Part shown: positions 1 through 64,000 of the stretch, piece by piece | How positions within the stretch are numbered: position 1 is the first letter of the stretch | How the letters are laid out: each line of letters begins with the position of its first letter | Source of the DNA: Candidatus Methanomethylophilaceae archaeon | GTDB lineage: Archaea > Thermoplasmatota > Thermoplasmata > Methanomassiliicoccales > Methanomethylophilaceae | Assembly: GCA_944321505.1 (NCBI GenBank) | Contig: CALULN010000027.1 | Location: forward strand, 10,672-74,671 | Direction of reading: 5' to 3' | DNA: 64,000 nucleotides | Notes under the pieces: model-generated | Database searches by the model: none | Told to the model about the DNA's origin: nothing | The model's input: only the letters and a program-made list of their open reading frames with translations | Program-made: the position numbers and the translations under genes

Positions 1-33
1 CCATTGACTCCGGTTCAAATCCGGGGGGGCCCA
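1..33 (+). tRNA. 3' end of a tRNA gene cut by the window edge (T-arm plus 3' acceptor strand); identity unknown
   Basis: T-stem/loop TCCGG-TTCAAAT-CCGGG at 9-25, then the 7-nt acceptor strand GGGGCCC and discriminator A (26-33). The anticodon lies outside the window. Confidence 0.6.
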
Positions 34-40
34 CTCATCC
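21..40 (+). repeat. Direct repeat copy 1 (tRNA 3' end plus 7 nt of flank)
   Basis: CCGGGGGGGCCCACTCATCC. It matches 2022-2041 at 18/20, and its core matches 5111-5124 at 13/14. Confidence 0.6.
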
Positions 41-107
41 CATTTGTTATGATCATATCTCCGATTCGCACCCTCGAATGTTCCATCACTCGCGTGTCCA
101 ACGGCAC

Positions 108-1214
108 TCACTCGTTTTCAGGCCCTATGAATGTGACATCATCATAAAACAGAGTCTTATCTATGACGTTAGATTCCTGGAAATAAATCTCCGTACCCCC
201 GTATGTTATGTCACCCAACCCTGCAGGACTTTCGAACATCACAAAAGCCGTGACTCCGAATTCCTTGAAGTCGTACCCGGACAGAATCTGCGAATAGTGT
301 TCTGAACTCTGATTAATGTATGTTTCCAGATCCAACATCAGTTGGACATAACAGCTGGCTTCTGGCTTGAGATGATTCTCATTTCTGAAATTATCCCCTG
401 TTTCCCCAGTAGCGACTTCTTTAGCTTTTTGCATTAGTTCGTCGACATTCGTCTCTATCGAAGATGTCCCTCCGAAGATGGGATTTGAGAAAACGGAATG
501 GGACACAACAATGACATTGTGCCGACGATTGATGTGGATGCAAACATCATCTGATTGGAATACTGGTTCAAGACCAATGGCGAACGGTGACATCGACTCA
601 GGCATGCTTCTGTCGTATTCTACAATACATTTGCGAATCACATCGCACATTCTCGAATCATCAATGAGCATCGAATACACACTGGCGTAAGTCATCTCAT
701 CTTTGCTGATGTCACGGAAATTCAGTGGATGGCCTGCCTGTTTGGCCAGCTGTTCGATGAACTTTCTTTGTGTGCGGCCATTGCCTTCCCTAAACGGATG
801 TATCGCATTGATCTCTCCGAGATAATACGCCAGTTTTGGTATGATCGTATCCTCATCCATGTCACGAAGCATATTGTCACGAGCGAGTTCTGAGAACAGC
901 CTGTCTGCATTTTCCAGGATATACTCGCATCTACAGAACTCGGTTTTCCCTTTGGCTATCTGGACCGTACGGATCTCACCCGCCCATTCGAAGATGTCTC
1001 CGAATATCCTGCGGTGTATCTCCCTCAGGTGATCGAAATCGAAATTCCCATTTACCGGGTTGGAGTCAAGTTCGACCATGCGGAGTATCGTGATTGTGGC
1101 TTCTGCGCGTGAAAACTCTTCGGAATCTCTGATACCGAGTTTGTTTTTCAGAACATCAGACCCAGAATAACAGTATATCCCGTCATCCTCATAGAAATAA
1201 TCGTTGTCACTCAT
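108..1214 (-). CDS. Fic/Fido-domain protein (class I Fic toxin-like N-terminal half; C-terminal ~170 aa unassigned)
   Basis: 368-aa ORF with the canonical Fic motif HPFREGNGRTQR (HxFx[DE]GNGRxxR). ATG at 1214-1212. A VbhA-like ORF lies immediately upstream and overlaps it. Confidence 0.85.
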   Translation of the reverse strand: MSDNDYFYEDDGIYCYSGSDVLKNKLGIRDSEEFSRAEATITILRMVELDSNPVNGNFDFDHLREIHRRIFGDIFEWAGEIRTVQIAKGKTEFCRCEYILENADRLFSELARDNMLRDMDEDTIIPKLAYYLGEINAIHPFREGNGRTQRKFIEQLAKQAGHPLNFRDISKDEMTYASVYSMLIDDSRMCDVIRKCIVEYDRSMPESMSPFAIGLEPVFQSDDVCIHINRRHNVIVVSHSVFSNPIFGGTSSIETNVDELMQKAKEVATGETGDNFRNENHLKPEASCYVQLMLDLETYINQSSEHYSQILSGYDFKEFGVTAFVMFESPAGLGDITYGGTEIYFQESNVIDKTLFYDDVTFIGPENE

Positions 1215-1377
1215 GGATTGTTTTGTGCTGCATTATGATAGACTTCACTGCATCATCATATGACAGCTCTCCGCGCATGCATCTGCGCAGGAGCATCCTG
1301 TCCTCCTCTGTGACATGAAGTCCCTCCATCTCAACAGAAGCCACAGCATTGTCGATCCTGAAGTCGGTTCCATTCAT
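1207..1377 (-). CDS. VbhA-family antitoxin of the Fic toxin (56 aa, below the ORF-track length cut-off)
   Basis: My own translation: MNGTDFRIDNAVASVEMEGLHVTEEDRMLLRRCMRGELSYDDAVKSIIMQHKTIHE. It carries the inhibitory [ST]xxxE[GN] motif (SVEMEG) and a GEL...D..V tail as in VbhA. Its TGA (1209-1207) lies 8 nt inside the Fic ORF. Confidence 0.75.
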   Translation of the reverse strand: MNGTDFRIDNAVASVEMEGLHVTEEDRMLLRRCMRGELSYDDAVKSIIMQHKTIHE

Positions 1378-1429
1378 TTTACTCTCTTTGAGAATGGCTT
1401 CAGAGCTATATTTTGTTATTCGAGGATGT

Positions 1430-1840
1430 TCAGATATCGACGTGATACAGGACCTTGGACTCTAATCTGTTCCAACCGCATCGCCGATACCCCCTCATCC
1501 TCCTGAGTACCTTGTCCATGTCGATTTCCTTCTTCGGGACCTCGACACCTTCCAGGGCCTCGGACATCCTGCACAGGAATCTGCCGAAACTTCCTATGAG
1601 GTCCCCGTCCACCATGAAGACAATCTTCGGAATCGGGTCCAGATAGGTCTGCGACCCCTTGTCGAAGGGGGTCACAAGCTTCAGGGCCTTGAACAGGTGG
1701 CCCTCCCTGAAGGACATCAGGGTCTCCTTCCTCGGTTGCCTCGACACAGGCTCCGCCTGTCCGAGCAGCTCCATCGCTCTCGCTACGATCTCATCTACCA
1801 TCGTATGCTCCTTGTCTGTCAGCCTGACAAAGGCAGGCAT
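1430..1840 (-). CDS. Hypothetical protein, possible ribbon-helix-helix N-terminus
   Basis: The track ORF 1430..1870 begins at GTG. The first ATG (1840) gives MPAFVRLTDKEHTMVDEIVARA..., which resembles an RHH/MobC-type start. The rest has no motif I recognise. Confidence 0.4.
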   Translation of the reverse strand: MPAFVRLTDKEHTMVDEIVARAMELLGQAEPVSRQPRKETLMSFREGHLFKALKLVTPFDKGSQTYLDPIPKIVFMVDGDLIGSFGRFLCRMSEALEGVEVPKKEIDMDKVLRRMRGYRRCGWNRLESKVLYHVDI

Positions 1841-2021
1841 CGGCTTCCGGCTATGACGCGGAGCTACCACGGTCCGGTAGTCTTTCGTTCAATTGGGTTT
1901 TAAATCGGAACCACACCTGCGGAGCCACCGTTCCTGGATGGGTTCTGCTGAACCGGTATGCCGGGAAACCAGGCCCCGCATTCGATTCCCAAGGGCCTTG
2001 CTGGCAAGAAGGGGAGTGAAG

Positions 2022-2041
2022 TCGGGCGGGCCCACTCATCC
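2022..2041 (+). repeat. Direct repeat copy 2 of the tRNA 3'-end segment
   Basis: TCGGGCGGGCCCACTCATCC, 18/20 identical to 21-40. Confidence 0.55.
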
Positions 2042-2248
2042 AGTATTATCCCCGATCAACCCCTTCGCCCGCGAATACACACCGTCCGTGTCGGCCCGAT
2101 TGAACCTCGGATCATACTTCTCGTACATGGAATCGTACAGGCCGGATGAGTTAGCGCGAACCTGCCTATCGCAAACGTACCGCGGTGTTCACCAACCGGA
2201 TCAAGACGCGCCCTCAGAGGTATATCCTCCATATCCAATGTCCCCCGC

Positions 2249-2680
2249 ATGCTCCATTTCGAAGCGTCCGAACGTCTGAGCGATGACGCCGCCCGCCTGC
2301 GCAGAGAGGTGTTCATGGAGGAGCAGGGGTTCCGGGAGGAGTTCGATGATGACGACGAGAAGTCTGTGCACATCGTCATGTACGACGACGATGCGCCGAT
2401 TGCCGTCTGCCGTATCATCCCCGGAGACGACGGCAGGTCCTGCAGGATAGGCAGGGTGGCGGTGTCTGCCGACTGCCGCGGAGCATCCATGGGGGCGGCT
2501 ATGATGGAGGAGGCGGAGAGGCAGGCGGTCGCCAGAGGATGGATTGCAGCGGAGGTCTCCGCGCAGGTACGCGCCAAGGGCTTCTACGAGAGATGCGGAT
2601 ACGCCGCATACGGCGACGAGTACATGGACGAGCACTGCCCTCATATTGCGATGCGCAAGAACCTGGAATCGCCGGACTGA
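2249..2680 (+). CDS. GNAT-family N-acetyltransferase
   Basis: 143 aa. GNAT-like core RIGRVAVSADCRGASMGAAMMEEAERQA followed by AQVRAKGFYERCGY. ATG start and TGA stop both verified. Confidence 0.8.
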   Translation: MLHFEASERLSDDAARLRREVFMEEQGFREEFDDDDEKSVHIVMYDDDAPIAVCRIIPGDDGRSCRIGRVAVSADCRGASMGAAMMEEAERQAVARGWIAAEVSAQVRAKGFYERCGYAAYGDEYMDEHCPHIAMRKNLESPD

Positions 2681-2783
2681 TACGTGCAGCCAGCACCGCC
2701 AATCGGGGCTACCGGCTTAATCCGATAGGCCGTTATCGTTCACATCTCTGTATATCAGGGCGTCGGAACTGCGCCCCCTGGAA

Positions 2784-4226
2784 ATGAGTGACATGGACGG
2801 AAAGAAGCAGAAATCCCACCTGAAGGGGGGGACGCTCGCGGCGCTGGCTGTCGCCGCAATCATGATCGTCTGCCCTCTCGCGCTTGCAGACCTCTCCGAT
2901 GCCGAGGAGGCGACCGTTTCTTACACGGAGATATCCGCAACCGATTTCCTCGCCCTTGAGGACAACGGGGTCATCGACCTCGGGGACCAGAACTACTCGA
3001 TAACCGATCCCAGCGGGATAGTCAATATAAGGCAGAACCTGACCATCAAAGGCAACGGAAGCAACTATCTGCATGCCCGCCTGGTGATGGACGCCATCCT
3101 CGACGACGGCGACTCGGAGACACTGACCGTCAGCATCGAGGGCATCATCCTCGACGGTAAAGGATACACCGTCGCGAATCAGCACCCTTGCATAGGCATC
3201 CACTCCCAGAACCATGGAAAGAATGGGGTGGAGACCTCCGTGCGCCAGCTCGACCTCACAGTCAAGGACTGCACCGTGCAGAACTTCGAGGGCAAGGGGA
3301 TGTACATCACCAACGGACAGAAGGTGACCGTGGAGGGGTGCACCTTCAACAATGTCAGAGGCTCCCAGGAGACCATCAACTACGGCGACCACGCCATCGA
3401 CCTGTGCATCGGCGGTATGGAGAACGCGGAGATCAGGATAGTCGGCAACACCTTCGTCGGCATGTCCGGGCAGAACACCTGCATACAGATCCAGCAGCGC
3501 AACCCCAACAGCAGCACCGACGACAACCCCGGAGACTGGTGGGGATTCGATGTGGATACATCCATCAAGGGCGCGTACATCGCAGGCAACGACTTCACCC
3601 AGTCCAAATCCCCCGCCGACGTGAGGCTGGGAAGCTGGCCGAAAGCGGGCGACGAGAGGACGTTCACCAAAGCGTTCCCCGCCACCATCGTCGCGGAGAC
3701 AGCCACCAAGGTCGTGTCATGCACCGAGCTCGGAGGCAAGGGGAACAACTCCCCTCTCCAGGACATGAACGTGGAGCTGAACGCCGGTGCGGAGTTCTCC
3801 GTGGACGGTGCCTACGACTATGAGACAAAGGAGACCACCCTCGACTACAACCTGGAGTCGGGAGTCGCCACTCTGTCCGGCTACGTCCCGGAGTACATGA
3901 CCGTCAACGTCGCCGAGGGAGCCACCGCGGTTGCGATAGGCCTGGAGAACCACGGCACGGTCAACTCCATCGACGGCAATGTCATCGGGACCCCCGTCGA
4001 TGGCGACGCGGTCACCGACGCCGACACCCGAAGCCCCTGCCGACGAGCCGAAGAACGACACCATGACCTTCGTCGCGGTCATCGCCGTGATCGTGGTCAT
4101 CGTGCTCCTCATCGTCATGATCGCCGACCGGAGAGCCTGAAACCCATCGACGCCTACGGGCGGCTGAAACCACTTAACACTCACACATCCACGAACGTCA
4201 TCGGCCGGAAGCCACTTTCCCTATGA
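2784..4226 (+). CDS. Secreted/surface right-handed beta-helix (PbH1-like) repeat protein, frameshifted near its 3' end as sequenced
   Basis: N-terminal hydrophobic signal (LAALAVAAIMIVCPLALA). Beta-helix-type repeats (TVKDCTVQNFEGKGMYITNGQKVTVEGCTFNNV, IRIVGNTFVG). The expected TM anchor MTFVAVIAVIVVIVLLIVMIADRRA* sits in the +1 frame and ends at 4140. Confidence 0.7.
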   Translation: MSDMDGKKQKSHLKGGTLAALAVAAIMIVCPLALADLSDAEEATVSYTEISATDFLALEDNGVIDLGDQNYSITDPSGIVNIRQNLTIKGNGSNYLHARLVMDAILDDGDSETLTVSIEGIILDGKGYTVANQHPCIGIHSQNHGKNGVETSVRQLDLTVKDCTVQNFEGKGMYITNGQKVTVEGCTFNNVRGSQETINYGDHAIDLCIGGMENAEIRIVGNTFVGMSGQNTCIQIQQRNPNSSTDDNPGDWWGFDVDTSIKGAYIAGNDFTQSKSPADVRLGSWPKAGDERTFTKAFPATIVAETATKVVSCTELGGKGNNSPLQDMNVELNAGAEFSVDGAYDYETKETTLDYNLESGVATLSGYVPEYMTVNVAEGATAVAIGLENHGTVNSIDGNVIGTPVDGDAVTDADTRSPCRRAEERHHDLRRGHRRDRGHRAPHRHDRRPESLKPIDAYGRLKPLNTHTSTNVIGRKPLSL

Positions 4227-5050
4227 ACCGTCACATGCACTCTCGGAGACGCATGAGGCTGGTCTTCGCCTTCCTGTCGGCGATCTTCGCGGCACTGACA
4301 TCCGTTTTCGCGAAGATCGGCATCAAGGATGTAGAGTCCGACCTGGCCACCGCTCTCCGCACCGTCGTGGTTCTGGCAATGGCATGGCTGATGGTGCTTG
4401 TCGTCGGCTCGTACGATACCATCGACGACATATCCGACCGCACGCTGGCCTTCCTAATCCTGTCCGGCATGGCCACCGGCGCCTCGTGGCTGTGCTTCTA
4501 CCGCGCGCTGCAGGAGGGCCCGGCATCTATGGTCGCCCCCATAGACAAGCTGAGCATACTGTTCACCGTCATCTTCGCGGTCATCGTGCTGAAGGAGCGC
4601 ATGTCGCGCAGGTCGCGGGCAGGCCTGGCCCTCCTGGTCGCAGGCACCATGGCGATGCTGCTCTGGCGCGATCCGACCGATCCGGAGCCGGGGGGTGTTA
4701 CCGCATATAATCCCGATTACATGTTCGTCCCACTCCGTACGGACGTATTCCGAACGGCATCCGGTCGGTATCCTCCTTCCGGAACGTATCGAAGGGCCGG
4801 AACTCAGGAGGATGGCCGGCGACGGCGCATACCGCCGCGGAATTTCCATGAGACGGCGATCATGGAAGGGGCCGGCGGCTGCCAGAGGCTGGACTTGCTT
4901 CCGCACAGGTCCGCGCCAAGGGATTCTGCAAGAGAGGCTGATGCACCGTCTGCGTGGACGAGTGCACGGATGTGCACTGTCCCGCACAGGGATGCGGAAG
5001 AATCCGGAATCGCCATATCAAGAAGGCGATTATCCATTCTGACCCTATGA
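4223..5050 (+). CDS. Small EamA/DMT-family transporter (~4 TM); the ORF runs on into a decayed GNAT gene
   Basis: The EamA-like part is MRLVFAFLSAIFAALTSVFAKIGIK...LLVAGTMAMLLW (alternative ATG at 4253; domain ends about 4680). The remaining ~120 codons are non-membrane, low-quality sequence that overlaps the GNAT relic. Confidence 0.7.
   Translation: MNRHMHSRRRMRLVFAFLSAIFAALTSVFAKIGIKDVESDLATALRTVVVLAMAWLMVLVVGSYDTIDDISDRTLAFLILSGMATGASWLCFYRALQEGPASMVAPIDKLSILFTVIFAVIVLKERMSRRSRAGLALLVAGTMAMLLWRDPTDPEPGGVTAYNPDYMFVPLRTDVFRTASGRYPPSGTYRRAGTQEDGRRRRIPPRNFHETAIMEGAGGCQRLDLLPHRSAPRDSAREADAPSAWTSARMCTVPHRDAEESGIAISRRRLSILTL
4715..5035 (+). pseudogene. Decayed GNAT acetyltransferase paralog of 2249..2680
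   Basis: Fragments spread over three frames match the intact GNAT: LRTDVF / LRREVF, ARGW / ARGW, AQVRAKGF (DNA caggtccgcgccaaggg in both copies), and MRKNPESP / MRKNLESP. Confidence 0.6.
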
Positions 5051-5110
5051 ACTCGGGTATGAGCCCGACGTCATCGGGTTGGAGTTTTTGACGTTCCTGT
5101 CTGCCTCATT

Positions 5111-5124
5111 GGAGCCCACTCATC
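5111..5124 (+). repeat. Direct repeat copy 3 (short) of the tRNA 3'-end segment
   Basis: GGAGCCCACTCATC, against GGGGCCCACTCATC at 26-39 (13/14). Confidence 0.4.
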
Positions 5125-5379
5125 GGACTCCTGCGGCATGAATGACGCGGCAGATATTGCGAGACAACATACACGTGCAGATCGGCCGATGGTGACCCGG
5201 GAAGCAGCCTCTGATGATTGATCCGGGGTTCAAACCAGATGTGTACCGAAAATCAGATTATGCGGCTGCCGGGCCCAGCCGCTTGAAACATCGACCCGCC
5301 CATTTGCGATCTGAACGGTCGCATCGTAGTGTCATGACACACATGTTTCTTCTTTACGAATGTTGTTATTGCAAAACGT

Positions 5380-5398
5380 GTTGGATGTATCATCCAAT
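5380..5398. promoter_or_regulatory. Inverted repeat GTTGGATG-TAT-CATCCAA abutting the ATG of 5397..5825
   Basis: Perfect 7-8 bp arms. The same palindrome is found at 6340-6358 next to the start of the convergent gene. Confidence 0.55.
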
Positions 5399-5825
5399 GC
5401 AAACTACCCCCCGCACCGAAGCAAACGTTCCGGCCGCCCGCATCAATGATCATTGCGAGTGTTTAAGATGCGGCAAGGTGTGGAAAAGCAAAAAGAAGGT
5501 TCCGACAAGGTGCCCGAAATGCGGAACCAAGTACTGGAACACACCGGTCAAAGAATTCTCATGCAGAAGATGCGGGCATTCATGGAAAGCACGGATCATG
5601 GATTATCCGAACATCTGCCCATGCTGCAAAAGCCACAGATGGGACCGGCCGTCGACCGAGTTCGCAGTTCAACGCGACGTTATAGACGAAGACGAGGTGC
5701 TGGATTTGTACCAGAACGGTCAAGGACTCGTATCCATATCAATAAAGACCGGATTCAGCATCGACAGAGTGATGGGTGTGCTTAGGAGAAATCAGAAAGA
5801 CTGCAGAATCAGCATCAGGATCTGA
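5397..5825 (+). CDS. Protein with two zinc-ribbon repeats and a C-terminal resolvase-like HTH
   Basis: Two modules: CLRCGKVWKSKKKVPTRCPKCGTKYW and CRRCGHSWKARIMDYPNICPCCKSHRW. They are followed by DEVLDLYQNGQGLVSISIKTGFSIDRVMGVLRR. I chose the start at ATG 5397 because the shared palindrome abuts it; the track ORF starts at 5214. Confidence 0.6.
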   Translation: MQTTPRTEANVPAARINDHCECLRCGKVWKSKKKVPTRCPKCGTKYWNTPVKEFSCRRCGHSWKARIMDYPNICPCCKSHRWDRPSTEFAVQRDVIDEDEVLDLYQNGQGLVSISIKTGFSIDRVMGVLRRNQKDCRISIRI

Positions 5826-6339
5826 CCTTCCAACGGACGGTCTTGCATGAAGGGCACCGGCGCGCGGAATCCCCGTTCTTGGAGAACCAGCTGTGCCCGC
5901 ATTTCTGACACTTGTTGAAGCCGCCCTCAGAGTCCCATCTGAGACTCTGACAGGAGGGGCATCTCTTCGGCTGCGCCACCTGTTTGATCCAATGATGGCC
6001 GCAGATCCTGCAGACTGCGGATTCCGGATCCTTGAACCACGAGTCCGAATGACATGAAGGACATCTTATCGGCGTCCTATCGCTGCGTGGGACCCAGCTG
6101 TATCCACAGCGGCGACAGCATAACTCCGTACGGACGGGAGAAGCGCCGCAAACCGGACAGATGGAAGAAGGGGACATATGATACTCGGTGCCGCAGATCC
6201 TGCAGACTACCTTGCCGGCCCCTTCGGCCCACCGGGCCGTATGACAACTGGGACACCGCTTCGGCATCCCATCCCCGCTAGGCACCCATGCGTGCCCGCA
6301 TCTGCTGCAGCAGAGGAAACACGTCTCCCCCTCTTCCAT
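5815..6339 (-). CDS. Protein made of five tandem zinc-ribbon repeats
   Basis: Modules: CSRCGHAWVPSGDGMPKRCPSCHTARW, CRICGTEYHMSPSSICPVCG, CRRCGYSWVPRSDRTPIRCPSCHSDSW, CRICGHHWIKQVAQPKRCPSCQSLRW, CQKCGHSWFSKNGDSARRCPSCKTVRW. ATG 6339 is preceded by the palindrome and by a TTTATAAT box (6361-6368). The track ORF starts at 6495. Confidence 0.6.
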   Translation of the reverse strand: MEEGETCFLCCSRCGHAWVPSGDGMPKRCPSCHTARWAEGAGKVVCRICGTEYHMSPSSICPVCGASPVRTELCCRRCGYSWVPRSDRTPIRCPSCHSDSWFKDPESAVCRICGHHWIKQVAQPKRCPSCQSLRWDSEGGFNKCQKCGHSWFSKNGDSARRCPSCKTVRWKVRS

Positions 6340-6358
6340 GTTGGATGATGCATCCAAC
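6340..6358. promoter_or_regulatory. Inverted repeat GTTGGATG-ATG-CATCCAAC abutting the ATG of 5815..6339
   Basis: Perfect 8-bp arms. It lies between a TTTATAAT box (minus strand, 6368-6361) and the ATG at 6339. Confidence 0.55.
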
Positions 6359-6652
6359 TCATTATAAACAAAACCCAGATTGGATAGATGCTTACCAAAG
6401 ACACAGCATACCCGCATCGCAATCGGTCTTTCCGATGCATATCGTCCCCGCATCGTATTCGGACAGACGATGCCCGTCTCCGACTCCGAATCCACACCGG
6501 AATTTCATGTGCCCACACTGCGCACCATGCCTCGGACCGGCATCCCCGGGGATCCAGCCCCGATGCGGCACCATCTGCATTAAATATCGGAACCAGAATA
6601 GAATCGCCGGTTATATGTCAGATGGAATTTCTGAAGGTAACGGTGCGTAAAG

Positions 6653-7918
6653 ATGGACGGCGCTAGCATCACCATCCTGTACGCATGCATCATTGTAGTG
6701 CTGACTGTCTGCTCCGCGTTCTTCTCCCTAACGGAGACCGCCTTCACCGGCGCCAACCGCGTCAGACTCAAGAAGATGGCCAACGACGGCGACAAGAGAG
6801 CCGACCGCGCCCTGGCCATGCTGGAGGATTACGACAAGTTCCTCACCACCAACCTGATCGGCGTCAACGTGGTCAACATCGCGTCGACCACCGTGGCATC
6901 CGTCATGTTCCTGGCGCTCTTCGGCGACCTGGGAAGCATCGTGAACATCGTGGTCATGACCCTGGTGTCTCTGACCTTCTGCGAGATTATCCCCAAGTCC
7001 GTGGCCAAGAAGAGCCCCGAGAAATGGTGCGTGAAGACCTGCGGCGTCTTCGCTGTCCTGCTGAAGATCCTCTCCCCCGTATCCTGGCTGTTCACCAAGC
7101 TGACCAAGGCCATCGGCGAGGACGAGAACGTGTCCATGAGCGACGAGGAGCTGGAGGTCCTCATCGACGAGTGCGAGGACGACGGCATCCTCAAGGACAC
7201 CGAGAGCGAGCTCATCAAGTCGGCCATCAGGTTCGACGACGTCCAGGTCAGGGAGCTGTGCGTTCCAAGGATGGACGTCACCGCAGTCCCCCAGGTCGCC
7301 ACCGAGCAGGAGCTGGCCGATATCATCTCCGCCACAGGGTTCTCCAGGATCCCTGTGTACAACGGCACCATCGACGACATCATCGGCGTCGTCTATGCCA
7401 AGGAGTACTACGCCAAGGAGCACAAGGGAGAGCCCTGCGGCATCCAGGATATCATGAAGCCGGTCAAGTACGTCCCCGAGTCCATGAGGGCCTCGGAGCT
7501 CCTGAGCGACTTCCAGAGGACCAAGGTCCACATGGCGGTCATCCTCGACTCCTACGGCGGGACCATCGGCATCATCACGCTGGAGGATGTGCTGGAGGCC
7601 CTGGTCGGAGAGATATGGGACGAGAGCGACGAGATCCAGGAGGACATCATGTCCAACACCGACGGGTCCCTCACCGTGAAGGGATCCGCCAGCGTCTTCG
7701 ACGTCATGGAGGCCCTGGGAAGGGACTTCAACCTCGGAGGGTACGACGAGCACTCCGTCACCGGGTACATCATGTACCGCATCGGGAGGCCTCCCCTCGC
7801 AGGGGACGAGGTTGACACCGACGGCGTCGTGTTCCGCGTAACCTCCGTGGACGGGCACCGTGTGAAGGAGTGCAGGGTCGTGGACCACCGCGCTCCCCCG
7901 GACGAATCCGCCGAATGA
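6653..7918 (+). CDS. CNNM/CorC-HlyC family transporter (DUF21 TM domain, CBS pair, CorC_HlyC domain)
   Basis: 421 aa. N-terminal TM block, then a central CBS-pair region (IPVYNGTIDDIIGVVYAKE), then a C-terminal TLEDVLEALVGEIWDESDE...GDEVD region, as is typical of the family. Confidence 0.9.
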   Translation: MDGASITILYACIIVVLTVCSAFFSLTETAFTGANRVRLKKMANDGDKRADRALAMLEDYDKFLTTNLIGVNVVNIASTTVASVMFLALFGDLGSIVNIVVMTLVSLTFCEIIPKSVAKKSPEKWCVKTCGVFAVLLKILSPVSWLFTKLTKAIGEDENVSMSDEELEVLIDECEDDGILKDTESELIKSAIRFDDVQVRELCVPRMDVTAVPQVATEQELADIISATGFSRIPVYNGTIDDIIGVVYAKEYYAKEHKGEPCGIQDIMKPVKYVPESMRASELLSDFQRTKVHMAVILDSYGGTIGIITLEDVLEALVGEIWDESDEIQEDIMSNTDGSLTVKGSASVFDVMEALGRDFNLGGYDEHSVTGYIMYRIGRPPLAGDEVDTDGVVFRVTSVDGHRVKECRVVDHRAPPDESAE

Positions 7919-7943
7919 TCGAGGGCGAAGCCCTCCAAACACC

Positions 7944-8330
7944 TTAACCCATCTTCTCCATCGAATCGATGACATGACGGATGATCGATTCGGATGCATC
8001 CACTCCTGTGCAGGCCAGAGTGTTCTCCCTGTGGGCATTGGAGTTCATCTCGCAAACAAACAGGCCATTGCCACACCCGCTGGCATGTGAGTGAGGCCCG
8101 AAAGAGGGGCGTGGTCATGGCCGTCGTCGCACGCTGCGCTGGATCCGGACGGAGCCGCTCATCCACGTCCGTTGCTTTTCAATCGCGGTCTGATCGATAA
8201 TCGCCTTCAAAGTGGAATCGCCGGCAAGGTTCTGAATGAGATTCGCAGACCTGAGTCCGCACGTGGAGACAATGCATATGCCGGTGAGCTGCCACAGGAA
8301 AACCCGGCAGCCTGCATCATCATACTGCAA
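7944..8330 (-). pseudogene. 3' relic of a RimK-type ATP-grasp ligase (paralog of 18407..19303)
   Basis: Minus-strand fragments in two or more frames match the intact gene. GLFVCEMNSNAHRENTLACTGVDASESIIRHVIDSMEKMG* aligns with GPLVCEVNANAHTENIELCTGIDVSRLVIEHIIMRVGRA. LRSAN...TAIEKQ aligns with FRSNV...TEKEAA. Confidence 0.6.
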
Positions 8331-8648
8331 TTAGGCATTCGATCCGCTGATTCAATAATCTGAGAAGTCCGCAGCACATGATGTGCCGGATGCGACAGTA
8401 GAACGGAATCATCCCCTGCAACCTACATCAGCATTCCGAGACGTCCGTTCTTCCCACCGATTCGATGCGCCGGTAATATGCCAACGCTTCACGATGTGCA
8501 TCGACCATGTGGGAAAGAACATCACATTCCGCATTGCTGCAGATCGTCCGGCGATTCAAACGTTCGGCTTCCGATCCGCGGGTCGCAATTGGATCGGCGG
8601 GTGGAAAAAGAAATGGGGGGGGGGAATCCCCCTTAGATTCAATCGGTT

Positions 8649-8985
8649 TTGGTACGGAACAGCAGCATGCCGAAGTATGCCAGCATGATGCCCGCAGCCA
8701 CACCGGCACCGCAGAAGATGGCTATGATCGCCAGATCAGTACCGCTTTCGCCAGGGGTTGACGTATCGGACGACGAGCTTGCGGATGCGTCTTCTGTGGC
8801 CGGGGAAAGGTGCGAATGCCTCAGGTGCGGCAAAGCCTGGATGAGCAGGGAAGGCGTGCCCTTGAGATGCCCGAAATGCAGCACCCGATATTGAAACGGG
8901 CCGCCGAAGAACTTCACCTGTCTTAAATGCGGACATCAGCGGTTTCAGAATCCTCGAGTACCCGAACATGTGCCCTTCCTTACCG
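8649..8985 (+). pseudogene. Decayed paralog of the two-zinc-ribbon gene 5397..5825
   Basis: CECLRCGKAWMSREGVPLRCPKCSTRY*NGPPKNFTCLKCGHQ aligns with CECLRCGKVWKSKKKVPTRCPKCGTKYWNTPVKEFSCRRCGHS. TGA 8892-8894 replaces the Trp codon. After a frameshift, EYPNMCPSLP aligns with DYPNICPCCK, and cysteines are lost. Confidence 0.55.
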
Positions 8986-9081
8986 AGAACAAGGCATTTT
9001 CATCTATTATCGTAAGATAGGTAAACAAGCATCCAACACTACTTAGTCTTTTATCAGAAACTCTAGTTGGACATATCATCC

Positions 9082-10464
9082 ATGAACGCCGTGTCGGTGA
9101 AACTCACGGTATCAGCCGTTGTCCTGGTGCTTGTCACGGCTTCGCTGCCGTTCCTGTCGTTCTCCGCCCCTCCTGTTCAACAGAAAGAGGGTGTGATGAT
9201 AGACTACGGCTCCTACAGCGTCGACTGGGTGGAGACCTCCTTCGATGACGGTATGACAGGCGTCGAGGCTCTGGAAGCAGCCTGCGGCATAGAGGGCTAC
9301 GGGTTGGAGAAGGACTCCGCCGGGAACATCGTCTCCGTCAACGGAAAGGCGAACCTTATCGGTATGACCTGGGGGATGTACGTCCTCCGGGATTCCGTGT
9401 GGACTGCGGTCGACAATCCTTCCTCTTTCACTCTGGAGAACGAGACCATCATCTCCTGGGCCAGAGTGTCCTCCGAGGACGGCATCATGCCCGGCACCGA
9501 CGCCACCGGCAACATGTACTACTCCTACGGATCCGAAGGACTCAACCGCAATGGCGAGAGGCTGCGCATCGCAACGCTGTCGCCGTCGGTGACGGAGACG
9601 CTGGCTGCGGTGGGATGCGCCGAGTACATAATCGCCACCGATATGTACTCCGACTATCCGGAGAGCATCGTCGAAGGCCAGACAGACGGAAGCATCCAAC
9701 TGGTCGGCGGATACACCGACCCCAGCTTCGATCTCATCATATCCGCTGCTCCGGACATCGTTTTTCTTGATGGAGGGGTTGGCGATCACCTGACGGTGGC
9801 GAAGAAGCTCCGCAAAGCCGGGATCGACTGCGTCGTCCTCTACGACATAGAGAACGTGTACGACGTGCTCTGGAACATCTGGATAGCTGCCTCGGCTATG
9901 GGCTTCTCCGAGAGAGGATGCGATGCCATAGAAGGAACCAGGGAGACCATTTCCACCGTCGCCGGGATCGCGGATCTCAGCGGGAAGAAAGTCTTCGTGA
10001 GTCTGGGCACCGGGTCCACGCCCTACACAACAGGGAGCGGGACCTACATGGACAGCATGCTGGAGATCCTCGGAGCGGACAACATCTTCGGGGACAGCTA
10101 CGACTGGTTCATGGTAGACAGGGAGCAGGTGTACACAAGGCAGCCGGACATCATCATAATCATCCTGGATTCGGAGACGCCTGTCGATTCCAGATCCAAA
10201 TACCAGCAGGTTGTGAGCGGCATCGACGACCTGTGGAAGAGGACACCTGCGTACGAGAACAGCGCCGTGTACGTCTTCTCGGAGGACGCCGCCGATCTGC
10301 TCTCCCGTCCCGGTCCGAGGATGTCGTCGGCGATGGAGCTCCTGGCCAAGGTGATGGACAGTGAGTCGTTCATCGAGAAGGACCCTTGGGACCGGGTCTT
10401 ACCCTACTATTCGGACGATTACCGCGACCGCCTCACATATCAGAGGGAGGGCACGTTCCTATGA
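9082..10464 (+). CDS. ABC substrate-binding protein: DUF4430/transcobalamin-like module fused to a BtuF/FhuD-type (cluster A) binding domain
   Basis: TM/signal, then GVMIDYGSYSVDWVETSFDDGMTGVEALEAACG...IVSVNGKANLIGMTWGMYV (DUF4430-like), then RIATLSPSVTETLAAVGCAEYIIATDMYSDYPE (BtuF-like). The track start 9067 is TTG; the first ATG is at 9082. Confidence 0.8.
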   Translation: MNAVSVKLTVSAVVLVLVTASLPFLSFSAPPVQQKEGVMIDYGSYSVDWVETSFDDGMTGVEALEAACGIEGYGLEKDSAGNIVSVNGKANLIGMTWGMYVLRDSVWTAVDNPSSFTLENETIISWARVSSEDGIMPGTDATGNMYYSYGSEGLNRNGERLRIATLSPSVTETLAAVGCAEYIIATDMYSDYPESIVEGQTDGSIQLVGGYTDPSFDLIISAAPDIVFLDGGVGDHLTVAKKLRKAGIDCVVLYDIENVYDVLWNIWIAASAMGFSERGCDAIEGTRETISTVAGIADLSGKKVFVSLGTGSTPYTTGSGTYMDSMLEILGADNIFGDSYDWFMVDREQVYTRQPDIIIIILDSETPVDSRSKYQQVVSGIDDLWKRTPAYENSAVYVFSEDAADLLSRPGPRMSSAMELLAKVMDSESFIEKDPWDRVLPYYSDDYRDRLTYQREGTFL

Positions 10465-12344
10465 AGGCAGCCGTCATGGCAGTGGCGGCGCTGCTGCTAA
10501 TCATCGCCATCCCCGGATTCTCCGCTGCCGAAGATGGAGAAGCTGAGGAACCGTCGATCCTCCTGGATACCGGCGACGGATGGGATGCGTGGTATGACAT
10601 CGTCCCGGGATCAACTCTGCTGGAGACGGTTGTCGCTTCCCTGGAGAAATCGGGACATACCGTCGAGACCTCCGGAGACACTGTCGTCTCCATCGACGGG
10701 CTCTCGGGCACGGCATTCGGAACCTCCCAATCCGCATGGTACGCATACGGATGGTCCGGGGACTCATGGGATGCGGGCAGGACGGACATGTCCGAAAGGT
10801 ACACCGGAGGGAGCATCGCCGTGATGCTGACCGCCTCCGGCACCATCAAAACCTCCGCCACTCCGCTGTACCCCGACACTTGGACCTCATACAGGGGATC
10901 GCAGACCTCCCCCGGCATATCAGGCTCCCACGGACCCGGGGAAGCGGCGCTTCCCGTGGAATGGTACGCCACATACACCACGGGCAATGTGGACTCCTCT
11001 CTCCTGTACTCCGACGGATTCGTATATCACACGACAACCGGCAACACATCCTCCTACGGGAACGATTCGTTCCCTCACTTATACTGCATAAGCTCCGAGA
11101 ACGGATCCATCGTATGGAGCCAGAGGCTTGATTCGGATCCGGAAGCGGTGACGCTGGCATCTCCCGTCATCATGGGCGACTGGCTGATCATCGGTTCATG
11201 CACGGGGCATGTGTACCTGTTCGACCGTTTCAGCGGAGACGTGCTAAGAGAACTCGTGCCCGACGGCGACGAGCCTTTCCTTGCGGACATAAGCCTCACA
11301 GACACCTACGAGCTCGACGGCCTCGAAGGCATGGGCGGCCAGGTGGTGAGAGGAGGAATCACCAACATCGCCGTCTATTCCGGTGCGCTGTTCTTCGGGA
11401 CCGACGACGGCACCCTGAGATGCTACACCGTAGACCCTTACGCAGGATTCGATGAGGTATGGAGGTTCTGTCCCGAGGAGAAGGGGACCATGTACTTCCA
11501 CCCACCCGCAGTGACCAAGGTGGGGGACCGCACCGTGGTCCTGATGGGAAGCTATGCGGGGATGCTGCACTGCGTGGATGCCGTGGACGGCTCCCTGATA
11601 TGGTCCGTTCCTGCGATAGACCTGACTCCCGAGGGGGGCAGGTACCCCGGATCCGTGTCATCTGTGGTTCCTGTCGGAAACGAAACCGCCCTGGTGACAT
11701 GCAAAGACGGGGAGATGTCGCCTTTCACGGGAACGCTCTCGCTGATAGATCTGAAGGATGGGAGCAGGATATGGAGCATTGACGCCATATCCACAGCACC
11801 GACCTGCATCGAAGGGATCGTCTACGTGTACCTGTCCCCGTCGTCGGCAGGGAGCGGGAAGATAACGGCGGAGGACGGCTCCGAGATGGAGCTGGACTAC
11901 GGATACTACGCCCTCTGGGCCGACTCCGGTGAGGTGATCTGGTATCATGCCAGCTCCGCAACGGTGAGCGGGAGCGCGGGCATCACCTTCGCCGACGGCA
12001 GGCTGTACTCCACCGATTACTCCTCCGGCATGCAGTGGCCCTATGGAGGCGGAGTCACCTGCCTGGACGCCGATACCGGCAACCAGGTATGGAGGGTCCA
12101 GCTGGAGCCGTACTCCAGGAGCTCGTACTCCATGGTGTCGCCGACGGTGGTCGACGGCATGGTGCTGGTAGCCAACGACTACGGTGCCGTATACTGCATC
12201 TCGGACACCCCCGGAGTGATCAGGGAGGTCACAGGGGACATCCGCTACGAGATCACGGGCATCTTCGACTGGTCATGGATCATGCTGATGGCCGCCACGG
12301 CATGCGTCATTCTGATGGCGGCGAGATTCTACAGAGGTGTTTGA
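10461..12344 (+). CDS. Surface protein: signal peptide, DUF4430-like module, PQQ/BamB-like beta-propeller repeats, C-terminal TM anchor
   Basis: MKAAVMAVAALLLIIAIPGFSAA signal. DUF4430-like GSTLLETVVASLEKSGHTVETSGDTVVSIDGLSG...AWYAYGWSGDSW. Blade motifs GSIVWSQRL, GSLIWSVPA, GSRIWSIDA, GEVIWYHAS, GNQVWRVQL. ATGA overlap with the upstream gene. Confidence 0.7.
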   Translation: MKAAVMAVAALLLIIAIPGFSAAEDGEAEEPSILLDTGDGWDAWYDIVPGSTLLETVVASLEKSGHTVETSGDTVVSIDGLSGTAFGTSQSAWYAYGWSGDSWDAGRTDMSERYTGGSIAVMLTASGTIKTSATPLYPDTWTSYRGSQTSPGISGSHGPGEAALPVEWYATYTTGNVDSSLLYSDGFVYHTTTGNTSSYGNDSFPHLYCISSENGSIVWSQRLDSDPEAVTLASPVIMGDWLIIGSCTGHVYLFDRFSGDVLRELVPDGDEPFLADISLTDTYELDGLEGMGGQVVRGGITNIAVYSGALFFGTDDGTLRCYTVDPYAGFDEVWRFCPEEKGTMYFHPPAVTKVGDRTVVLMGSYAGMLHCVDAVDGSLIWSVPAIDLTPEGGRYPGSVSSVVPVGNETALVTCKDGEMSPFTGTLSLIDLKDGSRIWSIDAISTAPTCIEGIVYVYLSPSSAGSGKITAEDGSEMELDYGYYALWADSGEVIWYHASSATVSGSAGITFADGRLYSTDYSSGMQWPYGGGVTCLDADTGNQVWRVQLEPYSRSSYSMVSPTVVDGMVLVANDYGAVYCISDTPGVIREVTGDIRYEITGIFDWSWIMLMAATACVILMAARFYRGV

Positions 12345-13461
12345 TACGGGGAAGACGGCAGAGGCTCTGAGGAAAGGTTTCAGAGGGATGCGCAAAGACA
12401 TGGAGGACACCGGCGGGGACATCCCGCTGAAGAAGCGGAGGTTCCGCATAGTCATGTCCGTGGGGCTGTTCCTCTGCGTCGTGATGTTCCTCATCTCGAT
12501 AGCGGCGACGCCCAGCGGGCTGCTGGGAGTGGACGATGCTCTGAGGGCGCTGGTATCCGCCATCGAGAAGGGCGGGGTGAACCTCACGGAAATCGAGAGC
12601 AGAGTATATATCGGAAGCCTGCCCCGGACGATAGCCGCCGTGGGGGTGGGTGCCGGGCTGGCGGTTGCCGGATGCATCTTCCAGGCGCTCATCAGGAACC
12701 CGATGGTGGACCCGTACATCACCGGAGTGTCCTCAGGAGCCGGATGCGCCGCCATCGGAGTCATGGCATTGGGCGCCACCATACCCTTCCTGGACGCCAA
12801 CAGCATGTTTATCGTCCCCCTAGCCGCAATCCTCGGCGGTCTCGCCGCCTTCGGCATCACCGTTGCCGTCGCCGAAGGCGCCGGAGGGTCCGCCACCAAT
12901 TACATCCTGGCGGGAGTCATCGTCGGATTCGCCTTCACCGCGTTCCAGACCATCTTCCTCTCGCTTTCGAAAGACAACCTGACCGACGCAATGGGATGGC
13001 TGTACGGATCGTTCTACGGCATAGACTGGGAGACCACGTTCCTGGTTCTGGTGCCCGCTCTGGGCATATCCGCTGTGTCTATGGTCTGGGCCAGGGAGTT
13101 CAACCTGTTCATGGCCGGAGAGGAGCAGGCCGAGCAGCTGGGTCTCAACGTCAGGAGGTTCAAGAGGTTCATGATGGTTGTCGCGTCCGTGCTGACCGCC
13201 ATCTGCGTCGCATTCGTGGGGGTCATCGGATTCGTCGGCCTCGTCATACCGCATGCATGCAGGATGATGCTCGGAGGGGACCATCGCCTCATCATGCCCG
13301 CATCCCTTGTCCTGGGGGCGTGCCTGATGATGCTGTCCGATCTGCTGGCCCATCTTGTCTTCTCGCCGACGGAGCTTCCCGTGGGAGCCATCACCGCTCT
13401 GATCGGCACACCGGTGTTCGCCTACATGCTGATGAGGAGGGGTCGCGGATATGACGCCTGA
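12337..13461 (+). CDS. FecCD/BtuC-family ABC transporter permease
   Basis: Multi-TM protein whose C-terminal part (ELPVGAITALIGTPVFAYMLMRR) is typical of FecCD/BtuC permeases. GTG start overlaps the upstream stop; the start is uncertain. Confidence 0.85.
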   Translation: MFDTGKTAEALRKGFRGMRKDMEDTGGDIPLKKRRFRIVMSVGLFLCVVMFLISIAATPSGLLGVDDALRALVSAIEKGGVNLTEIESRVYIGSLPRTIAAVGVGAGLAVAGCIFQALIRNPMVDPYITGVSSGAGCAAIGVMALGATIPFLDANSMFIVPLAAILGGLAAFGITVAVAEGAGGSATNYILAGVIVGFAFTAFQTIFLSLSKDNLTDAMGWLYGSFYGIDWETTFLVLVPALGISAVSMVWAREFNLFMAGEEQAEQLGLNVRRFKRFMMVVASVLTAICVAFVGVIGFVGLVIPHACRMMLGGDHRLIMPASLVLGACLMMLSDLLAHLVFSPTELPVGAITALIGTPVFAYMLMRRGRGYDA

Positions 13462-14263
13462 CTGCCCCTCCGGGAATCTGCTGGATGTCAGGGACCTATG
13501 CATTACCTTCGGGGACAGGCAGGCCCTGAAGGGCGTCAGCGTATCCGTCAGGCACGGCTCGATGGTGGGGCTGATCGGTCCCAACGGATGCGGGAAGTCC
13601 ACCATGATGAAGTGCATCTCCGGGATCCACAAGAACTGGACCGGTGACATCAGCATCGACGGCACTGACACCCGCACCCTCAGGCCCTCCGAGATGGCCC
13701 GCACCGTGGCCACCGTTCCCGCAGAAGCCGGGCAGACATTCGGAATGACTGTCGCCGAGATGGTCATGCTGGGAAGATACCCCTATGTGGACACTCTCTG
13801 GTGGGAGAAGCCGGAGGATGAGAGGGCCGTCCTGAACGCTCTGGAGACCTTCGGCCTCTCCGCTCTCCGCAGAAGCAGGGTCTCGCTCCTCTCATCCGGA
13901 GAGAGGCAGAGGGTGCTCATCGCTAAAGCGTATGTCCAGAAGCCGAAGCTCATGCTGGTCGACGAGCCCACATCGCATCTGGACATGCGTTACAAGCTGG
14001 AGGTCATGGAGTACCTCCGCTCAATGGCCGGTACCGGCATGACCGTCATGGTAGCCGAGCACGACATATCGCTGATGGCGAGGTACTGCGACAGCTGCAT
14101 CATCATGAAGCAAGGAGAGGTCATCGCCACCGGCCGTCCGGCGGAGGTGATTGACGAGGACCTCGTCCGCAGAGTGTACGGTGTGGAGTCCCGCATCGGA
14201 CTGGATGCCGACGGGGAGGTGTATGTGCTCCCGAAGAGGAGCGTGAAGGAGGCAACGTTATGA
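13451..14263 (+). CDS. ABC transporter ATP-binding protein (BtuD/FepC-like)
   Basis: Walker A GPNGCGKST, signature LSSGERQR, Walker B LMLVDEPTSHLD. It overlaps the genes on both sides. Confidence 0.9.
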   Translation: MTPDCPSGNLLDVRDLCITFGDRQALKGVSVSVRHGSMVGLIGPNGCGKSTMMKCISGIHKNWTGDISIDGTDTRTLRPSEMARTVATVPAEAGQTFGMTVAEMVMLGRYPYVDTLWWEKPEDERAVLNALETFGLSALRRSRVSLLSSGERQRVLIAKAYVQKPKLMLVDEPTSHLDMRYKLEVMEYLRSMAGTGMTVMVAEHDISLMARYCDSCIIMKQGEVIATGRPAEVIDEDLVRRVYGVESRIGLDADGEVYVLPKRSVKEATL

Positions 14264-17200
14264 AGAGGATTGCAGCGGCGGTCGTTCTCGCGGCAGTGTT
14301 CGCTTCCGTCGCATTGGGCTTCGTGGCCATCTCCGAAGAAAGCGACGGCGCTTCTGGGACAGAGATAAGGCTCTTCGTGGAGAACGCGGACGGAACATAT
14401 GCGGAGACCGTCGTCGATTCGGCAGGCAGCGTCAAGGATGTTATCGACCGCGGCCTGGAGAATCTGGGCATGAGCATCGCCTACGACAGCTCGGGAAGGA
14501 TAGAATCGGTAAACGGGGTCCGCACTTCCAACGGAGAAACGTGGAACATCCATCAGTACATGCCGTTGGGCAACCCCGGCTGGGCCACCGTGGGATTCGA
14601 ATCCAGATACGACTCCATGCTGATCTCCGGCACCACATACTGCCTGCACACGTCCTCCAGATTGGTGGAGAGCGGCAGCAACCTGTATGAGAGCCCCGAG
14701 TTCAAACCCGAATCCGACGGGTACGTGTACATAAGATTCGTCTACGGATACGACGACCCAGGCAACCCGGAGGTGTCCAAGGCATTCACCCCGGAGATCA
14801 GGAAGAACGGATTCTGGCTCAAGGGAACCGGGACCAACATGGGAGAGGTCCTGGTCGATGCGATGGAATCCAACGGGTTCGAGGTGCAGACGATATCGGG
14901 AGAGTCAGGTGGCAACGATCTCAAATTCTGGATCACGTCGCTGTTCGGCATCGAAGGGGACACCAGCGTCGGCGATAACGCCTGGGCGTACTGGTCGCAG
15001 TATGCGTACGTGAACAACGAATGGGGCTACAACGATTTCACCCTGGGATACTACGACCCCGGCGTCTACAAGTACATCGCCGTGGTGTACATCATCTCGG
15101 TAGATATGGGGATTGATACCGGAGGGCCGCTTCCCGATGTGAGGAACATCGAGATACTGGAGAGCACCCCGGATGTCACGTTCAGAGATGCCGATGGCGG
15201 CGTCCTGGGCACCGTCGAAGTCCAATACGGCGCTCAGGTGGACGCTTCCTCGATTCCCGACCCACCCGTGAAAGAGGGCATGGAATTCGCCGGATGGGCA
15301 TCCGGGAATGGCGACGTGTCCATTCAGATAACCGAGGACACCGTGTTCAACGCGACATACGTGCAGACAGGCAGTGGCAAGCACACCGTGAGCTACTATC
15401 TGAACGAAGCCCACACGATCCTGCTGCACAGAGAGCTCGTCGAGAGCGGCGGCAAAGCCGCCTATTCCGCCGAACCGTACATGATGTCTACCAGAGAGAG
15501 CGAGTACACCTTCACAGGGTGGAGCGCGGACCTGTCTTCGGTCACGCAGGACATCGGGGTCCACGCTGTGTTCGGGGAATCCCCGCACAGATACCCTGTC
15601 ACATTCATCGGATACGACGGAACCGTCATCGACGAGGTGATGGTCGACTACGGCTCAGGAGTCGGATCTGTGCCGACGGCACCGGAACGCAGTCCCGACG
15701 TGGACAGCGTCTACACCTTCAAGGGGTGGAGCAGCACCCTTGCGGGATACGCCCCTGTGGACCTCGACACGATCGAAGGGAGCACGGTCGTCTACGCATA
15801 CTATGAGAAGTCTGTCAGGCAATACACCGTGACGGTGTACTACGAGGGTTCGGTCCTCAAAGAGATCTCCACCCCCTACGGCAGAGGACTCGGAGACGCG
15901 TGCTACACCACCCTGTTCGACGACGGCTTCGCCAAACTGTATTCCGACGAGGATCTGAAGACACCTTTCCCCTCGACCAGGGGGATCTACGGAGACAGAA
16001 CGCTCTATGCCGAGAAGATACCGGGAGAATATAGCGTGAACACGGACAGCGGAGGGAATATGACGGGCAACAATGTGACGATTGTCCATGATGCGGCCTC
16101 TGCCTCCAAGCTTCCCGAAGTGGATGGCATAATCATTGCCGCCGATCTCTCCCAGCTCCCCTCGAGATACGCCGTATTCTCCGCAGAGACCGTTAGAGCA
16201 CTGGATAGCGCATTGGGAGAGTATGCACTCGTGGGGATCCTCACCAGCAAGGGACTCGTCGCCATGAAGGCAGGGGACATGCTTCAGCTCTGCGAATCCA
16301 ACGACGGCGCGAACCTGACATTCAGGCTGATGAACCCGTCCAACAATGCCGCAACGAACAATGCCCTGAACGGGTTGAACTACACAGACAGGATCAAAGC
16401 CGAGGTCCTTGCCGGCACCGAATCGGTGGACCTGGCATCCGAAGGGATCCTGGTGGTGGTCGGCATCAGAGCGTCCCTTGGTGAAGGACAGACATCCGAC
16501 GATGCCGCCGCATGGAGCATAAGCACCCGCGGAGCGGTCACATCCCTCAAGGCCTGGAATGCGGGAGGGATGACCTACTGCGAGACGGATGCTCCGCTTT
16601 TCCTGGCCTTCGGCTGGACCGAGTCAGCAGCCGAAACCGATGAGCAGCTCCCTGATGTCCCCTACGGAGATGTCGGCTATTCCAAAGGAGGCTCCGGAAC
16701 CGAGGACGATCCGTACCGTTCCACCTTGGAGAGGATGACTCTGGACTCCCACAGATCCGTGATGTGGGTCCCTTCCGCATTGGAGGGACACCCCGTCACG
16801 AGCATAGCCGACCAGGCGTTCACCGACCTCAAGGGAGTGCACCACCTCGTCATCCCGGACACCGTCGTATCGTTCTCCCTGTCTTCGCTGCTGGGATCCT
16901 CCGTCTCCGACGTGTACTTCCTGGGCGACAAGCCCGAATTCACGGGCACCCTGCCAGACGGCATCACGATTCACCGGGCTTCCGATACGGAGGGATGGGG
17001 CGGATACGACGCAGTGACGCTGGAGATCGGCACATACTCAATCAAAGGCATGTCGTTCGAATACTACGTGGTGGACGGGAACGCCGTACTCCATAGATTC
17101 CTGACAGGCACTGACGCCGCTCTGCCCGCCACCGTCACCACCGGCGGCACCGAGTATCCGCTGACGATCATCGGCGACTCCGCATTCAGGGACAGCGAGA

Positions 17201-18009
17201 TCAGGACCATCAATCTGCCGGCAGGCATCACCGACATACTGACGAGGGCGTTCTACGGAGCGGACAGCCTCTCGAGGATCAACTTCCCCTCGGACAACTC
17301 CCTCGTATACATCTGGAACGAGGCATTCAGAGGATGCACTCTGCTCACCACAATGGAGCTCACCGACGGCATCCGCTTCCTGGGATTCGAATCCTTCAGA
17401 AGCTGCTCCCAGCTGAGATCCGTGGCTATCCCGGACAGTGTGAAAGCGATCGGGGACGGTGCATTCTACGTCTGCGAGAATCTCGGATCCGTTGTCATCG
17501 GCACCGGGATCGACGGAATCCCCGACAGATGCTTCGCATACTGCACACTGCTGGAGAGCGTCACCCTGCCCGACAACATCGTCTCAATCGGCAACGAAGG
17601 GTTCCTGAAATGCTATGAGCTGTCATCGATCGACCTGAACAGGGTGAAAACGATAGGCAGAGATGCTTTCGCGCTCTGCAGCACCATCGACTCCGTCACC
17701 ATGGGAGCGGATCTCGAATCCCTTGGCGCCGGAGCATTCAGAGAGTGCTCCAATCTGGTGTCGATGACCGTGTACTGCGAGCCCCCGGAAGGGATGGATG
17801 CGGCATTCGACAATGCCTCGGCCATAGCCATCTCCGCTGACCCATCGGTTCTCGCCAAGTGGCAGGAAGCCGGATACAATGCGGAGGTGATCCCCCAGGA
17901 GACGCCCGAGGATCCCGCGGGACCCACCGGGCAGACTTTGCTCATCACTGTGTGCCTCATCGCCGCATTCGTGGCGATTGCATTCGTGGCCATCAGGCTG
18001 CGCAGATGA
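14260..18009 (+). CDS. 1249-aa adhesin-like surface protein: DUF4430-like module, Listeria-Bacteroides (InlB B-type) repeats, BspA-type leucine-rich repeats, C-terminal TM anchor
   Basis: DUF4430-like GSVKDVIDRGLENLGMSIAYDSSGRIESVNGVRTSNGETWNIHQY. Repeats ending FAGWASG, YTFTGWSAD, YTFKGWSST. LRR_5-type units (IGDSAFRDSEIRTINLP, IWNEAFRGCTLLTTMEL, IGDGAFYVCENLGSVVI, IGNEGFLKCYELSSIDL). Tail LLITVCLIAAFVAIAFVAIRLRR. Confidence 0.8.
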   Translation: MKRIAAAVVLAAVFASVALGFVAISEESDGASGTEIRLFVENADGTYAETVVDSAGSVKDVIDRGLENLGMSIAYDSSGRIESVNGVRTSNGETWNIHQYMPLGNPGWATVGFESRYDSMLISGTTYCLHTSSRLVESGSNLYESPEFKPESDGYVYIRFVYGYDDPGNPEVSKAFTPEIRKNGFWLKGTGTNMGEVLVDAMESNGFEVQTISGESGGNDLKFWITSLFGIEGDTSVGDNAWAYWSQYAYVNNEWGYNDFTLGYYDPGVYKYIAVVYIISVDMGIDTGGPLPDVRNIEILESTPDVTFRDADGGVLGTVEVQYGAQVDASSIPDPPVKEGMEFAGWASGNGDVSIQITEDTVFNATYVQTGSGKHTVSYYLNEAHTILLHRELVESGGKAAYSAEPYMMSTRESEYTFTGWSADLSSVTQDIGVHAVFGESPHRYPVTFIGYDGTVIDEVMVDYGSGVGSVPTAPERSPDVDSVYTFKGWSSTLAGYAPVDLDTIEGSTVVYAYYEKSVRQYTVTVYYEGSVLKEISTPYGRGLGDACYTTLFDDGFAKLYSDEDLKTPFPSTRGIYGDRTLYAEKIPGEYSVNTDSGGNMTGNNVTIVHDAASASKLPEVDGIIIAADLSQLPSRYAVFSAETVRALDSALGEYALVGILTSKGLVAMKAGDMLQLCESNDGANLTFRLMNPSNNAATNNALNGLNYTDRIKAEVLAGTESVDLASEGILVVVGIRASLGEGQTSDDAAAWSISTRGAVTSLKAWNAGGMTYCETDAPLFLAFGWTESAAETDEQLPDVPYGDVGYSKGGSGTEDDPYRSTLERMTLDSHRSVMWVPSALEGHPVTSIADQAFTDLKGVHHLVIPDTVVSFSLSSLLGSSVSDVYFLGDKPEFTGTLPDGITIHRASDTEGWGGYDAVTLEIGTYSIKGMSFEYYVVDGNAVLHRFLTGTDAALPATVTTGGTEYPLTIIGDSAFRDSEIRTINLPAGITDILTRAFYGADSLSRINFPSDNSLVYIWNEAFRGCTLLTTMELTDGIRFLGFESFRSCSQLRSVAIPDSVKAIGDGAFYVCENLGSVVIGTGIDGIPDRCFAYCTLLESVTLPDNIVSIGNEGFLKCYELSSIDLNRVKTIGRDAFALCSTIDSVTMGADLESLGAGAFRECSNLVSMTVYCEPPEGMDAAFDNASAIAISADPSVLAKWQEAGYNAEVIPQETPEDPAGPTGQTLLITVCLIAAFVAIAFVAIRLRR

Positions 18010-18016
18010 GCCCAAC

Positions 18017-18055
18017 GGGGCTTCGGCCCCATTTTCCATTCATTTGTATTTTTCA
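18017..18055 (+). terminator. Stem-loop plus T-rich tract after the 9-18 kb operon
   Basis: GGGGC-TTCG-GCCCC (18017-18030), followed by ATTTTCCATTCATTTGTATTTTT. Confidence 0.45.
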
Positions 18056-18134
18056 GCGAGGCACCGGGGATCGTCCGGCATCCGGATTGGCTGACCTGAA
18101 CCGTTATCTATACCCGGCATACCGAGCGGTGCAC

Positions 18135-18420
18135 ATAGCTGGTGTTCGACCCTTTCTCCACAGCATTAACGGCGCCGACACCCATCTTCGCTAAGATCGA
18201 TATTAAGAACGTGGGTTCGAACCTCGCCACCGCCATTCGCATGTCGTCGTCCTCGCCATGGCGCAGACGATGGCGGTTGTGGCAAGCTATTCTGAAACCA
18301 TAAGGGACATCTCCCGGAGGGGTCTGTCGCTCCTCACCCTCCCAGGCCCTGCGACCGGCGCATCCTGGCTCAGCTATTTCAAAGCGATACGGTCAAAGGG
18401 CGCTGGCTATGCTCTTCCGA
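18135..18420 (+). pseudogene. Frameshifted, 3'-truncated EamA transporter relic (paralog of 4223..)
   Basis: IFAKIDIKNVGSNLATAIR aligns with VFAKIGIKDVESDLATALR. After a frameshift, VVVLAMAQTMAVVASYSETIRDISRRGLSLLTLPGPATGASWLSYFKAIR aligns with VVVLAMAWLMVLVVGSYDTIDDISDRTLAFLILSGMATGASWLCFYRALQ. The relic ends where the RimK gene ends. Confidence 0.65.
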
Positions 18421-19303
18421 CCCGCATGATGATGTGCTCGATCACCAGACGTGAGACGTCGATGCCCGTGCAGAGCTCGATGTTCTCCGTGTGGGCGTTG
18501 GCGTTAACTTCGCACACCAGCGGACCATCGCTGCCATGAAGGATGTCGACGCCCGCAAAGTCGAGATCCAGCACCTCTGCCGCATGCACGGCGAGAGCGG
18601 CCTCCTTCTCCGTTGGTTCATACGGCTCCATGCTCCCTCCTCCGGTGACGTTGGACCTGAAATCACCCGGAGGAGCGGCGCGCTTCATGGATGCCACGGC
18701 CCTGCCGCCGACCACATGCACCCTGATATCCGAGCAGCCGCTCTCCGCCACGAACCTCTGCATCAGGAACGGGCGGTTGCCTATGCTCCTGGCGAAGCGC
18801 TTGGCCTCTCCTCTGTCGAACAGATGGACCTGCCTGCCGTAGGAGCCGTGCCTCTCCTTGAGGACGAAGGGCTCCCCAAGGACGTCGGCGGCACGGTCGA
18901 TGAATCCTGCGTCACCATAGCCGCAGAATCCTGACGGGACGGGCGCCACCACGGTCTCCGGCACCGGGATCCCCGCTTCGGAGAGCAGTATGCATGTCAT
19001 GGCCTTGTCGTCGCACGCAGCGATGGCTCCGGAGGGATTGAACACCTGGAGCCCTGCCGCCTCCAGGGAACGTGCCAGAGCTGCATCCTTATCCCAGAAC
19101 ACCACGGCATCCGGCCCGTCCCCGGCATCCACCCTCCCGCATCCCAGCAGCACGTGCACCATATCGCTCGGCACTGCCTCCGCCGTCACCCCCAGGCGCT
19201 CCGATGCCGCCTCCAGCATCCGGACGGGAGCGAAGTGCTTGTCCGTATGTATGAAGCCGTTGTGGACGATCCAGAGCCTCATCGCCTCCGTATGATGGTG
19301 CAT
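18407..19303 (-). CDS. RimK-family ATP-grasp alpha-L-glutamate ligase-like protein
   Basis: 298 aa with an ATP-grasp pattern (FVLKERHGSYGRQVHL, FLMQRFV, FRSNVTGGG, GVDIL...VCEVNANA). TAG stop at 18407-18409. Alternative ATG at 19282. Confidence 0.8.
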   Translation of the reverse strand: MHHHTEAMRLWIVHNGFIHTDKHFAPVRMLEAASERLGVTAEAVPSDMVHVLLGCGRVDAGDGPDAVVFWDKDAALARSLEAAGLQVFNPSGAIAACDDKAMTCILLSEAGIPVPETVVAPVPSGFCGYGDAGFIDRAADVLGEPFVLKERHGSYGRQVHLFDRGEAKRFARSIGNRPFLMQRFVAESGCSDIRVHVVGGRAVASMKRAAPPGDFRSNVTGGGSMEPYEPTEKEAALAVHAAEVLDLDFAGVDILHGSDGPLVCEVNANAHTENIELCTGIDVSRLVIEHIIMRVGRA

Positions 19304-19359
19304 CCCCTTAACCCTCGCCCTGCATCACCGTTTAATCGGAGCAGGCACCTTCCGCATCC

Positions 19360-20175
19360 ATGAACGATCAGGAGGCCTCACGGAGGCAATCCGAACTGCT
19401 CGGAAGGTTCCATATCGGAGAAGGGACGGATGAGGAGAGGCTCTCGCTCCTGCAGGAGGCTGCGGATCTCGGATCGCCGGAGGCCATGTGCATCCTGGGC
19501 GCGCTGCATCAGACCGGCTTCGGGGGCGCGGACCGCTCCCTGAAGAAGGCCGCGGAGCTTTTCAACAATGCACTGAAGCTCGGATACGCAGAGGCCTATG
19601 CACATCTGGGTCTGCTCTACGAGACCTGCTACGACGACCTGCCCAAAGCCAGGGAGCACTACCGCCGCGGTACCGAATCCGGGGATCCGCTGTCCATGGC
19701 CAACCTTGGCAGGATGGAGTACTTCGGGAAGGGCGCACCGTCGGATCTGCCTGAGGCGTTCAGGCTGTCCCTCGCCGCGGCCAGAAAGGGGGAGCACCAG
19801 GGCATGTACCTCGCCGGATGGATGCTGCATCTCGGCAGCGGCACCGACAGAGACGACCAGCAGGCTCTGTACTGGTTCAGCAGATGCTGCCGCGACTACC
19901 CGGACGCCATGCGTATGGTGGGGATCCTGAGGATGGAGGAGGGGACGCCCTACCGCGACATGTACAAGGGCATCGCGGCGGTGAAATGCGCGGCGGCCAA
20001 AGGGGACCCGGAGGCGCTGAGGATGATGGCGGACATCCGCTTGGATGTTGACATCCACGGACTCCCTGAGGACTACTTCGAACCTCCGCGGATCGATGCG
20101 TATGAAGAGGGAGAAGGCACATCGGAAGAACCTCGCAGGAAGAGGGGTTTCCTGGGCAGGATCCTGAGGAAATGA
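19360..20175 (+). CDS. Sel1-type TPR repeat protein
   Basis: Repeated units of the form A..LG.LY..G.G...D...A..W (GSPEAMCILGALHQTGFG, YAEAYAHLGLLYE, DPLSMANLGRMEYFGKG, HQGMYLAGWMLHLGSG). Confidence 0.85.
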   Translation: MNDQEASRRQSELLGRFHIGEGTDEERLSLLQEAADLGSPEAMCILGALHQTGFGGADRSLKKAAELFNNALKLGYAEAYAHLGLLYETCYDDLPKAREHYRRGTESGDPLSMANLGRMEYFGKGAPSDLPEAFRLSLAAARKGEHQGMYLAGWMLHLGSGTDRDDQQALYWFSRCCRDYPDAMRMVGILRMEEGTPYRDMYKGIAAVKCAAAKGDPEALRMMADIRLDVDIHGLPEDYFEPPRIDAYEEGEGTSEEPRRKRGFLGRILRK

Positions 20176-20736
20176 TCAGAACCAGCCCATGTGCTCCGCC
20201 AGGATCTTGACGCCTATCACCACGAGGATCAGGCCGCCCACAAGCTCGGCCCTTCTGCCGTACCTGTCGCCGAACATCCCGCCGAGCCTGACCCCGGCAG
20301 CGGATATGGCGAAGGTCACCACACCGATCATGACGGCGGAAGCGGCTATGCCGCCGCCCTCCATCGCCAGGGATATGCCGACGGCCAGCGCGTCTATGCT
20401 TGTGGCCACCGCGAGTACGAGCATCGTGCGGAATCCAAGGGATGCATCCATCTGCTCCTCTTCTGAGGACATGGATTCGCGGATCATGTTCAGACCGATC
20501 AGCCAGAGGAGTCCGGCTGCGATCCAGTGGTCGAAATCCGTGATGTAGGAATAGAACGAAATGCCCAGGTAGTAGCCGATGACGGGCATGAGGGCCTGGA
20601 ATCCGCCGAACCACACCCCGACGATCAGCATCTGCCTGATATCCGGCTTCCCCATGGCGAGGCCTTTGCACAGGGACACGGCGAACGCGTCCATCGCCAG
20701 TCCGACGGCTATGAGGAAGACGGCCAGCAGCTCCAC
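20176..20736 (-). CDS. mntP: Manganese efflux pump MntP
   Basis: 186 aa and about 6 TM. The duplicated signature (GLAMDAFAVS and ATSIDALAVG) is characteristic of MntP/YebN. GTG start. Confidence 0.85.
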   Translation of the reverse strand: MELLAVFLIAVGLAMDAFAVSLCKGLAMGKPDIRQMLIVGVWFGGFQALMPVIGYYLGISFYSYITDFDHWIAAGLLWLIGLNMIRESMSSEEEQMDASLGFRTMLVLAVATSIDALAVGISLAMEGGGIAASAVMIGVVTFAISAAGVRLGGMFGDRYGRRAELVGGLILVVIGVKILAEHMGWF

Positions 20737-20827
20737 GTCCAGCCGATGCAGGCATAGTATATGACCGTCACCGCCGGCTTCCCGTGCTGAGCTGCAAAAT
20801 CGGCGCTCATGTGAATGTTTTTATATG

Positions 20828-20845
20828 ATTTAGGAACTCCTAAAT
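20828..20845. promoter_or_regulatory. 18-bp palindrome ATTTAGGAACTCCTAAAT upstream of mntP
   Basis: Perfect 8-bp arms. Its reverse complement is 17/18 identical to 22840-22857. It lies 92-109 nt upstream of the mntP start, next to an AT-rich TATA-like stretch. Confidence 0.5.
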
Positions 20846-21070
20846 ATCGTCCTATGAGACAGGGCGCGACGTCCGAAGGAGCGATGCCATATGCCGATCG
20901 AATCCGCACCTGTCCGGAGGAACGGGTCATCAGCCCGGGGAGGGAAAGCAGAGGAAGGCGAGACCGAGAGAGAGAAGAAAGCGATTGTTCATAGCTCCAC
21001 AACATGTCTAGTAGAAACAGGAAGGCGGACCGCACACCGCCCGACGGTCTTACCAAGGCTCCCGGGGTCT

Positions 21071-22771
21071 TCAGAGCCCCGGGCGCCTCTCCGCCCCGCA
21101 GGGAAGCGACTCCCCTCCGGAGCGGATTCCCTCCACCACCGCCCTGTAGAGCCTCACGCCTCCGGCGAGATGGAAGCAATCGTATCCGTGCTGGACCATC
21201 ATCCTGCACCCTATGTAGCTCCTCAGACCGGTGCGGCATATCAGGCAGTAGCGCCTGCTGACGTCCAGTTCCGACAGGCGCTCCCTAAGCGAATCCAACG
21301 GGATGTTGATGCTGCCCGGGATGCTGTACTCCGCGAACTCCCCCTCGGTGCGGATATCCAGCATCACCACCTCCGGCGCCTCGCGCACCGCGGGGATGTC
21401 TTCCCAGTGCACCTGGCGCACCAGCCCGTCCACTAGGTTGGAGATCACGAACCCCGCCATGTTCACCGGGTCCTTTGCGGACGAGTACGGCGGGGCGTAT
21501 GAAAGCTCGAGCCCCTCCAGGTCCTTGGCGGTCATGCCCGCCCGGACAGCTACGGAGAGGATGTCGATCCTCTTGTCCACCCCTTCATAGCCGGCGATCT
21601 GCGCCCCGAGGATCCTGCCGGTGTCCGGATCGAAGACCGTCTTGACGGACATGCTCCTTGCCCCGGGGTAGTAGGATGCATGGGATGAGGAATACGTGAA
21701 CGCCTTGTCGCAGACGATGCCGGCCGCCTTGGCGGACTTCTCGCTGAGACCTGTGAAAGCGATCGTCATGTCGAAGACCTTGATCACGGACGTGCCAACT
21801 GTGCCATGGTATTCGGAATCCCTGCCGCAGATGCAGTCGGCTGCTATCCTGCCCTGCTTGTTCGCAGGGCCGGCAAGCGCGATATGGGACTCCCGTCCGG
21901 TGAGAGGGTCGGTCACGGATACGGCATCCCCGGCGGCGAAGATGCAGGGGTCGGATGTCCTCATGCGCCCGTCCACCCTGATGGCGCCCTTGACGCCGAG
22001 CTCCAGGCCGCAGTCCCTGGCAAGTTGGGTGTCGGGGACCACGCCGAGGGCTATGACCGCCATGTCCGCCTCCATGGACGTGCCGTCCGCCAGGAGGACC
22101 TCCAATGCGTCTCCGCCGCGGAACCCCGCCACGGATGCACCGTAGCGGATCGCCACACCGTTCCTGCGCATCTCGGAGGCGGCCTCTGCGGCGATCTCAA
22201 TATCCGCCGGCGGCAGTATCTGGGAGGACCTCTGCAGGATCGTCACCTCCAGACCCAGATGTCTGAGGTTCTCCGCAGCCTCCAGCCCTATGTAGCCTCC
22301 GCCCGCAACAACCGCTCTGCGGACCCCGGACCTGCGGGCGAGATCGTGCATGGCGAGGCAGTCCTCCACCGTGCGCAGCGTCAGCACCCTTGGGTCGTCG
22401 GCACCGCCCATCTCGGGCATGAGGGCCTTCGCCCCGGTGCAGATGATCAGGTAATCGTAGCTCTCGTCGTACTCCTCTCCGGATGTGAGAGAGCGGACCC
22501 TGACGGTCTTGGACGCGCGGTCGATCCTCACGGCTTCGGAGCGCACACGGACATCCACTGCGAACCTGGAAGCGAAGGACCCGGGGGTCTGAAGCGTCAG
22601 GGCGCTCCTGTCCTCGATAATCCCTCCGACGTAGTAGGGGAGTCCGCAGTTGGCATATGACACGTAGCCGGTGCGTTCCAGGACGACGATCTCCGCATCC
22701 TCGTCCAGCCTCCTGATCCTCGCCGCTGCCGATGCGCCTGCGGCTACCCCTCCGATGATGACGACCTTCAT
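21071..22771 (-). CDS. CoA-disulfide reductase/NADH oxidase-family flavoprotein with C-terminal rhodanese domain
   Basis: MKVVIIGGVAAGASAA FAD fold, redox-Cys motif SYANCGLPY, second Rossmann fold VVAGGGYIGLE, and a C-terminal rhodanese loop CRTGLRS. First plausible ATG at 22771. Confidence 0.85.
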   Translation of the reverse strand: MKVVIIGGVAAGASAAARIRRLDEDAEIVVLERTGYVSYANCGLPYYVGGIIEDRSALTLQTPGSFASRFAVDVRVRSEAVRIDRASKTVRVRSLTSGEEYDESYDYLIICTGAKALMPEMGGADDPRVLTLRTVEDCLAMHDLARRSGVRRAVVAGGGYIGLEAAENLRHLGLEVTILQRSSQILPPADIEIAAEAASEMRRNGVAIRYGASVAGFRGGDALEVLLADGTSMEADMAVIALGVVPDTQLARDCGLELGVKGAIRVDGRMRTSDPCIFAAGDAVSVTDPLTGRESHIALAGPANKQGRIAADCICGRDSEYHGTVGTSVIKVFDMTIAFTGLSEKSAKAAGIVCDKAFTYSSSHASYYPGARSMSVKTVFDPDTGRILGAQIAGYEGVDKRIDILSVAVRAGMTAKDLEGLELSYAPPYSSAKDPVNMAGFVISNLVDGLVRQVHWEDIPAVREAPEVVMLDIRTEGEFAEYSIPGSINIPLDSLRERLSELDVSRRYCLICRTGLRSYIGCRMMVQHGYDCFHLAGGVRLYRAVVEGIRSGGESLPCGAERRPGL

Positions 22772-22839
22772 GAACGCCCATCGGCTAACAGCGTTATCAT
22801 ATTTGCCCGATGACATCCCTACCGTTCGTGTAAGGTTTT

Positions 22840-22857
22840 AATTAGGAGTTCCTAAAT
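22840..22857. promoter_or_regulatory. 18-bp palindrome AATTAGGAGTTCCTAAAT in the divergent intergenic region
   Basis: It lies 9-26 nt upstream of ATG 22866 and 69-86 nt upstream of ATG 22771. It overlaps an AT-rich TATA-like stretch (GGTTTTAATTA). Confidence 0.5.
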
Positions 22858-22865
22858 ACACACGC

Positions 22866-23642
22866 ATGCAATCCGTGCTGCTGGTTGATTCGGGTTCCGA
22901 CCTGAACGGCGTTCCCGGAGCCGCGGAGATACACGCCGACAGGCTGTCGTCCATGCTCGACATGCCTGTCAGGTATGCATACCTGAGCCGTCAGGCACCG
23001 AACATCAGGGACGCCCTGAGGGAGTGCATCCTGTCCGGCTCAGACAGGATCGTCCTGCTGCCGCTGATGATAGCGTCAGAGGACGAATGCCGCAACGCGA
23101 TCCTCGACGCCATCGGCATCCGCAGGGGGTCTCCCGGAGTTTACAGCGTCGGCGGGTCGTCGGCGGAGATCGTGATATCCGAGCCGTTCATCGTCCATCC
23201 GCTCATGAAAGACATCTTCCGCAACATCATGAACGAATGCCGTGCCCATCCCAGGATGTCCGAGGCCGTGCTCATCAACCGCTGCCCGGCCGATTCCTCA
23301 GGGGACAGCATCGCCAACATGTGCGCGGGATACCTGCAGGAGATGGGATACGGCGTCCGCCTCTGCCGCCTCGGCCGCGGAAGGCAGACCGCAGGAACCG
23401 TGCTTAAGAACATGTCGAGGGGGTGCTGCGACTGCATCGCCATGATCCCCATGATGTCCACCCCGGAGATATGCTCCCGCTGCTCAGTGCCGCAGCAGCT
23501 GGGCATCGAGGGGTGTCCCGGCTCCAGGTCCGTCAGGCCGGGTTCCAGGGTGCACTACACCGAGGAGATCGGCATGCGCCCGGGGATCGTGTATATCCTG
23601 AAATCCATCGTCGAGGAATGCGGCATGGATGCGGCTGCCTGA
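22866..23642 (+). CDS. CbiX/SirB-like (class II chelatase fold) two-domain protein, putative; catalytic His not evident
   Basis: VLLVDSGSD...RIVLLPLMIASED in the first half resembles the CbiX pattern (LLVGHGS...VVPLFL). The second half repeats the pattern weakly. This is a low-confidence fold call. Confidence 0.35.
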   Translation: MQSVLLVDSGSDLNGVPGAAEIHADRLSSMLDMPVRYAYLSRQAPNIRDALRECILSGSDRIVLLPLMIASEDECRNAILDAIGIRRGSPGVYSVGGSSAEIVISEPFIVHPLMKDIFRNIMNECRAHPRMSEAVLINRCPADSSGDSIANMCAGYLQEMGYGVRLCRLGRGRQTAGTVLKNMSRGCCDCIAMIPMMSTPEICSRCSVPQQLGIEGCPGSRSVRPGSRVHYTEEIGMRPGIVYILKSIVEECGMDAAA

Positions 23643-23678
23643 GAATGTGTATATCCGCGCAACACCATCCGCCACCCA

Positions 23679-24155
23679 ATGGAACCGACCATCTCTTCAT
23701 TCCTGACTCTGATCGGGACGGTGAGCGTATCCGAGGACGGCGAAGGACGCATCACGGGGGTCTATCTACCATCATCCAACCTCCCCTGCATGGACGAGCG
23801 CGAGACGCCCGCCCTCCGGGAGGCGGAATCGCAGATATCCGAGTACCTGTCCGGCCACAGGCGGGCGTTCGACCTGGAGGTTTCGCTGGAAGGGCTATCG
23901 GAGTTCACGGTGGAGGTTCTGGATGCCGTGTCCGACATACCATACGGAGAGACGGCCACCTATTCGGAGATAGCCGAGGCGATCGGCCATCCGGGAGCTT
24001 ACCGCGCCGTCGGCACCGCCTGCGGGAAGAACCCTGTGCCGATCGTCATCCCCTGCCATCGCGTGGTGCCGTCGTCCGGCGGCATCGGCAGCTACGCCGG
24101 AGGATCCGCCCTCAAGAAGAGGCTGCTGGACCTCGAGGCGGGCATGCTCCGCTGA
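23679..24155 (+). CDS. ogt: Methylated-DNA--protein-cysteine methyltransferase
   Basis: 158 aa. Active-site motif IPCHRVV, preceded by YGETATYSEIAEAIGHPGAYRAVGTACGKNP. Confidence 0.9.
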   Translation: MEPTISSFLTLIGTVSVSEDGEGRITGVYLPSSNLPCMDERETPALREAESQISEYLSGHRRAFDLEVSLEGLSEFTVEVLDAVSDIPYGETATYSEIAEAIGHPGAYRAVGTACGKNPVPIVIPCHRVVPSSGGIGSYAGGSALKKRLLDLEAGMLR

Positions 24156-24234
24156 TGTCTCTTTTCAGACATTTCATGCCAGACACTGTATGCTTTAATA
24201 CTCTCAATCCCGATACTGCGATGAGGTGCCCGAA

Positions 24235-24786
24235 ATGATAATGGAGGAGATGCTCGCACACAACATGGACTTCGTCAAGAACAAGGAATACGAGAAGTAC
24301 AAGACGTCCAAGTACCCCAACCTTGGCATCGCGGTCATCACCTGCATGGACACCAGGCTCATCGAGCTGCTTCCCAAGGCCCTCGGATTCAAGAACGGCG
24401 ATGTCAAGATAATCAAGAACGCGGGAGGCATGGTCCTCACGCCTTTCGACTCCACCGTGAGGTCGGCGCTCATCTCCGTCTACGAGCTGGGCGTCGACGA
24501 GATCATGGTCATCGGCCATACCGAATGCGGTGTCACCGACATATCCGCCCCGAAGATCGTGGACAGGATGCTGGAGAGAGGCATCAGCAAGGAGTGCATA
24601 GATATGGTGCGCTTCTGCGAGATCGACATCGACAAATGGCTCTCCGGATTCGATTCCCCCGAGCAGTCCGTCAAGAACAGCGTGAGGATCCTCAGGAACC
24701 ACCCGCTGATGCCGAAGGACGTGCACATCGCCGGCTACATCATCGACATCGTCACCGGCGGACTGAAGAAGGTGTCAACCGACTAG
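24235..24786 (+). CDS. Beta-class carbonic anhydrase-like protein
   Basis: Zn-ligand motifs CMDTR and HTECG. The track start 24226 is GTG; the first ATG is at 24235. TAG stop at 24784-24786. Confidence 0.75.
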   Translation: MIMEEMLAHNMDFVKNKEYEKYKTSKYPNLGIAVITCMDTRLIELLPKALGFKNGDVKIIKNAGGMVLTPFDSTVRSALISVYELGVDEIMVIGHTECGVTDISAPKIVDRMLERGISKECIDMVRFCEIDIDKWLSGFDSPEQSVKNSVRILRNHPLMPKDVHIAGYIIDIVTGGLKKVSTD

Positions 24787-25446
24787 GCGGACCGCATAGG
24801 CCGCAGTGGGGATGACGCGGATCTGCGGATCCACAGACCGCCAAAGCCCTTCGGACCCGCTCCCCGTCAGCACGCCGGCGAAATCAACCCCGGCGCTCTT
24901 AGCGGAGATGTAATCGGACAGGCTGTCCCCCACGAACATCATTCCGTCGAGAGGTACGTCCAGAGCCTCGGACAGGTGCACCATGGCCATGGGGGACGGC
25001 TTCCCGTCCTCCGGCGGGAAGTTGTCGCGGCCGTGGACAGCATCGATATGCTCCATCATCCCGTACTCCGTCAGCAGGCGCACCGCATGGCGATGACTGC
25101 TGCGGGTGACCACGCCGATACGGATGCCCATGCTCTTCATGGTCCGCAATGCCTCCCTTATCCCCGGGCACACCGTCGCACCCCTGCGCCCATCCGACTC
25201 CGCTTCGGCGCAGGCGGAATCCAGCATGATGTTGAGGCAGTCCCCTTCTTCGGACCTGCCGTTCTCCTCCAACCACAGACGGAGAGGCTCCCGGTCGGAC
25301 CAGCGTTTCCCGCGCCACATCTCGTCCGCCGGGATCCCCAGGGGCTCCAGCACCGAGCGATTGATGTCCTCCAATCTCGCCATGCTGACGCTGGTGTTCA
25401 CCAGTGTGCCGTCCAGATCGAATCCGACCGCTCTGTAGCGGGGCAT
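24775..25446 (-). CDS. HAD-superfamily hydrolase
   Basis: Motif I is FDLDGTLVNT; motif IV is FVGDSLSD. The ATG at 25446 shares one base with the upstream TGA (TGATG). Confidence 0.8.
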   Translation of the reverse strand: MPRYRAVGFDLDGTLVNTSVSMARLEDINRSVLEPLGIPADEMWRGKRWSDREPLRLWLEENGRSEEGDCLNIMLDSACAEAESDGRRGATVCPGIREALRTMKSMGIRIGVVTRSSHRHAVRLLTEYGMMEHIDAVHGRDNFPPEDGKPSPMAMVHLSEALDVPLDGMMFVGDSLSDYISAKSAGVDFAGVLTGSGSEGLWRSVDPQIRVIPTAAYAVRLVG

Positions 25447-26099
25447 CACATCCTCTTGAACCCGCGGAATATCCACTCCACGATGCTCTTGACGCCGTAA
25501 TGTATGGTCTCGGAGGGCTTCCTGCTGTCGCTGAAGACCTCGACCCTGCCGGCACGCACCTCTTCCAGGACATCCTGCCATGTGCGGCAGGCGTCGGATA
25601 CCTCGATGTATCCCGTGCCTACATGCTCGGGGACATGGGCATCGCTGCCGGCCGTCATGACCGGACCGAAGGACCTGGCGAGCCTTTCGGAGCGGACGTT
25701 GTCCCTCCTGACGGAGCGTCCGTTCCTGGCCTCCACGCCGTCGAACTCCGGGACGACGTTCTCCTCCCCCAGGCCCGACCACCAGCGGTACGGGTGGGCC
25801 GCAATCGCGATGCCCCCCGCCTCGTGGATGGCCTCGATGGTCTCCAGCACGCCCATGTCGCGGGGGATGTGCCTGTCGATTCCGAGGGCTACGATGTGCC
25901 CTTCGGAGGATGACACCTCCTCGCCGGGGATGACGATCAGCCTCTGCTCTCCCGCGAGGTCCAGGTGCGCTCTGAACTCGTTGTGGTCCGTCACGGCGAT
26001 GCAGCCGAGGCCCGCCGCAAGGGCCGCCTCGACGATCTGCTCCGGAGTGGACTTCCCGTCCTTGGAGTAGACGGAGTGGATATGGAGGTCCGCCTTCAT
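25446..26099 (-). CDS. PHP-domain metal-dependent phosphoesterase
   Basis: MKADLHIHSVYSKDG...CIAVTDHNEF...IAAHP...GSDAH, the set of His/Asp motifs typical of PHP domains. ATGA overlap with metG. Confidence 0.8.
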   Translation of the reverse strand: MKADLHIHSVYSKDGKSTPEQIVEAALAAGLGCIAVTDHNEFRAHLDLAGEQRLIVIPGEEVSSSEGHIVALGIDRHIPRDMGVLETIEAIHEAGGIAIAAHPYRWWSGLGEENVVPEFDGVEARNGRSVRRDNVRSERLARSFGPVMTAGSDAHVPEHVGTGYIEVSDACRTWQDVLEEVRAGRVEVFSDSRKPSETIHYGVKSIVEWIFRGFKRM

Positions 26100-28336
26100 C
26101 TCACTCCGGCACCGTCGGTGATGGGGGACTCCACGGTGGCGTAGCATCCGTTCCCGTCCGAGACGGCGATGGCCTTCCCATCCTCTACGGCGACGGCAAC
26201 CCTCTCGGGGATACCCTCGCCTTCGACTTCCAGACCTCCGTCCACGTTGACCTTGCCGTCTTTGAAGGAGCCGACCTTGAGCACCGCCTTCTGGAAGTCC
26301 TTGTACTCGATCCTGGATGAGGAGCCGTCCAGACCGGAACCGAAGCGGGTGCCGTCCGGGACGTCCGATGAGGGCTTCAGCAGCAGCACGGTGCTGCCGC
26401 CGATCTCCTCATCGTCGGCCGCCAGCAGCATGCCCTCGGAGCGCTGGCCCCTGAGCTTGGCGGGCTTGAGGTTGCAGAGGCACAGCACCCTGCGGCCCTG
26501 CATCTGCTCCTTGGTGTAGTACGCCTTCAGCCCGGCGACGATCTGACGCTCCTCGCCCACATTGACCTTGAGCAGGTAGAGCTTCTCCGCATCCGGATGG
26601 TCCTCAACGGACGTGATCGTCCCCGCTCTGATGTCCAATCTCCTGTAGTCCGCAAAGGGACCATCTGCAACAGCCATCTTCTCCTCCTCCTTCGGCGCAG
26701 GCTCCTCATCGGGCTCGGGGATCTCCACCTTCGAGAACACCGGCACGGGGTCCGGGAGCTCCGCGCCCTTCTCCGGAGCGGTGCCCACAGCGCCGTAGCC
26801 GACATCCTCCGGGGTGCCGTCGAGCCCCAGGTAGCCCCAAATGCGCTGGGCGGCCTTAGGCATGAACGGCCACATCATTATCGAGAGGGCCTTGACGACG
26901 GCCAGGTTGCCGTAGAGCTCCCTGCCGCAGGCCTCCCTGTCGGTCTTGACCAGCGCCCAGGGCTTGGCCGCATCGAACAGCCTGTTGCCCGCATGGGACA
27001 GGTCCAGTATGGCACGCATGGCCTTCTTGAAGTCGCAGGATGCCATGTGCCCCATGTAGTCGTCGAAGGCCGTCCTGATCGCGGCGGTGACCTCCTCCGG
27101 GATGTCGCCGCAGTCCGGCACCGACCCGTAGTTCTTCCTGGTGAAGCTCAGGCACCTGTGGCAGTAGTTGCCCAGGTTCGCCACCAGCTCCGTGTTGACC
27201 TTGGTCTTGAAGTCGTCCCACGAGAACTCTGAGTCGTGAGTGTCGGGCATGACCATCGACAGGTAGAACCTCATAACGTCCGCGTCGTACCTCTCCAGCA
27301 CCGACGGGATGTCGATGGCCCCTCCTCTGCTCTTGGACAGCTTGCCGCCCTTGAACATCAGGTACTCGTTGGCCGGGATGTCGTAGGGCAGGTTGAGTCC
27401 GCCGTAGCCCATGAGTATGGAGGGCCAGATGATGGAGTGGAAGGGGATGTTGTCCTTGCCCAGGAAGTAGTAGTGCTTCACCTCGGGGTCCGTCCAGAAC
27501 TCCTTCCAGTAGTCGGGCTTGCCGATGATCTTGGAGTACTCCTTGGATGCGCTCAGGTATCCGATGACCGCATCGAACCATACGTAGATTACCTTGGAAT
27601 CCCACCCCTCGAGAGGTATCGGGACCCCCCAGTCCATGTCCCTGGTGATGGCGCGGTCGTGCAGGCCGTCCTTCAGCCAGTTGGTGGTGAAGCTGCGGAC
27701 GTTGGGCCTCCACCAGGACTTGTCCCCGAGGTAGTCGAGGAGACGGTCGTTGAAGGCGCTCAGCCTCAGGAAGAAGTGCTCCGTCTCGCGGATCTCGGGA
27801 TGGGTGCCGCAGTGGATGCAGTAGGATTCCTTCAGGTCCCCGGGCTCGAAGGTCTTGCCGCAGGAGTCGCACTGGTCCCCGCGGACCTTCTCCGCACCGC
27901 ATTCCGGGCAGATCCCCTCCACATAGCGGTCGGGGAGGAAGCGGGCGCACTTGGGGCAGTAGTACTGGTTGCTCTCCTTGGTGACCAGGTACCCGTTGTC
28001 CAGCAATCTCCTGAAGACGTCCTGGACCACTTCGAAGTGGTTCTGGGTATGGGTCTTGGTGTAGAGGGAGTACTCTATGCCCATGTCCTCGATGGATTTT
28101 TTGTTGATGAGATGGTAGCGGTCGGCGACCTCCTCGGGGGTGATGCCTTCCTTCTCCGCTGTGACGGTGATCGGCGTGCCGTGCTGATCAGAGCCGCCGA
28201 CCATCAGCACCTCGTTGCCCAGAAGCCTGTTGTACCTGCTGAATATGTCCGGCGGCAGCAGGGACCCCGCCATATGGCCCAGATGTATCGTTCCGTTGGC
28301 GTAGGGCCATGCCACGCCTATCATTACCTTCGCCAT
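26096..28336 (-). CDS. metG: Methionine--tRNA ligase with C-terminal tRNA-binding (Trbp111/EMAPII-like) domain
   Basis: HIGH-type HLGH, four CxxC knuckles (CPKC, CPEC, CDSC, CIHC), KMSKS-type KLSKS, and a C-terminal OB domain (LDIRAGTITSVEDHPDAEKLYLLKVNVG...NLKPAKLRG). Confidence 0.95.
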   Translation of the reverse strand: MAKVMIGVAWPYANGTIHLGHMAGSLLPPDIFSRYNRLLGNEVLMVGGSDQHGTPITVTAEKEGITPEEVADRYHLINKKSIEDMGIEYSLYTKTHTQNHFEVVQDVFRRLLDNGYLVTKESNQYYCPKCARFLPDRYVEGICPECGAEKVRGDQCDSCGKTFEPGDLKESYCIHCGTHPEIRETEHFFLRLSAFNDRLLDYLGDKSWWRPNVRSFTTNWLKDGLHDRAITRDMDWGVPIPLEGWDSKVIYVWFDAVIGYLSASKEYSKIIGKPDYWKEFWTDPEVKHYYFLGKDNIPFHSIIWPSILMGYGGLNLPYDIPANEYLMFKGGKLSKSRGGAIDIPSVLERYDADVMRFYLSMVMPDTHDSEFSWDDFKTKVNTELVANLGNYCHRCLSFTRKNYGSVPDCGDIPEEVTAAIRTAFDDYMGHMASCDFKKAMRAILDLSHAGNRLFDAAKPWALVKTDREACGRELYGNLAVVKALSIMMWPFMPKAAQRIWGYLGLDGTPEDVGYGAVGTAPEKGAELPDPVPVFSKVEIPEPDEEPAPKEEEKMAVADGPFADYRRLDIRAGTITSVEDHPDAEKLYLLKVNVGEERQIVAGLKAYYTKEQMQGRRVLCLCNLKPAKLRGQRSEGMLLAADDEEIGGSTVLLLKPSSDVPDGTRFGSGLDGSSSRIEYKDFQKAVLKVGSFKDGKVNVDGGLEVEGEGIPERVAVAVEDGKAIAVSDGNGCYATVESPITDGAGVR

Positions 28337-28547
28337 GCTATCGCCCGTGCATCCCACCCCTCCTTAATAAAGGAAACGCGGGCACGCCCGCGCATACGAG
28401 TCTCGGAACTAATTTAGGAATGACTAAAACTAAATACCGCTCAGCCAATGACCATGCGGTGTCCGCCATGATAGTCGGAAGGAAGCAGATGGACAGGTAT
28501 ACCGAGCATGAGGAGACCCCTGAGGAAGAGGCCTGAGGGCCTCATGC

Positions 28548-29918
28548 TCAGATGGTCATGAACAGGCCGGAGAACAGCACCAGTGCCAGCATTATCGGGG
28601 CAACGTACTTCACCATGTAGACGTAGGGCTTCTTGAAGCGGAACTCCCCGGAGGATTCCACCTCCTCGATGATGAATCTCGGCTTCACCACGTAACCCAC
28701 GAACAGGCAGGTGAGGATGGCCACCACCGGCATGACCATGTAGTTGGCTATGAAGTCGAAGAAGTCCAGGAACGAGCCTCTGGGTATCCAGGACGCCTCC
28801 AGCGGGCCGTAGCCGAAGCACGAGAGGAGGCCAAGGCCGACTATGAGCACGGCGGTCAGGATCACCGCCAGCATCCTGGACGTCTTGCGCTCCATCACCA
28901 TGGATATCACCGCCTCCGCCAGGGAGATGGATGATGTCAGGGCGGCGAAGAACACCAGCAGGAAGAACGCCGCTCCGACGACGCCTCCGGCGGCGCCCAT
29001 GGAGTTGAACACCACCGGCAGCACGTTGAACATCAGACCGGGGCCCTGCTGGAAATCTCCCCCTCCGGCGAAGGTGACCACCGCGGGTACGATCATCAGT
29101 CCCGCCAGCAGCGCAACGCCCGTGTCGATCATGCTGATGTGCCTGGCGGAGCGCTCGATGTCGGTGTCCTTGCGCATGTACGAGCCGTATGTGATCATGA
29201 TGCCCATGGCCAGGGACATGGAGTAGAACAGCTGGGCCATGGCCCCGAGGATGGTCTCCGGCGTGAAGTCGGACATGTTGGGGATCAGATAATGGGCTAT
29301 CCCGGGCCCGGACCCGGGCTGGATCAAACAGTAGACGGTTATGCCCACCAGGAGCACCAGCAGCGCAGGCATGAGCACCTTGCTCACCAGCTCCACACCG
29401 CGCTTGACGCCGAAGGACACAATCACCAGAGTCACGCCGGCGAACAACAGGAACCAGATGAACGGTCCGTCCAGGATGTGGGCGAAATCGGCTGAGATGA
29501 AGGAGTTGAAGAACTCGCCCGACGCGGTGTTGTCGGTGAACGAGGACGTGCCGTTGGTGGCCATCTCGAAGAAGTACTTCAGCACCCAGCCGCCGATGAC
29601 GCAGTAGTAGGGCACGATGATCATCGGCACTATCGCCGACAGCCAGCCGATGATCCTGTACTTCTTGGAGACGGACTCGAAGAGGGACAGACATGACCTG
29701 CCGGTCCTCCTGCCGAGGGTTATCTCGGTGATCATCAGGGTGAATCCGAAGGTGACCACCAGAACCACATACGTTATGAGGAACGCGCCGCCACCGTACT
29801 GCTCCGCGAGATACGGAAACCTCCACAGGTTCCCCAGGCCGACTGCGGAACCCGCGGCAGCGAGGATGAATCCGATCTTCCCGGTGAAGCTCTCCCTGCG
29901 GACGCCTTCCTCCGTCAT
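28548..29918 (-). CDS. Neurotransmitter:sodium symporter (NSS/SNF) family transporter
   Basis: GFILAAAGSAVGLGNLWRFPY signature; 11-12 TM. The track start 29963 is GTG; the first ATG is at 29918. Confidence 0.9.
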   Translation of the reverse strand: MTEEGVRRESFTGKIGFILAAAGSAVGLGNLWRFPYLAEQYGGGAFLITYVVLVVTFGFTLMITEITLGRRTGRSCLSLFESVSKKYRIIGWLSAIVPMIIVPYYCVIGGWVLKYFFEMATNGTSSFTDNTASGEFFNSFISADFAHILDGPFIWFLLFAGVTLVIVSFGVKRGVELVSKVLMPALLVLLVGITVYCLIQPGSGPGIAHYLIPNMSDFTPETILGAMAQLFYSMSLAMGIMITYGSYMRKDTDIERSARHISMIDTGVALLAGLMIVPAVVTFAGGGDFQQGPGLMFNVLPVVFNSMGAAGGVVGAAFFLLVFFAALTSSISLAEAVISMVMERKTSRMLAVILTAVLIVGLGLLSCFGYGPLEASWIPRGSFLDFFDFIANYMVMPVVAILTCLFVGYVVKPRFIIEEVESSGEFRFKKPYVYMVKYVAPIMLALVLFSGLFMTI

Positions 29919-30013
29919 GCCATCCGCTAAACCCACCCCAGCTATATCTGTTCCCCCTGCCACCGCCCCCCGACAGGGCCATCTTTATATCCGACCCTAT
30001 TATAGGCGGGGCC

Positions 30014-31795
30014 ATGCGGATAGCGGCGGTGCTCTACGACAGATGCCAGAACAGGAAGTGCAACAAGGAGTGCATAAAATTCTGCCCCCTCATCAGATCG
30101 GGCGTGACCGAATGCATCACACTCGGGGAACGCGGCAAGCCCATCATCTCCGAGACCCTCTGCCAGGGCTGCGGCATCTGCGTCAACAAGTGCCAGTTCG
30201 ATGCCATCAAGATCATAGGCCTCGCGGACGAGCTGAAGTCCGAGATGGTGCACCAGTACGGGGAGAACATGTTCCGCCTCTACCGCCTGCCCGTACCCAA
30301 GAAGGGCATCGTCACCGGCATCCTCGGTCCCAACGGCATCGGTAAGACCACCGCCATCAAGATGCTGTCCGGCATCGAGATCCCCAACCTGGGGGACTAC
30401 CAGAACCCGCCGTCCAAGGAGAAGGTGCTGGAGTACTACGCCGGCACCGAGATGCACACCTACCTCAAATCGGTCTACGACGGGAACGTGAAGACCGCCA
30501 TGAAGCCCCAGTACGTCGACCTGCTGCCCAAATCCGTCAAGGGCGTTGTCAGGGACCTGCTCGACAAGGTGCAGGAGAGGATGACCACCGAGGAGGCGGC
30601 CGAGAAGCTGGACCTCACCGAGGTCCTGGACAGGCAGCTGGACAAGCTCTCCGGAGGGGAGCTTCAGAGGCTGGCCGTGGCGGCCACCCTCATGAAGGAC
30701 GCCGACGTCTACTTCTTCGACGAGCCCTCCTCGTATCTGGACATATACCAGAGGGTGAAAGTGGCCCGCCTCATCAAGGAGCTCAGCACCGACAAGCAGG
30801 TCATAGTCATCGAGCACGACATCGCCCTGCTGGACTTCCTGGCGGACAACGTCAACCTGGTCTACGGTTCCGAGGGGGCGTACGGTGTGTTCACCCTGCC
30901 GAGGCAGGTGAGGACCGCCATCAACGTCTACCTGGACGGATACCTCCCCGAGGAGAACATAAGGTTCAGGGACCGCCCCATAGAGTTCACCGCCTCCCCT
31001 CCCAGAGGGGAGTGGAACACCGGGTCCCTGGTGGAGTTCACCGCCCTCAGCAAGGACTTCGGGGAGTTCAAGCTGGACGTGTCACCGGGCATGGTGCGCA
31101 TCGGCGAGTCCGTGGGCATCGTCGGGCCCAACGCCACCGGGAAGACCACCTTCGTCAAGATGCTGGCGGGGGAGATCGCCGCCGACTCCGGGAAGGTGGA
31201 CACCGAGCTGAAGGTGTCGTACAAGCCCCAGTACATCTCGGCGGACTTCGACGGCACCGTGAAGGAGCTGCTGTTCACCACCGCCTTCGAGACCGTGCAG
31301 TCCGGATTCTTCCAGGGAGAGGTCATCGAGCCCCTGGGGATCAACCACCTCATGGAGAAGAAGGTCGCCAACCTGTCGGGAGGGGAGCTCCAGAGGGTGG
31401 CCATCACCGTCTGCCTGGCCCAGGAGGCGGACATATACCTCTTGGACGAGCCGTCGGCCTACCTGGATTCCAACCAGAGGATGAACGCGGCCCGCACCAT
31501 CCGCAGGATGATGGAGAAGAGCGGGAAGAGCGGCATGATCGTCGACCACGACATCTACTTCCTGGACATGGTGTCCGATTCCCTGATGGTCTTCGGAGGG
31601 GAGCCCGGACACCACGGTCTCGGCGACGGCCCCTTCGACATGAGGGAGGGGATGAACAGGTTCCTCAAAGCAGTCGACATCACCTTCCGCAGGGATGCGG
31701 AATCCCACCGCCCCAGGATCAACAAACCGGACTCCAGATTGGACAGGGAGCAGAAGGCGGCGGGCGAGTACTACTACGGCACGGATGTCGCATGA
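30014..31795 (+). CDS. abcE1: ABCE1 (RNase L inhibitor/ribosome-recycling ATPase)
   Basis: N-terminal double 4Fe-4S domain (CNKECIKFCP, CQGCGICVNKC), followed by two ABC cassettes (GPNGIGKTT/LSGGELQR and GPNATGKTT/LSGGELQR). Confidence 0.95.
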   Translation: MRIAAVLYDRCQNRKCNKECIKFCPLIRSGVTECITLGERGKPIISETLCQGCGICVNKCQFDAIKIIGLADELKSEMVHQYGENMFRLYRLPVPKKGIVTGILGPNGIGKTTAIKMLSGIEIPNLGDYQNPPSKEKVLEYYAGTEMHTYLKSVYDGNVKTAMKPQYVDLLPKSVKGVVRDLLDKVQERMTTEEAAEKLDLTEVLDRQLDKLSGGELQRLAVAATLMKDADVYFFDEPSSYLDIYQRVKVARLIKELSTDKQVIVIEHDIALLDFLADNVNLVYGSEGAYGVFTLPRQVRTAINVYLDGYLPEENIRFRDRPIEFTASPPRGEWNTGSLVEFTALSKDFGEFKLDVSPGMVRIGESVGIVGPNATGKTTFVKMLAGEIAADSGKVDTELKVSYKPQYISADFDGTVKELLFTTAFETVQSGFFQGEVIEPLGINHLMEKKVANLSGGELQRVAITVCLAQEADIYLLDEPSAYLDSNQRMNAARTIRRMMEKSGKSGMIVDHDIYFLDMVSDSLMVFGGEPGHHGLGDGPFDMREGMNRFLKAVDITFRRDAESHRPRINKPDSRLDREQKAAGEYYYGTDVA

Positions 31796-31882
31796 TGCAT
31801 CTGGCTATGCCTCCCTGCAGACGCCTGGCAAGAATGGTTTTACAGGCAACTTTAATATAGAGGGGCGAAGGATGCGGTAGCG

Positions 31883-32794
31883 ATGCTGTCCAAGGCGGAC
31901 ACTCATGTCCACACGTACTACTCGGGCACCACCCATTACAAGGCCCTCAGGTTCCCTGAATCCGTCACATCCCCCGAGGAGCAGGTGGATGCCGCCCGCA
32001 GGAACGGCATGAGCGTCGTCTGCATAACCGATCACGACTCCACCATGGGCGGGTTCAAGGCCCTGGAGTACGGCAGGCGCTTCGACGACATCGATGTCGT
32101 CGTGGGCGAGGAGATCATGACCTCCGACGGAGAGGTCATCGGACTCTGGCTCAATGAGCAGATAGAGCCCGGTATGACCGCCGAGGAGACAATCGACGAG
32201 ATAAGGTCCCAGGGCGGGATCGTTATCGCGCCCCATCCCTTCAGCTTCTACGTCAACTGCCTCAAGCACAGGATCTTCAATCTGGACATCGACGGCATCG
32301 AGGTCATCAACGGAGGGCATGTGGACCCCTGGACCAACAACTACGCCATGGGATGCTACAAATCCAACGCGAAGAGATGGGCCCAGATCGGAGCCAGCGA
32401 CGCCCACAGCACCAGGACCGCGGGCTTCACCTGGACCGAGTTCAGCGGACAGGGGGAGGACGACCTGCGCAAGGCGATCCTGGAGAAGACCACCGTCGCC
32501 TGCGGCCACCCGTCACCGGTCTTCACACAGACCCAGTGGAGCATCGAAGTCGTGCAGGGCGGCCAGAAGATGATATGGGACTCCATATTCGGCAGACTCA
32601 AGGACGACCCTGAGAACCCCCTTGTCGTGAAGACCAAGAACCTCACGCGCTCATCCAAGGCGCTGGCGCTGGTGGGAGGGTTCGTCTACTGCTGCCCGCC
32701 AGTCCCGTTCATCGCCACCTGGCTGAGCACCAACTGGCTCAAGAAGAAGGCCACCGACCTGCGCCGTCTGCTCAGGAGGACGTACGACTACTGA
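31883..32794 (+). CDS. PHP-domain protein with C-terminal membrane segment
   Basis: ADTHVHTYYS...VCITDHDS...IAPHP...ASDAH motifs. Hydrophobic tail LALVGGFVYCCPPVPFIATWL. Confidence 0.75.
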   Translation: MLSKADTHVHTYYSGTTHYKALRFPESVTSPEEQVDAARRNGMSVVCITDHDSTMGGFKALEYGRRFDDIDVVVGEEIMTSDGEVIGLWLNEQIEPGMTAEETIDEIRSQGGIVIAPHPFSFYVNCLKHRIFNLDIDGIEVINGGHVDPWTNNYAMGCYKSNAKRWAQIGASDAHSTRTAGFTWTEFSGQGEDDLRKAILEKTTVACGHPSPVFTQTQWSIEVVQGGQKMIWDSIFGRLKDDPENPLVVKTKNLTRSSKALALVGGFVYCCPPVPFIATWLSTNWLKKKATDLRRLLRRTYDY

Positions 32795-32795
32795 C

Positions 32796-33122
32796 ATGTA
32801 CAAGGTCGTCGTCTCCGTCCCCAGAGAGCACACGCAGCGCCTGATGGATGCGGTGGATGCCGCCATCGGATCGCCCTCCGGGAAGTACAGGCGCGTGTTC
32901 TCCGTTGTGGAATCGACGGGCACCTGGATCCCTCAGGAGGGCTCCTCCCCCTTCATCGGCTCTGAAGGCGAGATATCCGTGGAGCCGGAGGACATGGTGC
33001 ACTTCGCGGTTGACGACGAGCATCTGGCCGTCGCATTGAAGGCGGTTGCTGAGACACATCCGTACGAGGAGCCTGCGGTGGATGTGTACCGCATCGAGGA
33101 CTGGCGCGCACTCATCCGGTGA
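32796..33122 (+). CDS. Small NIF3-insert/PII-like fold protein (COG3323-like)
   Basis: 108 aa. The pattern MYKVVVSVPREH...G.W.P.EGS.PFIG..GE...E.E......HPYEEPAVDVY matches my memory of that family. Start is 2 nt after the upstream stop. Confidence 0.55.
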   Translation: MYKVVVSVPREHTQRLMDAVDAAIGSPSGKYRRVFSVVESTGTWIPQEGSSPFIGSEGEISVEPEDMVHFAVDDEHLAVALKAVAETHPYEEPAVDVYRIEDWRALIR

Positions 33123-33166
33123 CGCTGAGCACACCCCCGGTCCGCCGACCCTGCGGAAGACGCGGG

Positions 33167-33775
33167 TTACCGGGTGTAGCGGTTCCCGAAGGACTCGGTC
33201 TCACCCTTGGGACGGTAGGTGTATATCCCGTCGAATGCCCGCTGCATCCTGTGGACCTTGAGGCTGTTCCTGCGGTACTGCAGGTCGTCATCGTCGATCA
33301 GCCCCATCTCGTGGTACCTGTCCAACATCTCGTAGGCCTTCTCGTACTGGGACTCCACTCCCACGATGATGTCTATGTACCTGTTGCGGAAGGCAAGCCT
33401 CTCGGGGAGCCTGCCGCCGTTGTCCCTCTCCAGGTCCGCTCTGATCTGCGGGAAGAGGGAGAGGTTGATCTCGCAGACGTTCTTGGCATCGTCGTACAGC
33501 GACCTCTCGGTGAGCACGTCGATGAACTCCTCGTTGACCAGGAAGCGCTGGTATGCGTCGAAGGGCAGCGAGCTGGTGGCGATGCAGAGGGTCACTCCGA
33601 ACCTGTAGTTCTCGTCCGCCTCTGCGGCCTTGATGAGGGACATGAAGAAATCGAAGACGGAGGAAGCGTCCGCCTTGTCGAGATAGCGGTTGAGCTTCAC
33701 GCGGTCCGTATCGGAGAGGCCCGCATACCAATCCTGCACGCCTGCTTCAGCGACCTTCTGGGGAACGTCTGCCAT
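33167..33775 (-). CDS. Hypothetical protein
   Basis: Clean ORF whose composition resembles neighbouring genes, with no motif I recognise. The track start 33790 is GTG; the first ATG is at 33775. Confidence 0.45.
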   Translation of the reverse strand: MADVPQKVAEAGVQDWYAGLSDTDRVKLNRYLDKADASSVFDFFMSLIKAAEADENYRFGVTLCIATSSLPFDAYQRFLVNEEFIDVLTERSLYDDAKNVCEINLSLFPQIRADLERDNGGRLPERLAFRNRYIDIIVGVESQYEKAYEMLDRYHEMGLIDDDDLQYRRNSLKVHRMQRAFDGIYTYRPKGETESFGNRYTR

Positions 33776-33800
33776 GTCAGCGGAATGCACGGTTCGGTAT

Positions 33801-34820
33801 TTATCCGGTCCTATGGCTGGAGTTCTCGTCCATGGCGGTCTCGCAGGTCCATTCCACCCTTCCGGCGAGCGGGGACGCTCTGTTGACGCAGCCCTCCATT
33901 CCGCATACCCTGCACAGCCTGTCGTTGCAGGGCTCGCCCATGACGGTCAGGTCGATGCTGCCGAACCTCTGGGAGACGGCTTCCTTCAGCTCCTGGATCT
34001 CGCGGTACTGCTCCTCCACCGTCATGTCCCTGGGGAAGACCAGATGGACGTCTATATGCAGCAGCGATCCGTACTTGGAGACGCGGAGGTTGTGCACATC
34101 CACCCAGTGCTCGTGCCTGCGGGTGTTGATCAGCGAGATGACCTCCTCGACGGTGCGGGTGTCGGCCTTGTCCATGACGCCGTCCATGGAGTCCTTGACG
34201 ACCTTCGCACCGGTGAGCAGTATCACCAGACCGAACAGCATGGCGATGGTTCCGTCCAGCCATTCGAGGTGGTATCCCATCCTGTCGAGGGCCAGCATGA
34301 CCCCGAGTCCGAGCATGATCCCTATGGACGAGTACGTGTCGGAGCAGAGATGCTTCCCGCTGGCCACCAGGGCCATGGACCTGTTCCTGCGGCCCTTGGC
34401 GATGGCGATCCTCCCGACGGCGTAGTTGGCCGCCGCTGCCGCCGCCACCAGGATCAGACCTACGTCCAAAGACGTAACCTCGTGCGGATCGGCCAGTGAC
34501 GACAGCGCCTCCAGGATGATCATGGCACCGGCCAGGACGATCATGACCCCCTCGACGGAGGACGATATCAGCTCCGCCCTCCCGTGACCGAAGGGATGGT
34601 CGCGGTCCCTGGGGCGGGTGCACAGGTGCAGAGCGTAAAGGCCCACGAAGGCTGCGACGACGTTCACTATGCTCTCCACGGCATCAGTGAATATCGCTGC
34701 GGATGACGTCAGCCACCAGGCGGCGAACTTGATGGCCATCAGGGTGACGCCGAGGACAGCCACCACCTCCTGGAACCGGAGGTTCTCCGCATCCGCATCG
34801 CAGCTCATGTGATGCGCCAT
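33801..34820 (-). CDS. Cation diffusion facilitator (CDF) family metal efflux transporter with Cys-rich C-terminal tail
   Basis: Six-TM CDF core (FTDAVESIVNVV, HPFGHGRAE, SDTYSSIG), a cytoplasmic domain, and an extra tail CNDRLCRVCGMEGC. Confidence 0.85.
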   Translation of the reverse strand: MAHHMSCDADAENLRFQEVVAVLGVTLMAIKFAAWWLTSSAAIFTDAVESIVNVVAAFVGLYALHLCTRPRDRDHPFGHGRAELISSSVEGVMIVLAGAMIILEALSSLADPHEVTSLDVGLILVAAAAAANYAVGRIAIAKGRRNRSMALVASGKHLCSDTYSSIGIMLGLGVMLALDRMGYHLEWLDGTIAMLFGLVILLTGAKVVKDSMDGVMDKADTRTVEEVISLINTRRHEHWVDVHNLRVSKYGSLLHIDVHLVFPRDMTVEEQYREIQELKEAVSQRFGSIDLTVMGEPCNDRLCRVCGMEGCVNRASPLAGRVEWTCETAMDENSSHRTG

Positions 34821-34892
34821 CTCCTTGCCCTATTTACACATAGCGAACCAACCCGTGTCAACGGTTATCCGCCGGCAGAGCATCACATATAC

Positions 34893-35411
34893 ATGGACCG
34901 CTCAGTGCCCGATGCGCCGTCAGCCCTCCTCGTCGTGGACATGCAGAGGAGGTTCCTCTCCGATGACGGCTCCTGGAAAGGGACCGTCTCCGTCATCAAC
35001 GGTGTCGCCGACGCATTCAGACTAGCGGGAAGGCCGGTTGTGTTCATGAGGGTGGTCGGGAAGGTCCCGGAGCATCCCTACCGCGGACCGGATGACGACC
35101 TGTTCGCCGATGGCCTGGAGGTCCGCGAAGGGGACGCCGTTGTCGATAAGGCATCCATGAACTCGTTCAGCGGAACACGCCTGAAGCAGATCCTTGCGGA
35201 TGCAGGCGCCAAGACCGCGGTGGTCTGCGGCACCCTGTCCCACCTCTGCATCGCCGCCACCTACTTCGGTGCCTTCGAGGCCGGGTTCTCACCGTACCTG
35301 CTGAAGGGTTGCGTGATCTCGGGGGACCCGTCGCTGGATGCTGCTATCGAGACCCTCTGCAGATGCCTCGATCCGGAGGATGTCATCGCTGCTCTGACGG
35401 CTTCCCCCTGA
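34893..35411 (+). CDS. Isochorismatase-family cysteine hydrolase
   Basis: ALLVVDMQRRF...VVCGTLSHLCIAAT (catalytic Cys context). Start moved to ATG 34893 to avoid overlapping the divergent CDF gene. Confidence 0.75.
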   Translation: MDRSVPDAPSALLVVDMQRRFLSDDGSWKGTVSVINGVADAFRLAGRPVVFMRVVGKVPEHPYRGPDDDLFADGLEVREGDAVVDKASMNSFSGTRLKQILADAGAKTAVVCGTLSHLCIAATYFGAFEAGFSPYLLKGCVISGDPSLDAAIETLCRCLDPEDVIAALTASP

Positions 35412-36765
35412 ACCAGGAGAAGAAGGCTCCGACGATGCAGAAGGCCAGGCTGATGATCAGGGCTGCGGACATGGCCTGCACGAAGAGCGGGTAGTTCCCT
35501 GGGGCGATCTGGGCGGTGGAGCCCAGGTACACGGATATCAGACAGGTGGCCACGCCCATGGATGTCATGGTGCCCACCTGCCTGCAGGTGGCGATGAGAC
35601 CGGAGGCCTTGTTGTACTCGCCCTTGTCCACATATGACATCACGGCGTAGGTGTTCGGTGCCGAGAACAGACCGTACCCGAGGCCGCAGAACATCTGACC
35701 TATGACGATGAGCGGCAGGCTCATCTCCAGACCGGTGCCCATCAGCAGCAGTATCCCCACGGATGACATGATCATCCCGACGGTCGGGAGTATCCTCAGG
35801 TCCGTCATGCGGTCGGACATCCTCCCGGCGATGGGCGTGACGATGACCTGCACCACCGGCTGGGCCATCAGCACTATGCCCGCCTGGGTGGCGGTCATGG
35901 CGCCGATGCTCTGAAGGTAGAGGCTCAGGAAGAAGGTGATGCAGTACACCGCCGCATAGTTCAGGAACAGCGCCAGCATGGACCTGGAGAACCTGCTGTT
36001 GCGGAACATGTTCACATCTATGATCGGACGCTGGACCCCGCGCTCTCTGCAGATGAAGAGGACGATGGCGACGAATCCGGCGGCCATCATCACGAATCCG
36101 TAGATCTCGGGAAGGGAGATCAGACCGAACATCGTCAGAGCAATGGCGATGCCGTAGATGACCGCGCTCGGAAGGGCGAAGGGCTCGTCGGGGGTGCTGC
36201 GGATGTTGCAGCCGAACCTGCTCATGCAGACCAGCGCCCCTGCCATGAAGGGCACGATGAACAGGAAGATGGCCCTCCAGGTCAGGGTGTCCGTGACGAA
36301 CCCTCCGAGGGTAGGCCCCAGAGAGGTGCCCAGGTAGACGCACATGGTGTTGATGCCGAGCGCCGCACCCCTCTCCCTGAGCTCGTAGACATCGGAGATC
36401 ATGGAGACGCTGGTGCTGGAGATGCATGCGATGCTGATGCCCGACAGGCCTCTGAGGATGTACAGGCTGACGAGATTGGGCGCGGCGGCGCAGAGCAGCA
36501 GCGACACTATGGCGACGGACGCGCCGATCATGAAGACGCGCTTCTTGCCGTATATGTCCGCCAGCCTGGCGGCCGGCATGAGGAACATAACGGATACGAT
36601 GAAGTAAACGCTTGTGATCCAACCCTGCTGGTGAGCCGATGCCCCCAGCTCCTCCCCTATGGAGGGCAGGGCCAGGTTCAGCATCGTGCCTATCAGCGGG
36701 TTGACGAAGATGGCCAGACAGGAGGCCGCCAGTACGAGCCTCTTCTCACGGGTGGTGTAGCCCAT
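35383..36765 (-). CDS. MFS transporter (14-TM DHA2/EmrB-like)
   Basis: 460 aa. MFS motif A-like LADIYGKKRVF and many TM helices. It lies directly downstream of the oxidoreductase operon on the same strand. Confidence 0.85.
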   Translation of the reverse strand: MGYTTREKRLVLAASCLAIFVNPLIGTMLNLALPSIGEELGASAHQQGWITSVYFIVSVMFLMPAARLADIYGKKRVFMIGASVAIVSLLLCAAAPNLVSLYILRGLSGISIACISSTSVSMISDVYELRERGAALGINTMCVYLGTSLGPTLGGFVTDTLTWRAIFLFIVPFMAGALVCMSRFGCNIRSTPDEPFALPSAVIYGIAIALTMFGLISLPEIYGFVMMAAGFVAIVLFICRERGVQRPIIDVNMFRNSRFSRSMLALFLNYAAVYCITFFLSLYLQSIGAMTATQAGIVLMAQPVVQVIVTPIAGRMSDRMTDLRILPTVGMIMSSVGILLLMGTGLEMSLPLIVIGQMFCGLGYGLFSAPNTYAVMSYVDKGEYNKASGLIATCRQVGTMTSMGVATCLISVYLGSTAQIAPGNYPLFVQAMSAALIISLAFCIVGAFFSWFRGKPSEQR

Positions 36766-36784
36766 ACCGACGCCTCCGTCGGTA

Positions 36785-37315
36785 TCAGCTCTTCATTCCG
36801 AGGCCGATGGCCTTGAGGTTGCTGTCGACCAGGTCCGCCTTGCGTGCGGGGACGCTCTTCCTGAGGCCCTTCTCCAGGTTCTCGTAGCTGCAGAACGAGG
36901 TCTCGGCGAACATCCTGCCGAGTATCACCATGTTGGCGGCGCCCTTGAGGCCGTTCTCCTCCGCCATGGAGGAGGCGTCCAGGTAGATGGTCTTCACATC
37001 GTCCCTCTCCACCTTCTTGTGGATGATGGAGCTGTCGACGATGATGGTCCCGCCGGGGACCACATCGTTCTCGAACTTCTCCAGGGACGGGAGGTTCATG
37101 GCGATCAGGATGTCCGGATTAGTGACCAGAGGGGACCCTATCTTCTCGTCGGAGATGCAGACGCTGCAGTTGGCGGTGCCTCCCCTCATCTCCGGTCCGT
37201 AGGACGGGAGCCAGGAGATCTCCTTGCCCTCCATCATGCCTGCGTACGCCATCACCTTGCCGGCGAACAGGATGCCCTGCCCGCCGAAGCCTGCCAGCAG
37301 GATGTTCAGTGTCAC
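36785..37315 (-). CDS. 2-oxoacid:ferredoxin oxidoreductase gamma subunit
   Basis: [19 protein letters not shown]...[15 protein letters not shown] signature. GTG start in a GTGA overlap with the beta-subunit stop. Confidence 0.85.
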
Positions 37316-38064
37316 TGGGATCCCTCCCCCACATCCTTGTAGACGCCGAGCGGATAGTACGGGAGCATGTTGTCCCTCAGCCACTGCAGCGCGTCCGTCG
37401 GAGCCATGCCCCAGTTGGTGGGGCAGGTGGAGACCACCTCCACGATGCAGTAGCCCTTCCCCTCCATCTGGTACTGGAAGGCCTTCTTGATCGCCTTCTT
37501 GGCAGCCTTCACGTTCTTGACGCAGTCGACGGTGACCCTCTGGGCCAGGGCGACGCCGTCCAGGGTGGACAGCATCTCGCAGACCCTGATGGGGTTGCCT
37601 GCAGTCTTGACGTCCCTGCCGTAGGGCGTGGTCTGGGTGACCTGCCCGGGGAGGGTGGTGGGGGCCATCTGCCCTCCGGTCATGCCGTAGATGGCGGTGT
37701 CGATGAATATCGCGACTATGTTCTCGCCGCGGGTAGCCGCATGGACGGTCTCCGCGGTGCCGATGGCGGCCAGGTCCCCGTCACCCTGGTACGTGAACAC
37801 CACGGCCTCGGGCCTGGCCCTCTTGATGCCGGTGGCGACGGCGGGAGCACGCCCGTGGGGCGCCTGGACCATGTCGCAGTTGAAGTAGTTGTAAGTGAAC
37901 ACGGAGCAGCCCACCGAAGCCACGCCGACGGTCCTGCCCTCGACGCCCAGCTCGTCGATCGCCTCTGCGACCAGCCTGTGGACGATGCCGTGGGTGCATC
38001 CGGGGCAGTAGTGGAACGGCGCATCCGTGAGCGCGTGAGGCCTCCCTCCTTTGATCTCGGTCAT
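37312..38064 (-). CDS. 2-oxoacid:ferredoxin oxidoreductase beta subunit (TPP-binding)
   Basis: CPGCTHG...GDGD...motifs of the TPP-binding beta subunit. ATG 38064 shares one base with the alpha stop; the track start 38070 is TTG. Confidence 0.9.
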   Translation of the reverse strand: MTEIKGGRPHALTDAPFHYCPGCTHGIVHRLVAEAIDELGVEGRTVGVASVGCSVFTYNYFNCDMVQAPHGRAPAVATGIKRARPEAVVFTYQGDGDLAAIGTAETVHAATRGENIVAIFIDTAIYGMTGGQMAPTTLPGQVTQTTPYGRDVKTAGNPIRVCEMLSTLDGVALAQRVTVDCVKNVKAAKKAIKKAFQYQMEGKGYCIVEVVSTCPTNWGMAPTDALQWLRDNMLPYYPLGVYKDVGEGSQ

Positions 38065-39125
38065 CAGCAAACACCTCCGTTGATCCTGACGATCTGCTCA
38101 TACACCTCTTTCGGCGTGGGGATCATGCCGCCGGTGCGCCCGTAGAACTCCACGGGCTTTCTGCCGGCGACCACCAGCCTCACATCGTCGACCATCTGCC
38201 CCATGGACATCTCGACGGTCAGGAACGCCTTGGCGGTGTCCGCGGCCTTCGATACGGCCTTGACCGGGAAGGGCCACAGGCTGATCGGCCTTATCATGCC
38301 GGCCTTGATGCCCTCGGCCCTGGCTTTGTCCACCGCCGAGCGGGAGACACGGGAGGAGGCGCCGTAGGCCACGACTATGATGTCGGCGTCCTCGGTGAGG
38401 TACTCCTCGGCACGCTGCTCGTTCTGCATTATGGTCCTGTACTTCTCGAACCTCTTCCTGACCAGGTCCTCCAGCTCCTGGGGCTGGATGTACAGGGAGT
38501 TGATCACGTTGTGGGGACGCTCGTTGTTGTGCCCCTTGGCCGCCCAGGGCTTGTCCTGCTCGACGGGCTTGGGGTCGGGGAGCACCACGGGCTCCATCAT
38601 CTGCCCCAGCATGCCGTCGGACAGGATCATGGCGGGCATGCGGTACTTGTCGGCCAGGTCGAAGGCGTCGGAGATCATGTCGACGGTCTCCTGGACGGTG
38701 GACGGGGCGAACACCAGCAGGTGGAAGTCGCCGTGACCGGTGGACCTGGTGGCCTGGAAGTAGTCGGCCTGGGACGGCTGGATGCCTCCCAGCCCGGGTC
38801 CGCCTCTCTGGACGTTCACGATGAGCGCGGGGACGTCGGACCCCGCCATGTACGAGATGCCCTCGGACATCAGGCTGATGCCCGGGGATGACGTGGATGT
38901 CATCGCCCTTACGCCGGCGGCTCCGGCGCCGAGGACCATGTTGATGGATGCCACCTCGGATTCGCCCTGCAGATACACCCCGCCGACCTTGGGCATCCTC
39001 TTGGACATGTAGGCGGCCACCTCGGTCTGGGGCGTGATCGGGTATCCGAAGAAGTGCCTGCATCCGGCGGCGATGGCCGCCTCGGCGATGGCTTCGTTGC
39101 CTTTCATCAGCACCTTCTCGCCCAT
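38064..39125 (-). CDS. 2-oxoacid:ferredoxin oxidoreductase alpha subunit
   Basis: MGEKVLMKGNEAIAEAAIAAGCRHFFGYPITPQTE..., an N-terminus typical of KorA/OorA/PorA-type alpha subunits. Confidence 0.9.
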   Translation of the reverse strand: MGEKVLMKGNEAIAEAAIAAGCRHFFGYPITPQTEVAAYMSKRMPKVGGVYLQGESEVASINMVLGAGAAGVRAMTSTSSPGISLMSEGISYMAGSDVPALIVNVQRGGPGLGGIQPSQADYFQATRSTGHGDFHLLVFAPSTVQETVDMISDAFDLADKYRMPAMILSDGMLGQMMEPVVLPDPKPVEQDKPWAAKGHNNERPHNVINSLYIQPQELEDLVRKRFEKYRTIMQNEQRAEEYLTEDADIIVVAYGASSRVSRSAVDKARAEGIKAGMIRPISLWPFPVKAVSKAADTAKAFLTVEMSMGQMVDDVRLVVAGRKPVEFYGRTGGMIPTPKEVYEQIVRINGGVC

Positions 39126-39127
39126 CT

Positions 39128-39334
39128 TCACACCTCCACCCTGATGGCCATGTCCGGGCACATTATGGCGCAGGACCCGCAGCCTATGCAGGCATCGGGG
39201 TCGGTGACGTGCACCGGATGGTACCCCTTGCCGTTGGTGGTCTTCTTGTCAAGAGCGAGGATGCTCTTGGGACAGGCCGCGACGCACATCTCGCAGCCCT
39301 TGCAAACATCATTCTCCACGATTACCTTGGGCAT
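39128..39334 (-). CDS. 2-oxoacid:ferredoxin oxidoreductase delta subunit (2x[4Fe-4S] ferredoxin)
   Basis: 68 aa with CKGCEMCVAACP and CIGCGSCAIMCP. Confidence 0.9.
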   Translation of the reverse strand: MPKVIVENDVCKGCEMCVAACPKSILALDKKTTNGKGYHPVHVTDPDACIGCGSCAIMCPDMAIRVEV

Positions 39335-39337
39335 GTC

Positions 39338-40009
39338 TCACACCTGCTGTTCCCACGGCGCCCTGACGTAGGCGTCGACCGGGTATATTGTGAGCCTTTT
39401 ATTTAACAGGCGGACCCCTCTGGGCACCGCCGTGAACCTCAGCGGGAGACCCGTGATCCTGCAGACCTCCTCGGCGAACGGGACCGATGCCTCCACCGTG
39501 CCGGCGGTGGTCTCGCCCTTCAGATGGGAGTTGTTGACGATGCAGGTCGCCCTGAGCCCGGACGCCCGCTGGACCTCCTCCATCACCGAGACGGCCTCCT
39601 CAGGCTCGGTGGTGAGGGAGCGGTAGCGGTTCACCACGTACAGGACCTCCGGGTCGGCGGCCTTTATCACCCTGGCATACACGCCCAGAGCCGTCGCCCC
39701 GGCATCGTCTCCGCCCACGTCTATGATGACGCGCCCGCCGTCCTCGATGGCGGCCGGGACGGAAGCCGGCAGAGACGGCGTGTCGAGATTGGTGCTGGCA
39801 TAGTTCGGCCCGATCACTCTGACACCCATCGCCTCCAGCTCCTCGGCGTAGTCCGCCGAGCGGAAGTACGGATTGACCACGTCCATGTCTATCAGCGTCA
39901 CGTCCTCCCCGTCCCTGGCGCAGTCGACGGCCAGGTTGATGGACAGGTTGGTCTTGCCGACGCCGTAGTGCCCGCAGACCACGTTGACCCTCTTCTCCAG
40001 CATGCCCAT
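39338..40009 (-). CDS. MinD/ParA/CooC-like P-loop ATPase, first gene of the oxidoreductase operon
   Basis: Deviant Walker A CGHYGVGKT and Walker B-like VIIDVGGDD. Its stop lies 3 nt before the delta-subunit ATG. The N-terminal 225 aa of the track ORF are antisense to the XRE-cupin gene. Confidence 0.7.
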   Translation of the reverse strand: MGMLEKRVNVVCGHYGVGKTNLSINLAVDCARDGEDVTLIDMDVVNPYFRSADYAEELEAMGVRVIGPNYASTNLDTPSLPASVPAAIEDGGRVIIDVGGDDAGATALGVYARVIKAADPEVLYVVNRYRSLTTEPEEAVSVMEEVQRASGLRATCIVNNSHLKGETTAGTVEASVPFAEEVCRITGLPLRFTAVPRGVRLLNKRLTIYPVDAYVRAPWEQQV

Positions 40010-40093
40010 GGGGTCTCCCAGGGATGTGGGGTATATAACCACAATCCCCACGGAAGCGGTATCGTAGGCATAGTGGCTAAATACTATGGCGCG

Positions 40094-40690
40094 ATGAATC
40101 GCGTGATGACGATAGAGCCCAAGATCTCCGAGATCGCCGAGCGCATCTCGGCCATGCGTGAGCTGTGCGACTTCACCGCAGAGGACATGGCGGCGGAGCT
40201 GGACATCACCCCCGAGGAGTACCTCACCTACGAATCCGGAACGAGGGACTTCTCCTTCACGTTCCTGTACAAGTGCGCCGAGAAGTTCGGCATCGACATG
40301 ATCGAGCTCCTCACCGGCGACAACCCCCACCTCTCGGAGTGCTCGGTTGTCAGGAAAGGGCACGGCCTGCCCATGAAGAGGCGCAAAGGGTTCACCTACA
40401 ACCACATCGCCCCCACATTCAAGGACAAGATCGCGGAGCCCTTCGTTGTCACCGCCCCCTACATCGAGGGGGAGCAGAACGCTCCCGTTGCGACATCCAC
40501 CCACGAGGGCCAGGAGATGGACTTCATACTGGAGGGCACCCTCAGGTTCGTGCACGACGGACGCGAGGTGGAGCTCCGCGAGGGGGACTGCGTCTACTAC
40601 AACTCCGGCATGCCCCATGGGATGATCGCCACGTCGAAGGGCGGCTGCACGTTCATAGCCGTGGTCATGAAGGGCGGTGCCAGGCAATGA
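40094..40690 (+). CDS. XRE-family HTH plus cupin-domain transcriptional regulator
   Basis: HTH region ISEIAERISAMRELCDFTAEDMAAELDITPEEYLTYESG. C-terminal cupin HEGQEMDFILEGTL...GDCVYYNSGMPHG. Alternative ATG at 40106. Confidence 0.85.
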   Translation: MNRVMTIEPKISEIAERISAMRELCDFTAEDMAAELDITPEEYLTYESGTRDFSFTFLYKCAEKFGIDMIELLTGDNPHLSECSVVRKGHGLPMKRRKGFTYNHIAPTFKDKIAEPFVVTAPYIEGEQNAPVATSTHEGQEMDFILEGTLRFVHDGREVELREGDCVYYNSGMPHGMIATSKGGCTFIAVVMKGGARQ

Positions 40691-42345
40691 GGGGCATCAA
40701 CGAGAGGTACGTGGAGGAGACCTACGGGGACGACGGGATCCTCCGCGAGATGAAGATACACTACCCGGAGAACTACAACTTCGGCTACGACATCGTCGAC
40801 GACATCGCAATCAACGACCCCGACAGGACGGCCCTGGTCTGGGACAGCTGCCACGAGGCCGAACGCAGATTCACCTTCGCAGACATCAAGAGGCTCAGCG
40901 ACAAGACCGCCAACTACCTGGCGTCCCTGGGCATCGGCAAAGGCGACATGGTCCTGATGATCATGAAGCAGAGGTACCAGTTCTGGTACACCATCGTCGC
41001 CCTCCACAAGCTGGGCGCCGTGGCGATCCCCGCGACGTACATGCTGACGAAGCACGACATCGAGTACCGCGTCAGGGCCGCCGGGATCAAGGCGATCATC
41101 TGCACCGACCAGACACCCGTGTCCAAGGCGGTGGAGGCGTCGGACATACCCGAGGTGAAGATCAGGATCCTGGTGGGCGAACCCCGCGAGGGATGGCTGG
41201 ACTTCGACGCCGGTGTCGAGGCCGCGTCCGAGGAGCTGGAGCGCAGGGACACCAAGGCAACGGAGCCGTTCCTCATGTACTTCACATCCGGCACCTCCGA
41301 CAACCCCAAGATGGTGCTCCATGACCACACGTACTCCCTGGGGCACATCCTCACCGCCAAGCACTGGCACAGGGTGGATCCGGAGGGTCTGCACTTCACC
41401 GTCAGCGACACCGGATGGGGCAAGGCCGTCTGGGGCAAGCTCTACGGCCAGTGGATCATGGAATCGGCGGTGTTCGTGTACGAGTACGACAAGTTCAACC
41501 CGTCCGACATCCTCGACATGATCGAGAAGCACAGGATCACATCCCTCTGCTGTCCCCCGACCATGTTCAGGCTCTACATCAACGCCGGGCTGGAGGGCCA
41601 CGACCTGTCGTCCCTGAAGCACTGCAATATCGCAGGCGAGGCGCTGAACCCCGACACCTTCGAGACCTGGAGGAAGGCCACCGGCCTGACCCTCATGGAG
41701 GGGTTCGGACAGACCGAGACTACGCTGACCGTGGCCACCATCGACGGGATGGAGGCCAAGCCCGGGTCCATGGGCAAACCCTCCCCGCAGTTCAAGGTGG
41801 ACATCGTGGACGAGAACGGCAGGCACTGCCCCGCCGGAGTCCCCGGCGAGATCGTCGTGTCCATCGAGCCCAAGGTCCCCGGGATCATGATGGGCTACTA
41901 CCGCGACCCGGAGAAGACCGCCGCCACCCTGAGGGATGGATGGCACCACACCGGCGACGTGGCATGGAGGGACGAGGACGGCTACTTCTGGTACGTCGGC
42001 AGGAACGACGACATCATCAAGTCCTCCGGCTACAGGATCAGCCCCTTCGAGATCGAGAGCGCCCTCATGCTGCACCCCTCTGTCCTGGAGTGCGCCGTCA
42101 CCGGCGTCCCCGACCCCGTGCGCGGGCAGATCATCAAAGCGACCATCGTCCTCAGGGAAGGCTGGGAGCCCTCCGACGCCCTCAAGAAGGAGATACAGGA
42201 TTTCACCAAGAAGGAGACCGCCCCGTACAAGTACCCCCGGGCGGTGGAGTTCGTTAAGGAGCTGCCCAAGTCCATCAGCGGCAAGGTCCGCAGGGTGGAG
42301 ATCCGCAACAGGGACATCGAGGATGCGAAAAACCGCGGCAACTGA
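40687..42345 (+). CDS. AMP-forming acyl-CoA synthetase (medium-chain/ACSM-like), paralog 1
   Basis: AMP-binding motifs YFTSGTSDNPK, GDVAWRDEDGYFWYVGRNDDIIKSSGYRISPFEIES and a C-terminal SGKVRR. ATGA overlap with the regulator gene. Confidence 0.9.
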   Translation: MRGINERYVEETYGDDGILREMKIHYPENYNFGYDIVDDIAINDPDRTALVWDSCHEAERRFTFADIKRLSDKTANYLASLGIGKGDMVLMIMKQRYQFWYTIVALHKLGAVAIPATYMLTKHDIEYRVRAAGIKAIICTDQTPVSKAVEASDIPEVKIRILVGEPREGWLDFDAGVEAASEELERRDTKATEPFLMYFTSGTSDNPKMVLHDHTYSLGHILTAKHWHRVDPEGLHFTVSDTGWGKAVWGKLYGQWIMESAVFVYEYDKFNPSDILDMIEKHRITSLCCPPTMFRLYINAGLEGHDLSSLKHCNIAGEALNPDTFETWRKATGLTLMEGFGQTETTLTVATIDGMEAKPGSMGKPSPQFKVDIVDENGRHCPAGVPGEIVVSIEPKVPGIMMGYYRDPEKTAATLRDGWHHTGDVAWRDEDGYFWYVGRNDDIIKSSGYRISPFEIESALMLHPSVLECAVTGVPDPVRGQIIKATIVLREGWEPSDALKKEIQDFTKKETAPYKYPRAVEFVKELPKSISGKVRRVEIRNRDIEDAKNRGN

Positions 42346-42501
42346 ATGCTGTGCGTTTATCGTAGAAACTATTTAAATCAATTTTACGAAAACAGCAGCG
42401 CATCACCGTCGGTTGATACGAAATTCGTAGAAATCGACGGAAAATGTCGCTATATTTATTAATAGGGAACAAATCACCCGTCCATCCTGAAGGGGCATAT
42501 C

Positions 42502-44148
42502 ATGCGGAACATCAACCAGAGGTACATACGGGAGGCCTTCGACAGCGACGGGATCCTGGAGAACCTCAGGATCGTATGCCCCGACGACTTCAACTTCGGA
42601 TACGACATCGTCGACGACATCGCCGTCAACGACCCCACCCGCCGCGCGCTGGTGTGGCAGCACGAGAACGGCGAGGAGAGGACCTTCACCTTCGCCGACA
42701 TCAAGAGGCTCAGCAACAAGACCGCCAACTACCTCACATCCAAGGGGATAAAGAAGGGCGACTTCGTCATGCTGATCCTGAAGCACAGCTACCAGTTCTG
42801 GTACATATCGGTGGCATTGCACAAGATGGGCGCAGTGGTGGTCCCGGCGACGTACATGCTCAAGCCCCACGACATCGAGTACCGCGTGAAGGCCGCCGAC
42901 ATCAAAGCCGTCATGGTTACCCACGAGACGGACATCGCCGACCAGGTGGATGCGGCCAGCACCCCCGGCCTCGACCTCAAGTTCATGGTCGGAGGCAGCA
43001 GGGAGGGATGGCTGGACTTCGACGCGGAGATGGAGGAGGCCTCGGAGGAATGGGAGAGGGTCCCAACCAGGAAGGAGGACTACTTCCTCATGTACTTCAC
43101 GTCAGGCACATCCGGCAACCCCAAGATGGCCATGCACGACTACACATACCCTCTCGGGCACATACTCCTGGCCAAGTACTGGCACCAGGTGGACCCCGAG
43201 GGGCTGCACTGGTCGGTGGCGGACACCGGATGGGCGAAGAACGCCTGGGGCAAGCTCTACGGCCAGTGGATCATGGAGGCTGCGGTGTTCGTGTACGAGT
43301 ACGACAAGTTCGAGCCCTCCGACATCCTCGACATGATCGAGAAGCACAAGATAACCACGTTCTGCTGCCCTCCCACCATGTTCCGCCTCTACCTGCAGGC
43401 AGGCATCGAGGGACACGACCTGTCGACCCTGAAGAACTGCTGCATCGCCGGAGAGGCCCTGAACCCCGACACCTACGAGACCTGGTACAAGGCCACCGGC
43501 CTCAGGCTCATGGAGGCGTTCGGGCAGTCCGAGTCCACGGTCATCGTGGGCACCATCAAAGGCATGACCCCCAAGCCCGGGTCCATGGGCAGGCCGTCCC
43601 CCCAGTTCAGGGTCGAGCTGCTGGACGGCGAGGGCAAGAGGGTCCCCCTGGGAGCCGAGGGCGAGATCTGCGTCAGCATAGACCCGCGCATCCCGGGCAT
43701 ATTCAAGGAGTACTACCGCGACCCGGAGAAGACCGCGGCGACGCTGTATGACGGCTGGCACCACACCGGCGACATGGCCTGGAAGGATGCGGACGGCTAC
43801 TACTGGTACTCCGGCCGCAACGACGACATCATCAAATCATCCGGCTACAGGATCAGCCCCTTCGAGATCGAGAGCGTGCTCCTGGAGCACCCCGGCGTCC
43901 TGGAGTGCGCCGTCACCGGCGTCCCCGACCCCATCAGGGGGCAGCTGGTGAAAGCCACCGTTGTCCTCAGACCTGGATTCGAGCCCTCCGACGCCCTCAA
44001 GAAGGAGCTCCAGAGGTACACGAAGCAAAACACCGCCCCCTACAAGTACCCCAGAGCGGTGGAGTTCGTGAAGGAGCTGCCCAAGTCCATGAGCGGGAAG
44101 ATCAAAAGAGTGGATATAAGGAAGAAGGACGCCGAGAAGGCGTCCTGA
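42502..44148 (+). CDS. AMP-forming acyl-CoA synthetase, paralog 2 (tandem duplicate)
   Basis: Collinear with 40687..42345 along its whole length (YFTSGTSGNPK, GDMAWKDADGYYWYSGRNDDIIKSSGYRISPFEIES). It has its own AT-rich 156-bp upstream region. Confidence 0.9.
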   Translation: MRNINQRYIREAFDSDGILENLRIVCPDDFNFGYDIVDDIAVNDPTRRALVWQHENGEERTFTFADIKRLSNKTANYLTSKGIKKGDFVMLILKHSYQFWYISVALHKMGAVVVPATYMLKPHDIEYRVKAADIKAVMVTHETDIADQVDAASTPGLDLKFMVGGSREGWLDFDAEMEEASEEWERVPTRKEDYFLMYFTSGTSGNPKMAMHDYTYPLGHILLAKYWHQVDPEGLHWSVADTGWAKNAWGKLYGQWIMEAAVFVYEYDKFEPSDILDMIEKHKITTFCCPPTMFRLYLQAGIEGHDLSTLKNCCIAGEALNPDTYETWYKATGLRLMEAFGQSESTVIVGTIKGMTPKPGSMGRPSPQFRVELLDGEGKRVPLGAEGEICVSIDPRIPGIFKEYYRDPEKTAATLYDGWHHTGDMAWKDADGYYWYSGRNDDIIKSSGYRISPFEIESVLLEHPGVLECAVTGVPDPIRGQLVKATVVLRPGFEPSDALKKELQRYTKQNTAPYKYPRAVEFVKELPKSMSGKIKRVDIRKKDAEKAS

Positions 44149-44149
44149 T

Positions 44150-44464
44150 TCACTCGAAAGAGAAGGACACATCCTTCTTCAGTGCGAGCTCGCCCGCGGC
44201 CTCCGCCGCCTTTATCATAGCGCACGGCACGGGGCAGGACACGTGCTCCAGCTCCGCACAGGCGGAGTACACCGCGTTCTCCGTGAAGGGCTTGGCGATG
44301 GCATCGAACACCGGCACCGGGCCGATCTCCTTGCATACCGCCCTGACGGCGGGGCACTCGCTCTTGACCTTGAACGAGATGTCCATGTTCTCGTCCATGG
44401 AAGCGGTGATGACGGTCTTGAATCTGCACACTCCAGCATCAACGTTCACTGTAGCGTCTGCCAT
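44150..44464 (-). CDS. Small Cys-containing protein of unknown function, tightly coupled to the radical SAM gene
   Basis: MADATVNVDAGVCRFKTVITASMDENMDISFKVKSECPAVRAVCKEIGP...SACAELEHVSCPVPCAMIKAAE, with six Cys. The ATG at 44464 is 5 nt after the rSAM stop. The track start 44473 is a TTG overlapping that stop. Confidence 0.55.
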   Translation of the reverse strand: MADATVNVDAGVCRFKTVITASMDENMDISFKVKSECPAVRAVCKEIGPVPVFDAIAKPFTENAVYSACAELEHVSCPVPCAMIKAAEAAGELALKKDVSFSFE

Positions 44465-44469
44465 ATGGA

Positions 44470-45612
44470 TCAATAGGGCGTAACAACGTTAGGATTTGTC
44501 AATTTTCCTACGACCGCATCCCTCACGAACCTGTTGTACGACGACAGGTCCTTCCTGCCGTCGATTATGTCCGCCACAGAATCCCGGATGTGCGGGAAGA
44601 TGATCCTGTAGGACTCGCAGGAGAAGAACCCTGACTCGCCGATCCCGCCCTCGGCGGCGGCATCGATGCTGCATCCGCCGGCGCACTGCGTGAATATGGG
44701 GCAGCTGCGGCATCTCTCCCTGCGCTCGATGGATCCCACCAGCACCTTCCTGAAACCGTCGGAGGAGAACAGCTCGGAGATCGAATCGACATCCATGATG
44801 TTGCCCATCCTGTACTCCGGCGGACAGGGCTTGGAGCAGGGATAGACGTCGCCGTTGGGCTCCACGGAGATCCACCTGGTCAGACACGACGCGTGGGCGC
44901 AGTCGGAGATGTTGGGCTCGGACAGGGAGGCCCTGAGGTACTGGTAGAACGGCAGCACGGGTATGGGTGCGGACGCGTCGGTGAGCCACTCGTCGAAGAG
45001 GGCGATGCACGCCTCTGCGTACTCCTGCGGGGACATCCACAGGTCGCTCTCCGGACATCCGATCATGCGGAGGGCGGGGCTGCAGTAGAACGCTATCCCG
45101 CGGTCCCGGAAGAAGCGGTACATCTCGTGCATCCTGCCGATGTTGCCGGAATGTATGCTGGAGATCACGGAGAACATGTGCCCCTTCTTCGACATCATGG
45201 AGAGGACCGACTCCACCTTCGCCCGGTCTATGCCGGGGCGCAGGCCGGCATCGCAGCCGCCTTCGAAGGACACACCGACGTTGATCCGGGCGTCCCTGCA
45301 GAACTCGAGGAACCTGGGCGTGAGCAGGAGCCCGTTGGTCTGTATGGTGTTGCCGCACCTGCCGATGGCCTTCCCGTAGGCTTCCTTCTGGCAGGCCCTG
45401 GCCCTCTTGAAGAAGCGCTCGCCGGCGAGAAGGGGCTCGCCTCCCGTCCAGAGGTACCTGGCGGAATCATACTCGGCGCGGACCATGCCGACGGTCTTCT
45501 CCACGACGGACATGTCCATGACGCCGCTGCCGTCGTCATGGCTGTAGCAGTGCCTGCAGTGAGCGTTGCAGGACAGCGTCGGCTTCATAACAACCAACAG
45601 GAACGGCTTCAT
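44470..45612 (-). CDS. Radical SAM enzyme with C-terminal SPASM domain (peptide/protein-modifying maturase type)
   Basis: CNAHCRHC (CxxxCxxC) at residues 16-23. GGEPLL. C-terminal auxiliary-cluster cysteines CAHASC...YPCSK...CRSCPIFTQCAGGC. Confidence 0.9.
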   Translation of the reverse strand: MKPFLLVVMKPTLSCNAHCRHCYSHDDGSGVMDMSVVEKTVGMVRAEYDSARYLWTGGEPLLAGERFFKRARACQKEAYGKAIGRCGNTIQTNGLLLTPRFLEFCRDARINVGVSFEGGCDAGLRPGIDRAKVESVLSMMSKKGHMFSVISSIHSGNIGRMHEMYRFFRDRGIAFYCSPALRMIGCPESDLWMSPQEYAEACIALFDEWLTDASAPIPVLPFYQYLRASLSEPNISDCAHASCLTRWISVEPNGDVYPCSKPCPPEYRMGNIMDVDSISELFSSDGFRKVLVGSIERRERCRSCPIFTQCAGGCSIDAAAEGGIGESGFFSCESYRIIFPHIRDSVADIIDGRKDLSSYNRFVRDAVVGKLTNPNVVTPY

Positions 45613-45655
45613 AGCCTCGCCTGACAGTCAGCTGCGGATGGGCAGCCAATGGCGC

Positions 45656-45916
45656 TCAGAAGGGCCAGTAGCAGTAGTCGCAGCAGGTCCCGTCGGTGCC
45701 GTAGGCGCAGCACACGAGCACGACCACGATGAGTGCCAGGAGCTCAACGGCGCAGTGGGCTCCGCAACAGGGGTAGCATCCGGGAGTGCCGTAGTGAGGA
45801 TCGTCCTCAACCTCGTGTCCGGTGGGGGGGTTGTAGACGATCTGCGAGCTCGCAGGCATAGCCTGGGCGATGTAGTCCTCGGTCAGCTCCTGGGTGGATT
45901 TCTCTTCGTTGCTCAT
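45656..45916 (-). CDS. 86-aa Cys-rich small protein, candidate substrate/precursor of the adjacent radical SAM enzyme
   Basis: MSNEEKSTQELTEDYIAQAMPASSQIVYNPPTGHEVEDDPHYGTPGCYPCCGAHCAVELLALIVVVLVCCAYGTDGTCCDYCYWPF, with 9 Cys in the last 41 residues. GGTGA-type SD 6 nt upstream of ATG 45916. Its stop is 43 nt before the rSAM ATG. Confidence 0.55.
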   Translation of the reverse strand: MSNEEKSTQELTEDYIAQAMPASSQIVYNPPTGHEVEDDPHYGTPGCYPCCGAHCAVELLALIVVVLVCCAYGTDGTCCDYCYWPF

Positions 45917-46006
45917 ACGCTCACCAATATCGGGCCTCAAACGCCCGATTGAATGTCACGGGATGCCCATGGACATATTTTAAAGTGATGGGGTCATCCA
46001 GCCAGC

Positions 46007-46927
46007 ATGTTCGGGTATGCGGTGCCTGTGGACATGACGCTCTCCGGTGCGGACGCCGCGGCGTACCGCGGATACTACTGCGAGACCTGCCATCAGCTCA
46101 GGGACTGCTACGGCGTGATGTCCGCGATCATAGTCAGCTACGAGATGACCTTCGCATCCATCCTCCTGAACTCGGTGTCCTCCGACGGTGTGGACGTCCA
46201 GGAGCCGAGGGCCGGACCGCTCTGCGTGCTCCGCCACGCCTCCCGCAGGACAGGGCTCCTCAGGAAGCTCGCCGCATACTCCGTCCTGGTGACCAACAAC
46301 GACCTCATAGACGACAGACTGGACGGCGCCACCGTGAAGACCAACCTCGGCCTCCTGTGGATGAACCACTCCATCGAGAGAGCCAGACGCGACTTCCCCG
46401 AGTACGACCGCCTCATAATGGACGGATACGCCGGACTGCGGGAGAAGGAGGCCGCCGGATGCTCGGACCCGGTGGAGATGGGGTACGCCTCCGCCGCCAG
46501 CATGGTCGGTGTCATGAGGCTCATGAACGGGGAGGAATGGACGCCGGTCCTGGAGAGGCTGTTCCTCAACCTCGGCGCCTGGGTCTACATAATGGACGCC
46601 ATCGACGACCTGGACGAGGACCATGAGAAGGGGCAGTACAACCCGTTCCTGGCAGGGGCCTCGGAGTTCAACGGCGCCCGGAACTTCGTCACGTCCAACA
46701 TCTACACGATATCGGATGCCGTACGCACCGTGGTGGGTGAGATACAGAGCGCCTACTCGGAGCTGCGCCCGTCCATGGTCAGGAACACCGGCATCTGCGA
46801 CAACATCGTCTACCAGGGGATCCCCACCACCGTGCGCCTGGTGATGGACGGCAGGTCCAGGATGAAGCCCACCCTGACCGACATGATCGGCGGCAAGGTG
46901 AACCGCACCATCGGCTCTCAGTTCTGA
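46007..46927 (+). CDS. DUF5685-like protein (family assignment from memory)
   Basis: The N-terminus MFGYAVPVDMTLSGADAAAYRGYYCETCHQL matches my recollection of the MFGY...Y..YYCG.C signature. An AT-rich box (ACATATTTTAAAG, 45974-45986) lies about 26 nt upstream of the ATG. Confidence 0.5.
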   Translation: MFGYAVPVDMTLSGADAAAYRGYYCETCHQLRDCYGVMSAIIVSYEMTFASILLNSVSSDGVDVQEPRAGPLCVLRHASRRTGLLRKLAAYSVLVTNNDLIDDRLDGATVKTNLGLLWMNHSIERARRDFPEYDRLIMDGYAGLREKEAAGCSDPVEMGYASAASMVGVMRLMNGEEWTPVLERLFLNLGAWVYIMDAIDDLDEDHEKGQYNPFLAGASEFNGARNFVTSNIYTISDAVRTVVGEIQSAYSELRPSMVRNTGICDNIVYQGIPTTVRLVMDGRSRMKPTLTDMIGGKVNRTIGSQF

Positions 46928-47451
46928 CGGTTCACCACGTCTATGTGGATGTTCTCCATGACATCCAGCGCCTTCGAGTTCATCTCCGGGTCAGGGGATG
47001 CGGTGCATGCCGCATCCACCACGATCCTCGCCTCCGGGAACGCCGCCTTCAGTATCACGGCGTTGGACAGCACGCACATGCTGCCCACCAGCCCGCAGAG
47101 CTCGATCTGGTCGAACCGCCCCTGATAGAACGACAGCCTCGCCGCCAGGTCCTCCGAGCCGAAGCGGTCCTTGACCACCGTGTTCCCCTCGTTGCAGTAC
47201 CTGGCCACCGAGCCGTATATGGCGGAGCCCTCCTCGTCCACGCAGTGGGGAACGGGGAGCCTCCTCCCCTCCTGAGTGCACGGGTAGCGGTCGGCATCAT
47301 GCATGTCCTTGGTGAACACCACCATATCCCCGTTGGAGACGTACTCCCTGACCTTGGCCTCGATGGGGCCTTCCAATGCGGCGGCCTCCGGGAACCCCAG
47401 GGCGCCGTCGACGAAATCCTTCTGGAAATCAACCACTACCAGGACCCGCAT
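46918..47451 (-). CDS. Isochorismatase-family hydrolase (nicotinamidase/PncA-like)
   Basis: MRVLVVVDFQKDFVDG...ELCGLVGSMCV, with the Asp, Lys and Cys catalytic-triad context of cysteine hydrolases. Confidence 0.8.
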   Translation of the reverse strand: MRVLVVVDFQKDFVDGALGFPEAAALEGPIEAKVREYVSNGDMVVFTKDMHDADRYPCTQEGRRLPVPHCVDEEGSAIYGSVARYCNEGNTVVKDRFGSEDLAARLSFYQGRFDQIELCGLVGSMCVLSNAVILKAAFPEARIVVDAACTASPDPEMNSKALDVMENIHIDVVNRQN

Positions 47452-47522
47452 GCACCTCCATGACCGCGGGCGTATTTAACCGGCAGGCAAGCGAATTATA
47501 CCGCCCCGACATTGGATGCCCC

Positions 47523-48269
47523 ATGGGGAAGTACAACGCCGACATCCTCTCTTTCGTCGAGGACAGGAAGGTCATCGAGTTCGACATCGGCCGCCCGCGC
47601 AAGATCACCGGATCCAGGATCGCGGCCATCCTCGGCATGAACGAGTACACCACCCCGTTCAAGGCCGCCTGCGAGATGGTGGGCCTGTGGAAGGAGCCTC
47701 CGTCCAAGTTCACCGAAGCGGGCAACGTGATGGAGCCGAAGATCCGCGGATATGTGCGCGACCATGCGGAGGAGCTCATCGGAGAGGCCCTCGGCGACGG
47801 AGTGATCGGTGTGGAGGACCCCGTTCCCGCCCGGGAATGCGGGTTCGAGCACTTCCCCGGGAAAGAACCGTTCGGAGGGATGGTGGACGGCTACGTCACC
47901 GTCGACGGGAGGAGGGCCGCCGTTCTGGAGATCAAGACCGCCAGCAGGAAGGACGGATGGTTCGGCACCGACGGGTCGCCTGAGGTCCCCTTCGGCTACG
48001 TGCTCCAGGCATCCCTGTACTGCGAACTGTCGGGCCTGGGCAGGATAGTGTTCGCCGCAGGGTTCCCGGAGGCATCCGACTACGAGGACCCGGAGTCCTG
48101 GGAGCCCTGTCCGGAGAACACGGCGGTCCGCATCGTCAGCGCCTACCTCATGAGGGCCATGATGGACGAGGCCGTGACCTGGTACAACAGATACATCCGC
48201 AGAGGCATCACTCCGCCATGGACCGACAGGGACACGGAACTGGTGGAGGCGCTGCTCTCCCGCTACTGA
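47523..48269 (+). CDS. YqaJ-like (lambda-exonuclease fold, PD-(D/E)XK) viral-type recombinase nuclease
   Basis: ITGSRIAAILGMNEYTTPFKAACEMVG...GMVDGYV...LEIKTAS, the motifs of the YqaJ family. ATG at 47523, about 26 nt downstream of GAATTATA. Confidence 0.75.
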   Translation: MGKYNADILSFVEDRKVIEFDIGRPRKITGSRIAAILGMNEYTTPFKAACEMVGLWKEPPSKFTEAGNVMEPKIRGYVRDHAEELIGEALGDGVIGVEDPVPARECGFEHFPGKEPFGGMVDGYVTVDGRRAAVLEIKTASRKDGWFGTDGSPEVPFGYVLQASLYCELSGLGRIVFAAGFPEASDYEDPESWEPCPENTAVRIVSAYLMRAMMDEAVTWYNRYIRRGITPPWTDRDTELVEALLSRY

Positions 48270-48901
48270 TCCGCCTTCTTCCCGATGGGATCGATGTAGA
48301 GCTTGTACGCCGGGAGGAGGCAGCATCCGATCAGATTGCCCACCAGGATCACGCCGATGAACGTCAGCGACTCCGGCGACCACATCATGCCTGCGGAGAA
48401 GAAGTAGAACATGTCCGCGATGCTGTGCTCGAATCCCGCCATGATGAACACGGGGACCGCTATGAACACCGCCAGAGGTGTGTTCTTGGTCCTGTAGGTG
48501 TCGACGGCGATGTACATCAGCAGACCGCACATGACTCCCTTCATCAGGGCCGGGAGGATGTCCAGCCCCAACTTGGTCTGGCACATGGCCACTGCGGAGT
48601 CTATGGGGAATGCGTACCCCACTATCATGCAGCCCACGAAGTTCCCTATGATGGTGATCACGACCTCGAGGAGGTATGTGCGGTCGTTCTCCAGGATGTA
48701 GCCGACCTTGCCGGTGTACAGGTTGAGGCCGTAGAGGACCACGGCGTACAGACCCACCGAGAAGAGGATCGCTCCGACCCATTTGAACTCCTGTCCGCAC
48801 TGGGCGGTGGTCTCCAGGAGCACCACACCGCCGATGCTGATCATCATACCCGCCAGTATCGCTTTGAAGAACCACTGGACCGGCTGCATGAATGCATGCA
48901 T
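48263..48901 (-). CDS. Formate/nitrite transporter (FNT) family protein
   Basis: Six TM. LYTGKV and the GFEHSIADMFYF signature. Confidence 0.8.
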   Translation of the reverse strand: MHAFMQPVQWFFKAILAGMMISIGGVVLLETTAQCGQEFKWVGAILFSVGLYAVVLYGLNLYTGKVGYILENDRTYLLEVVITIIGNFVGCMIVGYAFPIDSAVAMCQTKLGLDILPALMKGVMCGLLMYIAVDTYRTKNTPLAVFIAVPVFIMAGFEHSIADMFYFFSAGMMWSPESLTFIGVILVGNLIGCCLLPAYKLYIDPIGKKADQ

Positions 48902-48960
48902 TTTTTGTGCGTACTTATTGGTTTACATCGCAGATTGCATCAATCAAATATCCGTGCGGC

Positions 48961-49524
48961 ATGACACCCTCTATGAGTGAGATCGACGCACTGATCTGGA
49001 TTCGGGACAACATGTCCTGCGGATTCCTGGACTCCGCCATGCCCGCGGTGTCCCTATCGGTCACCGCGGACATCATCTGGTTCGCGGCATCGCTCCTGCT
49101 CATGGTCAGGAAGGACACCCGCCATATCGGAGCGGTCCTGTTCCTGGCGGAGGTGCTCTGCATCATCCTCGGGAATGTGATCCTGAAGAACGTCTTCGAG
49201 AGGCCCCGTCCCTTCGATGCGTATCCCTTCGAGCTGATCGTCACCGAACCGTCCGACTGGTCGTTCCCGTCTGGACACACCGCCGGCTCCTTCGCAGCCG
49301 CGACCGTCGCCCTCATGCACAGCAAGAAAATCGGATATGCTATGCTCGCGTACGCGGCCGTAGTGGGATTCTCCAGGCTGTACCTGTGCGTCCACTACCC
49401 ATCGGACGTGTTCGGCGGGGCAATGCTGGGGGTGCTCTGCGCCGTCGCCGCAAGACTTATCATAGACCGCATCACGGAGGGGGATGGATATGGATCCGGA
49501 GGAGATCGCCAGGGAGTTCGTTGA
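48961..49524 (+). CDS. PAP2-family phosphatase (undecaprenyl/lipid phosphate phosphatase-like)
   Basis: The three PAP2 motifs: KNVFERPRP, PSGH, SRLYLCVHYPSD. Start set at ATG 48961. Confidence 0.8.
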   Translation: MTPSMSEIDALIWIRDNMSCGFLDSAMPAVSLSVTADIIWFAASLLLMVRKDTRHIGAVLFLAEVLCIILGNVILKNVFERPRPFDAYPFELIVTEPSDWSFPSGHTAGSFAAATVALMHSKKIGYAMLAYAAVVGFSRLYLCVHYPSDVFGGAMLGVLCAVAARLIIDRITEGDGYGSGGDRQGVR

Positions 49525-50080
49525 GTCGCGCCGCTCGGGACGCCTCGCCGACAACGAGTACATCGCGTTCAGGAGATCGTCCGCGAGAGCCTTCACGAAG
49601 CTGGTCTCCCGCTGGTCCTATCGCCTCAGCCCGGAGACCATCAGGTCGGTGCTAGCTCTGTGCCCTTCGTCATACTTCGTGGACCAGACCGGGTTGGACG
49701 ACGACCCTGCCGAGTCCGTCATCGCCCTGAATCCCTCCGACCGCATCTCCAACATGATCCTGGGCCTCATCGACGGCGGCCCCATTACCAGGGCGAAGTT
49801 CGAGACACCGCTGCCAGGAGCAGACGTCGGCATCAAGACCGAGATCGCATCGCTGAAGGATCCGGACGGATCCGTCCCCGCCGATGTGTTCACCCTTTCC
49901 GCCATGGATGAGCTGGGCCTCAGCTGCGGTGCGGATACGTTCACCGGCTACCTGGGGTTCATGGATGACTGCAGGGGCCTCCGCATGATGCTGATGGAGG
50001 CCGGTCTCCCGCACCCTACCATGGGCGACGTGCACGAGTTCCTGCTGCACGTCTATGCGGAATCCAGAAAGCGGTGCTGA
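49484..50080 (+). CDS. Hypothetical protein
   Basis: 198-aa ORF that overlaps the PAP2 3' end by 41 nt. I recognise no motif. Confidence 0.4.
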   Translation: MDMDPEEIAREFVESRRSGRLADNEYIAFRRSSARAFTKLVSRWSYRLSPETIRSVLALCPSSYFVDQTGLDDDPAESVIALNPSDRISNMILGLIDGGPITRAKFETPLPGADVGIKTEIASLKDPDGSVPADVFTLSAMDELGLSCGADTFTGYLGFMDDCRGLRMMLMEAGLPHPTMGDVHEFLLHVYAESRKRC

Positions 50081-50111
50081 AGCCTGTATGAAAATGAGAA
50101 TAGGTTTGGGA

Positions 50112-50127
50112 GGCCCCTTGCGGGGCC
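50112..50127. terminator. Stem-loop between convergent genes
   Basis: GGCCCC-TTGC-GGGGCC, followed by GTTTT. It sits between the stops at 50080 (+) and 50132 (-). Confidence 0.45.
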
Positions 50128-50131
50128 GTTT

Positions 50132-50299
50132 TCATCCCTTCCTGTCCTTGCAATGGCAGCTGTCGTCGGAGATGCGGTGGCAGGCGCCTCCGCAGCTCGC
50201 GCATCCGCCCTTGGTGGACAGCGTCCTGTAGATGCCGTAGCACGCCAGTGCCAGCACCAGGACGACGACCGCAGCGACCAGAAGGGTGGCGCCGTTCAT
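50132..50299 (-). CDS. FeoB-associated Cys-rich small membrane protein
   Basis: 55 aa: MNGATLLVAAVVVLVLALACYGIYRTLSTKGGCASCGGACHRISDDSCHCKDRKG. One TM helix plus a Cys cluster. ATGA overlap with the feoB stop. Confidence 0.7.
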   Translation of the reverse strand: MNGATLLVAAVVVLVLALACYGIYRTLSTKGGCASCGGACHRISDDSCHCKDRKG

Positions 50300-52416
50300 G
50301 CGGTGACCGCCTCCACCTTGGATTTGATCGTTCCGAAGGGGTCTTTGGCAATCAGCAGGAACACCAAGGCCGCCAGGGCGATGACCGCCATGATGATGCC
50401 CACGGGCTCGACGGTTCCGTACAGCGCCACCAGCCCAAACTGGTAGACGATGACCGAGACGGCATATGCCAGCAGGCACTGGTATCCGACGCCGAAGGCG
50501 GTCGCCTTCCATGTGCCGAGCTCACGGTGCATGGCTCCGATGGCTGCGAAGCAGGGCGCGCAGATCAGGTTGAACAGCAGGAAGGAGAATCCCGCCAGAG
50601 GCGTGATCATGCCCGCCAGGAGCGTCCAGAACTCCTCTCCGGCCTCAGACACCTCCGCGAAGCCGAACAGCACTCCCAGTGTGCCCACCACGTTCTCCTT
50701 CGCCAGGAGGCCGGTGACGGTGGCCACTGTGAACTGCCAGTCTCCGAATCCCAGAGGCGCGAATATGAATCCGATGGCGTTGCCGATGGATGCCAGCATG
50801 GATGCGTCGGCATCCACCATCTCCAGGGACCAGTTGAAGCTGGACAGGACCCAGACCAGTGCGCAGGCAACCAGGATGAAGGTACCTGCCTTCTTCACGA
50901 AAGCCCAGCCCCTCTGCAGCACGGACATGACCATGTTCATGACCGAGGGCAGATGGTAGGGGGGCAGCTCCATGATGAACGGGGAGGGCTCGCCCACGAA
51001 GGACTTCCACTTCTTCAGGATGATTCCGGACATCAGTATGCACAGGATGCCTATCAGGTAGGAAGAGAGCGCTATCGCGGCGGATCCGCCGAACAGCGCT
51101 CCTGCGATGAGGGCGATGATGGGCAGCTTGGCGCTGCAGGGGATGAAGGTGGTGGTCATCGCCGTGATGCGGCGGTCCCTGTCGCTCTCGATGGTCCTGG
51201 AGGCCATGACGCCGGGGACTCCGCAGCCCATGCCCACCATGACGGGGATGAAGGACTTGCCGGAGAGGCCGAACCTCCTGAATATGCGGTCCATGACGAA
51301 GGCGATACGGGACATGTACCCGATCTCCTCGAGGATGGCCAGCAGCAGGAACATGACCAGCATCTGCGGCAGGAATCCCAGCACGGCGCCGACTCCTCCT
51401 ATCAGGCCTTCGACGACGAATCCGGACAGAGCCTCGTTGACGCCGGCATTGGCCAGCCAATCGCGTGCAGCGGGAAGGACCCACTCGCCGAAGAACACAT
51501 CGTTGACCCAGTCCGTCCCCATGGTTCCGATGGTCTGCACGGCGAGGTAGTACACGCCGTACATAACGGCAACGAAGATGGGCAGACCCAGCCACTTGTT
51601 GGTGACGTACCTGTCGACTTTGTCGGAGAATGTCTCCCTGTTGCGGTCGACGGGGGCGTTCAGGCATCCGGACACCGTGTCGCAGATGGAGTTGTACCTC
51701 TGGTCGGTGATGATGCTCTCGGAGGAGTCGTCGTACTCGTCCTCCAGCGCCTTTATGATCGGCTCCGCGTCGAATCCTTCTCTGACGTACTCTGAGGCCT
51801 TCTCGTCCCTCTCGATGACCTTGATGGCGGCCCATCTCCTCAGCTCGGGCCTCAGGTCGGACCTGATCCCCTCCTCCGCCTTGGCGATGGCATCCTCCAC
51901 CGACGGCTCGAACCTCTGGGGGATCGGCTCCACCTTGGAAGCCGTGGCCAGCGCCTTCTTGACGTCGTCGATTCCCGTCCCTTTGGAGGCGGTGGTCTCG
52001 ACCACGGTGCACCCGAGCATCCTGCCCAGGTTGGCAGCGCTGATGGAAATGCCCTTGGCTGCCGCCAGGTCCATCATGTTCAGGATCATCACCACGGGGG
52101 TGCCCATCTCCAGGAGCTGCACCGTCAGGTACAGGTTCCTCTCCAGATTGGAGGCGTCCACCACGTTGAGGATCAGATCCGGCTTCTCGTTCACGATGTA
52201 GTCTCTGGAGACTATCTCCTCGGGAGAGTAGGGTGACAGGGAGTAGATGCCGGGCAGGTCCACCAGGACCGTGTCCTCGACGCCCTTTATGCGCCCCTCC
52301 TTCCGATCGATAGTCACTCCCGGCCAGTTCCCCACGCGCTGGGAGGACCCGGTGAGCTTGTTGAACACCGTGGTCTTCCCGCTGTTGGGGTTCCCGGCCA
52401 ATGCTATCGTTCTCAT
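50296..52416 (-). CDS. feoB: Ferrous iron transporter FeoB
   Basis: N-terminal G domain (MRTIALAGNPNSGKTT, DLPG, NMMD) plus a large polytopic membrane domain. ATG 52416 is preceded by GGAGGA. Confidence 0.95.
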   Translation of the reverse strand: MRTIALAGNPNSGKTTVFNKLTGSSQRVGNWPGVTIDRKEGRIKGVEDTVLVDLPGIYSLSPYSPEEIVSRDYIVNEKPDLILNVVDASNLERNLYLTVQLLEMGTPVVMILNMMDLAAAKGISISAANLGRMLGCTVVETTASKGTGIDDVKKALATASKVEPIPQRFEPSVEDAIAKAEEGIRSDLRPELRRWAAIKVIERDEKASEYVREGFDAEPIIKALEDEYDDSSESIITDQRYNSICDTVSGCLNAPVDRNRETFSDKVDRYVTNKWLGLPIFVAVMYGVYYLAVQTIGTMGTDWVNDVFFGEWVLPAARDWLANAGVNEALSGFVVEGLIGGVGAVLGFLPQMLVMFLLLAILEEIGYMSRIAFVMDRIFRRFGLSGKSFIPVMVGMGCGVPGVMASRTIESDRDRRITAMTTTFIPCSAKLPIIALIAGALFGGSAAIALSSYLIGILCILMSGIILKKWKSFVGEPSPFIMELPPYHLPSVMNMVMSVLQRGWAFVKKAGTFILVACALVWVLSSFNWSLEMVDADASMLASIGNAIGFIFAPLGFGDWQFTVATVTGLLAKENVVGTLGVLFGFAEVSEAGEEFWTLLAGMITPLAGFSFLLFNLICAPCFAAIGAMHRELGTWKATAFGVGYQCLLAYAVSVIVYQFGLVALYGTVEPVGIIMAVIALAALVFLLIAKDPFGTIKSKVEAVTA

Positions 52417-52479
52417 TTTCAATCCTCCGTCCATAGCATCCGCTGAAGGATGCAAATTCGAATTAGCTTCAGAATCCCC

Positions 52480-52701
52480 TCACTCGATCTCGATGAGCGA
52501 TGCCTCGCTCTTCCTGAGCGACAGCTCGTATCCTCTCACGGTGACCTCCAACGGGTCCCCGAGGGGTGCGGTTTTGTTCACGACTATGGTGCACCCCTTG
52601 GTGATGCCCATATCCATGAGTCTTCTTCTGACGGGGCCTTCCCCGACGATCCTCTTCACCTTGACCTCCTTTCCGAAGGCCGCATCCTTCAACGTAGCCA
52701 T
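52480..52701 (-). CDS. feoA: FeoA-family protein
   Basis: 73 aa. VKRIVGEGPVRRRLMDMGITKGCTIVV...PLEVTVRGYELSLRKSEA, an SH3-like FeoA pattern. Confidence 0.85.
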   Translation of the reverse strand: MATLKDAAFGKEVKVKRIVGEGPVRRRLMDMGITKGCTIVVNKTAPLGDPLEVTVRGYELSLRKSEASLIEIE

Positions 52702-52706
52702 GAGTC

Positions 52707-53015
52707 TCACTCCGGGTCGTACATTATCTTGGAAACAAGGGTACGGTCCATGGCTATCTTCGAGCCCCTCACGGCGAGGATCATGTTCCCTCCCACGACG
52801 GAGTGGACGCAGACCTCCTCGCCGACTGTGAACCCCAGGCAGAAGAGGTGACGTCTCACCTCGTCCTTGCCGGAGATCCTCACGATCGTCCCTCTGGATC
52901 CCACCCTTGCCGTGGAGAGAGGGATCCCTCCGGACTTGGGCGCCGAATCCGGCGTACCGCACCCGCACGAGCTGCAGGACACACAGCGCTGGGTGCATAG
53001 CATGCTTGCTTCCAT
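52707..53015 (-). CDS. feoA: FeoA-family protein with Cys-rich N-terminal extension
   Basis: The FeoA core is GTIVRISGKDEVRRHLFCLGFTVGEEV...MILAVRGSKIAMD. It is preceded by CTQRCVSCSSCGCG. Confidence 0.8.
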   Translation of the reverse strand: MEASMLCTQRCVSCSSCGCGTPDSAPKSGGIPLSTARVGSRGTIVRISGKDEVRRHLFCLGFTVGEEVCVHSVVGGNMILAVRGSKIAMDRTLVSKIMYDPE

Positions 53016-53018
53016 GTT

Positions 53019-53061
53019 CTTTAGGAGTACCTAATCGTATTTAATTTAGTCGGTCCTAAAA
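53019..53061. promoter_or_regulatory. Two tandem copies of the TTTAGGA-NN-TCCTAAA palindrome upstream of feoA
   Basis: CTTTAGGAGTACCTAATC (53019-53036) and ATTTAGTCGGTCCTAAAA (53044-53061). Each is 14/18 to the consensus of the sites at 20828 and 22840. They lie 4-46 nt upstream of ATG 53015. Confidence 0.45.
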
Positions 53062-53137
53062 ACTATGTTCCGAGTAGGGAATCGGCTTCCGGCGGCGTCT
53101 GCGATTACGTTATCTACAACCTCGTCGTATCCGCGTC

Positions 53138-54619
53138 ATGCAAGCGGGGTTCGATAACGACCTTTATCTCAAGATGCAGTCCGAGCACATCCGCGAGAGG
53201 ATAGAGCAGTTCGGTGGCAAATTGTATCTGGAGTTCGGCGGGAAGATCTTCGATGACTATCACGCCTCCAGGGTGCTCCCCGGATTCAGACCGGACAGCA
53301 AGATCCGCATGCTGATGGAGTTCGGCGACCAGGCCGAGGCCCTCGTCGTCGTCAACGCCGACGATATAGAGAAGAACAAGAAGCGCGAGGACCTGGGGAT
53401 CACCTACGACATGGAGGTCCTGAGGCTCGTCGACTCCTTCAGGGACCGCGGGATACCGGTCGCCGGCGTCGTCATCACCCACTACACCGGCCAGAGGTCC
53501 GTGGACCTCTTCCAGATGAAGGTTGAGAACCTGGGCCTCAGGGTCTACCGCCACTACCCCATAGCAGGGTACCCGTCCAACATCCCCCTCATAGTCAGCG
53601 ACGAGGGCTACGGCAGGAACGAATTCGTGGAGACGACCCGTCCGCTGGTGGTCGTCACCGCCCCCGGGCCCGGCAGCGGCAAGATGGCGGTCTGCCTGTC
53701 GCAACTGTATCACGAGCACAAGCACGGCGTGAACGCCGGATACGCCAAGTTCGAGACGTTCCCCATATGGAACCTGCCCCTCACCCACCCCGTGAACATC
53801 GCCTACGAGGCAGCCACGGCGGACCTGGCCGACAGCAATATGATCGACCCCTTCCACCTGGAGGCCTACGGGGAGACCACGGTCAACTACAACCGCGACG
53901 TGGAGATCTACCCGGTCCTGAAGGCGATCCTGGACAGCATCTCCGGCGGATGCCCCTACCGCTCCCCTACGGACATGGGCGTCAACATGGCGGGGAAGTG
54001 CATCGTGGATGACGATGTGGTCCGCCATGCCGCGCTGAACGAGATCGTCAGGAGGTACTTCTCCTCCGCCAGGGACAGAAGGGAGGGCAAGTGCGACGAC
54101 GCCCAGGTGTTCCGCCAGGAGCTCATCATGCAGCGTGCCGGCGTGGACGTGGACTTCAGGAAGGTCGTCACCGTCATCCGCGAGAAGATGAAGGACGTGG
54201 ACGTCCCCATCGTCGCCGCGGAGCTCGCCGACGGGACCATAGTCACCGGCAAATCATCGCCTCTGCTGAGGGCATCCTCGGCCATGCTGCTGAATGCCCT
54301 CAAGACCCTGGCGGGCATCGACGACAGCGTGCTGCTGATCTCTCCCGAGGTCATCAAATCCATGCAGCGCCTCAAGGTGGAGTTCCTTGGCAACAGAAAG
54401 CCCAGCCTGCACGTGGACGAGATGCTGGTCGCCCTCTCCATAGCGGCCAACACCGACCCCGTGGCAGAGGCGGCGTTCTCCAAGATCCCCGAGCTGAAGG
54501 GATGCGAGGTCCACTGCTCCGTCATCATCTCGAAGGTGGACGAGGACATGTTCCGCAAACTCGGGATGAACCAGACCTGCGAACCCGACTACCAGACCAA
54601 CTGCCTTTTCCACATATGA
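53138..54619 (+). CDS. DUF1846 (UPF0371) family protein
   Basis: The N-terminus FDNDLYLKMQSEHIRERIEQFGGKLYLEFGGKIFDDYHASRVLPGF matches the family signature as I remember it. Confidence 0.8.
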   Translation: MQAGFDNDLYLKMQSEHIRERIEQFGGKLYLEFGGKIFDDYHASRVLPGFRPDSKIRMLMEFGDQAEALVVVNADDIEKNKKREDLGITYDMEVLRLVDSFRDRGIPVAGVVITHYTGQRSVDLFQMKVENLGLRVYRHYPIAGYPSNIPLIVSDEGYGRNEFVETTRPLVVVTAPGPGSGKMAVCLSQLYHEHKHGVNAGYAKFETFPIWNLPLTHPVNIAYEAATADLADSNMIDPFHLEAYGETTVNYNRDVEIYPVLKAILDSISGGCPYRSPTDMGVNMAGKCIVDDDVVRHAALNEIVRRYFSSARDRREGKCDDAQVFRQELIMQRAGVDVDFRKVVTVIREKMKDVDVPIVAAELADGTIVTGKSSPLLRASSAMLLNALKTLAGIDDSVLLISPEVIKSMQRLKVEFLGNRKPSLHVDEMLVALSIAANTDPVAEAAFSKIPELKGCEVHCSVIISKVDEDMFRKLGMNQTCEPDYQTNCLFHI

Positions 54620-55125
54620 TCGAGGTGCCCATGCAGCCGAACATGAAGAACAACCATATGACGGCCGAAGAGGCCGTGAAGGCTCTGGAGGGCATGTCCT
54701 CCGGCGCCCTGTGCTCGAACGGAGAGGACGGATTCCCATATGCGGCACCCGTGAACTTCGCTGTGATCGACGGGATGGTCTACATCCACGGCAGGAGGCT
54801 CGGGGAGAAGGTGGACAACCTCAGGAAGGACCCCAGGGCCTGCTTCGCCGCCTGGAGGGAGATAGGTTTCGAGGACACCGGACCCGCGGGATGCGACACC
54901 ACCACCGTGTTCGAATCCGTCATCGTCAAGGGCGAAGCGGAGTTCATCGAGGATGACGACGAGAAGGCAAAGGTGCTGCAGGCGATGGTGGACAAAATGG
55001 CTCCGAGCAAAGAGCCCATGGACATGAGGAAGGTCCCGCCCACCTGCGTCTACCGCATCGTCCCGACGGAGGTCACCGGGAAGTTCCATCGGGCTATGCG
55101 GGGCAACAGCGTCAGGGGTGCCTGA
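54616..55125 (+). CDS. Pyridoxamine 5'-phosphate oxidase-like FMN-binding protein
   Basis: GALCSNGEDGFPYAAPVNFAVIDGMVYIHG...RKDPRACF...VIVKGEAEFIEDD, a split-barrel flavin-binding pattern. ATGA overlap with the upstream gene. Confidence 0.75.
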   Translation: MIEVPMQPNMKNNHMTAEEAVKALEGMSSGALCSNGEDGFPYAAPVNFAVIDGMVYIHGRRLGEKVDNLRKDPRACFAAWREIGFEDTGPAGCDTTTVFESVIVKGEAEFIEDDDEKAKVLQAMVDKMAPSKEPMDMRKVPPTCVYRIVPTEVTGKFHRAMRGNSVRGA

Positions 55126-55310
55126 CGACTCCCGCAGACACATCGGAATCATCCCGGGGAACCCTCTGAAGCCGCAGCCCAGCTACCATAAAGCAGGCTC
55201 AGCCCCATGAAAAAGTGCATCAGAACCACTTTTTTACCCCCCAAAAAGATTGTCGATAATGATTTTTTCAGGGGGCTAATTATTTCAACCGGCACACGCT
55301 CCCCGAACGC

Positions 55311-56666
55311 ATGAAGAGGTTCCTGGAGGACGATCTGGTCAGATGGAAGGACGATCCCGGAAGGAAACCCCTGATCCTCAAGGGACTGCGACAATGCGGC
55401 AAGACGTACCTGCTCAGAGAATTCGGAAGCAGGCATTTCAATGACACCGCATACTTCAACTTCGAAGGAAACAAGAGATTGGCAGCGGTCTTCGAACCCG
55501 ATCTGGACACCGACAGAATAGTCTCCGAACTGTCCGCCATCCACGGACGCACCATCACTCCCGACACCCTGGTGATTTTCGACGAGGTGCAGTTCTGCTA
55601 TGCCGCACTGACCTCGCTGAAGTACTTCTGCGAGAACGCCCCTCAATACCACATCGCCTGTGCCGGGTCCCTGCTAGGGCTGAAGCTCTCAAGGACCAGA
55701 AGGGGTGACGACATCCTCTCGTTCCCGGTGGGGAAGGTCGACTTCCTGAAACTCAGGCCCATGTGCTTCGGCGAATACGTTCTGGCCAGGGACGGAGAGG
55801 CGATGTTCAGGGTGCTTGCGGACACGCTTCCGTACGAACCGCTCCCCGAATCGGCGATGATGCGCCTTGACACATTGCTGACGGAATTCATCTGCGTAGG
55901 GGGCATGCCGGAAGCCGTGCATGCATGGATATCCACAGGCAGCATGGAAGCCGTGGACAGGATCCACAGGAACATACTGGCGTCATACGAGAACGACCTG
56001 GCCAAACACTCCGGCGAGAGCTTCGGGAAGATCAGCAGAGTATGGGCCTCGGTGGCGGAGCAGGTGGCTGAAGACGGTGACAGGTTCAGACTGAAGGAGG
56101 CCGGCGGGAACACATCCACACTTTCTGGCGCAATCAGCTGGTTGATAGGCGCGGACCTGATACGCCGTGTCTGGGAGGTCAACGACGACAGGAGCCCTCC
56201 TAACCCGAGAGGCGGCATCTACTACAAGCTCTACTTCAACGACGTAGGGCTGCTCAGGTCGAAGACGGGCATGTCATGGGATGCCGTCAGGACCAATGAC
56301 GCCAGGACCTCGAAGCTCATAGGGGCCCTCACAGAGAACTTCGCACTTCAGGAGCTGGACTACGCCTTGGACCGCGACGGGCATGAGCTGTGCTTCTGGA
56401 AGAACGGAAAAGGCAGAGCCGAAGTGGACTTCATAGCAGATATCGGGAGCTCCAACATACCTATCGAGGTGAAATCAGGCGATTTCGGCAGGATAATGGG
56501 GTTGGAGACCTACTGCGGCAGATACTCTCCGGGACTCACCGTGGTGGCATCGCGCAGGAACGTAAGGTCCCCCGAAGGAAGCAGATGGATGATGCTCCCT
56601 CTGTGCCTCCTCTGGAGATTCAGTGATTACGCACAGGCCTATGACGCATCGACTCGGGAGCATTAG
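55311..56666 (+). CDS. AAA-type ATPase with DUF4143-like C-terminal domain
   Basis: Walker A LKGLRQCGKTY and Walker B LVIFDEVQ. The C-terminal half (E.DF......IPIEVKSG) is typical of the AAA_14/DUF4143 architecture. Confidence 0.8.
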   Translation: MKRFLEDDLVRWKDDPGRKPLILKGLRQCGKTYLLREFGSRHFNDTAYFNFEGNKRLAAVFEPDLDTDRIVSELSAIHGRTITPDTLVIFDEVQFCYAALTSLKYFCENAPQYHIACAGSLLGLKLSRTRRGDDILSFPVGKVDFLKLRPMCFGEYVLARDGEAMFRVLADTLPYEPLPESAMMRLDTLLTEFICVGGMPEAVHAWISTGSMEAVDRIHRNILASYENDLAKHSGESFGKISRVWASVAEQVAEDGDRFRLKEAGGNTSTLSGAISWLIGADLIRRVWEVNDDRSPPNPRGGIYYKLYFNDVGLLRSKTGMSWDAVRTNDARTSKLIGALTENFALQELDYALDRDGHELCFWKNGKGRAEVDFIADIGSSNIPIEVKSGDFGRIMGLETYCGRYSPGLTVVASRRNVRSPEGSRWMMLPLCLLWRFSDYAQAYDASTREH

Positions 56667-56737
56667 CGGATGAGACCATGCATCCGCACACATGAGACGG
56701 TACGGAACGCACGCATCGTGAACAGGAGAATACGGTA

Positions 56738-56815
56738 TGGCGAACGGGGAGGGATTCGAACCCCCGGCCTGCAGCTTAGGAGGCTGCTGCCATATCCAGA
56801 CTAGGCCACCCGTCC
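56738..56815 (-). tRNA. tRNA-Arg (anticodon CCU), CCA encoded
   Basis: Hand-folded cloverleaf: acceptor GGACGGG/CCCGTTC, anticodon stem GCAGC/GCTGC with loop CTCCTAA, T-arm GGGGG-TTCGAAT-CCCTC, discriminator G, then CCA. Confidence 0.9.
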
Positions 56816-56865
56816 GTGAGACTGCGTAATGATGTTTGGTTTAAAAGGTTTGTGATTTGGCCGGA

Positions 56866-57579
56866 TTACTCAGCGGCCTTGTCGTCAGCCTTCTCCTTGG
56901 GCTTCTCCCAGACCTCGAGGAACTCGACGGTGTCGACTCCCAGGACGTCCCTGAGGTCGCTGACGATCCTGAACTTGGCCATGAGCCAGTTGGAGTTGAA
57001 CTTCACCAGGTCGGAGACCTTGACGGTGACCTTGTCCTTGGAGATCTCGAAGGAGAAGTCCTCGGAGGTGCCGAAGTCCATCTGGACGACGGAGGAGGCC
57101 TTCGCCTCGGCGTCGGAGACGACCTCGGTGATGGTGAACTCGTACCTCAGGTCCTTGCCGGCCAGGGGGTTGTTGAAGTCGACCCTGACGCGTCCGGCGG
57201 AGACGGACTCCACGATGCCGGTGCGGTCGCCCAGCCTGACGCTCAGTCCGGGGAAGGGCCTGATGCCCTGCTTGGCAAACTCGTTCATGGTGTGGAGCTC
57301 GACCAGCTTGGGGTCCCTGGGGCCGACTGCGTCGTCGGAGGCGATCTCCACGGAGTTGTCCTCGCCGACCTTGGCGGCGGAGATGGCCTCCTCGATGGGC
57401 TTGAAGAGCTTGCCGGAGCCCACGATGAAGGGCATGGGGGCGTAGGAGTACTTCTCGTCGAAGATTCCGGCCTCCTTGGCCTTCTCAGCGTCGGTGGTGT
57501 CGTAGAGCCTGCCTGTGTCGGCGATGTAAGCGTTGTAGTTCATGCGGACGATGTCGCCCTTCTTCACGTTGTCAGCCAT
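56866..57579 (-). CDS. Long-type FKBP peptidyl-prolyl cis-trans isomerase (FKBP plus IF insert plus C-terminal domain)
   Basis: GDIVRMNYNAYI...PMPFIVGSGKLFKPIEEAI...VDFNNPLAGKDLRYEFTI. ATG 57579 with GGTGA 7 nt upstream. The track start 57588 is GTG. Confidence 0.9.
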   Translation of the reverse strand: MADNVKKGDIVRMNYNAYIADTGRLYDTTDAEKAKEAGIFDEKYSYAPMPFIVGSGKLFKPIEEAISAAKVGEDNSVEIASDDAVGPRDPKLVELHTMNEFAKQGIRPFPGLSVRLGDRTGIVESVSAGRVRVDFNNPLAGKDLRYEFTITEVVSDAEAKASSVVQMDFGTSEDFSFEISKDKVTVKVSDLVKFNSNWLMAKFRIVSDLRDVLGVDTVEFLEVWEKPKEKADDKAAE

Positions 57580-57653
57580 TTGGTTCACCTTATAAAGTGA
57601 TGGTATGAGGACGGCCTATAGCGCCCCGATATTAAAGGTATCCGTTCTGACCT

Positions 57654-58163
57654 TCAGGAGAGCTCTGTGCGTACCGCACGCAGATCCATGCGCGACAGTG
57701 CGCTCCTGGCTATCACCGCCCTCACGGACCGGTAGCCCTCGAACAGGCGGATGCCGGCGGCCTGCGGATCCAGCGACATGATGATGACGTCGTCCCCTCT
57801 ACCCTCGGCGGCGAAGCATCCCTCCGGGCCGTCTCCGAACTCGATGGGGTAGTCCGTGTGTATGTCCCATTCCACCTCGTCGAATCCCCTGTTGCAATCC
57901 TCGTAGATCGTATCGGGCTCCTCTGCGGAGTAATAGGCCCTGATCTCCGGGATGTCGAAGGATGCGTCCACGAAGAGGTACAGGTACCCGGATGCCGGGA
58001 GGAGACCTTCCGAATCCAGCTCCCCGAGGTTGAGCTGGCACATGAACCAGCAGTCCTCCGGCCATGGCTCCTCGTCCGCCCAGGACTCCGGGACAACGGG
58101 GTCGCCGAAGAACCTCGAGCCCTCGTATTCCGCATCTCCTGCCTTGCCGAGCCTGTATCTCAT
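57654..58163 (-). CDS. DUF1963 (YwqG-like) domain protein
   Basis: FFGDPVVPESW...WFMCQLNLGELDSEGLLPASGYLYLFVD matches the family core. ATGA overlap with the upstream Sel1 ORF. Confidence 0.65.
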   Translation of the reverse strand: MRYRLGKAGDAEYEGSRFFGDPVVPESWADEEPWPEDCWFMCQLNLGELDSEGLLPASGYLYLFVDASFDIPEIRAYYSAEEPDTIYEDCNRGFDEVEWDIHTDYPIEFGDGPEGCFAAEGRGDDVIIMSLDPQAAGIRLFEGYRSVRAVIARSALSRMDLRAVRTELS

Positions 58164-59836
58164 CGGTACTCCGCCTCCATCTCCGCCGCCTCTCTCCTCA
58201 GTGAGGCGGCGCGTTCCGAATCGTGTCTGACCCATATGCCCGCATCGTACATGGCGGCCAGGTTGAGTGTGCATTCGCGTGACCCTGCGTCGCGTCCCTT
58301 GGAGAAGACGTCGAAGGCGGCGGCCTCGTCCCTGGGTATGCCGGTGCCGTTGAGCAACATGTACCCGAGGGCGGACATGCACAGGGTGTCGCCCATGGAC
58401 GACCCCAGCGAGAACCATTTGGCGGCCTCGTCCGGATCCTTCCCGATACCGATGCCGTCGAGATACGCCAGTCCGGTGCTGTACACCCCTTCCGCGCTTC
58501 CCGACACCGCTGCCGACAGGTACATCTCGAATGCCTTCCCGGCATCCGCCTCCACCGGATCGCCGAGCTCGTACATGATGCCGAGACGGTACTTCGCATC
58601 AGCGGATCCGGCGGAAGCCGCCGAGCGGTACCATTCGAACGCCTTACGACGGTCGGTACGGACGGCCTGACCCGTCTCGTACATCAGCCCTATCCTGTAC
58701 ATGGCCTCCGGGTTCCCCGCCTCGGCGGAATCGCAGAAGAGGGAGAAAGCCTCGTCCGGTTTCCCGTGGACGGTGCCTGCGCATATGCAGCGGGCGAGGT
58801 CGCATTTGGCATCCGTGTTCCCCTTGCCCGATGCGGAACGGAGGAGCTCCTCCGCTCTGAGAGGATCGCGGTCGACGCCCTCTCCCTCCAGGTACATGAG
58901 AGCCAGTATCCCTTCCGCCTCGGAGCTTCCCGCATCGGAGGCCTTGGTCAGGAACCTCACGGCACCTTCTGTATCTCCCTTCTGCCTGAGCAGGGCACCC
59001 AGACTCACCATGCATGGAGCGTCGCCCCTATCGGCTCCGAGACGGAACCATCTCTCGGCCTCCTCTTCGTCGGCATCCACGGCCCCGCCGCCCATGTACT
59101 CCCTTCCGAGCATCAGGCAGGCTGAGCAGTCCCCTTCGGAAGCGGCTTTCCTCAGCTTCCTGAGGCCCTCCGCCGCATCCTGCAGAGAACCGGACAGCAG
59201 GTCGGATGCTTCGGCAGTTGGGTCGCCGGTCATTTCCTGCCCACCACGCAGATCCATTCCCCGGGGCCCCTGTGGATCTCTATCCCTCTGAATCCGGCCC
59301 CCCATGAGCTCCGAGATATCCTCGGCGGACAGGATGTGCAGCCCTTCGATCGCATCCTGGTAGGTGCGGTCCTCAGGGTCGCTCATCTCGCAGACCACGG
59401 CGAAACGGCCCCCGTCCTTCAGAACCCTGGCCGCCTCGGCGAACGCTTTCTCCGGATGCTTCCAGAAGAACACCGTCTCGAAGGCGGTCACCATGTCGAA
59501 GGTGTCGTTCCTGTATGGCATCTCCCTCACATTGCCCAGGTCCACCTGGCACCTGCCGCCGTATCCTTTGCAGAGCCTCCTGCTGGCGGCCACGCTGCGC
59601 TCGGAGTAGTCCAGCCCCTGGACCACCGCCCGCGGGTCCCGGTCCAGCATCCTCTTCAGATTGGCTCCGCCTCCGCACCCGGCATCCAGGATGCGGCCTC
59701 CCTCCGGCAGGTCCATCAGCCCGATGGCCCATTCCGACAGCGGGCTGTGGTTCCTGTTCATGCGCCTCAGCATCATCTCCCCCAGGACCCCCCTGGGCTT
59801 CCTCGTGTTCTTCAGGTAGAATCTCGGCAGCATCAT
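58160..59836 (-). CDS. Class I SAM-dependent methyltransferase fused in frame to a Sel1-repeat protein (the fusion depends on a G6/C6 homopolymer at 59298-59303)
   Basis: N-terminal part: ILDAGCGGGANL...MVTAFETVFFW...LKDGGRF. Sel1 units run from MTGDPT (ATG 59233) onward. One G fewer would restore the canonical methyltransferase end AGFRGIEIHRGPGEWICVVGRK*, with an ATGA overlap onto the Sel1 ATG. Confidence 0.7.
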   Translation of the reverse strand: MMLPRFYLKNTRKPRGVLGEMMLRRMNRNHSPLSEWAIGLMDLPEGGRILDAGCGGGANLKRMLDRDPRAVVQGLDYSERSVAASRRLCKGYGGRCQVDLGNVREMPYRNDTFDMVTAFETVFFWKHPEKAFAEAARVLKDGGRFAVVCEMSDPEDRTYQDAIEGLHILSAEDISELMGGRIQRDRDPQGPRGMDLRGGQEMTGDPTAEASDLLSGSLQDAAEGLRKLRKAASEGDCSACLMLGREYMGGGAVDADEEEAERWFRLGADRGDAPCMVSLGALLRQKGDTEGAVRFLTKASDAGSSEAEGILALMYLEGEGVDRDPLRAEELLRSASGKGNTDAKCDLARCICAGTVHGKPDEAFSLFCDSAEAGNPEAMYRIGLMYETGQAVRTDRRKAFEWYRSAASAGSADAKYRLGIMYELGDPVEADAGKAFEMYLSAAVSGSAEGVYSTGLAYLDGIGIGKDPDEAAKWFSLGSSMGDTLCMSALGYMLLNGTGIPRDEAAAFDVFSKGRDAGSRECTLNLAAMYDAGIWVRHDSERAASLRREAAEMEAEYR

Positions 59837-60600
59837 CTCATCCCCGCGTACCTCATCACGCTCTCCAGCTCCTCGGCGGTGGCATGGCGGTACCGCCCCA
59901 CCGGAAGGTCCCCCAGTTCGATGTCCAGCACCCTCACGCGTTTCAGCGACTTCACCTCGTATCCGAAGTGCTGGCACATCCTGCGTATCTGACGGTTGAG
60001 CCCCTGGGTTATGATTATCCTGAGTGTGGAGCGGCCGATCCTCTCCGTCCTGCAGGGGCGGGTGACGGTGTCCAGTATCGGGACTCCGGATGACATGCCC
60101 CTGAGGAACGCATCGGTCACCGGCTTGTCGACCTTCACTATGTACTCCTTCTCGTGACGGTAGCGTGACCTCATTATGCCGTTCACCAGGTCGCCGCGGT
60201 TCGTCATCAGCAGTAGGCCCTCGGAATCCTTATCGAGCCTGCCGATCGGATAGATGCGGCGGCTGTAGCCGATGTACCGCACCACGTTGTCCTTCGAATC
60301 CGCGGCGGTGGTGCACTCAATCCCCACGGGTTTGTTGAAGATCAAGAGCACCGTCTCGCCATCGTCGGAGATCCTGCGGCCGTCCACGGTGACTGTCTGC
60401 CCCGGGAGCACCTTCTGCCCGGTCACCGCCGTCACGCCGTCGACGGAGACCCTGCCCTCCTCTATGAGGGTGTCGGCTTGACGGCGGGAGCAGACCCCGC
60501 AGTCAGCGATGTACTTGTTCAGCCTGAGCGGCCCCTCACCGGATGCGGCATCCTTCCCCTCGGATCCGTCAGACGTACCTGAGCGTCCCCTTCCCGTCAT
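59833..60600 (-). CDS. RsuA/RluB/RluF-family pseudouridine synthase with N-terminal S4 domain
   Basis: S4 region LRLNKYIADCGVCSRRQADTLIEEGRVSVDG. Catalytic motif IGRLDKDSEGLLLMTN. Confidence 0.85.
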   Translation of the reverse strand: MTGRGRSGTSDGSEGKDAASGEGPLRLNKYIADCGVCSRRQADTLIEEGRVSVDGVTAVTGQKVLPGQTVTVDGRRISDDGETVLLIFNKPVGIECTTAADSKDNVVRYIGYSRRIYPIGRLDKDSEGLLLMTNRGDLVNGIMRSRYRHEKEYIVKVDKPVTDAFLRGMSSGVPILDTVTRPCRTERIGRSTLRIIITQGLNRQIRRMCQHFGYEVKSLKRVRVLDIELGDLPVGRYRHATAEELESVMRYAGMR

Positions 60601-61558
60601 GGCACTCTATCCTTGCCTCGGCACCGTTGAGCATCGTCATCCTCGGCGCACGGTGACCCACATCCGCATCGAAGACCAAAGACACCTCCAGATGACCCAG
60701 CGCCTTACGGACATCGGCGATGTACGCATCGGCACCGCCCTCATAGAACAGCGGCCTACCGAAGAGGAAGCCCGCTGCGCCGGAGAACCATCCCGCCGAT
60801 TCCATCCTCCTGAGGGAACCGACGAGGTCCGCCCTGCCGGACTCGTAGGTCTCCATGTACCATATCACTCCGTCGCATTCCCCGCAGAACCCGCTGACGC
60901 AGTCCCTGTCCGTCCCCGGGATCATGGCCAGCTTGTCGCTGCATCCTCCGATGAGGGTGCCTTCCATGGTCACATCGCCATCGGAGACCCACCTCACGGG
61001 GGTGTCGCCCACGGTGGTCTCGGTGCCGGTGAGGCGCTCCCCGTAGGCGCTCTCGTACATGTCGTACGAAGACTGCTCGCAGCGGGTCCCCTCCAGGATC
61101 TCGATGTTCTCCGTGACGCTCTGATGCCAGGGGCTCATGCCGAAGTCCCCGAACTGGCCGGCGTAAGATGATACTATGCCGCATTCCAACGTCAGCATCA
61201 GACAGATGTCGGTGTTGTCCGAGTACCCCTGGAACCATTTGGGGTGGTCCCGCAGGACATCCCTGTCGACGTACGGGAGGATCTCGTTCAGGAAATCCCC
61301 GCCCTTGGCGGAGAAGACAGCGGTGACGCTGTCGTCCAGGAACAGGGACTCCAGCTCCGCCGCCCGCTGTTCCGCTGGCGCGCTGCGTCCATCGGTATCT
61401 GTGAACACGTCCGGGGTGAACCTGACCCCGTATCCCCTTCCGGACATGCGGCGCGCCGCGTTCCCGAACCTGACCGTGTCCGCGAACTCCGAAACCCCTG
61501 CGGACGGTGCGGTGACCCCCAGGGTGTCGCCCTTCTTCAGGAATGCAGGACGCTTCAT
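60569..61558 (-). CDS. S66-family LD-carboxypeptidase/MccF-like serine peptidase
   Basis: GDTLGVTAPSAGV...SAKGGDFLNEILPYVD...GYSDNT...DADVGHRAP, the pattern of the S66 family. Confidence 0.8.
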   Translation of the reverse strand: MKRPAFLKKGDTLGVTAPSAGVSEFADTVRFGNAARRMSGRGYGVRFTPDVFTDTDGRSAPAEQRAAELESLFLDDSVTAVFSAKGGDFLNEILPYVDRDVLRDHPKWFQGYSDNTDICLMLTLECGIVSSYAGQFGDFGMSPWHQSVTENIEILEGTRCEQSSYDMYESAYGERLTGTETTVGDTPVRWVSDGDVTMEGTLIGGCSDKLAMIPGTDRDCVSGFCGECDGVIWYMETYESGRADLVGSLRRMESAGWFSGAAGFLFGRPLFYEGGADAYIADVRKALGHLEVSLVFDADVGHRAPRMTMLNGAEARIECHDGKGTLRYV

Positions 61559-61599
61559 GGACGCGGAAGCGCCTCCCTGCCTTTTCTGGATGTCGGTGG

Positions 61600-61630
61600 A
61601 AAAATCAGACGGAGGGGGCGGACCCCCTCC
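61600..61630 (-). terminator. 8-bp GC stem-loop plus T5 after the MMPL gene
   Basis: GGAGGGGG-CGGA-CCCCCTCC (61611-61630), followed on the minus strand by GTCTGATTTTT. Confidence 0.5.
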
Positions 61631-61637
61631 TGTTTGG

Positions 61638-64000
61638 TCACCTGTGCAGCGAGACCACCAGGATACCGGCCATGCAGGCCACCATCATGGCTGTGCTTAC
61701 GAACAGCGCCCCGGAGAGCGCGGCCGCAGCGCAGGCGATGATCACCATGGCGAGGAGCCCTGCGGTGAAGCTGCTCCCTTCCTTCGCGTACCTGACAGCC
61801 TGGACGATCACCGCCAGGATGCCGATGCCGAAGGTCGCCGCCCAGAACAGGTTCTCCGGCAGGGAGCCCACGTTCAGGATGGTGCTGAGGGCCATCATCA
61901 CACCGGTCAGGACGATCAGTGCGCCGGTGGCGGTGCCGTAGGCGTCCTCCCTGGACCTGCTGTACGCGTATCCGAGGAGCAGCAGCAGGACGGCGGTGCC
62001 CAGAGTGCCCACGCCCATCAGGGTGTTGGCGGTGCCGGTGAGCTCCAGCATCCCGTGCATGCCCAGGTCCTGCAGACCGACGCCTCCCAGGACGGCTGCG
62101 ACGGCGATGCAGACTGCGAACAGGGCGACGGCGAACATGCCGATGTAGCCGGTGTTGTGGCGGGTGAACCTGAAGGTCCCCTCCTGCAGGCTCTTGGGTC
62201 CGACCCAGTTCCACCTGCCCAGCAGATGCATGACGGCGGGCACGATGTACGTGCGCACGATCAGCGCATCGACCGCGATGGCGAAGCACAGGGCGAATCC
62301 GATCTCCTGCAGCATGGGGGAGGTGGACAGCATCATGGTGCCGAAGGCTCCCGCCATGATCAGGCCACAGATGGTGATGACCGATCCGGACTTGTGGATG
62401 GCCTCCTTGATGGCGGTGTCGTTGTCCATGCCCCTGGAGACGTTCTCCTTGATGCGGGTGGTCAGCAGGATATCGTAGTCCATGCCCAGCCCGAGGCAGA
62501 TCACGAACAGGATGATCGGCATGATGAAGGACACCGGCACGCCCAGCAGCCCCTCGAAGACGATGAACGTGAGGCCGAGGGTCCACACGATGCTCATGGC
62601 GATGGTGACGATGGCGCGGATCGGGGTGATGTACGACTTCATCACGAAGAACAGCAGCAGGAAGATCAGAACGACCACAAGCAGCTCAATCATGGTGAAC
62701 TCGTTGTTGACGATCTGAGCGATGTCGTGGGTTGCGGCGACGGAGCCGGTGACGAAGCTGGCGGTGAACAGCGCCTTGCCGGCCTCGGAGGCATCGAACT
62801 CATCGACGATGCCGATGATGCCGGTGATGCTGTCCATGGACTTGTTGGACATGGGCTCGTCCACGGTGGTGACGGTCATGCGGATGTACTGCTTGCCGTC
62901 ATACACGCTGGAGGTGGTGCCGAGCATGGTATTGGCCTCGTAGTCGATGATCATGCCGACGAAGTCAACCATCTCGTCTCCGAGTCCTGCGTCGATTCCG
63001 GCCTGGATGAGGTTGATGAGGAGCCCCTTCATCTCGTCGCCGAGGTAGTCGAACATGGACTCGTTCTGTATCACGGCGATGGCCGCATGGGCAGCGTCGG
63101 TGCCGCTGCTCTGAGCCGTGACCTGCGCCATGTAGGCGAAGCTGTACAGCGGGGTGACGCTGGCGATGTTGTCGTCCGACGACTGGATGCTGTTGGCCAG
63201 CCCGGTGGTCGCCTCGACGTACCTCATACCGGTATCGGTCCATACCAGGAAACCGACATCCATCTGCTGGAGGCCCAAACTCTGCAGCAACGTTAACAGA
63301 TCCCCAGAAACCTCACCTCCCATGATCACCTGCATCAGGGTCTCCTCTTCATAGAGGGGCTCGGAACCCTGCTCGAGCTCCAGCAGCACGTAGGTGGGCA
63401 TGATGAGCCCTCCGTTGCCTGTATCGGTGATCGCCTCGACTCCGTCCTTGGCCTCGCCGGCGGGCATGGTGCCTATCATGTCGTAGGACCCTTCGTTGGA
63501 GGTGGCCACATACGCCAGTGGCACCGTGACCAGTATCGCGGCGAGGACGATGGGTACGGCGTACTTGGTGGCATGCTCCGCGGAGCTCTTGAAATAGCGC
63601 TCCCCGAGCCTGGAGACCTTGCCGTACCAGCCCTGCATGATCTTCCCGTCGGGATTCAGGCGCTCCACGGTGGTGGGGTAGAATATCCTGTCGCCGAACA
63701 GGGCGATGACGGACGGGATGAATGTGAGCGCGGCCAGCAGCGCCAGCACCACTCCGCTCGCCAGGATGATGCCCATGGTGCTGATCATGCTGAAGGAGCA
63801 GATGGACATGGCACCGAATCCGATGATGACGGAGATGCCGGAGGTGGTGATGGACTCGCCCGCCCAGGTGACTGATTCCTTTATGGCGGCGCTGTGGTCC
63901 AGCCCCCTCTTCCTCTCCTCCCTGTACCTGGCGAGGATGAATATGCAGTAGTCGCAGCCGGCACCCAGCATCGCCACCAGCACTATAGTGCTGCTGATGT
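61638..64000 (-). CDS. MMPL/RND-superfamily membrane transporter, 5' end outside the window
   Basis: Two TM bundles, each followed by the GxDYxIF...R.EE motif (GAGCDYCIFILARYREE, GLGMDYDILLTTRIKEN), with large extracytoplasmic loops. The frame stays open upstream of the track's GTG start (63983) to the window edge. Confidence 0.85.
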   Translation of the reverse strand, partial: ISSTIVLVAMLGAGCDYCIFILARYREERKRGLDHSAAIKESVTWAGESITTSGISVIIGFGAMSICSFSMISTMGIILASGVVLALLAALTFIPSVIALFGDRIFYPTTVERLNPDGKIMQGWYGKVSRLGERYFKSSAEHATKYAVPIVLAAILVTVPLAYVATSNEGSYDMIGTMPAGEAKDGVEAITDTGNGGLIMPTYVLLELEQGSEPLYEEETLMQVIMGGEVSGDLLTLLQSLGLQQMDVGFLVWTDTGMRYVEATTGLANSIQSSDDNIASVTPLYSFAYMAQVTAQSSGTDAAHAAIAVIQNESMFDYLGDEMKGLLINLIQAGIDAGLGDEMVDFVGMIIDYEANTMLGTTSSVYDGKQYIRMTVTTVDEPMSNKSMDSITGIIGIVDEFDASEAGKALFTASFVTGSVAATHDIAQIVNNEFTMIELLVVVLIFLLLFFVMKSYITPIRAIVTIAMSIVWTLGLTFIVFEGLLGVPVSFIMPIILFVICLGLGMDYDILLTTRIKENVSRGMDNDTAIKEAIHKSGSVITICGLIMAGAFGTMMLSTSPMLQEIGFALCFAIAVDALIVRTYIVPAVMHLLGRWNWVGPKSLQEGTFRFTRHNTGYIGMFAVALFAVCIAVAAVLGGVGLQDLGMHGMLELTGTANTLMGVGTLGTAVLLLLLGYAYSRSREDAYGTATGALIVLTGVMMALSTILNVGSLPENLFWAATFGIGILAVIVQAVRYAKEGSSFTAGLLAMVIIACAAAALSGALFVSTAMMVACMAGILVVSLHR

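Follow-up and report, generated by a model that had tools for sequence, protein, structure and literature searches.

Best candidate for a hitherto undescribed B12-regulon repressor in Methanomassiliicoccales: a zinc-ribbon/HTH protein

Introduction

What is the function of a palindrome that abuts the start codons of two convergent zinc-ribbon genes, and which protein might bind it? The two genes, here called A and B, lie in a 64-kb stretch of DNA from a Candidatus Methanomethylophilaceae archaeon (hereafter 'the window', meaning the whole stretch analysed), and the first-pass annotation of this DNA read them as a self-contained module with its own operator. Here we present comparative evidence that the palindrome is shared by genes of corrinoid transport and synthesis, and name a protein of the A type, with two zinc ribbons and a helix-turn-helix (HTH) domain, as the best candidate for a B12-regulon repressor that has so far gone undescribed in archaea.

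Archaea both synthesise and take up corrinoids in large amounts, and to our knowledge there is essentially no known mechanism for the regulation of archaeal B12 genes. A literature search found no described B12 regulator of Methanomassiliicoccales. These gut and rumen methanogens have a methyl-reducing metabolism that depends on corrinoid proteins and stand out by their expanded BtuFCD transporters; a proposal has the exchange of B12 influence both the niche that they occupy and the methane output of ruminants (PMC10804542).

Results

Genes A and B are built from zinc ribbons

Gene A (5397..5825, plus strand) encodes a protein of 142 aa in which two Cys4 zinc ribbons are followed by a C-terminal three-helix HTH, our candidate regulator; gene B (5815..6339, minus strand) encodes 174 aa with five zinc ribbons and no HTH. 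The genes are convergent and their 3' ends share 11 nt (5815-5825). The window sequence bears out the open reading frames and the overlap of the first-pass annotation, as well as its module counts: two C-x2-C...C-x2-C modules in A and five in B, one of which is degenerate, being shorter and without the Trp residues. That the module is a Zn ribbon, as had been claimed, is supported for A by its AF2 model (pLDDT 83.6 overall, >90 across both ribbons) and by a match to Zn_ribbon_PF0610 (Pfam PF23470; 35.4 bits, cut-off 26). Gene B matches RUBY_RBDX (Pfam; 40.6 bits, four stretches) and also DZR; because its AF2 model, computed from a single sequence, is poor (pLDDT 59), the ribbons of B were assigned from sequence alone.

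The HTH of A (helices 98-106, 111-118 and 122-132 in the AF2 model; pLDDT 93-95) finds its best profile and fold matches, over residues about 90-135, in the HTH of serine recombinases (gamma-delta/Tn3 resolvase) and in a Sulfolobus CRISPR-repeat-binding domain (2LVS). A profile search of the PDB gave 2.5e-5 for 2LVS and 6.8e-4 for the gamma-delta resolvase DBD, and, for the ribbon, 8.3e-5 for 2GMG. Foldseek matched the resolvase HTH with an rmsd of 1.5-2.1 Å over 40 residues, and we count its matches as supporting evidence only, all E-values being weak (>0.1, small domains). The likeness is confined to this 40-residue DNA-binding module: unlike the serine recombinases, A has no recombinase catalytic domain, and neither Pfam nor NCBIfam returned a Resolvase domain. 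No canonical B12-binding domain was found in A by a Pfam scan at E<=1.

PF0610 (PF23470, 2GMG) resembles A in joining a ribbon to a DNA-binding fold, and its rubredoxin-like zinc beta-ribbon is met again in A. However, it has a single ribbon (chain residues 68-97 of 105) with the DNA-binding domain, which we take to be a winged-helix fold, on the N-terminal side, whereas in A two ribbons come first and a resolvase/Cbp1-like HTH of three helices follows at the C-terminus. We know of no function for either PF0610 or an A-type protein.

The palindrome lies at the promoters of A and B

The palindromes that the first-pass annotation had placed directly before both start codons, GTTGGATG-N3-CATCCAA(C), are present at 5380-5398 and 6340-6358. 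The first candidate operator (5380..5398) reads GTTGGATG-TAT-CATCCAA(T), in full GTTGGATGTATCATCCAAT, has a position-weight matrix (PWM) score of 29.2 and places its last two bases within the ATG of A; the second (6340..6358), a perfect GTTGGATG-ATG-CATCCAAC, in full GTTGGATGATGCATCCAAC, scores 28.8 and abuts the ATG of B at 6339. A scan of the 64 kb at up to three mismatches gave four matches against 0.38 expected, of which only these two are good, the others having three mismatches each. Isolated TTGGATG half-sites, to which the annotation had also pointed, were rejected as additional operators: they occur at chance frequency (12 found in the window, 9.0 expected), and the position-weight scan has no match near 47.5 kb, where one had been noted at the YqaJ gene.

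The TATA box claimed upstream of the minus-strand gene B, TTTATAAT, is indeed found at 6361..6368 (minus strand), 3 nt from the second operator, a spacing from which transcription is predicted to begin close to the ATG. For A, a putative TATA-like element that is a weak match, TTGTTATT (5363..5370, plus strand), lies 10 nt upstream of the operator core. The leaderless transcript proposed earlier for gene B is consistent with the TATA spacing and the predicted start, and the transcripts of A and B are probably leaderless or nearly so.

Longer starts at 5214 and 6495, which the first-pass annotation had itself set against those at 5397 and 6339, were rejected on comparison with homologues: in an orthologue of B a stop codon closely precedes the corresponding ATG, and the homologues of A are short at the N-terminus, with the site upstream. 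A 60%-identical orthologue of B (P0003) has the equivalent ATG start with an operator directly upstream, the orthologue in locus L004 shares the TATA/operator geometry of the window (TTTTAAAG), and one gene caller likewise picked the 142-aa form of A. The short starts, 5397 and 6339, are thus the ones that homologue comparison supports.

A third site precedes a Btu-like transport operon

The PWM scan of the window gave scores of 29 for the two perfect sites, 18.1 at 9067-9083 and 8.9 or less elsewhere. The site at 9067..9083, a degenerate third candidate operator (TTGGACATATCATCCAT), overlaps the ATG at 9082 and has a putative TATA-like box, read from the sequence as CTTTTATC (9048..9055, plus strand), 11 nt upstream; the spacing between TATA-like box and operator is 10-11 nt both at A and at the 9082 gene. 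The full site at 9067-9083 is absent from the first-pass annotation.

The 9082 gene (9082..10464) encodes a BtuF-like substrate-binding protein with a signal anchor (Peripla_BP_2, Pfam 8e-21) and is the first of an operon on the plus strand that continues with a PQQ_2 beta-propeller protein (10386..12344, Pfam), a FecCD/BtuC-type permease (12337..13461, Pfam 1.1e-81) and a BtuD-like ABC ATPase (13451..14263, Pfam 1.7e-31). The three PWM sites of the 64-kb window lie at A, at B and at this, its only Btu-like operon. The 9082 gene clusters with metagenome binding-protein genes that bear the exact operator, and homologues of the propeller gene carry the operator at four loci (L137, L145, L158 and L167).

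Just upstream of the operon is the decayed copy of A that had been annotated at 8649..8985 (plus strand), which DNA identity and an in-frame stop mark as a genuine paralogue turned pseudogene: 8811-8975 is 71% identical to 5454-5620, ribbon 1 is intact, the stop (8892-8894) falls at a conserved Trp position, ribbon 2 is truncated, with its second knuckle gone, and there is no HTH. At four further loci (L052, L053, L054 and L060) an orthologous propeller-FecCD-ATPase operon, 61-68% identical, has ribbon-family genes directly after it, and the site precedes the two-ribbon/HTH gene. Together with the decayed copy, these four loci link the gene of the candidate factor to its putative targets in some genomes.

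The site is conserved across Methanomassiliicoccales

Homologues of A were gathered by exhaustive HMMER search (a word-indexed search retrieved A alone), and genomes were scanned with a 7-sequence alignment as the query. Members of the family have at least two ribbons in tandem, whose Trp residues are invariant, and the combination of tandem ribbons with a resolvase-like HTH is found in about 800 sequence clusters; IMG labels one homologue 'predicted Zn-ribbon and HTH transcriptional regulator'. GTDB genomes of Methanomassiliicoccales supplied 49 two-ribbon/HTH genes with 28-42% identity to A, and 48 of these have the site (at most three mismatches) just upstream, i.e. the candidate operator is kept before the gene of the factor itself. 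The homologues carry it in the form TTGGAT(G)-N3-(C)ATCCAA, with the consensus TTGGATG-TAT-CATCCAA and the invariant core TGGA-N9-TCCA, in either orientation relative to the gene and in tandem at some promoters. At up to two mismatches, 514 kb of loci contain 46 sites, as compared to none in shuffled sequence. Three-ribbon/HTH paralogues of the family are without the site, which suggests that DNA specificity is a property of the subfamily.

A TATA-like box was found in 31 of the 46 target promoters examined; on the upstream side it stops 15-23 nt short of the site in 20 of these and 0-7 nt short, as at gene B, in nine. With this spacing, transcription is predicted to begin within the site or immediately after it. 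The earlier placement of the operator between TATA box and start agrees with this comparative evidence, the site lying either between the two or over the start, with starts that are predicted rather than mapped. Overall, the comparison supports the palindrome as a conserved DNA control site throughout Methanomassiliicoccales.

Could the inverted repeat act instead as a hairpin of RNA (or single-stranded DNA) at the 5' end of the message, affecting translation or stability? In the window genes an 8-bp stem with a 3-nt loop does abut the ATG, and in relatives a Shine-Dalgarno-like GGTG/GTGAT stands between the repeat and the ATG. Changes in the arms are nevertheless single-sided, breaking the pairing, in 44 cases and compensatory in one, with positions 2-5 (TGGA) invariant, which argues for a protein site rather than a hairpin. 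Furthermore, the TATA spacing puts starts inside or after the repeat, and the full hairpin would therefore usually be left untranscribed; no Rfam family matched. On the pattern of arm variation and the TATA spacing we rejected the RNA element, which we consider very improbable. A cobalamin riboswitch was also not found: an Rfam scan at gathering thresholds of the window and 18 target loci returned only one tRNA, and the distance from site to ATG, 0-50 nt, leaves no room for one.

The same comparison bears on the self-contained two-gene zinc-ribbon module with a private operator and a possible mobile-element or defence tie. The convergent pair is present in the window, in three near-identical strains (L001-L003) and in a 60%-identical relative (L004), which also keeps the two perfect operators; this is, however, the window's own lineage, and the pair was not found in 62 genome loci of other lineages. 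Of the co-occurrence expected in the first-pass annotation, the palindrome does stay with the two-ribbon/HTH gene, while the A/B pair does not extend beyond that lineage. The operator is moreover common to dozens of B12 transport and biosynthesis genes and to the adjoining transporter operon. A mobile-element or defence connection was not found either: PADLOC gave no matches, PHROGs only marginal ones (0.006 and 0.001), 2.9 million viral contigs only four partial ribbon-only matches, and the neighbours of A and B in the window are ordinary chromosomal housekeeping genes. The distribution of the site has already largely refuted the two-gene module, which we hold to be highly unlikely; the comparison supports the two-ribbon/HTH gene plus operator as the conserved unit.

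In the family alignment the site-bearing homologues keep the HTH motif Y..G.GC..I[SA]..TG..LS.VI. The A protein of the window is a divergent member, with GL rather than GC at the HTH turn and a C-terminal IRI rather than PRM, and, unlike the canonical homologues, its gene does not sit at a riboflavin cluster. Given this divergence and location, this genome may have its master regulator in another paralogue, encoded beyond the window.

Corrinoid genes follow the site in metagenomes

We examined genes at 0-50 nt downstream of the site in metagenome contigs that were chosen by the exact 17-mer, irrespective of taxonomy. The 17-mer precedes 32 BtuF-like proteins (Peripla_BP_2) with a median pairwise identity of 26% and none above 63%, as well as genes for FecCD (6), ABC_tran (4), the PQQ propeller (4), CobN (2), precorrin methylases (TP_methylase; 2), ChlI-type chelatase (2), DBI_PRT/CobT (2), CbiX, CbiD, BtuR/CobO, a SirC-like NAD_binding_7 protein and the ribbon-HTH protein itself (4). 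One site thus stands before a functionally coherent set, namely Btu-like transport and corrinoid synthesis or salvage. The 'B12' label may be too narrow, as CbiX, the SirC-like protein and CobN/ChlI might work in the synthesis of F430 or sirohaem as well. Six contigs with the exact 17-mer by a Glt_symporter-family ORF were set aside as chance matches, since they have bacterial-looking features (a G+C-rich hairpin and a T-run at the site) and no corrinoid gene there.

The protein-site link rests on the logic of autoregulation and linkage, and another factor could bind. The palindrome would then still be the operator of a corrinoid regulon, and the ribbon-HTH genes, B and the multi-ribbon relatives would be ordinary members with another job, which might be cobalt/zinc handling, corrinoid trafficking or RNA binding via the Trp-bearing ribbons. 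The link of A to the site is comparative, the window's best operator belongs to B, which lacks any HTH, HypA-like (metallochaperone zinc site) Pfam matches, though weak, occur in both A and B, and the family has many members with ribbons only or with seven ribbons. Even so, we regard this explanation as possible but unlikely: the HTH of A is confident and similar in sequence to DNA-binding domains, the site is kept before nearly every two-ribbon/HTH gene, linkage between ribbon-HTH genes and the Btu-like operon recurs, and no other HTH family appears among the 25 most frequent families downstream of the sites. The comparative evidence is in line with the earlier suggestion that the HTH protein is the candidate to bind the palindrome and co-regulate A and B.

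Discussion

What the analysis shows directly is where the site lies and how it is conserved, which genes make up the regulon and what fold A has. Our preferred reading, to which we assign a probability of roughly 0.6, is that the A-type protein is an autoregulated repressor of a regulon for corrinoid uptake, salvage and biosynthesis conserved across Methanomassiliicoccales, with the palindrome as its operator. We infer that a dimer of A would engage each half-site with one of its HTH domains and, given that the site lies between TATA box and start or on the start, that bound A would block recruitment of RNA polymerase and so repress transcription. The window would contain three targets of A, namely the A gene itself, the convergent gene B with its five ribbons and the neighbouring BtuF-like/propeller/FecCD/ATPase operon, with B a lineage-specific paralogue predicted to be a co-regulated member of the regulon. 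The signal would be corrinoid (or cobalt) sufficiency, which might be sensed by the Cys4 ribbons or by a partner, for instance B. A more speculative extension, which we hold only tentatively, makes the two-ribbon/HTH proteins themselves B12 sensor-regulators: the tandem Cys4/Trp ribbons would sense corrinoid or cobalt and switch operator binding, and ribbon-only paralogues such as B would be co-regulated partners, antagonists or cobalt buffers.

Archaeal repressors such as MDR1, Phr, LrpA and NrpR prevent the recruitment of polymerase by occupying the TATA box or the DNA immediately downstream of it. The sites described here resemble theirs in that a palindromic candidate operator lies between TATA box and predicted start or over that start, with predicted autoregulation and tandem operators at some promoters; A, in contrast, belongs to an unrelated protein family with a new domain architecture, and its binding and repression are putative. 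A 'CBL-box' DNA signal upstream of archaeal B12 genes, with a hypothetical and unidentified regulator, was reportedly described by Rodionov et al. in 2003 (J Biol Chem); we know of no Methanomassiliicoccales genome that existed then. The concept is the same, a DNA site and not a riboswitch, the two being likened here by concept and not by consensus sequence; whereas the CBL-box was left with no identified regulator, a candidate protein family is here attached to the site.

Bacterial cobalamin riboswitch regulons (RF00174) share the gene set, with btuFCD-type transporters, cob/cbi, cobT and btuR, and presumably the logic of being off when corrinoid is sufficient, but they use a structured leader RNA where we find a 17-bp DNA palindrome at the promoter. 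Protein regulators linked to B12 exist in bacteria as well: CarH/LitR, AerR and PocR, which serve light responses or propanediol use, rely on an AraC-type sensor or on a canonical domain that binds B12. The proposed role of A would likewise tie control to B12 through protein and not RNA, although A has no such sensor domain.

The arrangement of zinc ribbons in tandem ahead of a resolvase-like HTH would be a new DNA-binding architecture. With a conserved 17-bp operator and a named candidate regulator the circuit becomes directly testable, and regulon prediction becomes possible in any genome of Methanomassiliicoccales; such prediction would assign a function to dozens of very divergent BtuF-like proteins and their propeller- and dockerin-bearing partners. 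Should the two-ribbon/HTH proteins prove to be true B12 sensors, they would do with protein what the cobalamin riboswitch does in bacteria with RNA.

A convergent pair of zinc-ribbon genes carries the same palindrome at both starts

Both the sequence and the ORF table bear out the convergent arrangement described in the first-pass annotation: gene A (5397-5825, plus strand, 142 aa) and gene B (5815-6339, minus strand, 174 aa) overlap by 11 nt at their 3' ends. A six-frame regular-expression scan recovered the two C-x2-C...C-x2-C modules ascribed to A and the five ascribed to B, as well as one further module in a gene remnant (8817-8879); the conserved C-x-[RK]-C-G..W...R-C-P-x-C module is absent elsewhere in the 64 kb, and six other loose C-x2-C...C-x2-C matches in the window all lack its conserved residues. 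The Pfam family PF23470 (Zn_ribbon_PF0610) matches A above cut-off, B is matched by RUBY_RBDX in four stretches and by DZR, and the last 60 residues of A have no Pfam match. The remnant, earlier proposed to be a decayed third copy, is a real but decayed paralogue of A (71% DNA identity): a stop codon replaces a conserved Trp, the second ribbon is cut short and the HTH is missing. On its opposite strand, a 92-aa ORF (8639-8917, minus strand), with a C-terminal hydrophobic helix and a basic tail, is most likely a spurious product of reading the pseudogene antisense.

The palindromes reported at the two starts, GTTGGATGTATCATCCAAT (5380-5398) and GTTGGATGATGCATCCAAC (6340-6358), are the sole good matches in the window, the chance level being 0.38 matches in shuffles with three mismatches allowed. 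The isolated half-sites, also noted there, occur at chance frequency (12 found vs 9 expected). Between near-identical strains (window 5397-5814 versus the same-lineage relatives L001 and L003), there are 7 substitutions in gene A, of which 5 are non-synonymous, as against 1 in gene B and 0-1 in the flanks. P0002 also has a 12-residue tandem duplication, located in the non-coding stretch 5' of B. In the relative L004, whose B orthologue shares 60% identity, B is preceded by TTTTAAAG-AG-TTGGATGTATAATCCAA-T-ATG, a stop codon lying just 5' of that ATG; the convergent A orthologue is cut off by the contig end. The window's left end holds a Fic/DOC-family protein gene (108-1214).

Variation in the palindrome points to a protein-binding site

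Among the genome loci compared, the convergent B partner is confined to the window's lineage; the site lies directly 5' of the two-ribbon/HTH gene in 48 of the 49 loci having such a gene (≤3 mismatches). The fetched loci, 514 kb in all, contain 46 sites at ≤2 mismatches, and shuffled sequence contains none; both orientations occur, TTGGATGTATAATCCAA and its complement TTGGATTATACATCCAA. Across 26 distinct variants, arm positions 2-5 (TGGA/TCCA) are invariant, and 44 arm changes are single-sided and pairing-breaking as compared to 1 that is compensatory; this is the pattern expected where a dimeric protein reads the DNA, and not that of a hairpin. The three-ribbon paralogues lack the site. Two three-ribbon/HTH paralogues (L057 and L061, ~3900-3920) have instead a different perfect palindrome, ATCTATA-AA-TATAGAT, possibly an operator of their own, over the TATA region.

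Gene A belongs to a large ribbon/HTH family

An exhaustive HMMER search returned 817 clusters of gene A relatives at E≤1e-3, 110 of them at ≤1e-10. In databases the family goes under 'hypothetical protein' or 'predicted Zn-ribbon and HTH transcriptional regulator'. Members have two to seven copies of the same ribbon, in most cases followed by a tail of ~65 residues with the motif Y..G.GC..I[SA]..TG..LS.V and a C-terminal [P/I/L]-[R/K]-[M/I/V/L]; other members, B among them, consist of ribbons alone, and still others have a longer tail. The extreme C-terminus is kept family-wide, and an invariant Trp stands after every zinc knuckle (four per two-ribbon protein). Of the 62 loci from the genome scan, most are labelled as unclassified Thermoplasmata MAGs or as lineages of Methanomassiliicoccales; some twelve are labelled gut bacteria or other methanogen orders, and were taken as mis-binned contigs because the same gene and site are present in them. 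At 36-38 of the 62 loci (e.g. L018, 4423-6439), the canonical two-ribbon/HTH gene is convergent to a riboflavin cluster (two DMRL_synthase-family genes, a CTP_transf_like RibL-type gene and DHBP synthase), with the manganese efflux gene MntP on the opposite side; this synteny is not found in the window.

The resolvase-like HTH proposed for A is supported by agreement between profile and structure searches. The AF2 model (mean pLDDT 83.6) comprises two ribbons and a three-helix bundle, both at pLDDT >90. Searched against PDB sequences, residues 90-135 match the Sulfolobus CRISPR-repeat-binding protein domain 2LVS (2.5e-5), the gamma-delta resolvase DNA-binding domain (6.8e-4) and the Sleeping Beauty PAI subdomain, and the first ribbon matches PF0610; the Foldseek matches agree, with weak E-values.

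The site recurs at corrinoid transport and biosynthesis genes

When the sites of the homologues are turned into a position-weight matrix, its scores in the window are 29.2 at 5381, 28.8 at 6341 and 18.1 at 9067, with all else <9. The third site, TTGGACATATCATCCAT, overlaps the ATG (9082) of a Peripla_BP_2 gene; behind that gene lie those for a PQQ propeller, a FecCD permease and an ABC ATPase. The decayed copy of A lies directly upstream of this operon, and at four loci (L052, L053, L054 and L060) a seven-ribbon gene comes directly after an orthologous operon (61-68% identical) and is itself followed by the site and a two-ribbon/HTH gene; regulator-type genes and transporter are thus linked repeatedly, in differing arrangements. 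The seven-ribbon genes (L052 3956-5194, L053 2364-3674, L054 2405-3715, L060 938-2353) encode a conserved tail of ~167 residues, LWS.G.G..L.Y...YLW.DG.P.... No second transporter of this type was seen among the window's other large ORFs, which the census shows to be ordinary chromosomal genes, and of the 80 families that this census matched, the 25 commonest include no cob/cbi family.

Searching metagenome contigs with the exact 17-mer gave 120 stretches; on either side, the first ORF no farther than about 50-70 nt away was taken, and these ORFs were clustered and Pfam-scanned. The 17-mer stands at 32 Peripla_BP_2 binding-protein genes in two clusters, many encoding a signal anchor and a dockerin-like module, and at genes for FecCD permease (6), ABC ATPase (4) and PQQ_2 propeller (4). 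Biosynthesis and salvage genes with the 17-mer are CobN, ChlI-type chelatase subunit, tetrapyrrole methylase and CobT-like DBI_PRT (2 each); CbiX, CbiD, BtuR/CobO and a NAD_binding_7 SirC-like protein also carry it, as does, 4 times, the two-ribbon/HTH gene itself. Since the site-bearing binding proteins are very divergent (median identity 26%, maximum 63%), the 17-mer has been retained independently many times over. The remaining matches look like chance in unrelated sequence, e.g. a recurrent locus beside a glutamate-symporter-family ORF. Neither the window nor 18 site-bearing loci showed a cobalamin riboswitch.

The dockerin-like module, GNANNDDYI, behind the signal anchor of many of these binding proteins (e.g. 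L073, L074, L091, L097, L120, L129; Dockerin_1 matched in 6) is unusual in ABC substrate-binding proteins. Several binding-protein promoters have two tandem operators 5-13 nt apart (L112 ~5145-5185; L121 ~1195-1240; L160 ~2600-2655; L070 ~7504-7550; L128 ~4386-4440), an arrangement that suggests cooperative binding.

Position of the operator suggests a repressor

A TATA-like octamer could be recognised in 31 target promoters; its end lies 15-23 nt ahead of the site in 20 of them and 0-7 nt ahead in 9. Archaeal transcription usually starts ~23-25 nt after the TATA box, which places the predicted start within the site or immediately after it. In archaea an operator so placed would be that of a repressor blocking polymerase recruitment, not of an activator. 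Most relatives have a GGTG/GTGAT Shine-Dalgarno-like element, with the ATG 4-13 nt downstream of the site. At A, B and the binding-protein gene, the ATG in the window's lineage adjoins the site or overlaps it, and the TATA box of B is 3 nt from the site; because of this, all three messages probably have no leader, or one only a few nt long.

A candidate repressor for a proposed corrinoid regulon

The best-supported account of these sequences is a joint one: the palindrome would serve as the operator for a regulon, common to Methanomassiliicoccales, that covers corrinoid uptake, salvage and biosynthesis, the two-ribbon/HTH subfamily would supply its autoregulated candidate repressor, and B would be a ribbon-only, lineage-specific, co-regulated paralogue. 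The main rival has some other factor bind the site, with the ribbon proteins no more than members of the regulon that perhaps handle metal; we consider it unlikely, though a serious contender. Under the joint account, as the window's A is a divergent family member away from the riboflavin cluster where canonical homologues sit, the main regulator could be a second paralogue elsewhere in the genome.

The site fits an older proposal, reportedly made by Rodionov et al. 2003, of a DNA 'CBL-box' to which an archaeal B12 regulator had yet to be assigned. In function the system would be a counterpart, built of protein and DNA, to the cobalamin riboswitch regulons of bacteria. A survey of 243 Methanomassiliicoccales genomes emphasises expanded BtuFCD systems, and its B12-related passages name no regulator (PMC10804542). 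The same source reports an adhesin adjoining btuFCD in strain LGM-RCC1 (PMC10804542), the arrangement we see in the window, where a 1249-aa BspA-type LRR / Listeria-Bacteroides-repeat adhesin-like protein is encoded directly 3' of the Btu-like operon (14260-18009). Our literature searches found no description of the site and no function for the two-ribbon/HTH family. The system would be of a known kind, a candidate autoregulated HTH repressor with a palindromic operator; new would be its uncharacterised domain architecture and a regulon previously unassigned.

Follow-up and report, generated by a model that had tools for sequence, protein, structure and literature searches.

A cysteine-string protein, a radical SAM/SPASM enzyme and a DUF5685 protein form a candidate modification module in Methanomassiliicoccales

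Introduction

ComQ, an isoprenyl transferase with the polyprenyl-synthase fold, prenylates the ribosomal peptide ComX on one tryptophan, and the cysteine string of eukaryotic DNAJC5 is S-palmitoylated by membrane DHHC enzymes. In the anaerobic sulfatase-maturating enzymes (anSMEs), Asp277 lies next to Cys276 and is the proposed catalytic base. Typical RiPP antibiotic clusters are patchy in their distribution and hypervariable. Darobactin bears i-to-i+2 cross-links of tryptophan (PMC10125368), and surveys of the antiSMASH type predict many radical SAM RiPP clusters in archaea (PMC12144867).

Here we analyze a locus in a window of 64,000 nucleotides, the whole stretch of DNA that was studied, from a Candidatus Methanomethylophilaceae archaeon. 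An earlier note on this DNA had proposed a RiPP-like cluster wherein a short cysteine-rich open reading frame (ORF) is followed by a radical SAM gene and a gene for a 104-aa protein, and is divergent from a DUF5685-like gene. The coordinates and features described there all hold, except for the length of one hydrophobic run.

Results

The small ORF is a conserved gene for a cysteine-string protein

The small ORF (45916..45656, minus strand) encodes an 86-aa protein, the presumed substrate of this locus, that matches no Pfam or NCBIfam model, the SCIFF peptide family included. From its N terminus, the protein comprises a conserved helix (ELTEDYIAQAMPA), an acidic linker, a C-x2-CC-x3-C array, a hydrophobic segment, the sequences CCAYGTDG and CCDYC, and a YWPF end. 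The C-terminal 41 residues, GCYPCCGAHCAVELLALIVVVLVCCAYGTDGTCCDYCYWPF, hold nine cysteines arranged as C-x2-CC-x3-C, CC and CC-x2-C. The hydrophobic stretch had been put at 17 residues, a value that is approximately reached if the flanking cysteines and alanine are counted, but its uninterrupted part, which lies between Cys55 and Cys69, measures 13 residues.

This ORF is a real gene under purifying selection. Its homologs fall into 15 database clusters at 50 to 99% identity with an invariant C-terminal half, which holds the cysteine pattern whose conservation had been suggested as a check. Between the window and a second lineage (L001), the dN/dS ratio amounts to 0.11 for the whole gene and to 0.026 for the cysteine-rich C-terminal half. 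Together with the conserved GGTGA and TATA elements described below, these values and the homolog clusters identify the ORF as a gene. The putative “core” is the most conserved part of the protein, and the N terminus is the most variable.

Across 10 lineages, the protein ranges from 86 to 116 aa and carries 9 to 12 cysteines in CC and CxxCC arrays. Its C-terminal part includes an invariant T(D/N/E)G, and the protein ends in YWPF, YWPN, FWPF or FWPN, which makes (Y/F)WP(F/N) invariant as well. The sub-lineage of the window has a single tryptophan and extra Cys (CCDYC) in this tail. The maximum Kyte–Doolittle value over 19 residues lies between 1.7 and 2.65. An AF2 model of low confidence (pLDDT 63) places helices at residues 8 to 19 and 48 to 72 and leaves the C terminus disordered. 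The motif C/S-x-P/A-x-R is absent from the protein.

The adjacent gene encodes a radical SAM/SPASM enzyme

A 380-aa enzyme is encoded 43 nt past the stop codon of the small ORF (45612..44470, minus strand). Membership among radical SAM/SPASM enzymes was judged by a CX3CX2C motif, the seven-cysteine motif of the SPASM auxiliary-cluster domain, and scores for PF04055 and PF13186 above their cut-offs. The protein scores 47.5 bits against 29.5 for Radical_SAM (PF04055, residues 10 to 143) and 35 bits against 21.5 for SPASM (PF13186). Its CNAHCRHC sequence spans residues 15 to 22, of which C15, C19 and C22 are nearly invariant among orthologs, and its SPASM set is complete and invariant (C238, C243, C259, C301, C304, C310, C314 and C332). 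These scores and the invariant cysteines confirm the original radical SAM call, which had been made from CxxxCxxC and a full SPASM domain. The N-terminal, leader-binding RRE (PqqD-like) domain by which sactipeptide maturases are recognized was not found in the enzyme; because the CX3CX2C motif begins at residue 15, there is no room for one.

Each NCBIfam equivalog model scores the enzyme far below its cut-off. The highest-scoring curated models, which represent peptide or protein maturases, are those for DynA (NF041298; 163.9 bits, cut-off 450), anSME (TIGR03942; 141.1 bits, cut-off 349.45) and TIGR04083 (136 bits). Lower scores were obtained with a further anSME model (NF010321; 105.3 bits, cut-off 441), DarE (NF038005; 79.5, cut-off 650), PapB (NF047865; 67.1, cut-off 340), the SCIFF maturase (TIGR03974; 54.7, cut-off 425), MftC (44.5, cut-off 265) and QhpD (34, cut-off 453). 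The search for a curated maturase subfamily, as had been recommended, thus returned none. The best PDB match is the anSME 4K36 (E = 3e-30), which aligns end to end; the Cys-Ser of a PCSKPC sequence aligns with anSME C276-D277, such that serine occupies the position of Asp277. As judged by these comparisons, the enzyme is of an anSME/DynA-like branch.

Orthologs of the enzyme form about 130 clusters, and those with names are all from Methanomassiliicoccales; beyond them, identity falls to 33%. Outside the archaea, the two nearest relatives share 33% and 31% identity with it, and both reside in RiPP clusters that include a second radical SAM enzyme and an ABC exporter. Next to these relatives are W-x-N-repeat precursors that begin ...FPYWGNW and ...FPYWPNW. 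Since each of these clusters has two radical SAM enzymes, either one may act on the W-x-N motif.

The divergent gene encodes a DUF5685 protein with a predicted isoprenoid-synthase-like fold

The gene on the opposite strand (46007..46927, plus strand, divergent) encodes a 306-aa protein that had been called DUF5685-like and indeed belongs to Pfam DUF5685 (PF18937; 163.4 bits, cut-off 26.7). This protein is the more informative partner, a point that the earlier note missed. Its invariant motifs in the window are YCExCH (residues 24 to 29), C73, DDxxD (102 to 106), DAxDDLxxD (197 to 205) and YNP (211 to 213), and DDxxD, DAxDDxxxD and the three cysteines are shared without exception by the archaeal and bacterial proteins. 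A confident, all-alpha AF2 model (pLDDT 83, pTM 0.84) places the Asp-rich motifs at the ends of helices 83 to 105 and 180 to 208. Among the top 50 PDB matches returned by Foldseek for this model, 48 are of the isoprenoid-synthase type, including prenyl-diphosphate synthases, MoeN5, terpene synthases and squalene synthases, and the other two are UbiA-family prenyltransferases. The match probability is approximately 1, yet the E values (7e-3 to 0.3) and TM scores (0.35 to 0.58) are weak. With Pfam, DUF5685 is the sole match and no prenyl-transferase family is found, and profile searches of PDB sequences give noise. A class-I isoprenoid-synthase-like all-alpha fold is predicted from the structural model.

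As its bacterial neighbors reveal, DUF5685 is associated with “cysteine strings” in bacteria as well as in archaea. Among the 66 bacterial DUF5685 loci that have a downstream gene, 60 encode there a protein of about 210 aa with 6 to 11 cysteines in its last 35 residues, and the representatives scanned have a J-domain and TPR repeats in addition to this tail. The archaeal cysteine segment and the bacterial tails exhibit no detectable homology (hhalign E = 0.38), and thus the parallel is architectural only. One bacterial protein is a DUF5685 domain fused to a SPASM-like half. No radical SAM gene was found in the bacterial DUF5685 loci, which suggests that DUF5685 could act independently of a radical SAM product.

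Linkage of the three genes across the order

In all 10 Methanomassiliicoccales lineages, which represent both families, a homolog of the small ORF lies 7 to 52 nt upstream of an ortholog of the radical SAM/SPASM gene, even as identity of the enzyme drops as low as 40%. The DUF5685 gene is divergent from the small ORF across a spacer of 81 to 128 nt in nine lineages; in the tenth (L004), a 1.9-kb insertion separates it from the other two genes. For the three genes, pairwise identities co-vary (Spearman 0.52 to 0.77), and flanking synteny that involves HTS, PALP, CobA, MFS and cation efflux genes recurs in both families. The three genes are best read as a vertically inherited, order-wide module of these gut methanogens, wherein “core to the order” refers to the 10 sampled lineages and the approximately 130 ortholog clusters. 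None of the 10 loci encodes a protease, an exporter or a sulfatase. The statement that the cluster lacks a protease and an exporter therefore extends beyond the window, and linkage of the enzyme to sulfatases, named previously as an observation that would refute the proposed cluster, did not appear among the called genes.

The 90-nt divergent spacer of the window contains a TATA-like box, TTTAAAATAT (45984..45975, minus-strand reading). The ATG of the DUF5685 gene is about 22 nt away from it, and that of the small ORF lies 68 nt downstream. The short distance to the former suggests that the DUF5685 mRNA is leaderless. An equivalent box is located 20 to 31 nt from the DUF5685 ATG and 55 to 68 nt from the small-ORF ATG in seven loci with spacers of 81 to 96 nt, and each gene has a separate box in the two lineages with spacers of 127 to 128 nt (L002 and L097). 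Given this conserved box in a short spacer between divergently paired genes, the proposal that DUF5685 is co-regulated with the small ORF and the radical SAM gene is a reasonable reading of the sequence. A GGTGA Shine–Dalgarno-like site (45921..45925, minus strand) precedes the small-ORF ATG by 4 nt, and GGTGA or GGTGG is kept 4 to 5 nt before this codon in 9 of 9 loci read, the window included. Its conserved position favors the ATG at 45916 over an upstream TTG at 45940.

The 104-aa protein encoded beyond the enzyme (44464..44150, minus strand) contains six cysteines and belongs to DUF6951 (PF22263; 101.6 bits, cut-off 27). Its ATG lies 5 nt beyond the radical SAM stop codon, an alternative TTG being present at 44473, and the two genes are thus probably co-transcribed in the window. 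Directly 3′ of its stop codon is a GC-rich hairpin of 8 bp, AGGACGCC-UUCUC-GGCGUCCU, followed by a U-rich run (44126..44146, minus strand; −16.3 kcal/mol, z = −5.3 versus shuffles), which overlaps the 3′ end of a convergent AMP-binding gene. This hairpin likely marks the transcript end as a putative terminator. A DUF6951 gene is near the radical SAM gene in only three of the 10 lineages (the window, L001 and L095) and is absent within 4 to 5 kb on either side in the other seven; in L095, it is set apart from the enzyme gene by two others, which encode a Zn-ribbon protein and a 670-aa hydantoinase-family protein. DUF6951 is a lineage-specific passenger outside the conserved module. Of the two small ORFs whose association with the enzyme was in question, the 86-aa ORF does travel with it and the 104-aa ORF does not. 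No relatives of DUF6951 were found in the PDB or among plasmids. Membership in this Pfam family carries no functional information.

Discussion

The module shares features with several described systems. Like DarE, DynA and the triceptide enzymes, the archaeal protein is a single radical SAM/SPASM enzyme that lacks an N-terminal RRE; DynA provides its best-scoring curated model, and its nearest outside relatives adjoin W-x-N-repeat precursors. The aromatic-X-X end of the archaeal protein, W-P-(F/N), is comparable to the i-to-i+2 tryptophan links of darobactin (PMC10125368). However, the enzyme falls far short of the DynA and DarE cut-offs, its presumed substrate is a cysteine-rich hydrophobic protein of 86 to 116 aa rather than a short secreted peptide, and the module is archaeal, order-wide and without an ABC exporter. 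QhpC/QhpD offers the precedent of a small cysteine-rich protein that is kept as a cellular component rather than secreted after modification by a SPASM enzyme, as we infer for the archaeal protein, but the QhpD score is low and no amine dehydrogenase subunits are linked.

For DUF5685, the closest analogy is ComQ/ComX, in that the gene for a small ribosomal substrate adjoins one for a protein with a predicted isoprenoid-synthase fold and two Asp-rich motifs. DUF5685 nevertheless has no sequence relation to polyprenyl_synt and carries an additional invariant three-cysteine site, its presumed targets are cysteine strings rather than one tryptophan, and its activity is only predicted. The bacterial DUF5685 neighbor, a J-domain protein with a terminal string of 6 to 11 cysteines, resembles DNAJC5 in its layout, whereas the archaeal cysteine-string protein lacks a J-domain. 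Moreover, the candidate lipidating enzyme here would be a soluble protein of isoprenoid-synthase fold rather than a membrane protein.

Several other explanations must be weighed. The locus had been filed with sactipeptide and ranthipeptide (SCIFF) systems. As a classical secreted product of this kind, the precursor would receive cysteine thioethers from the enzyme, lose its leader and leave the cell to serve as an antibiotic or signal. A cysteine-rich ribosomal product encoded directly upstream of a radical SAM/SPASM gene, a conserved, leader-like N-terminal helix, weak matches to thioether maturase models such as those for PapB and SCIFF, and the many archaeal clusters predicted by surveys (PMC12144867) are all in keeping with such a secreted product. 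Yet neither maturase nor peptide falls into a curated family, the enzyme lacks an RRE, a protease or exporter occurs in none of the 10 loci, and a segment with Kyte–Doolittle values of up to 2.65 forms the hydrophobic core. The “core” is also the best-conserved part and the N terminus the most variable, the reverse of typical antibiotic RiPPs, and the module is inherited vertically, with conserved synteny and a housekeeping-type distribution. The strongly conserved “core” and order-wide inheritance are unlike typical RiPP antibiotic clusters, and we consider a secreted RiPP unlikely. That same distribution, the lack of an exporter and the invariant C-terminal aromatic motif would suit a redox cofactor or quinone precursor made from the C-terminal Tyr/Trp and cysteine, akin to PQQ, mycofactocin or the Cys-Trp quinone of QhpC/QhpD. 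PqqE, MftC and QhpD are likewise radical SAM/SPASM enzymes, the latter two with weak matches here, and such a cofactor might serve the unusual energy metabolism of the order. Both this origin and that role seem improbable to us, given MftC and QhpD scores far below their cut-offs, no linked RRE/PqqD-like partner, peptidase or dehydrogenase client gene in any locus, and a long conserved cysteine-rich hydrophobic segment that a small excised cofactor would not need.

It is similarly improbable that the small protein binds metal or Fe-S clusters in the membrane, with the radical SAM enzyme and DUF5685 as assembly or insertion factors that make no covalent modification. Its 9 to 12 cysteines in CC and CxxCC arrays, and further small cysteine-rich proteins nearby (DUF6951 or a “cys85” family), fit this role, but adjacent cysteine pairs within a hydrophobic helix make poor ligands for a cluster, each of the closest relatives of the enzyme modifies side chains of a peptide or protein, and the invariant C-terminal motif contains no cysteine. 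The earlier suggestion that the 104-aa protein is the real substrate drew on its six cysteines and the 5-nt spacing in the window; its absence from seven of 10 lineages and the two intervening genes in L095, against linkage of the small ORF in all 10, make this very unlikely. Least probable of all is that the enzyme is an anSME, a formylglycine synthase to which the small ORF is unrelated. Among solved structures, the anSME 4K36 comes closest; it shares the architecture with two auxiliary clusters and acts on a protein without an RRE, and one database source labels the BRNA1 ortholog “arylsulfatase regulator.” Both anSME models nonetheless score below their cut-offs, no locus contains a sulfatase gene, serine replaces Asp277, and the small protein lacks the C/S-x-P/A-x-R motif.

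We favor a model, at a probability of about 0.55, wherein the three-gene module makes a small protein that is retained by the cell, doubly modified and probably membrane associated. We infer that the cysteine-string protein of 86 to 116 aa is the substrate of both enzymes, as well as its modification sites, their chemistry and its membrane location. The small ORF and the radical SAM gene would be co-transcribed from the TATA box, which is also close enough to the divergent DUF5685 gene for a leaderless mRNA. The conserved N-terminal helix is a probable docking element for the enzymes, and the acidic linker would connect it to the hydrophobic segment with its 9 to 12 cysteines and to an exposed C terminus bearing T(D/N/E)G and (Y/F)-W-P-(F/N). 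The radical SAM/SPASM enzyme would take a hydrogen atom from this substrate and install a cross-link, the likeliest being between the tryptophan ring and the beta-carbon two residues on in W-P-(F/N), of the darobactin/dynobactin/triceptide type. Alternatively, a cysteine thioether to the conserved T(D/N/E) may be formed, an option kept in view because the tail in the window sub-lineage has one tryptophan and extra Cys. DUF5685, by means of its predicted class-I isoprenoid-synthase fold, two Asp-rich motifs of the Mg/diphosphate type and the invariant three-cysteine site, would act on the cysteine-rich segment, most plausibly through S-alkylation (prenylation) of the cysteines. In Methanomassiliicoccales, the gene trio thus speaks for a modified membrane peptide of a hitherto undescribed kind rather than for an ordinary secreted antibiotic.

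Organization of the locus and evidence for the small ORF

The earlier note had placed three consecutive ORFs on the minus strand between 44150 and 45916, and our reading of this region agrees with it exactly. The first is an 86-aa ORF (45916..45656) without a Pfam family, which carries nine Cys in its last 41 residues (C-x2-CC-x3-C, CC, and CC-x2-C) and ends in YWPF. It is followed 43 nt downstream by a 380-aa gene (45612..44470) with Pfam Radical_SAM and SPASM matches (hereafter rSAM), and then by a 104-aa gene (44464..44150) whose ATG lies 5 nt past the rSAM stop and whose product matches DUF6951 (101.6 bits). A 306-aa gene whose product matches DUF5685 (46007..46927; 163 bits) is divergent from these, and the 90-nt spacer that separates it from the small ORF contains an AT box (TTTAAAATAT, 45984..45975). 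Directly after the DUF6951 stop, an 8-bp GC hairpin (44126-44146; -16.3 kcal/mol, z -5.3) is followed by a U-rich run. Located at the convergent junction between the DUF6951 and AMP-binding genes, this hairpin could serve as a bidirectional transcription terminator.

By Pfam assignment, the flanks encode two AMP-binding acyl-activating enzymes, an isochorismatase-family protein, a YqaJ-like protein, and a formate/nitrite-type transporter; no protease, exporter, or sulfatase was found among the flanking genes of the window. The AMP-binding genes are tandem, acyl-CoA synthetase-like paralogs (~40700-42345 and 42502-44148, plus strand) convergent with the rSAM operon, and the pair is kept in L001, a syntenic locus from an uncultured Methanomassiliicoccales archaeon. 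The YqaJ-like gene (47376-48269, plus strand), which encodes a viral recombinase/exonuclease domain, stands between the isochorismatase-family and transporter genes in an arrangement that is conserved chromosomal synteny, also present in L001 and L095. At the edge of the window, positions 1 to 2000 have a GC content of 0.49, compared with ~0.60 elsewhere, and a 368-aa ORF on the minus strand (108-1214) carries a Fic-type motif (HPFREGNGRTQR). Together, these two features suggest a foreign or mobile Fic-domain gene.

Homologs of the small ORF fall into 15 database clusters (50-99% identity), wherein the C-terminal half is near-invariant (…CCAYGTDGTCCDYCYWPF) and the N-termini vary in sequence, being acidic and rich in Thr. 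Relative to L001, the ORF of the window has 17 synonymous and nine non-synonymous codon differences, and dN/dS is 0.11 for the whole ORF and 0.026 for its C-terminal half. A GGTGA Shine-Dalgarno-like site is present 4 to 5 nt 5′ of the small-ORF ATG in all nine loci read for this feature, the window included, and this conserved spacing favors the ATG at 45916 over an upstream TTG. On these sequence grounds, we take the 86-aa ORF to be a real gene.

A three-gene module is conserved in the sampled lineages of Methanomassiliicoccales

Orthologs of the rSAM form ~130 clusters with 40-98% identity, after which identity falls abruptly to 33%. All source-named ortholog clusters are from Methanomassiliicoccales (Methanomethylophilaceae, Methanomassiliicoccaceae, Methanoplasma, and strain BRNA1), and both named families of the order (NCBI taxonomy lists two) are represented. 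When contigs were scanned with the rSAM sequence alone, L001 was the only close locus in synteny to emerge. In total, ten lineages were read (the window and the loci L001, L095, L002, L004/5, L006, L008, L096, L097, and L098). A Cys-rich ORF of 86 to 116 aa ends 7 to 52 nt upstream of the rSAM start in every one of them, and in two of the ten this small ORF previously had no gene call. The DUF5685 gene is divergent from the small ORF over 81 to 128 nt in nine lineages, the exception being L004, where two DUF1016-type genes are inserted between DUF5685 and the rest of the module. When the ten lineages are compared in pairs, the identities of the three genes tend to rise and fall together (Spearman 0.52-0.77), and an outer synteny of HTS, PALP, CobA, MFS, and cation efflux genes is common to both families. 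The comparison indicates that a module comprising the small ORF, the rSAM, and DUF5685 is vertically inherited.

The seven spacers of 81 to 96 nt each have one TATA-like box, located 20 to 31 nt from the DUF5685 ATG, a distance that appears to be leaderless, and 55 to 68 nt from the small-ORF ATG. Two longer spacers have a separate TATA-like box for each gene. Given this placement, the earlier proposal that the small ORF and DUF5685 are co-regulated is reasonable.

The earlier note had also counted the 104-aa protein (DUF6951) as a cluster member, and this part did not hold. DUF6951 is close to the rSAM in only three of the ten lineages (the window, L001, and L095, which constitute the window sub-lineage). 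Moreover, in the 56%-identity relative L095 (5210-7857) it is two genes away, with a 106-aa Zn-ribbon ORF and a 670-aa hydantoinase/oxoprolinase-family gene standing between. By gene order, then, DUF6951 lies outside the module; its function may be tied to the hydantoinase-family gene of L095 or to the convergent AMP-binding gene instead of the rSAM, and the explanation wherein DUF6951 is the true rSAM substrate is disfavored. Searches with DUF6951 against PDB sequences and plasmids gave no match.

A second conserved family of small Cys-rich proteins, here called cys85 (78-97 aa, ~10 Cys, no Pfam match), has the pattern KCxxCR(Y/F)CxH..D.W.C…SC.RYRPG.CENC…VCS.YDP. Its gene is convergent with, and overlaps, the 3′ end of DUF5685 in six of the seven lineages without DUF6951 (L002 3402-3659, L005 1660-1914, L008 ~2400-2642, L096 ~2435-2683, L097 2379-2615, and L098 2266-2559), and it was not found in the window, L001, L095, or L006. 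Thus, cys85 and DUF6951 have roughly complementary distributions among the ten lineages.

The rSAM and its presumed substrate

The rSAM has a complete SPASM cysteine set, and its N-terminus is too short to accommodate an RRE domain. It scores far under the cut-off of every curated equivalog model, including those for DynA (164 bits, cut-off 450), anSME (TIGR03942; 141, cut-off 349), TIGR04083 (136, cut-off 300), DarE (79.5, cut-off 650), PapB (67, cut-off 340), the SCIFF maturase (55, cut-off 425), MftC (44.5, cut-off 265), and QhpD (34, cut-off 453). The closest solved structure is the anSME 4K36 (E 3e-30). Asp277 of anSME, the proposed catalytic base, aligns with a Ser in the rSAM, and no sulfatase linked to the rSAM was found. 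An anSME function is disfavored.

Outside the archaea, the two closest relatives of the rSAM (33% and 31% identity) are found in bacterial RiPP clusters (L011 3472-6110 and L100 165-2919), each of which includes a pair of rSAM/SPASM genes along with an ABC exporter. The precursors of these clusters, of 53 to 56 aa, consist of W-x-N repeats (…CAFPYWGNWGNWSNWGNWNNWSNWYNWWN and …CSFPYWPNWNNWLNWNNWGNWWNR) that start with …FPYWGNW… and …FPYWPNW…, resembling the archaeal C-termini YWPF, YWPN, and FWPN. These clusters look like an uncharacterised darobactin/dynobactin-like class.

The small protein begins with a conserved helix, L(T)..Y..QS.PA.F, and an acidic linker. These are followed by C.Y.CC..(G)CC and a Cys/Val/Gly-rich hydrophobic segment (Kyte-Doolittle 19-residue maximum of 1.7-2.65), and then by CC(C/A/H)(Y/H).T(D/N/E)G. 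The C-terminus is W.(Y/F)WP(F/N) in most lineages and CCDYCYWPF in the window sub-lineage. Three elements are invariant throughout the order, namely the Cys pairs, T-x-G, and (Y/F)-W-P-(F/N)-COOH. The AF2 model is of low confidence (pLDDT 63) and provides secondary-structure hints only.

Darobactin-type enzymes connect an aromatic ring with the beta-carbon of the residue two positions further along (PMC10125368). Given this chemistry and the W-x-N precursors beside its nearest relatives, we favor by analogy a reaction wherein the rSAM would cross-link Trp i-to-i+2 within the terminal W-P-(F/N) of the small protein. Alternatively, the rSAM might form a thioether between a Cys and the conserved T(D/N/E).

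DUF5685 is predicted to have an isoprenoid-synthase fold and neighbors cysteine strings

The AF2 model of DUF5685, built from 27 sequences, is confident (pLDDT 83, pTM 0.84) and all-alpha. Its best 50 PDB matches, whose E-values are weak (7e-3 to 0.3), comprise 48 class-I isoprenoid-synthase-fold proteins and two UbiA-family prenyltransferases. The 48 are solanesyl- and octaprenyl-diphosphate, terpene, and squalene synthases and the MoeN5 prenyltransferase (TM 0.52/0.58). Invariant in archaeal and bacterial members alike are DDxxD (102-106), DAxDDxxxD (197-205), and three Cys (C25, C28, and ~C70). No sequence-level link to known families was found in Pfam or in profile searches against PDB sequences, where alignment profiles returned antibody and designed-protein noise only. 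The family has 4,239 clusters at 50% identity, among which the archaeal members occupy one small branch.

A metagenome scan yielded 80 bacterial DUF5685 loci. Searches by tblastn for relatives of the rSAM, the small ORF, and DUF6951 of the window gave no match across 81 bacterial DUF5685 loci, and on this result the idea of the trio as a widespread bacterial system was rejected. In 62 loci, the next downstream gene belongs to one family of ~210-aa proteins, and in 60 of the 66 loci with a downstream gene its product has 6 to 11 Cys in the last ~35 residues (for example, CDCCMQLWCLDSLCECFGGDLIGCC and CSNCISCCYTYLCVDCLFSLCCGCR). In the representatives that were scanned, a DnaJ domain at the N-terminus is accompanied by TPR repeats. 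This J-protein gene lies on the same strand as DUF5685 with a gap of 0 to 60 nt (L015-L094), as in L079 (DUF5685 5001-5804; J-protein 5839-6465), and is followed by a gene for a ~179-aa multi-pass membrane protein in 38 loci and for Hsp70 in six.

The bacterial Cys-tailed J-proteins are a prokaryotic look-alike of eukaryotic cysteine-string proteins. Together with the linkage to the archaeal small ORF, they show that DUF5685 has a neighbor with a terminal “cysteine string” in bacteria and archaea alike. Comparison of the archaeal and bacterial tails with hhalign revealed no homology (E 0.38), and the parallel is therefore architectural only.

A bacterial protein of 502 aa (P0388, L099 173-1681) fuses DUF5685 (residues 1-240) to the C-terminal half of an rSAM/SPASM-type protein. 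Over 83 aa, this SPASM-like half shares 35% identity with the SPASM region of the rSAM (E 6e-12), and an ABC-transporter ATPase gene lies 3′ of the fusion gene. The fusion looks real, yet it comes from a single 2-kb contig that may be an assembly artefact, and so it is only a hint. The long DUF5685 entries P0258, P0259, P0261, and P0263 were rejected as fusions, as they seem to be artefacts of read-through or a frameshift.

Interpretation

The evidence best supports a reading in which the vertically inherited module makes a small protein that carries two modifications, is retained in the cell, and is probably associated with the membrane. The rSAM would act on its exposed C-terminal motif, or on Cys, and DUF5685 would act on the Cys-rich segment, most plausibly by Zn- or Cys-assisted S-prenyl transfer from an isoprenoid diphosphate. 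The chief alternative is a secreted RiPP of the classical kind. Against it, the module comes without a protease or exporter, the substrate has a hydrophobic segment, conservation is inverted in that the core is conserved and the N-terminus varies, and inheritance is order-wide in conserved synteny. It is also possible that the small protein is the source of a peptide-derived cofactor, or a metal-binding membrane protein.

A bolder reading, which spans both domains, is that DUF5685 would be an unrecognised isoprenoid-synthase-fold protein-cysteine lipid (prenyl) transferase that defines a prokaryotic “cysteine-string” lipidation. Its role in Clostridia-type bacteria would be to tether a J-domain co-chaperone to the membrane. 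Together with a dedicated cross-linking rSAM/SPASM enzyme, it would build a Methanomassiliicoccales-specific membrane peptide that carries both modifications and serves a core function, possibly one in redox or energy metabolism. We consider this full proposal tentative, with a probability of roughly one in four.

The kind of cluster, an rSAM/SPASM-modified ribosomal product, is already known, and for rSAM RiPP clusters of archaea, bulk antiSMASH predictions are all that is known (PMC12144867). A literature search found no functional study of DUF5685, DUF6951, this rSAM clade, a Methanomassiliicoccales rSAM peptide, or bacterial cysteine-string J-proteins. What appears new here is the housekeeping-type conservation in an archaeal order and, as judged from the structural model, the partnership with a predicted isoprenoid-synthase-fold enzyme tied to cysteine strings.

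If true, the module would represent an archaeal family of rSAM-modified, cell-retained ribosomal products with housekeeping-like conservation, in a domain whose predicted rSAM peptide clusters are largely uncharacterised (PMC12144867). The predicted fold and the two-domain cysteine-string tie would provide a first functional handle on DUF5685 (>4,000 clusters at 50% identity), and multi-cysteine lipidation in prokaryotes would become directly testable. An rSAM and a prenyl-synthase-like enzyme acting on one substrate would be a new modification combination for enzyme discovery. Methanomassiliicoccales are gut and rumen methanogens whose membrane energy metabolism is atypical and incompletely understood. 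An order-specific modified membrane peptide would be a new and concrete candidate for a component or marker.
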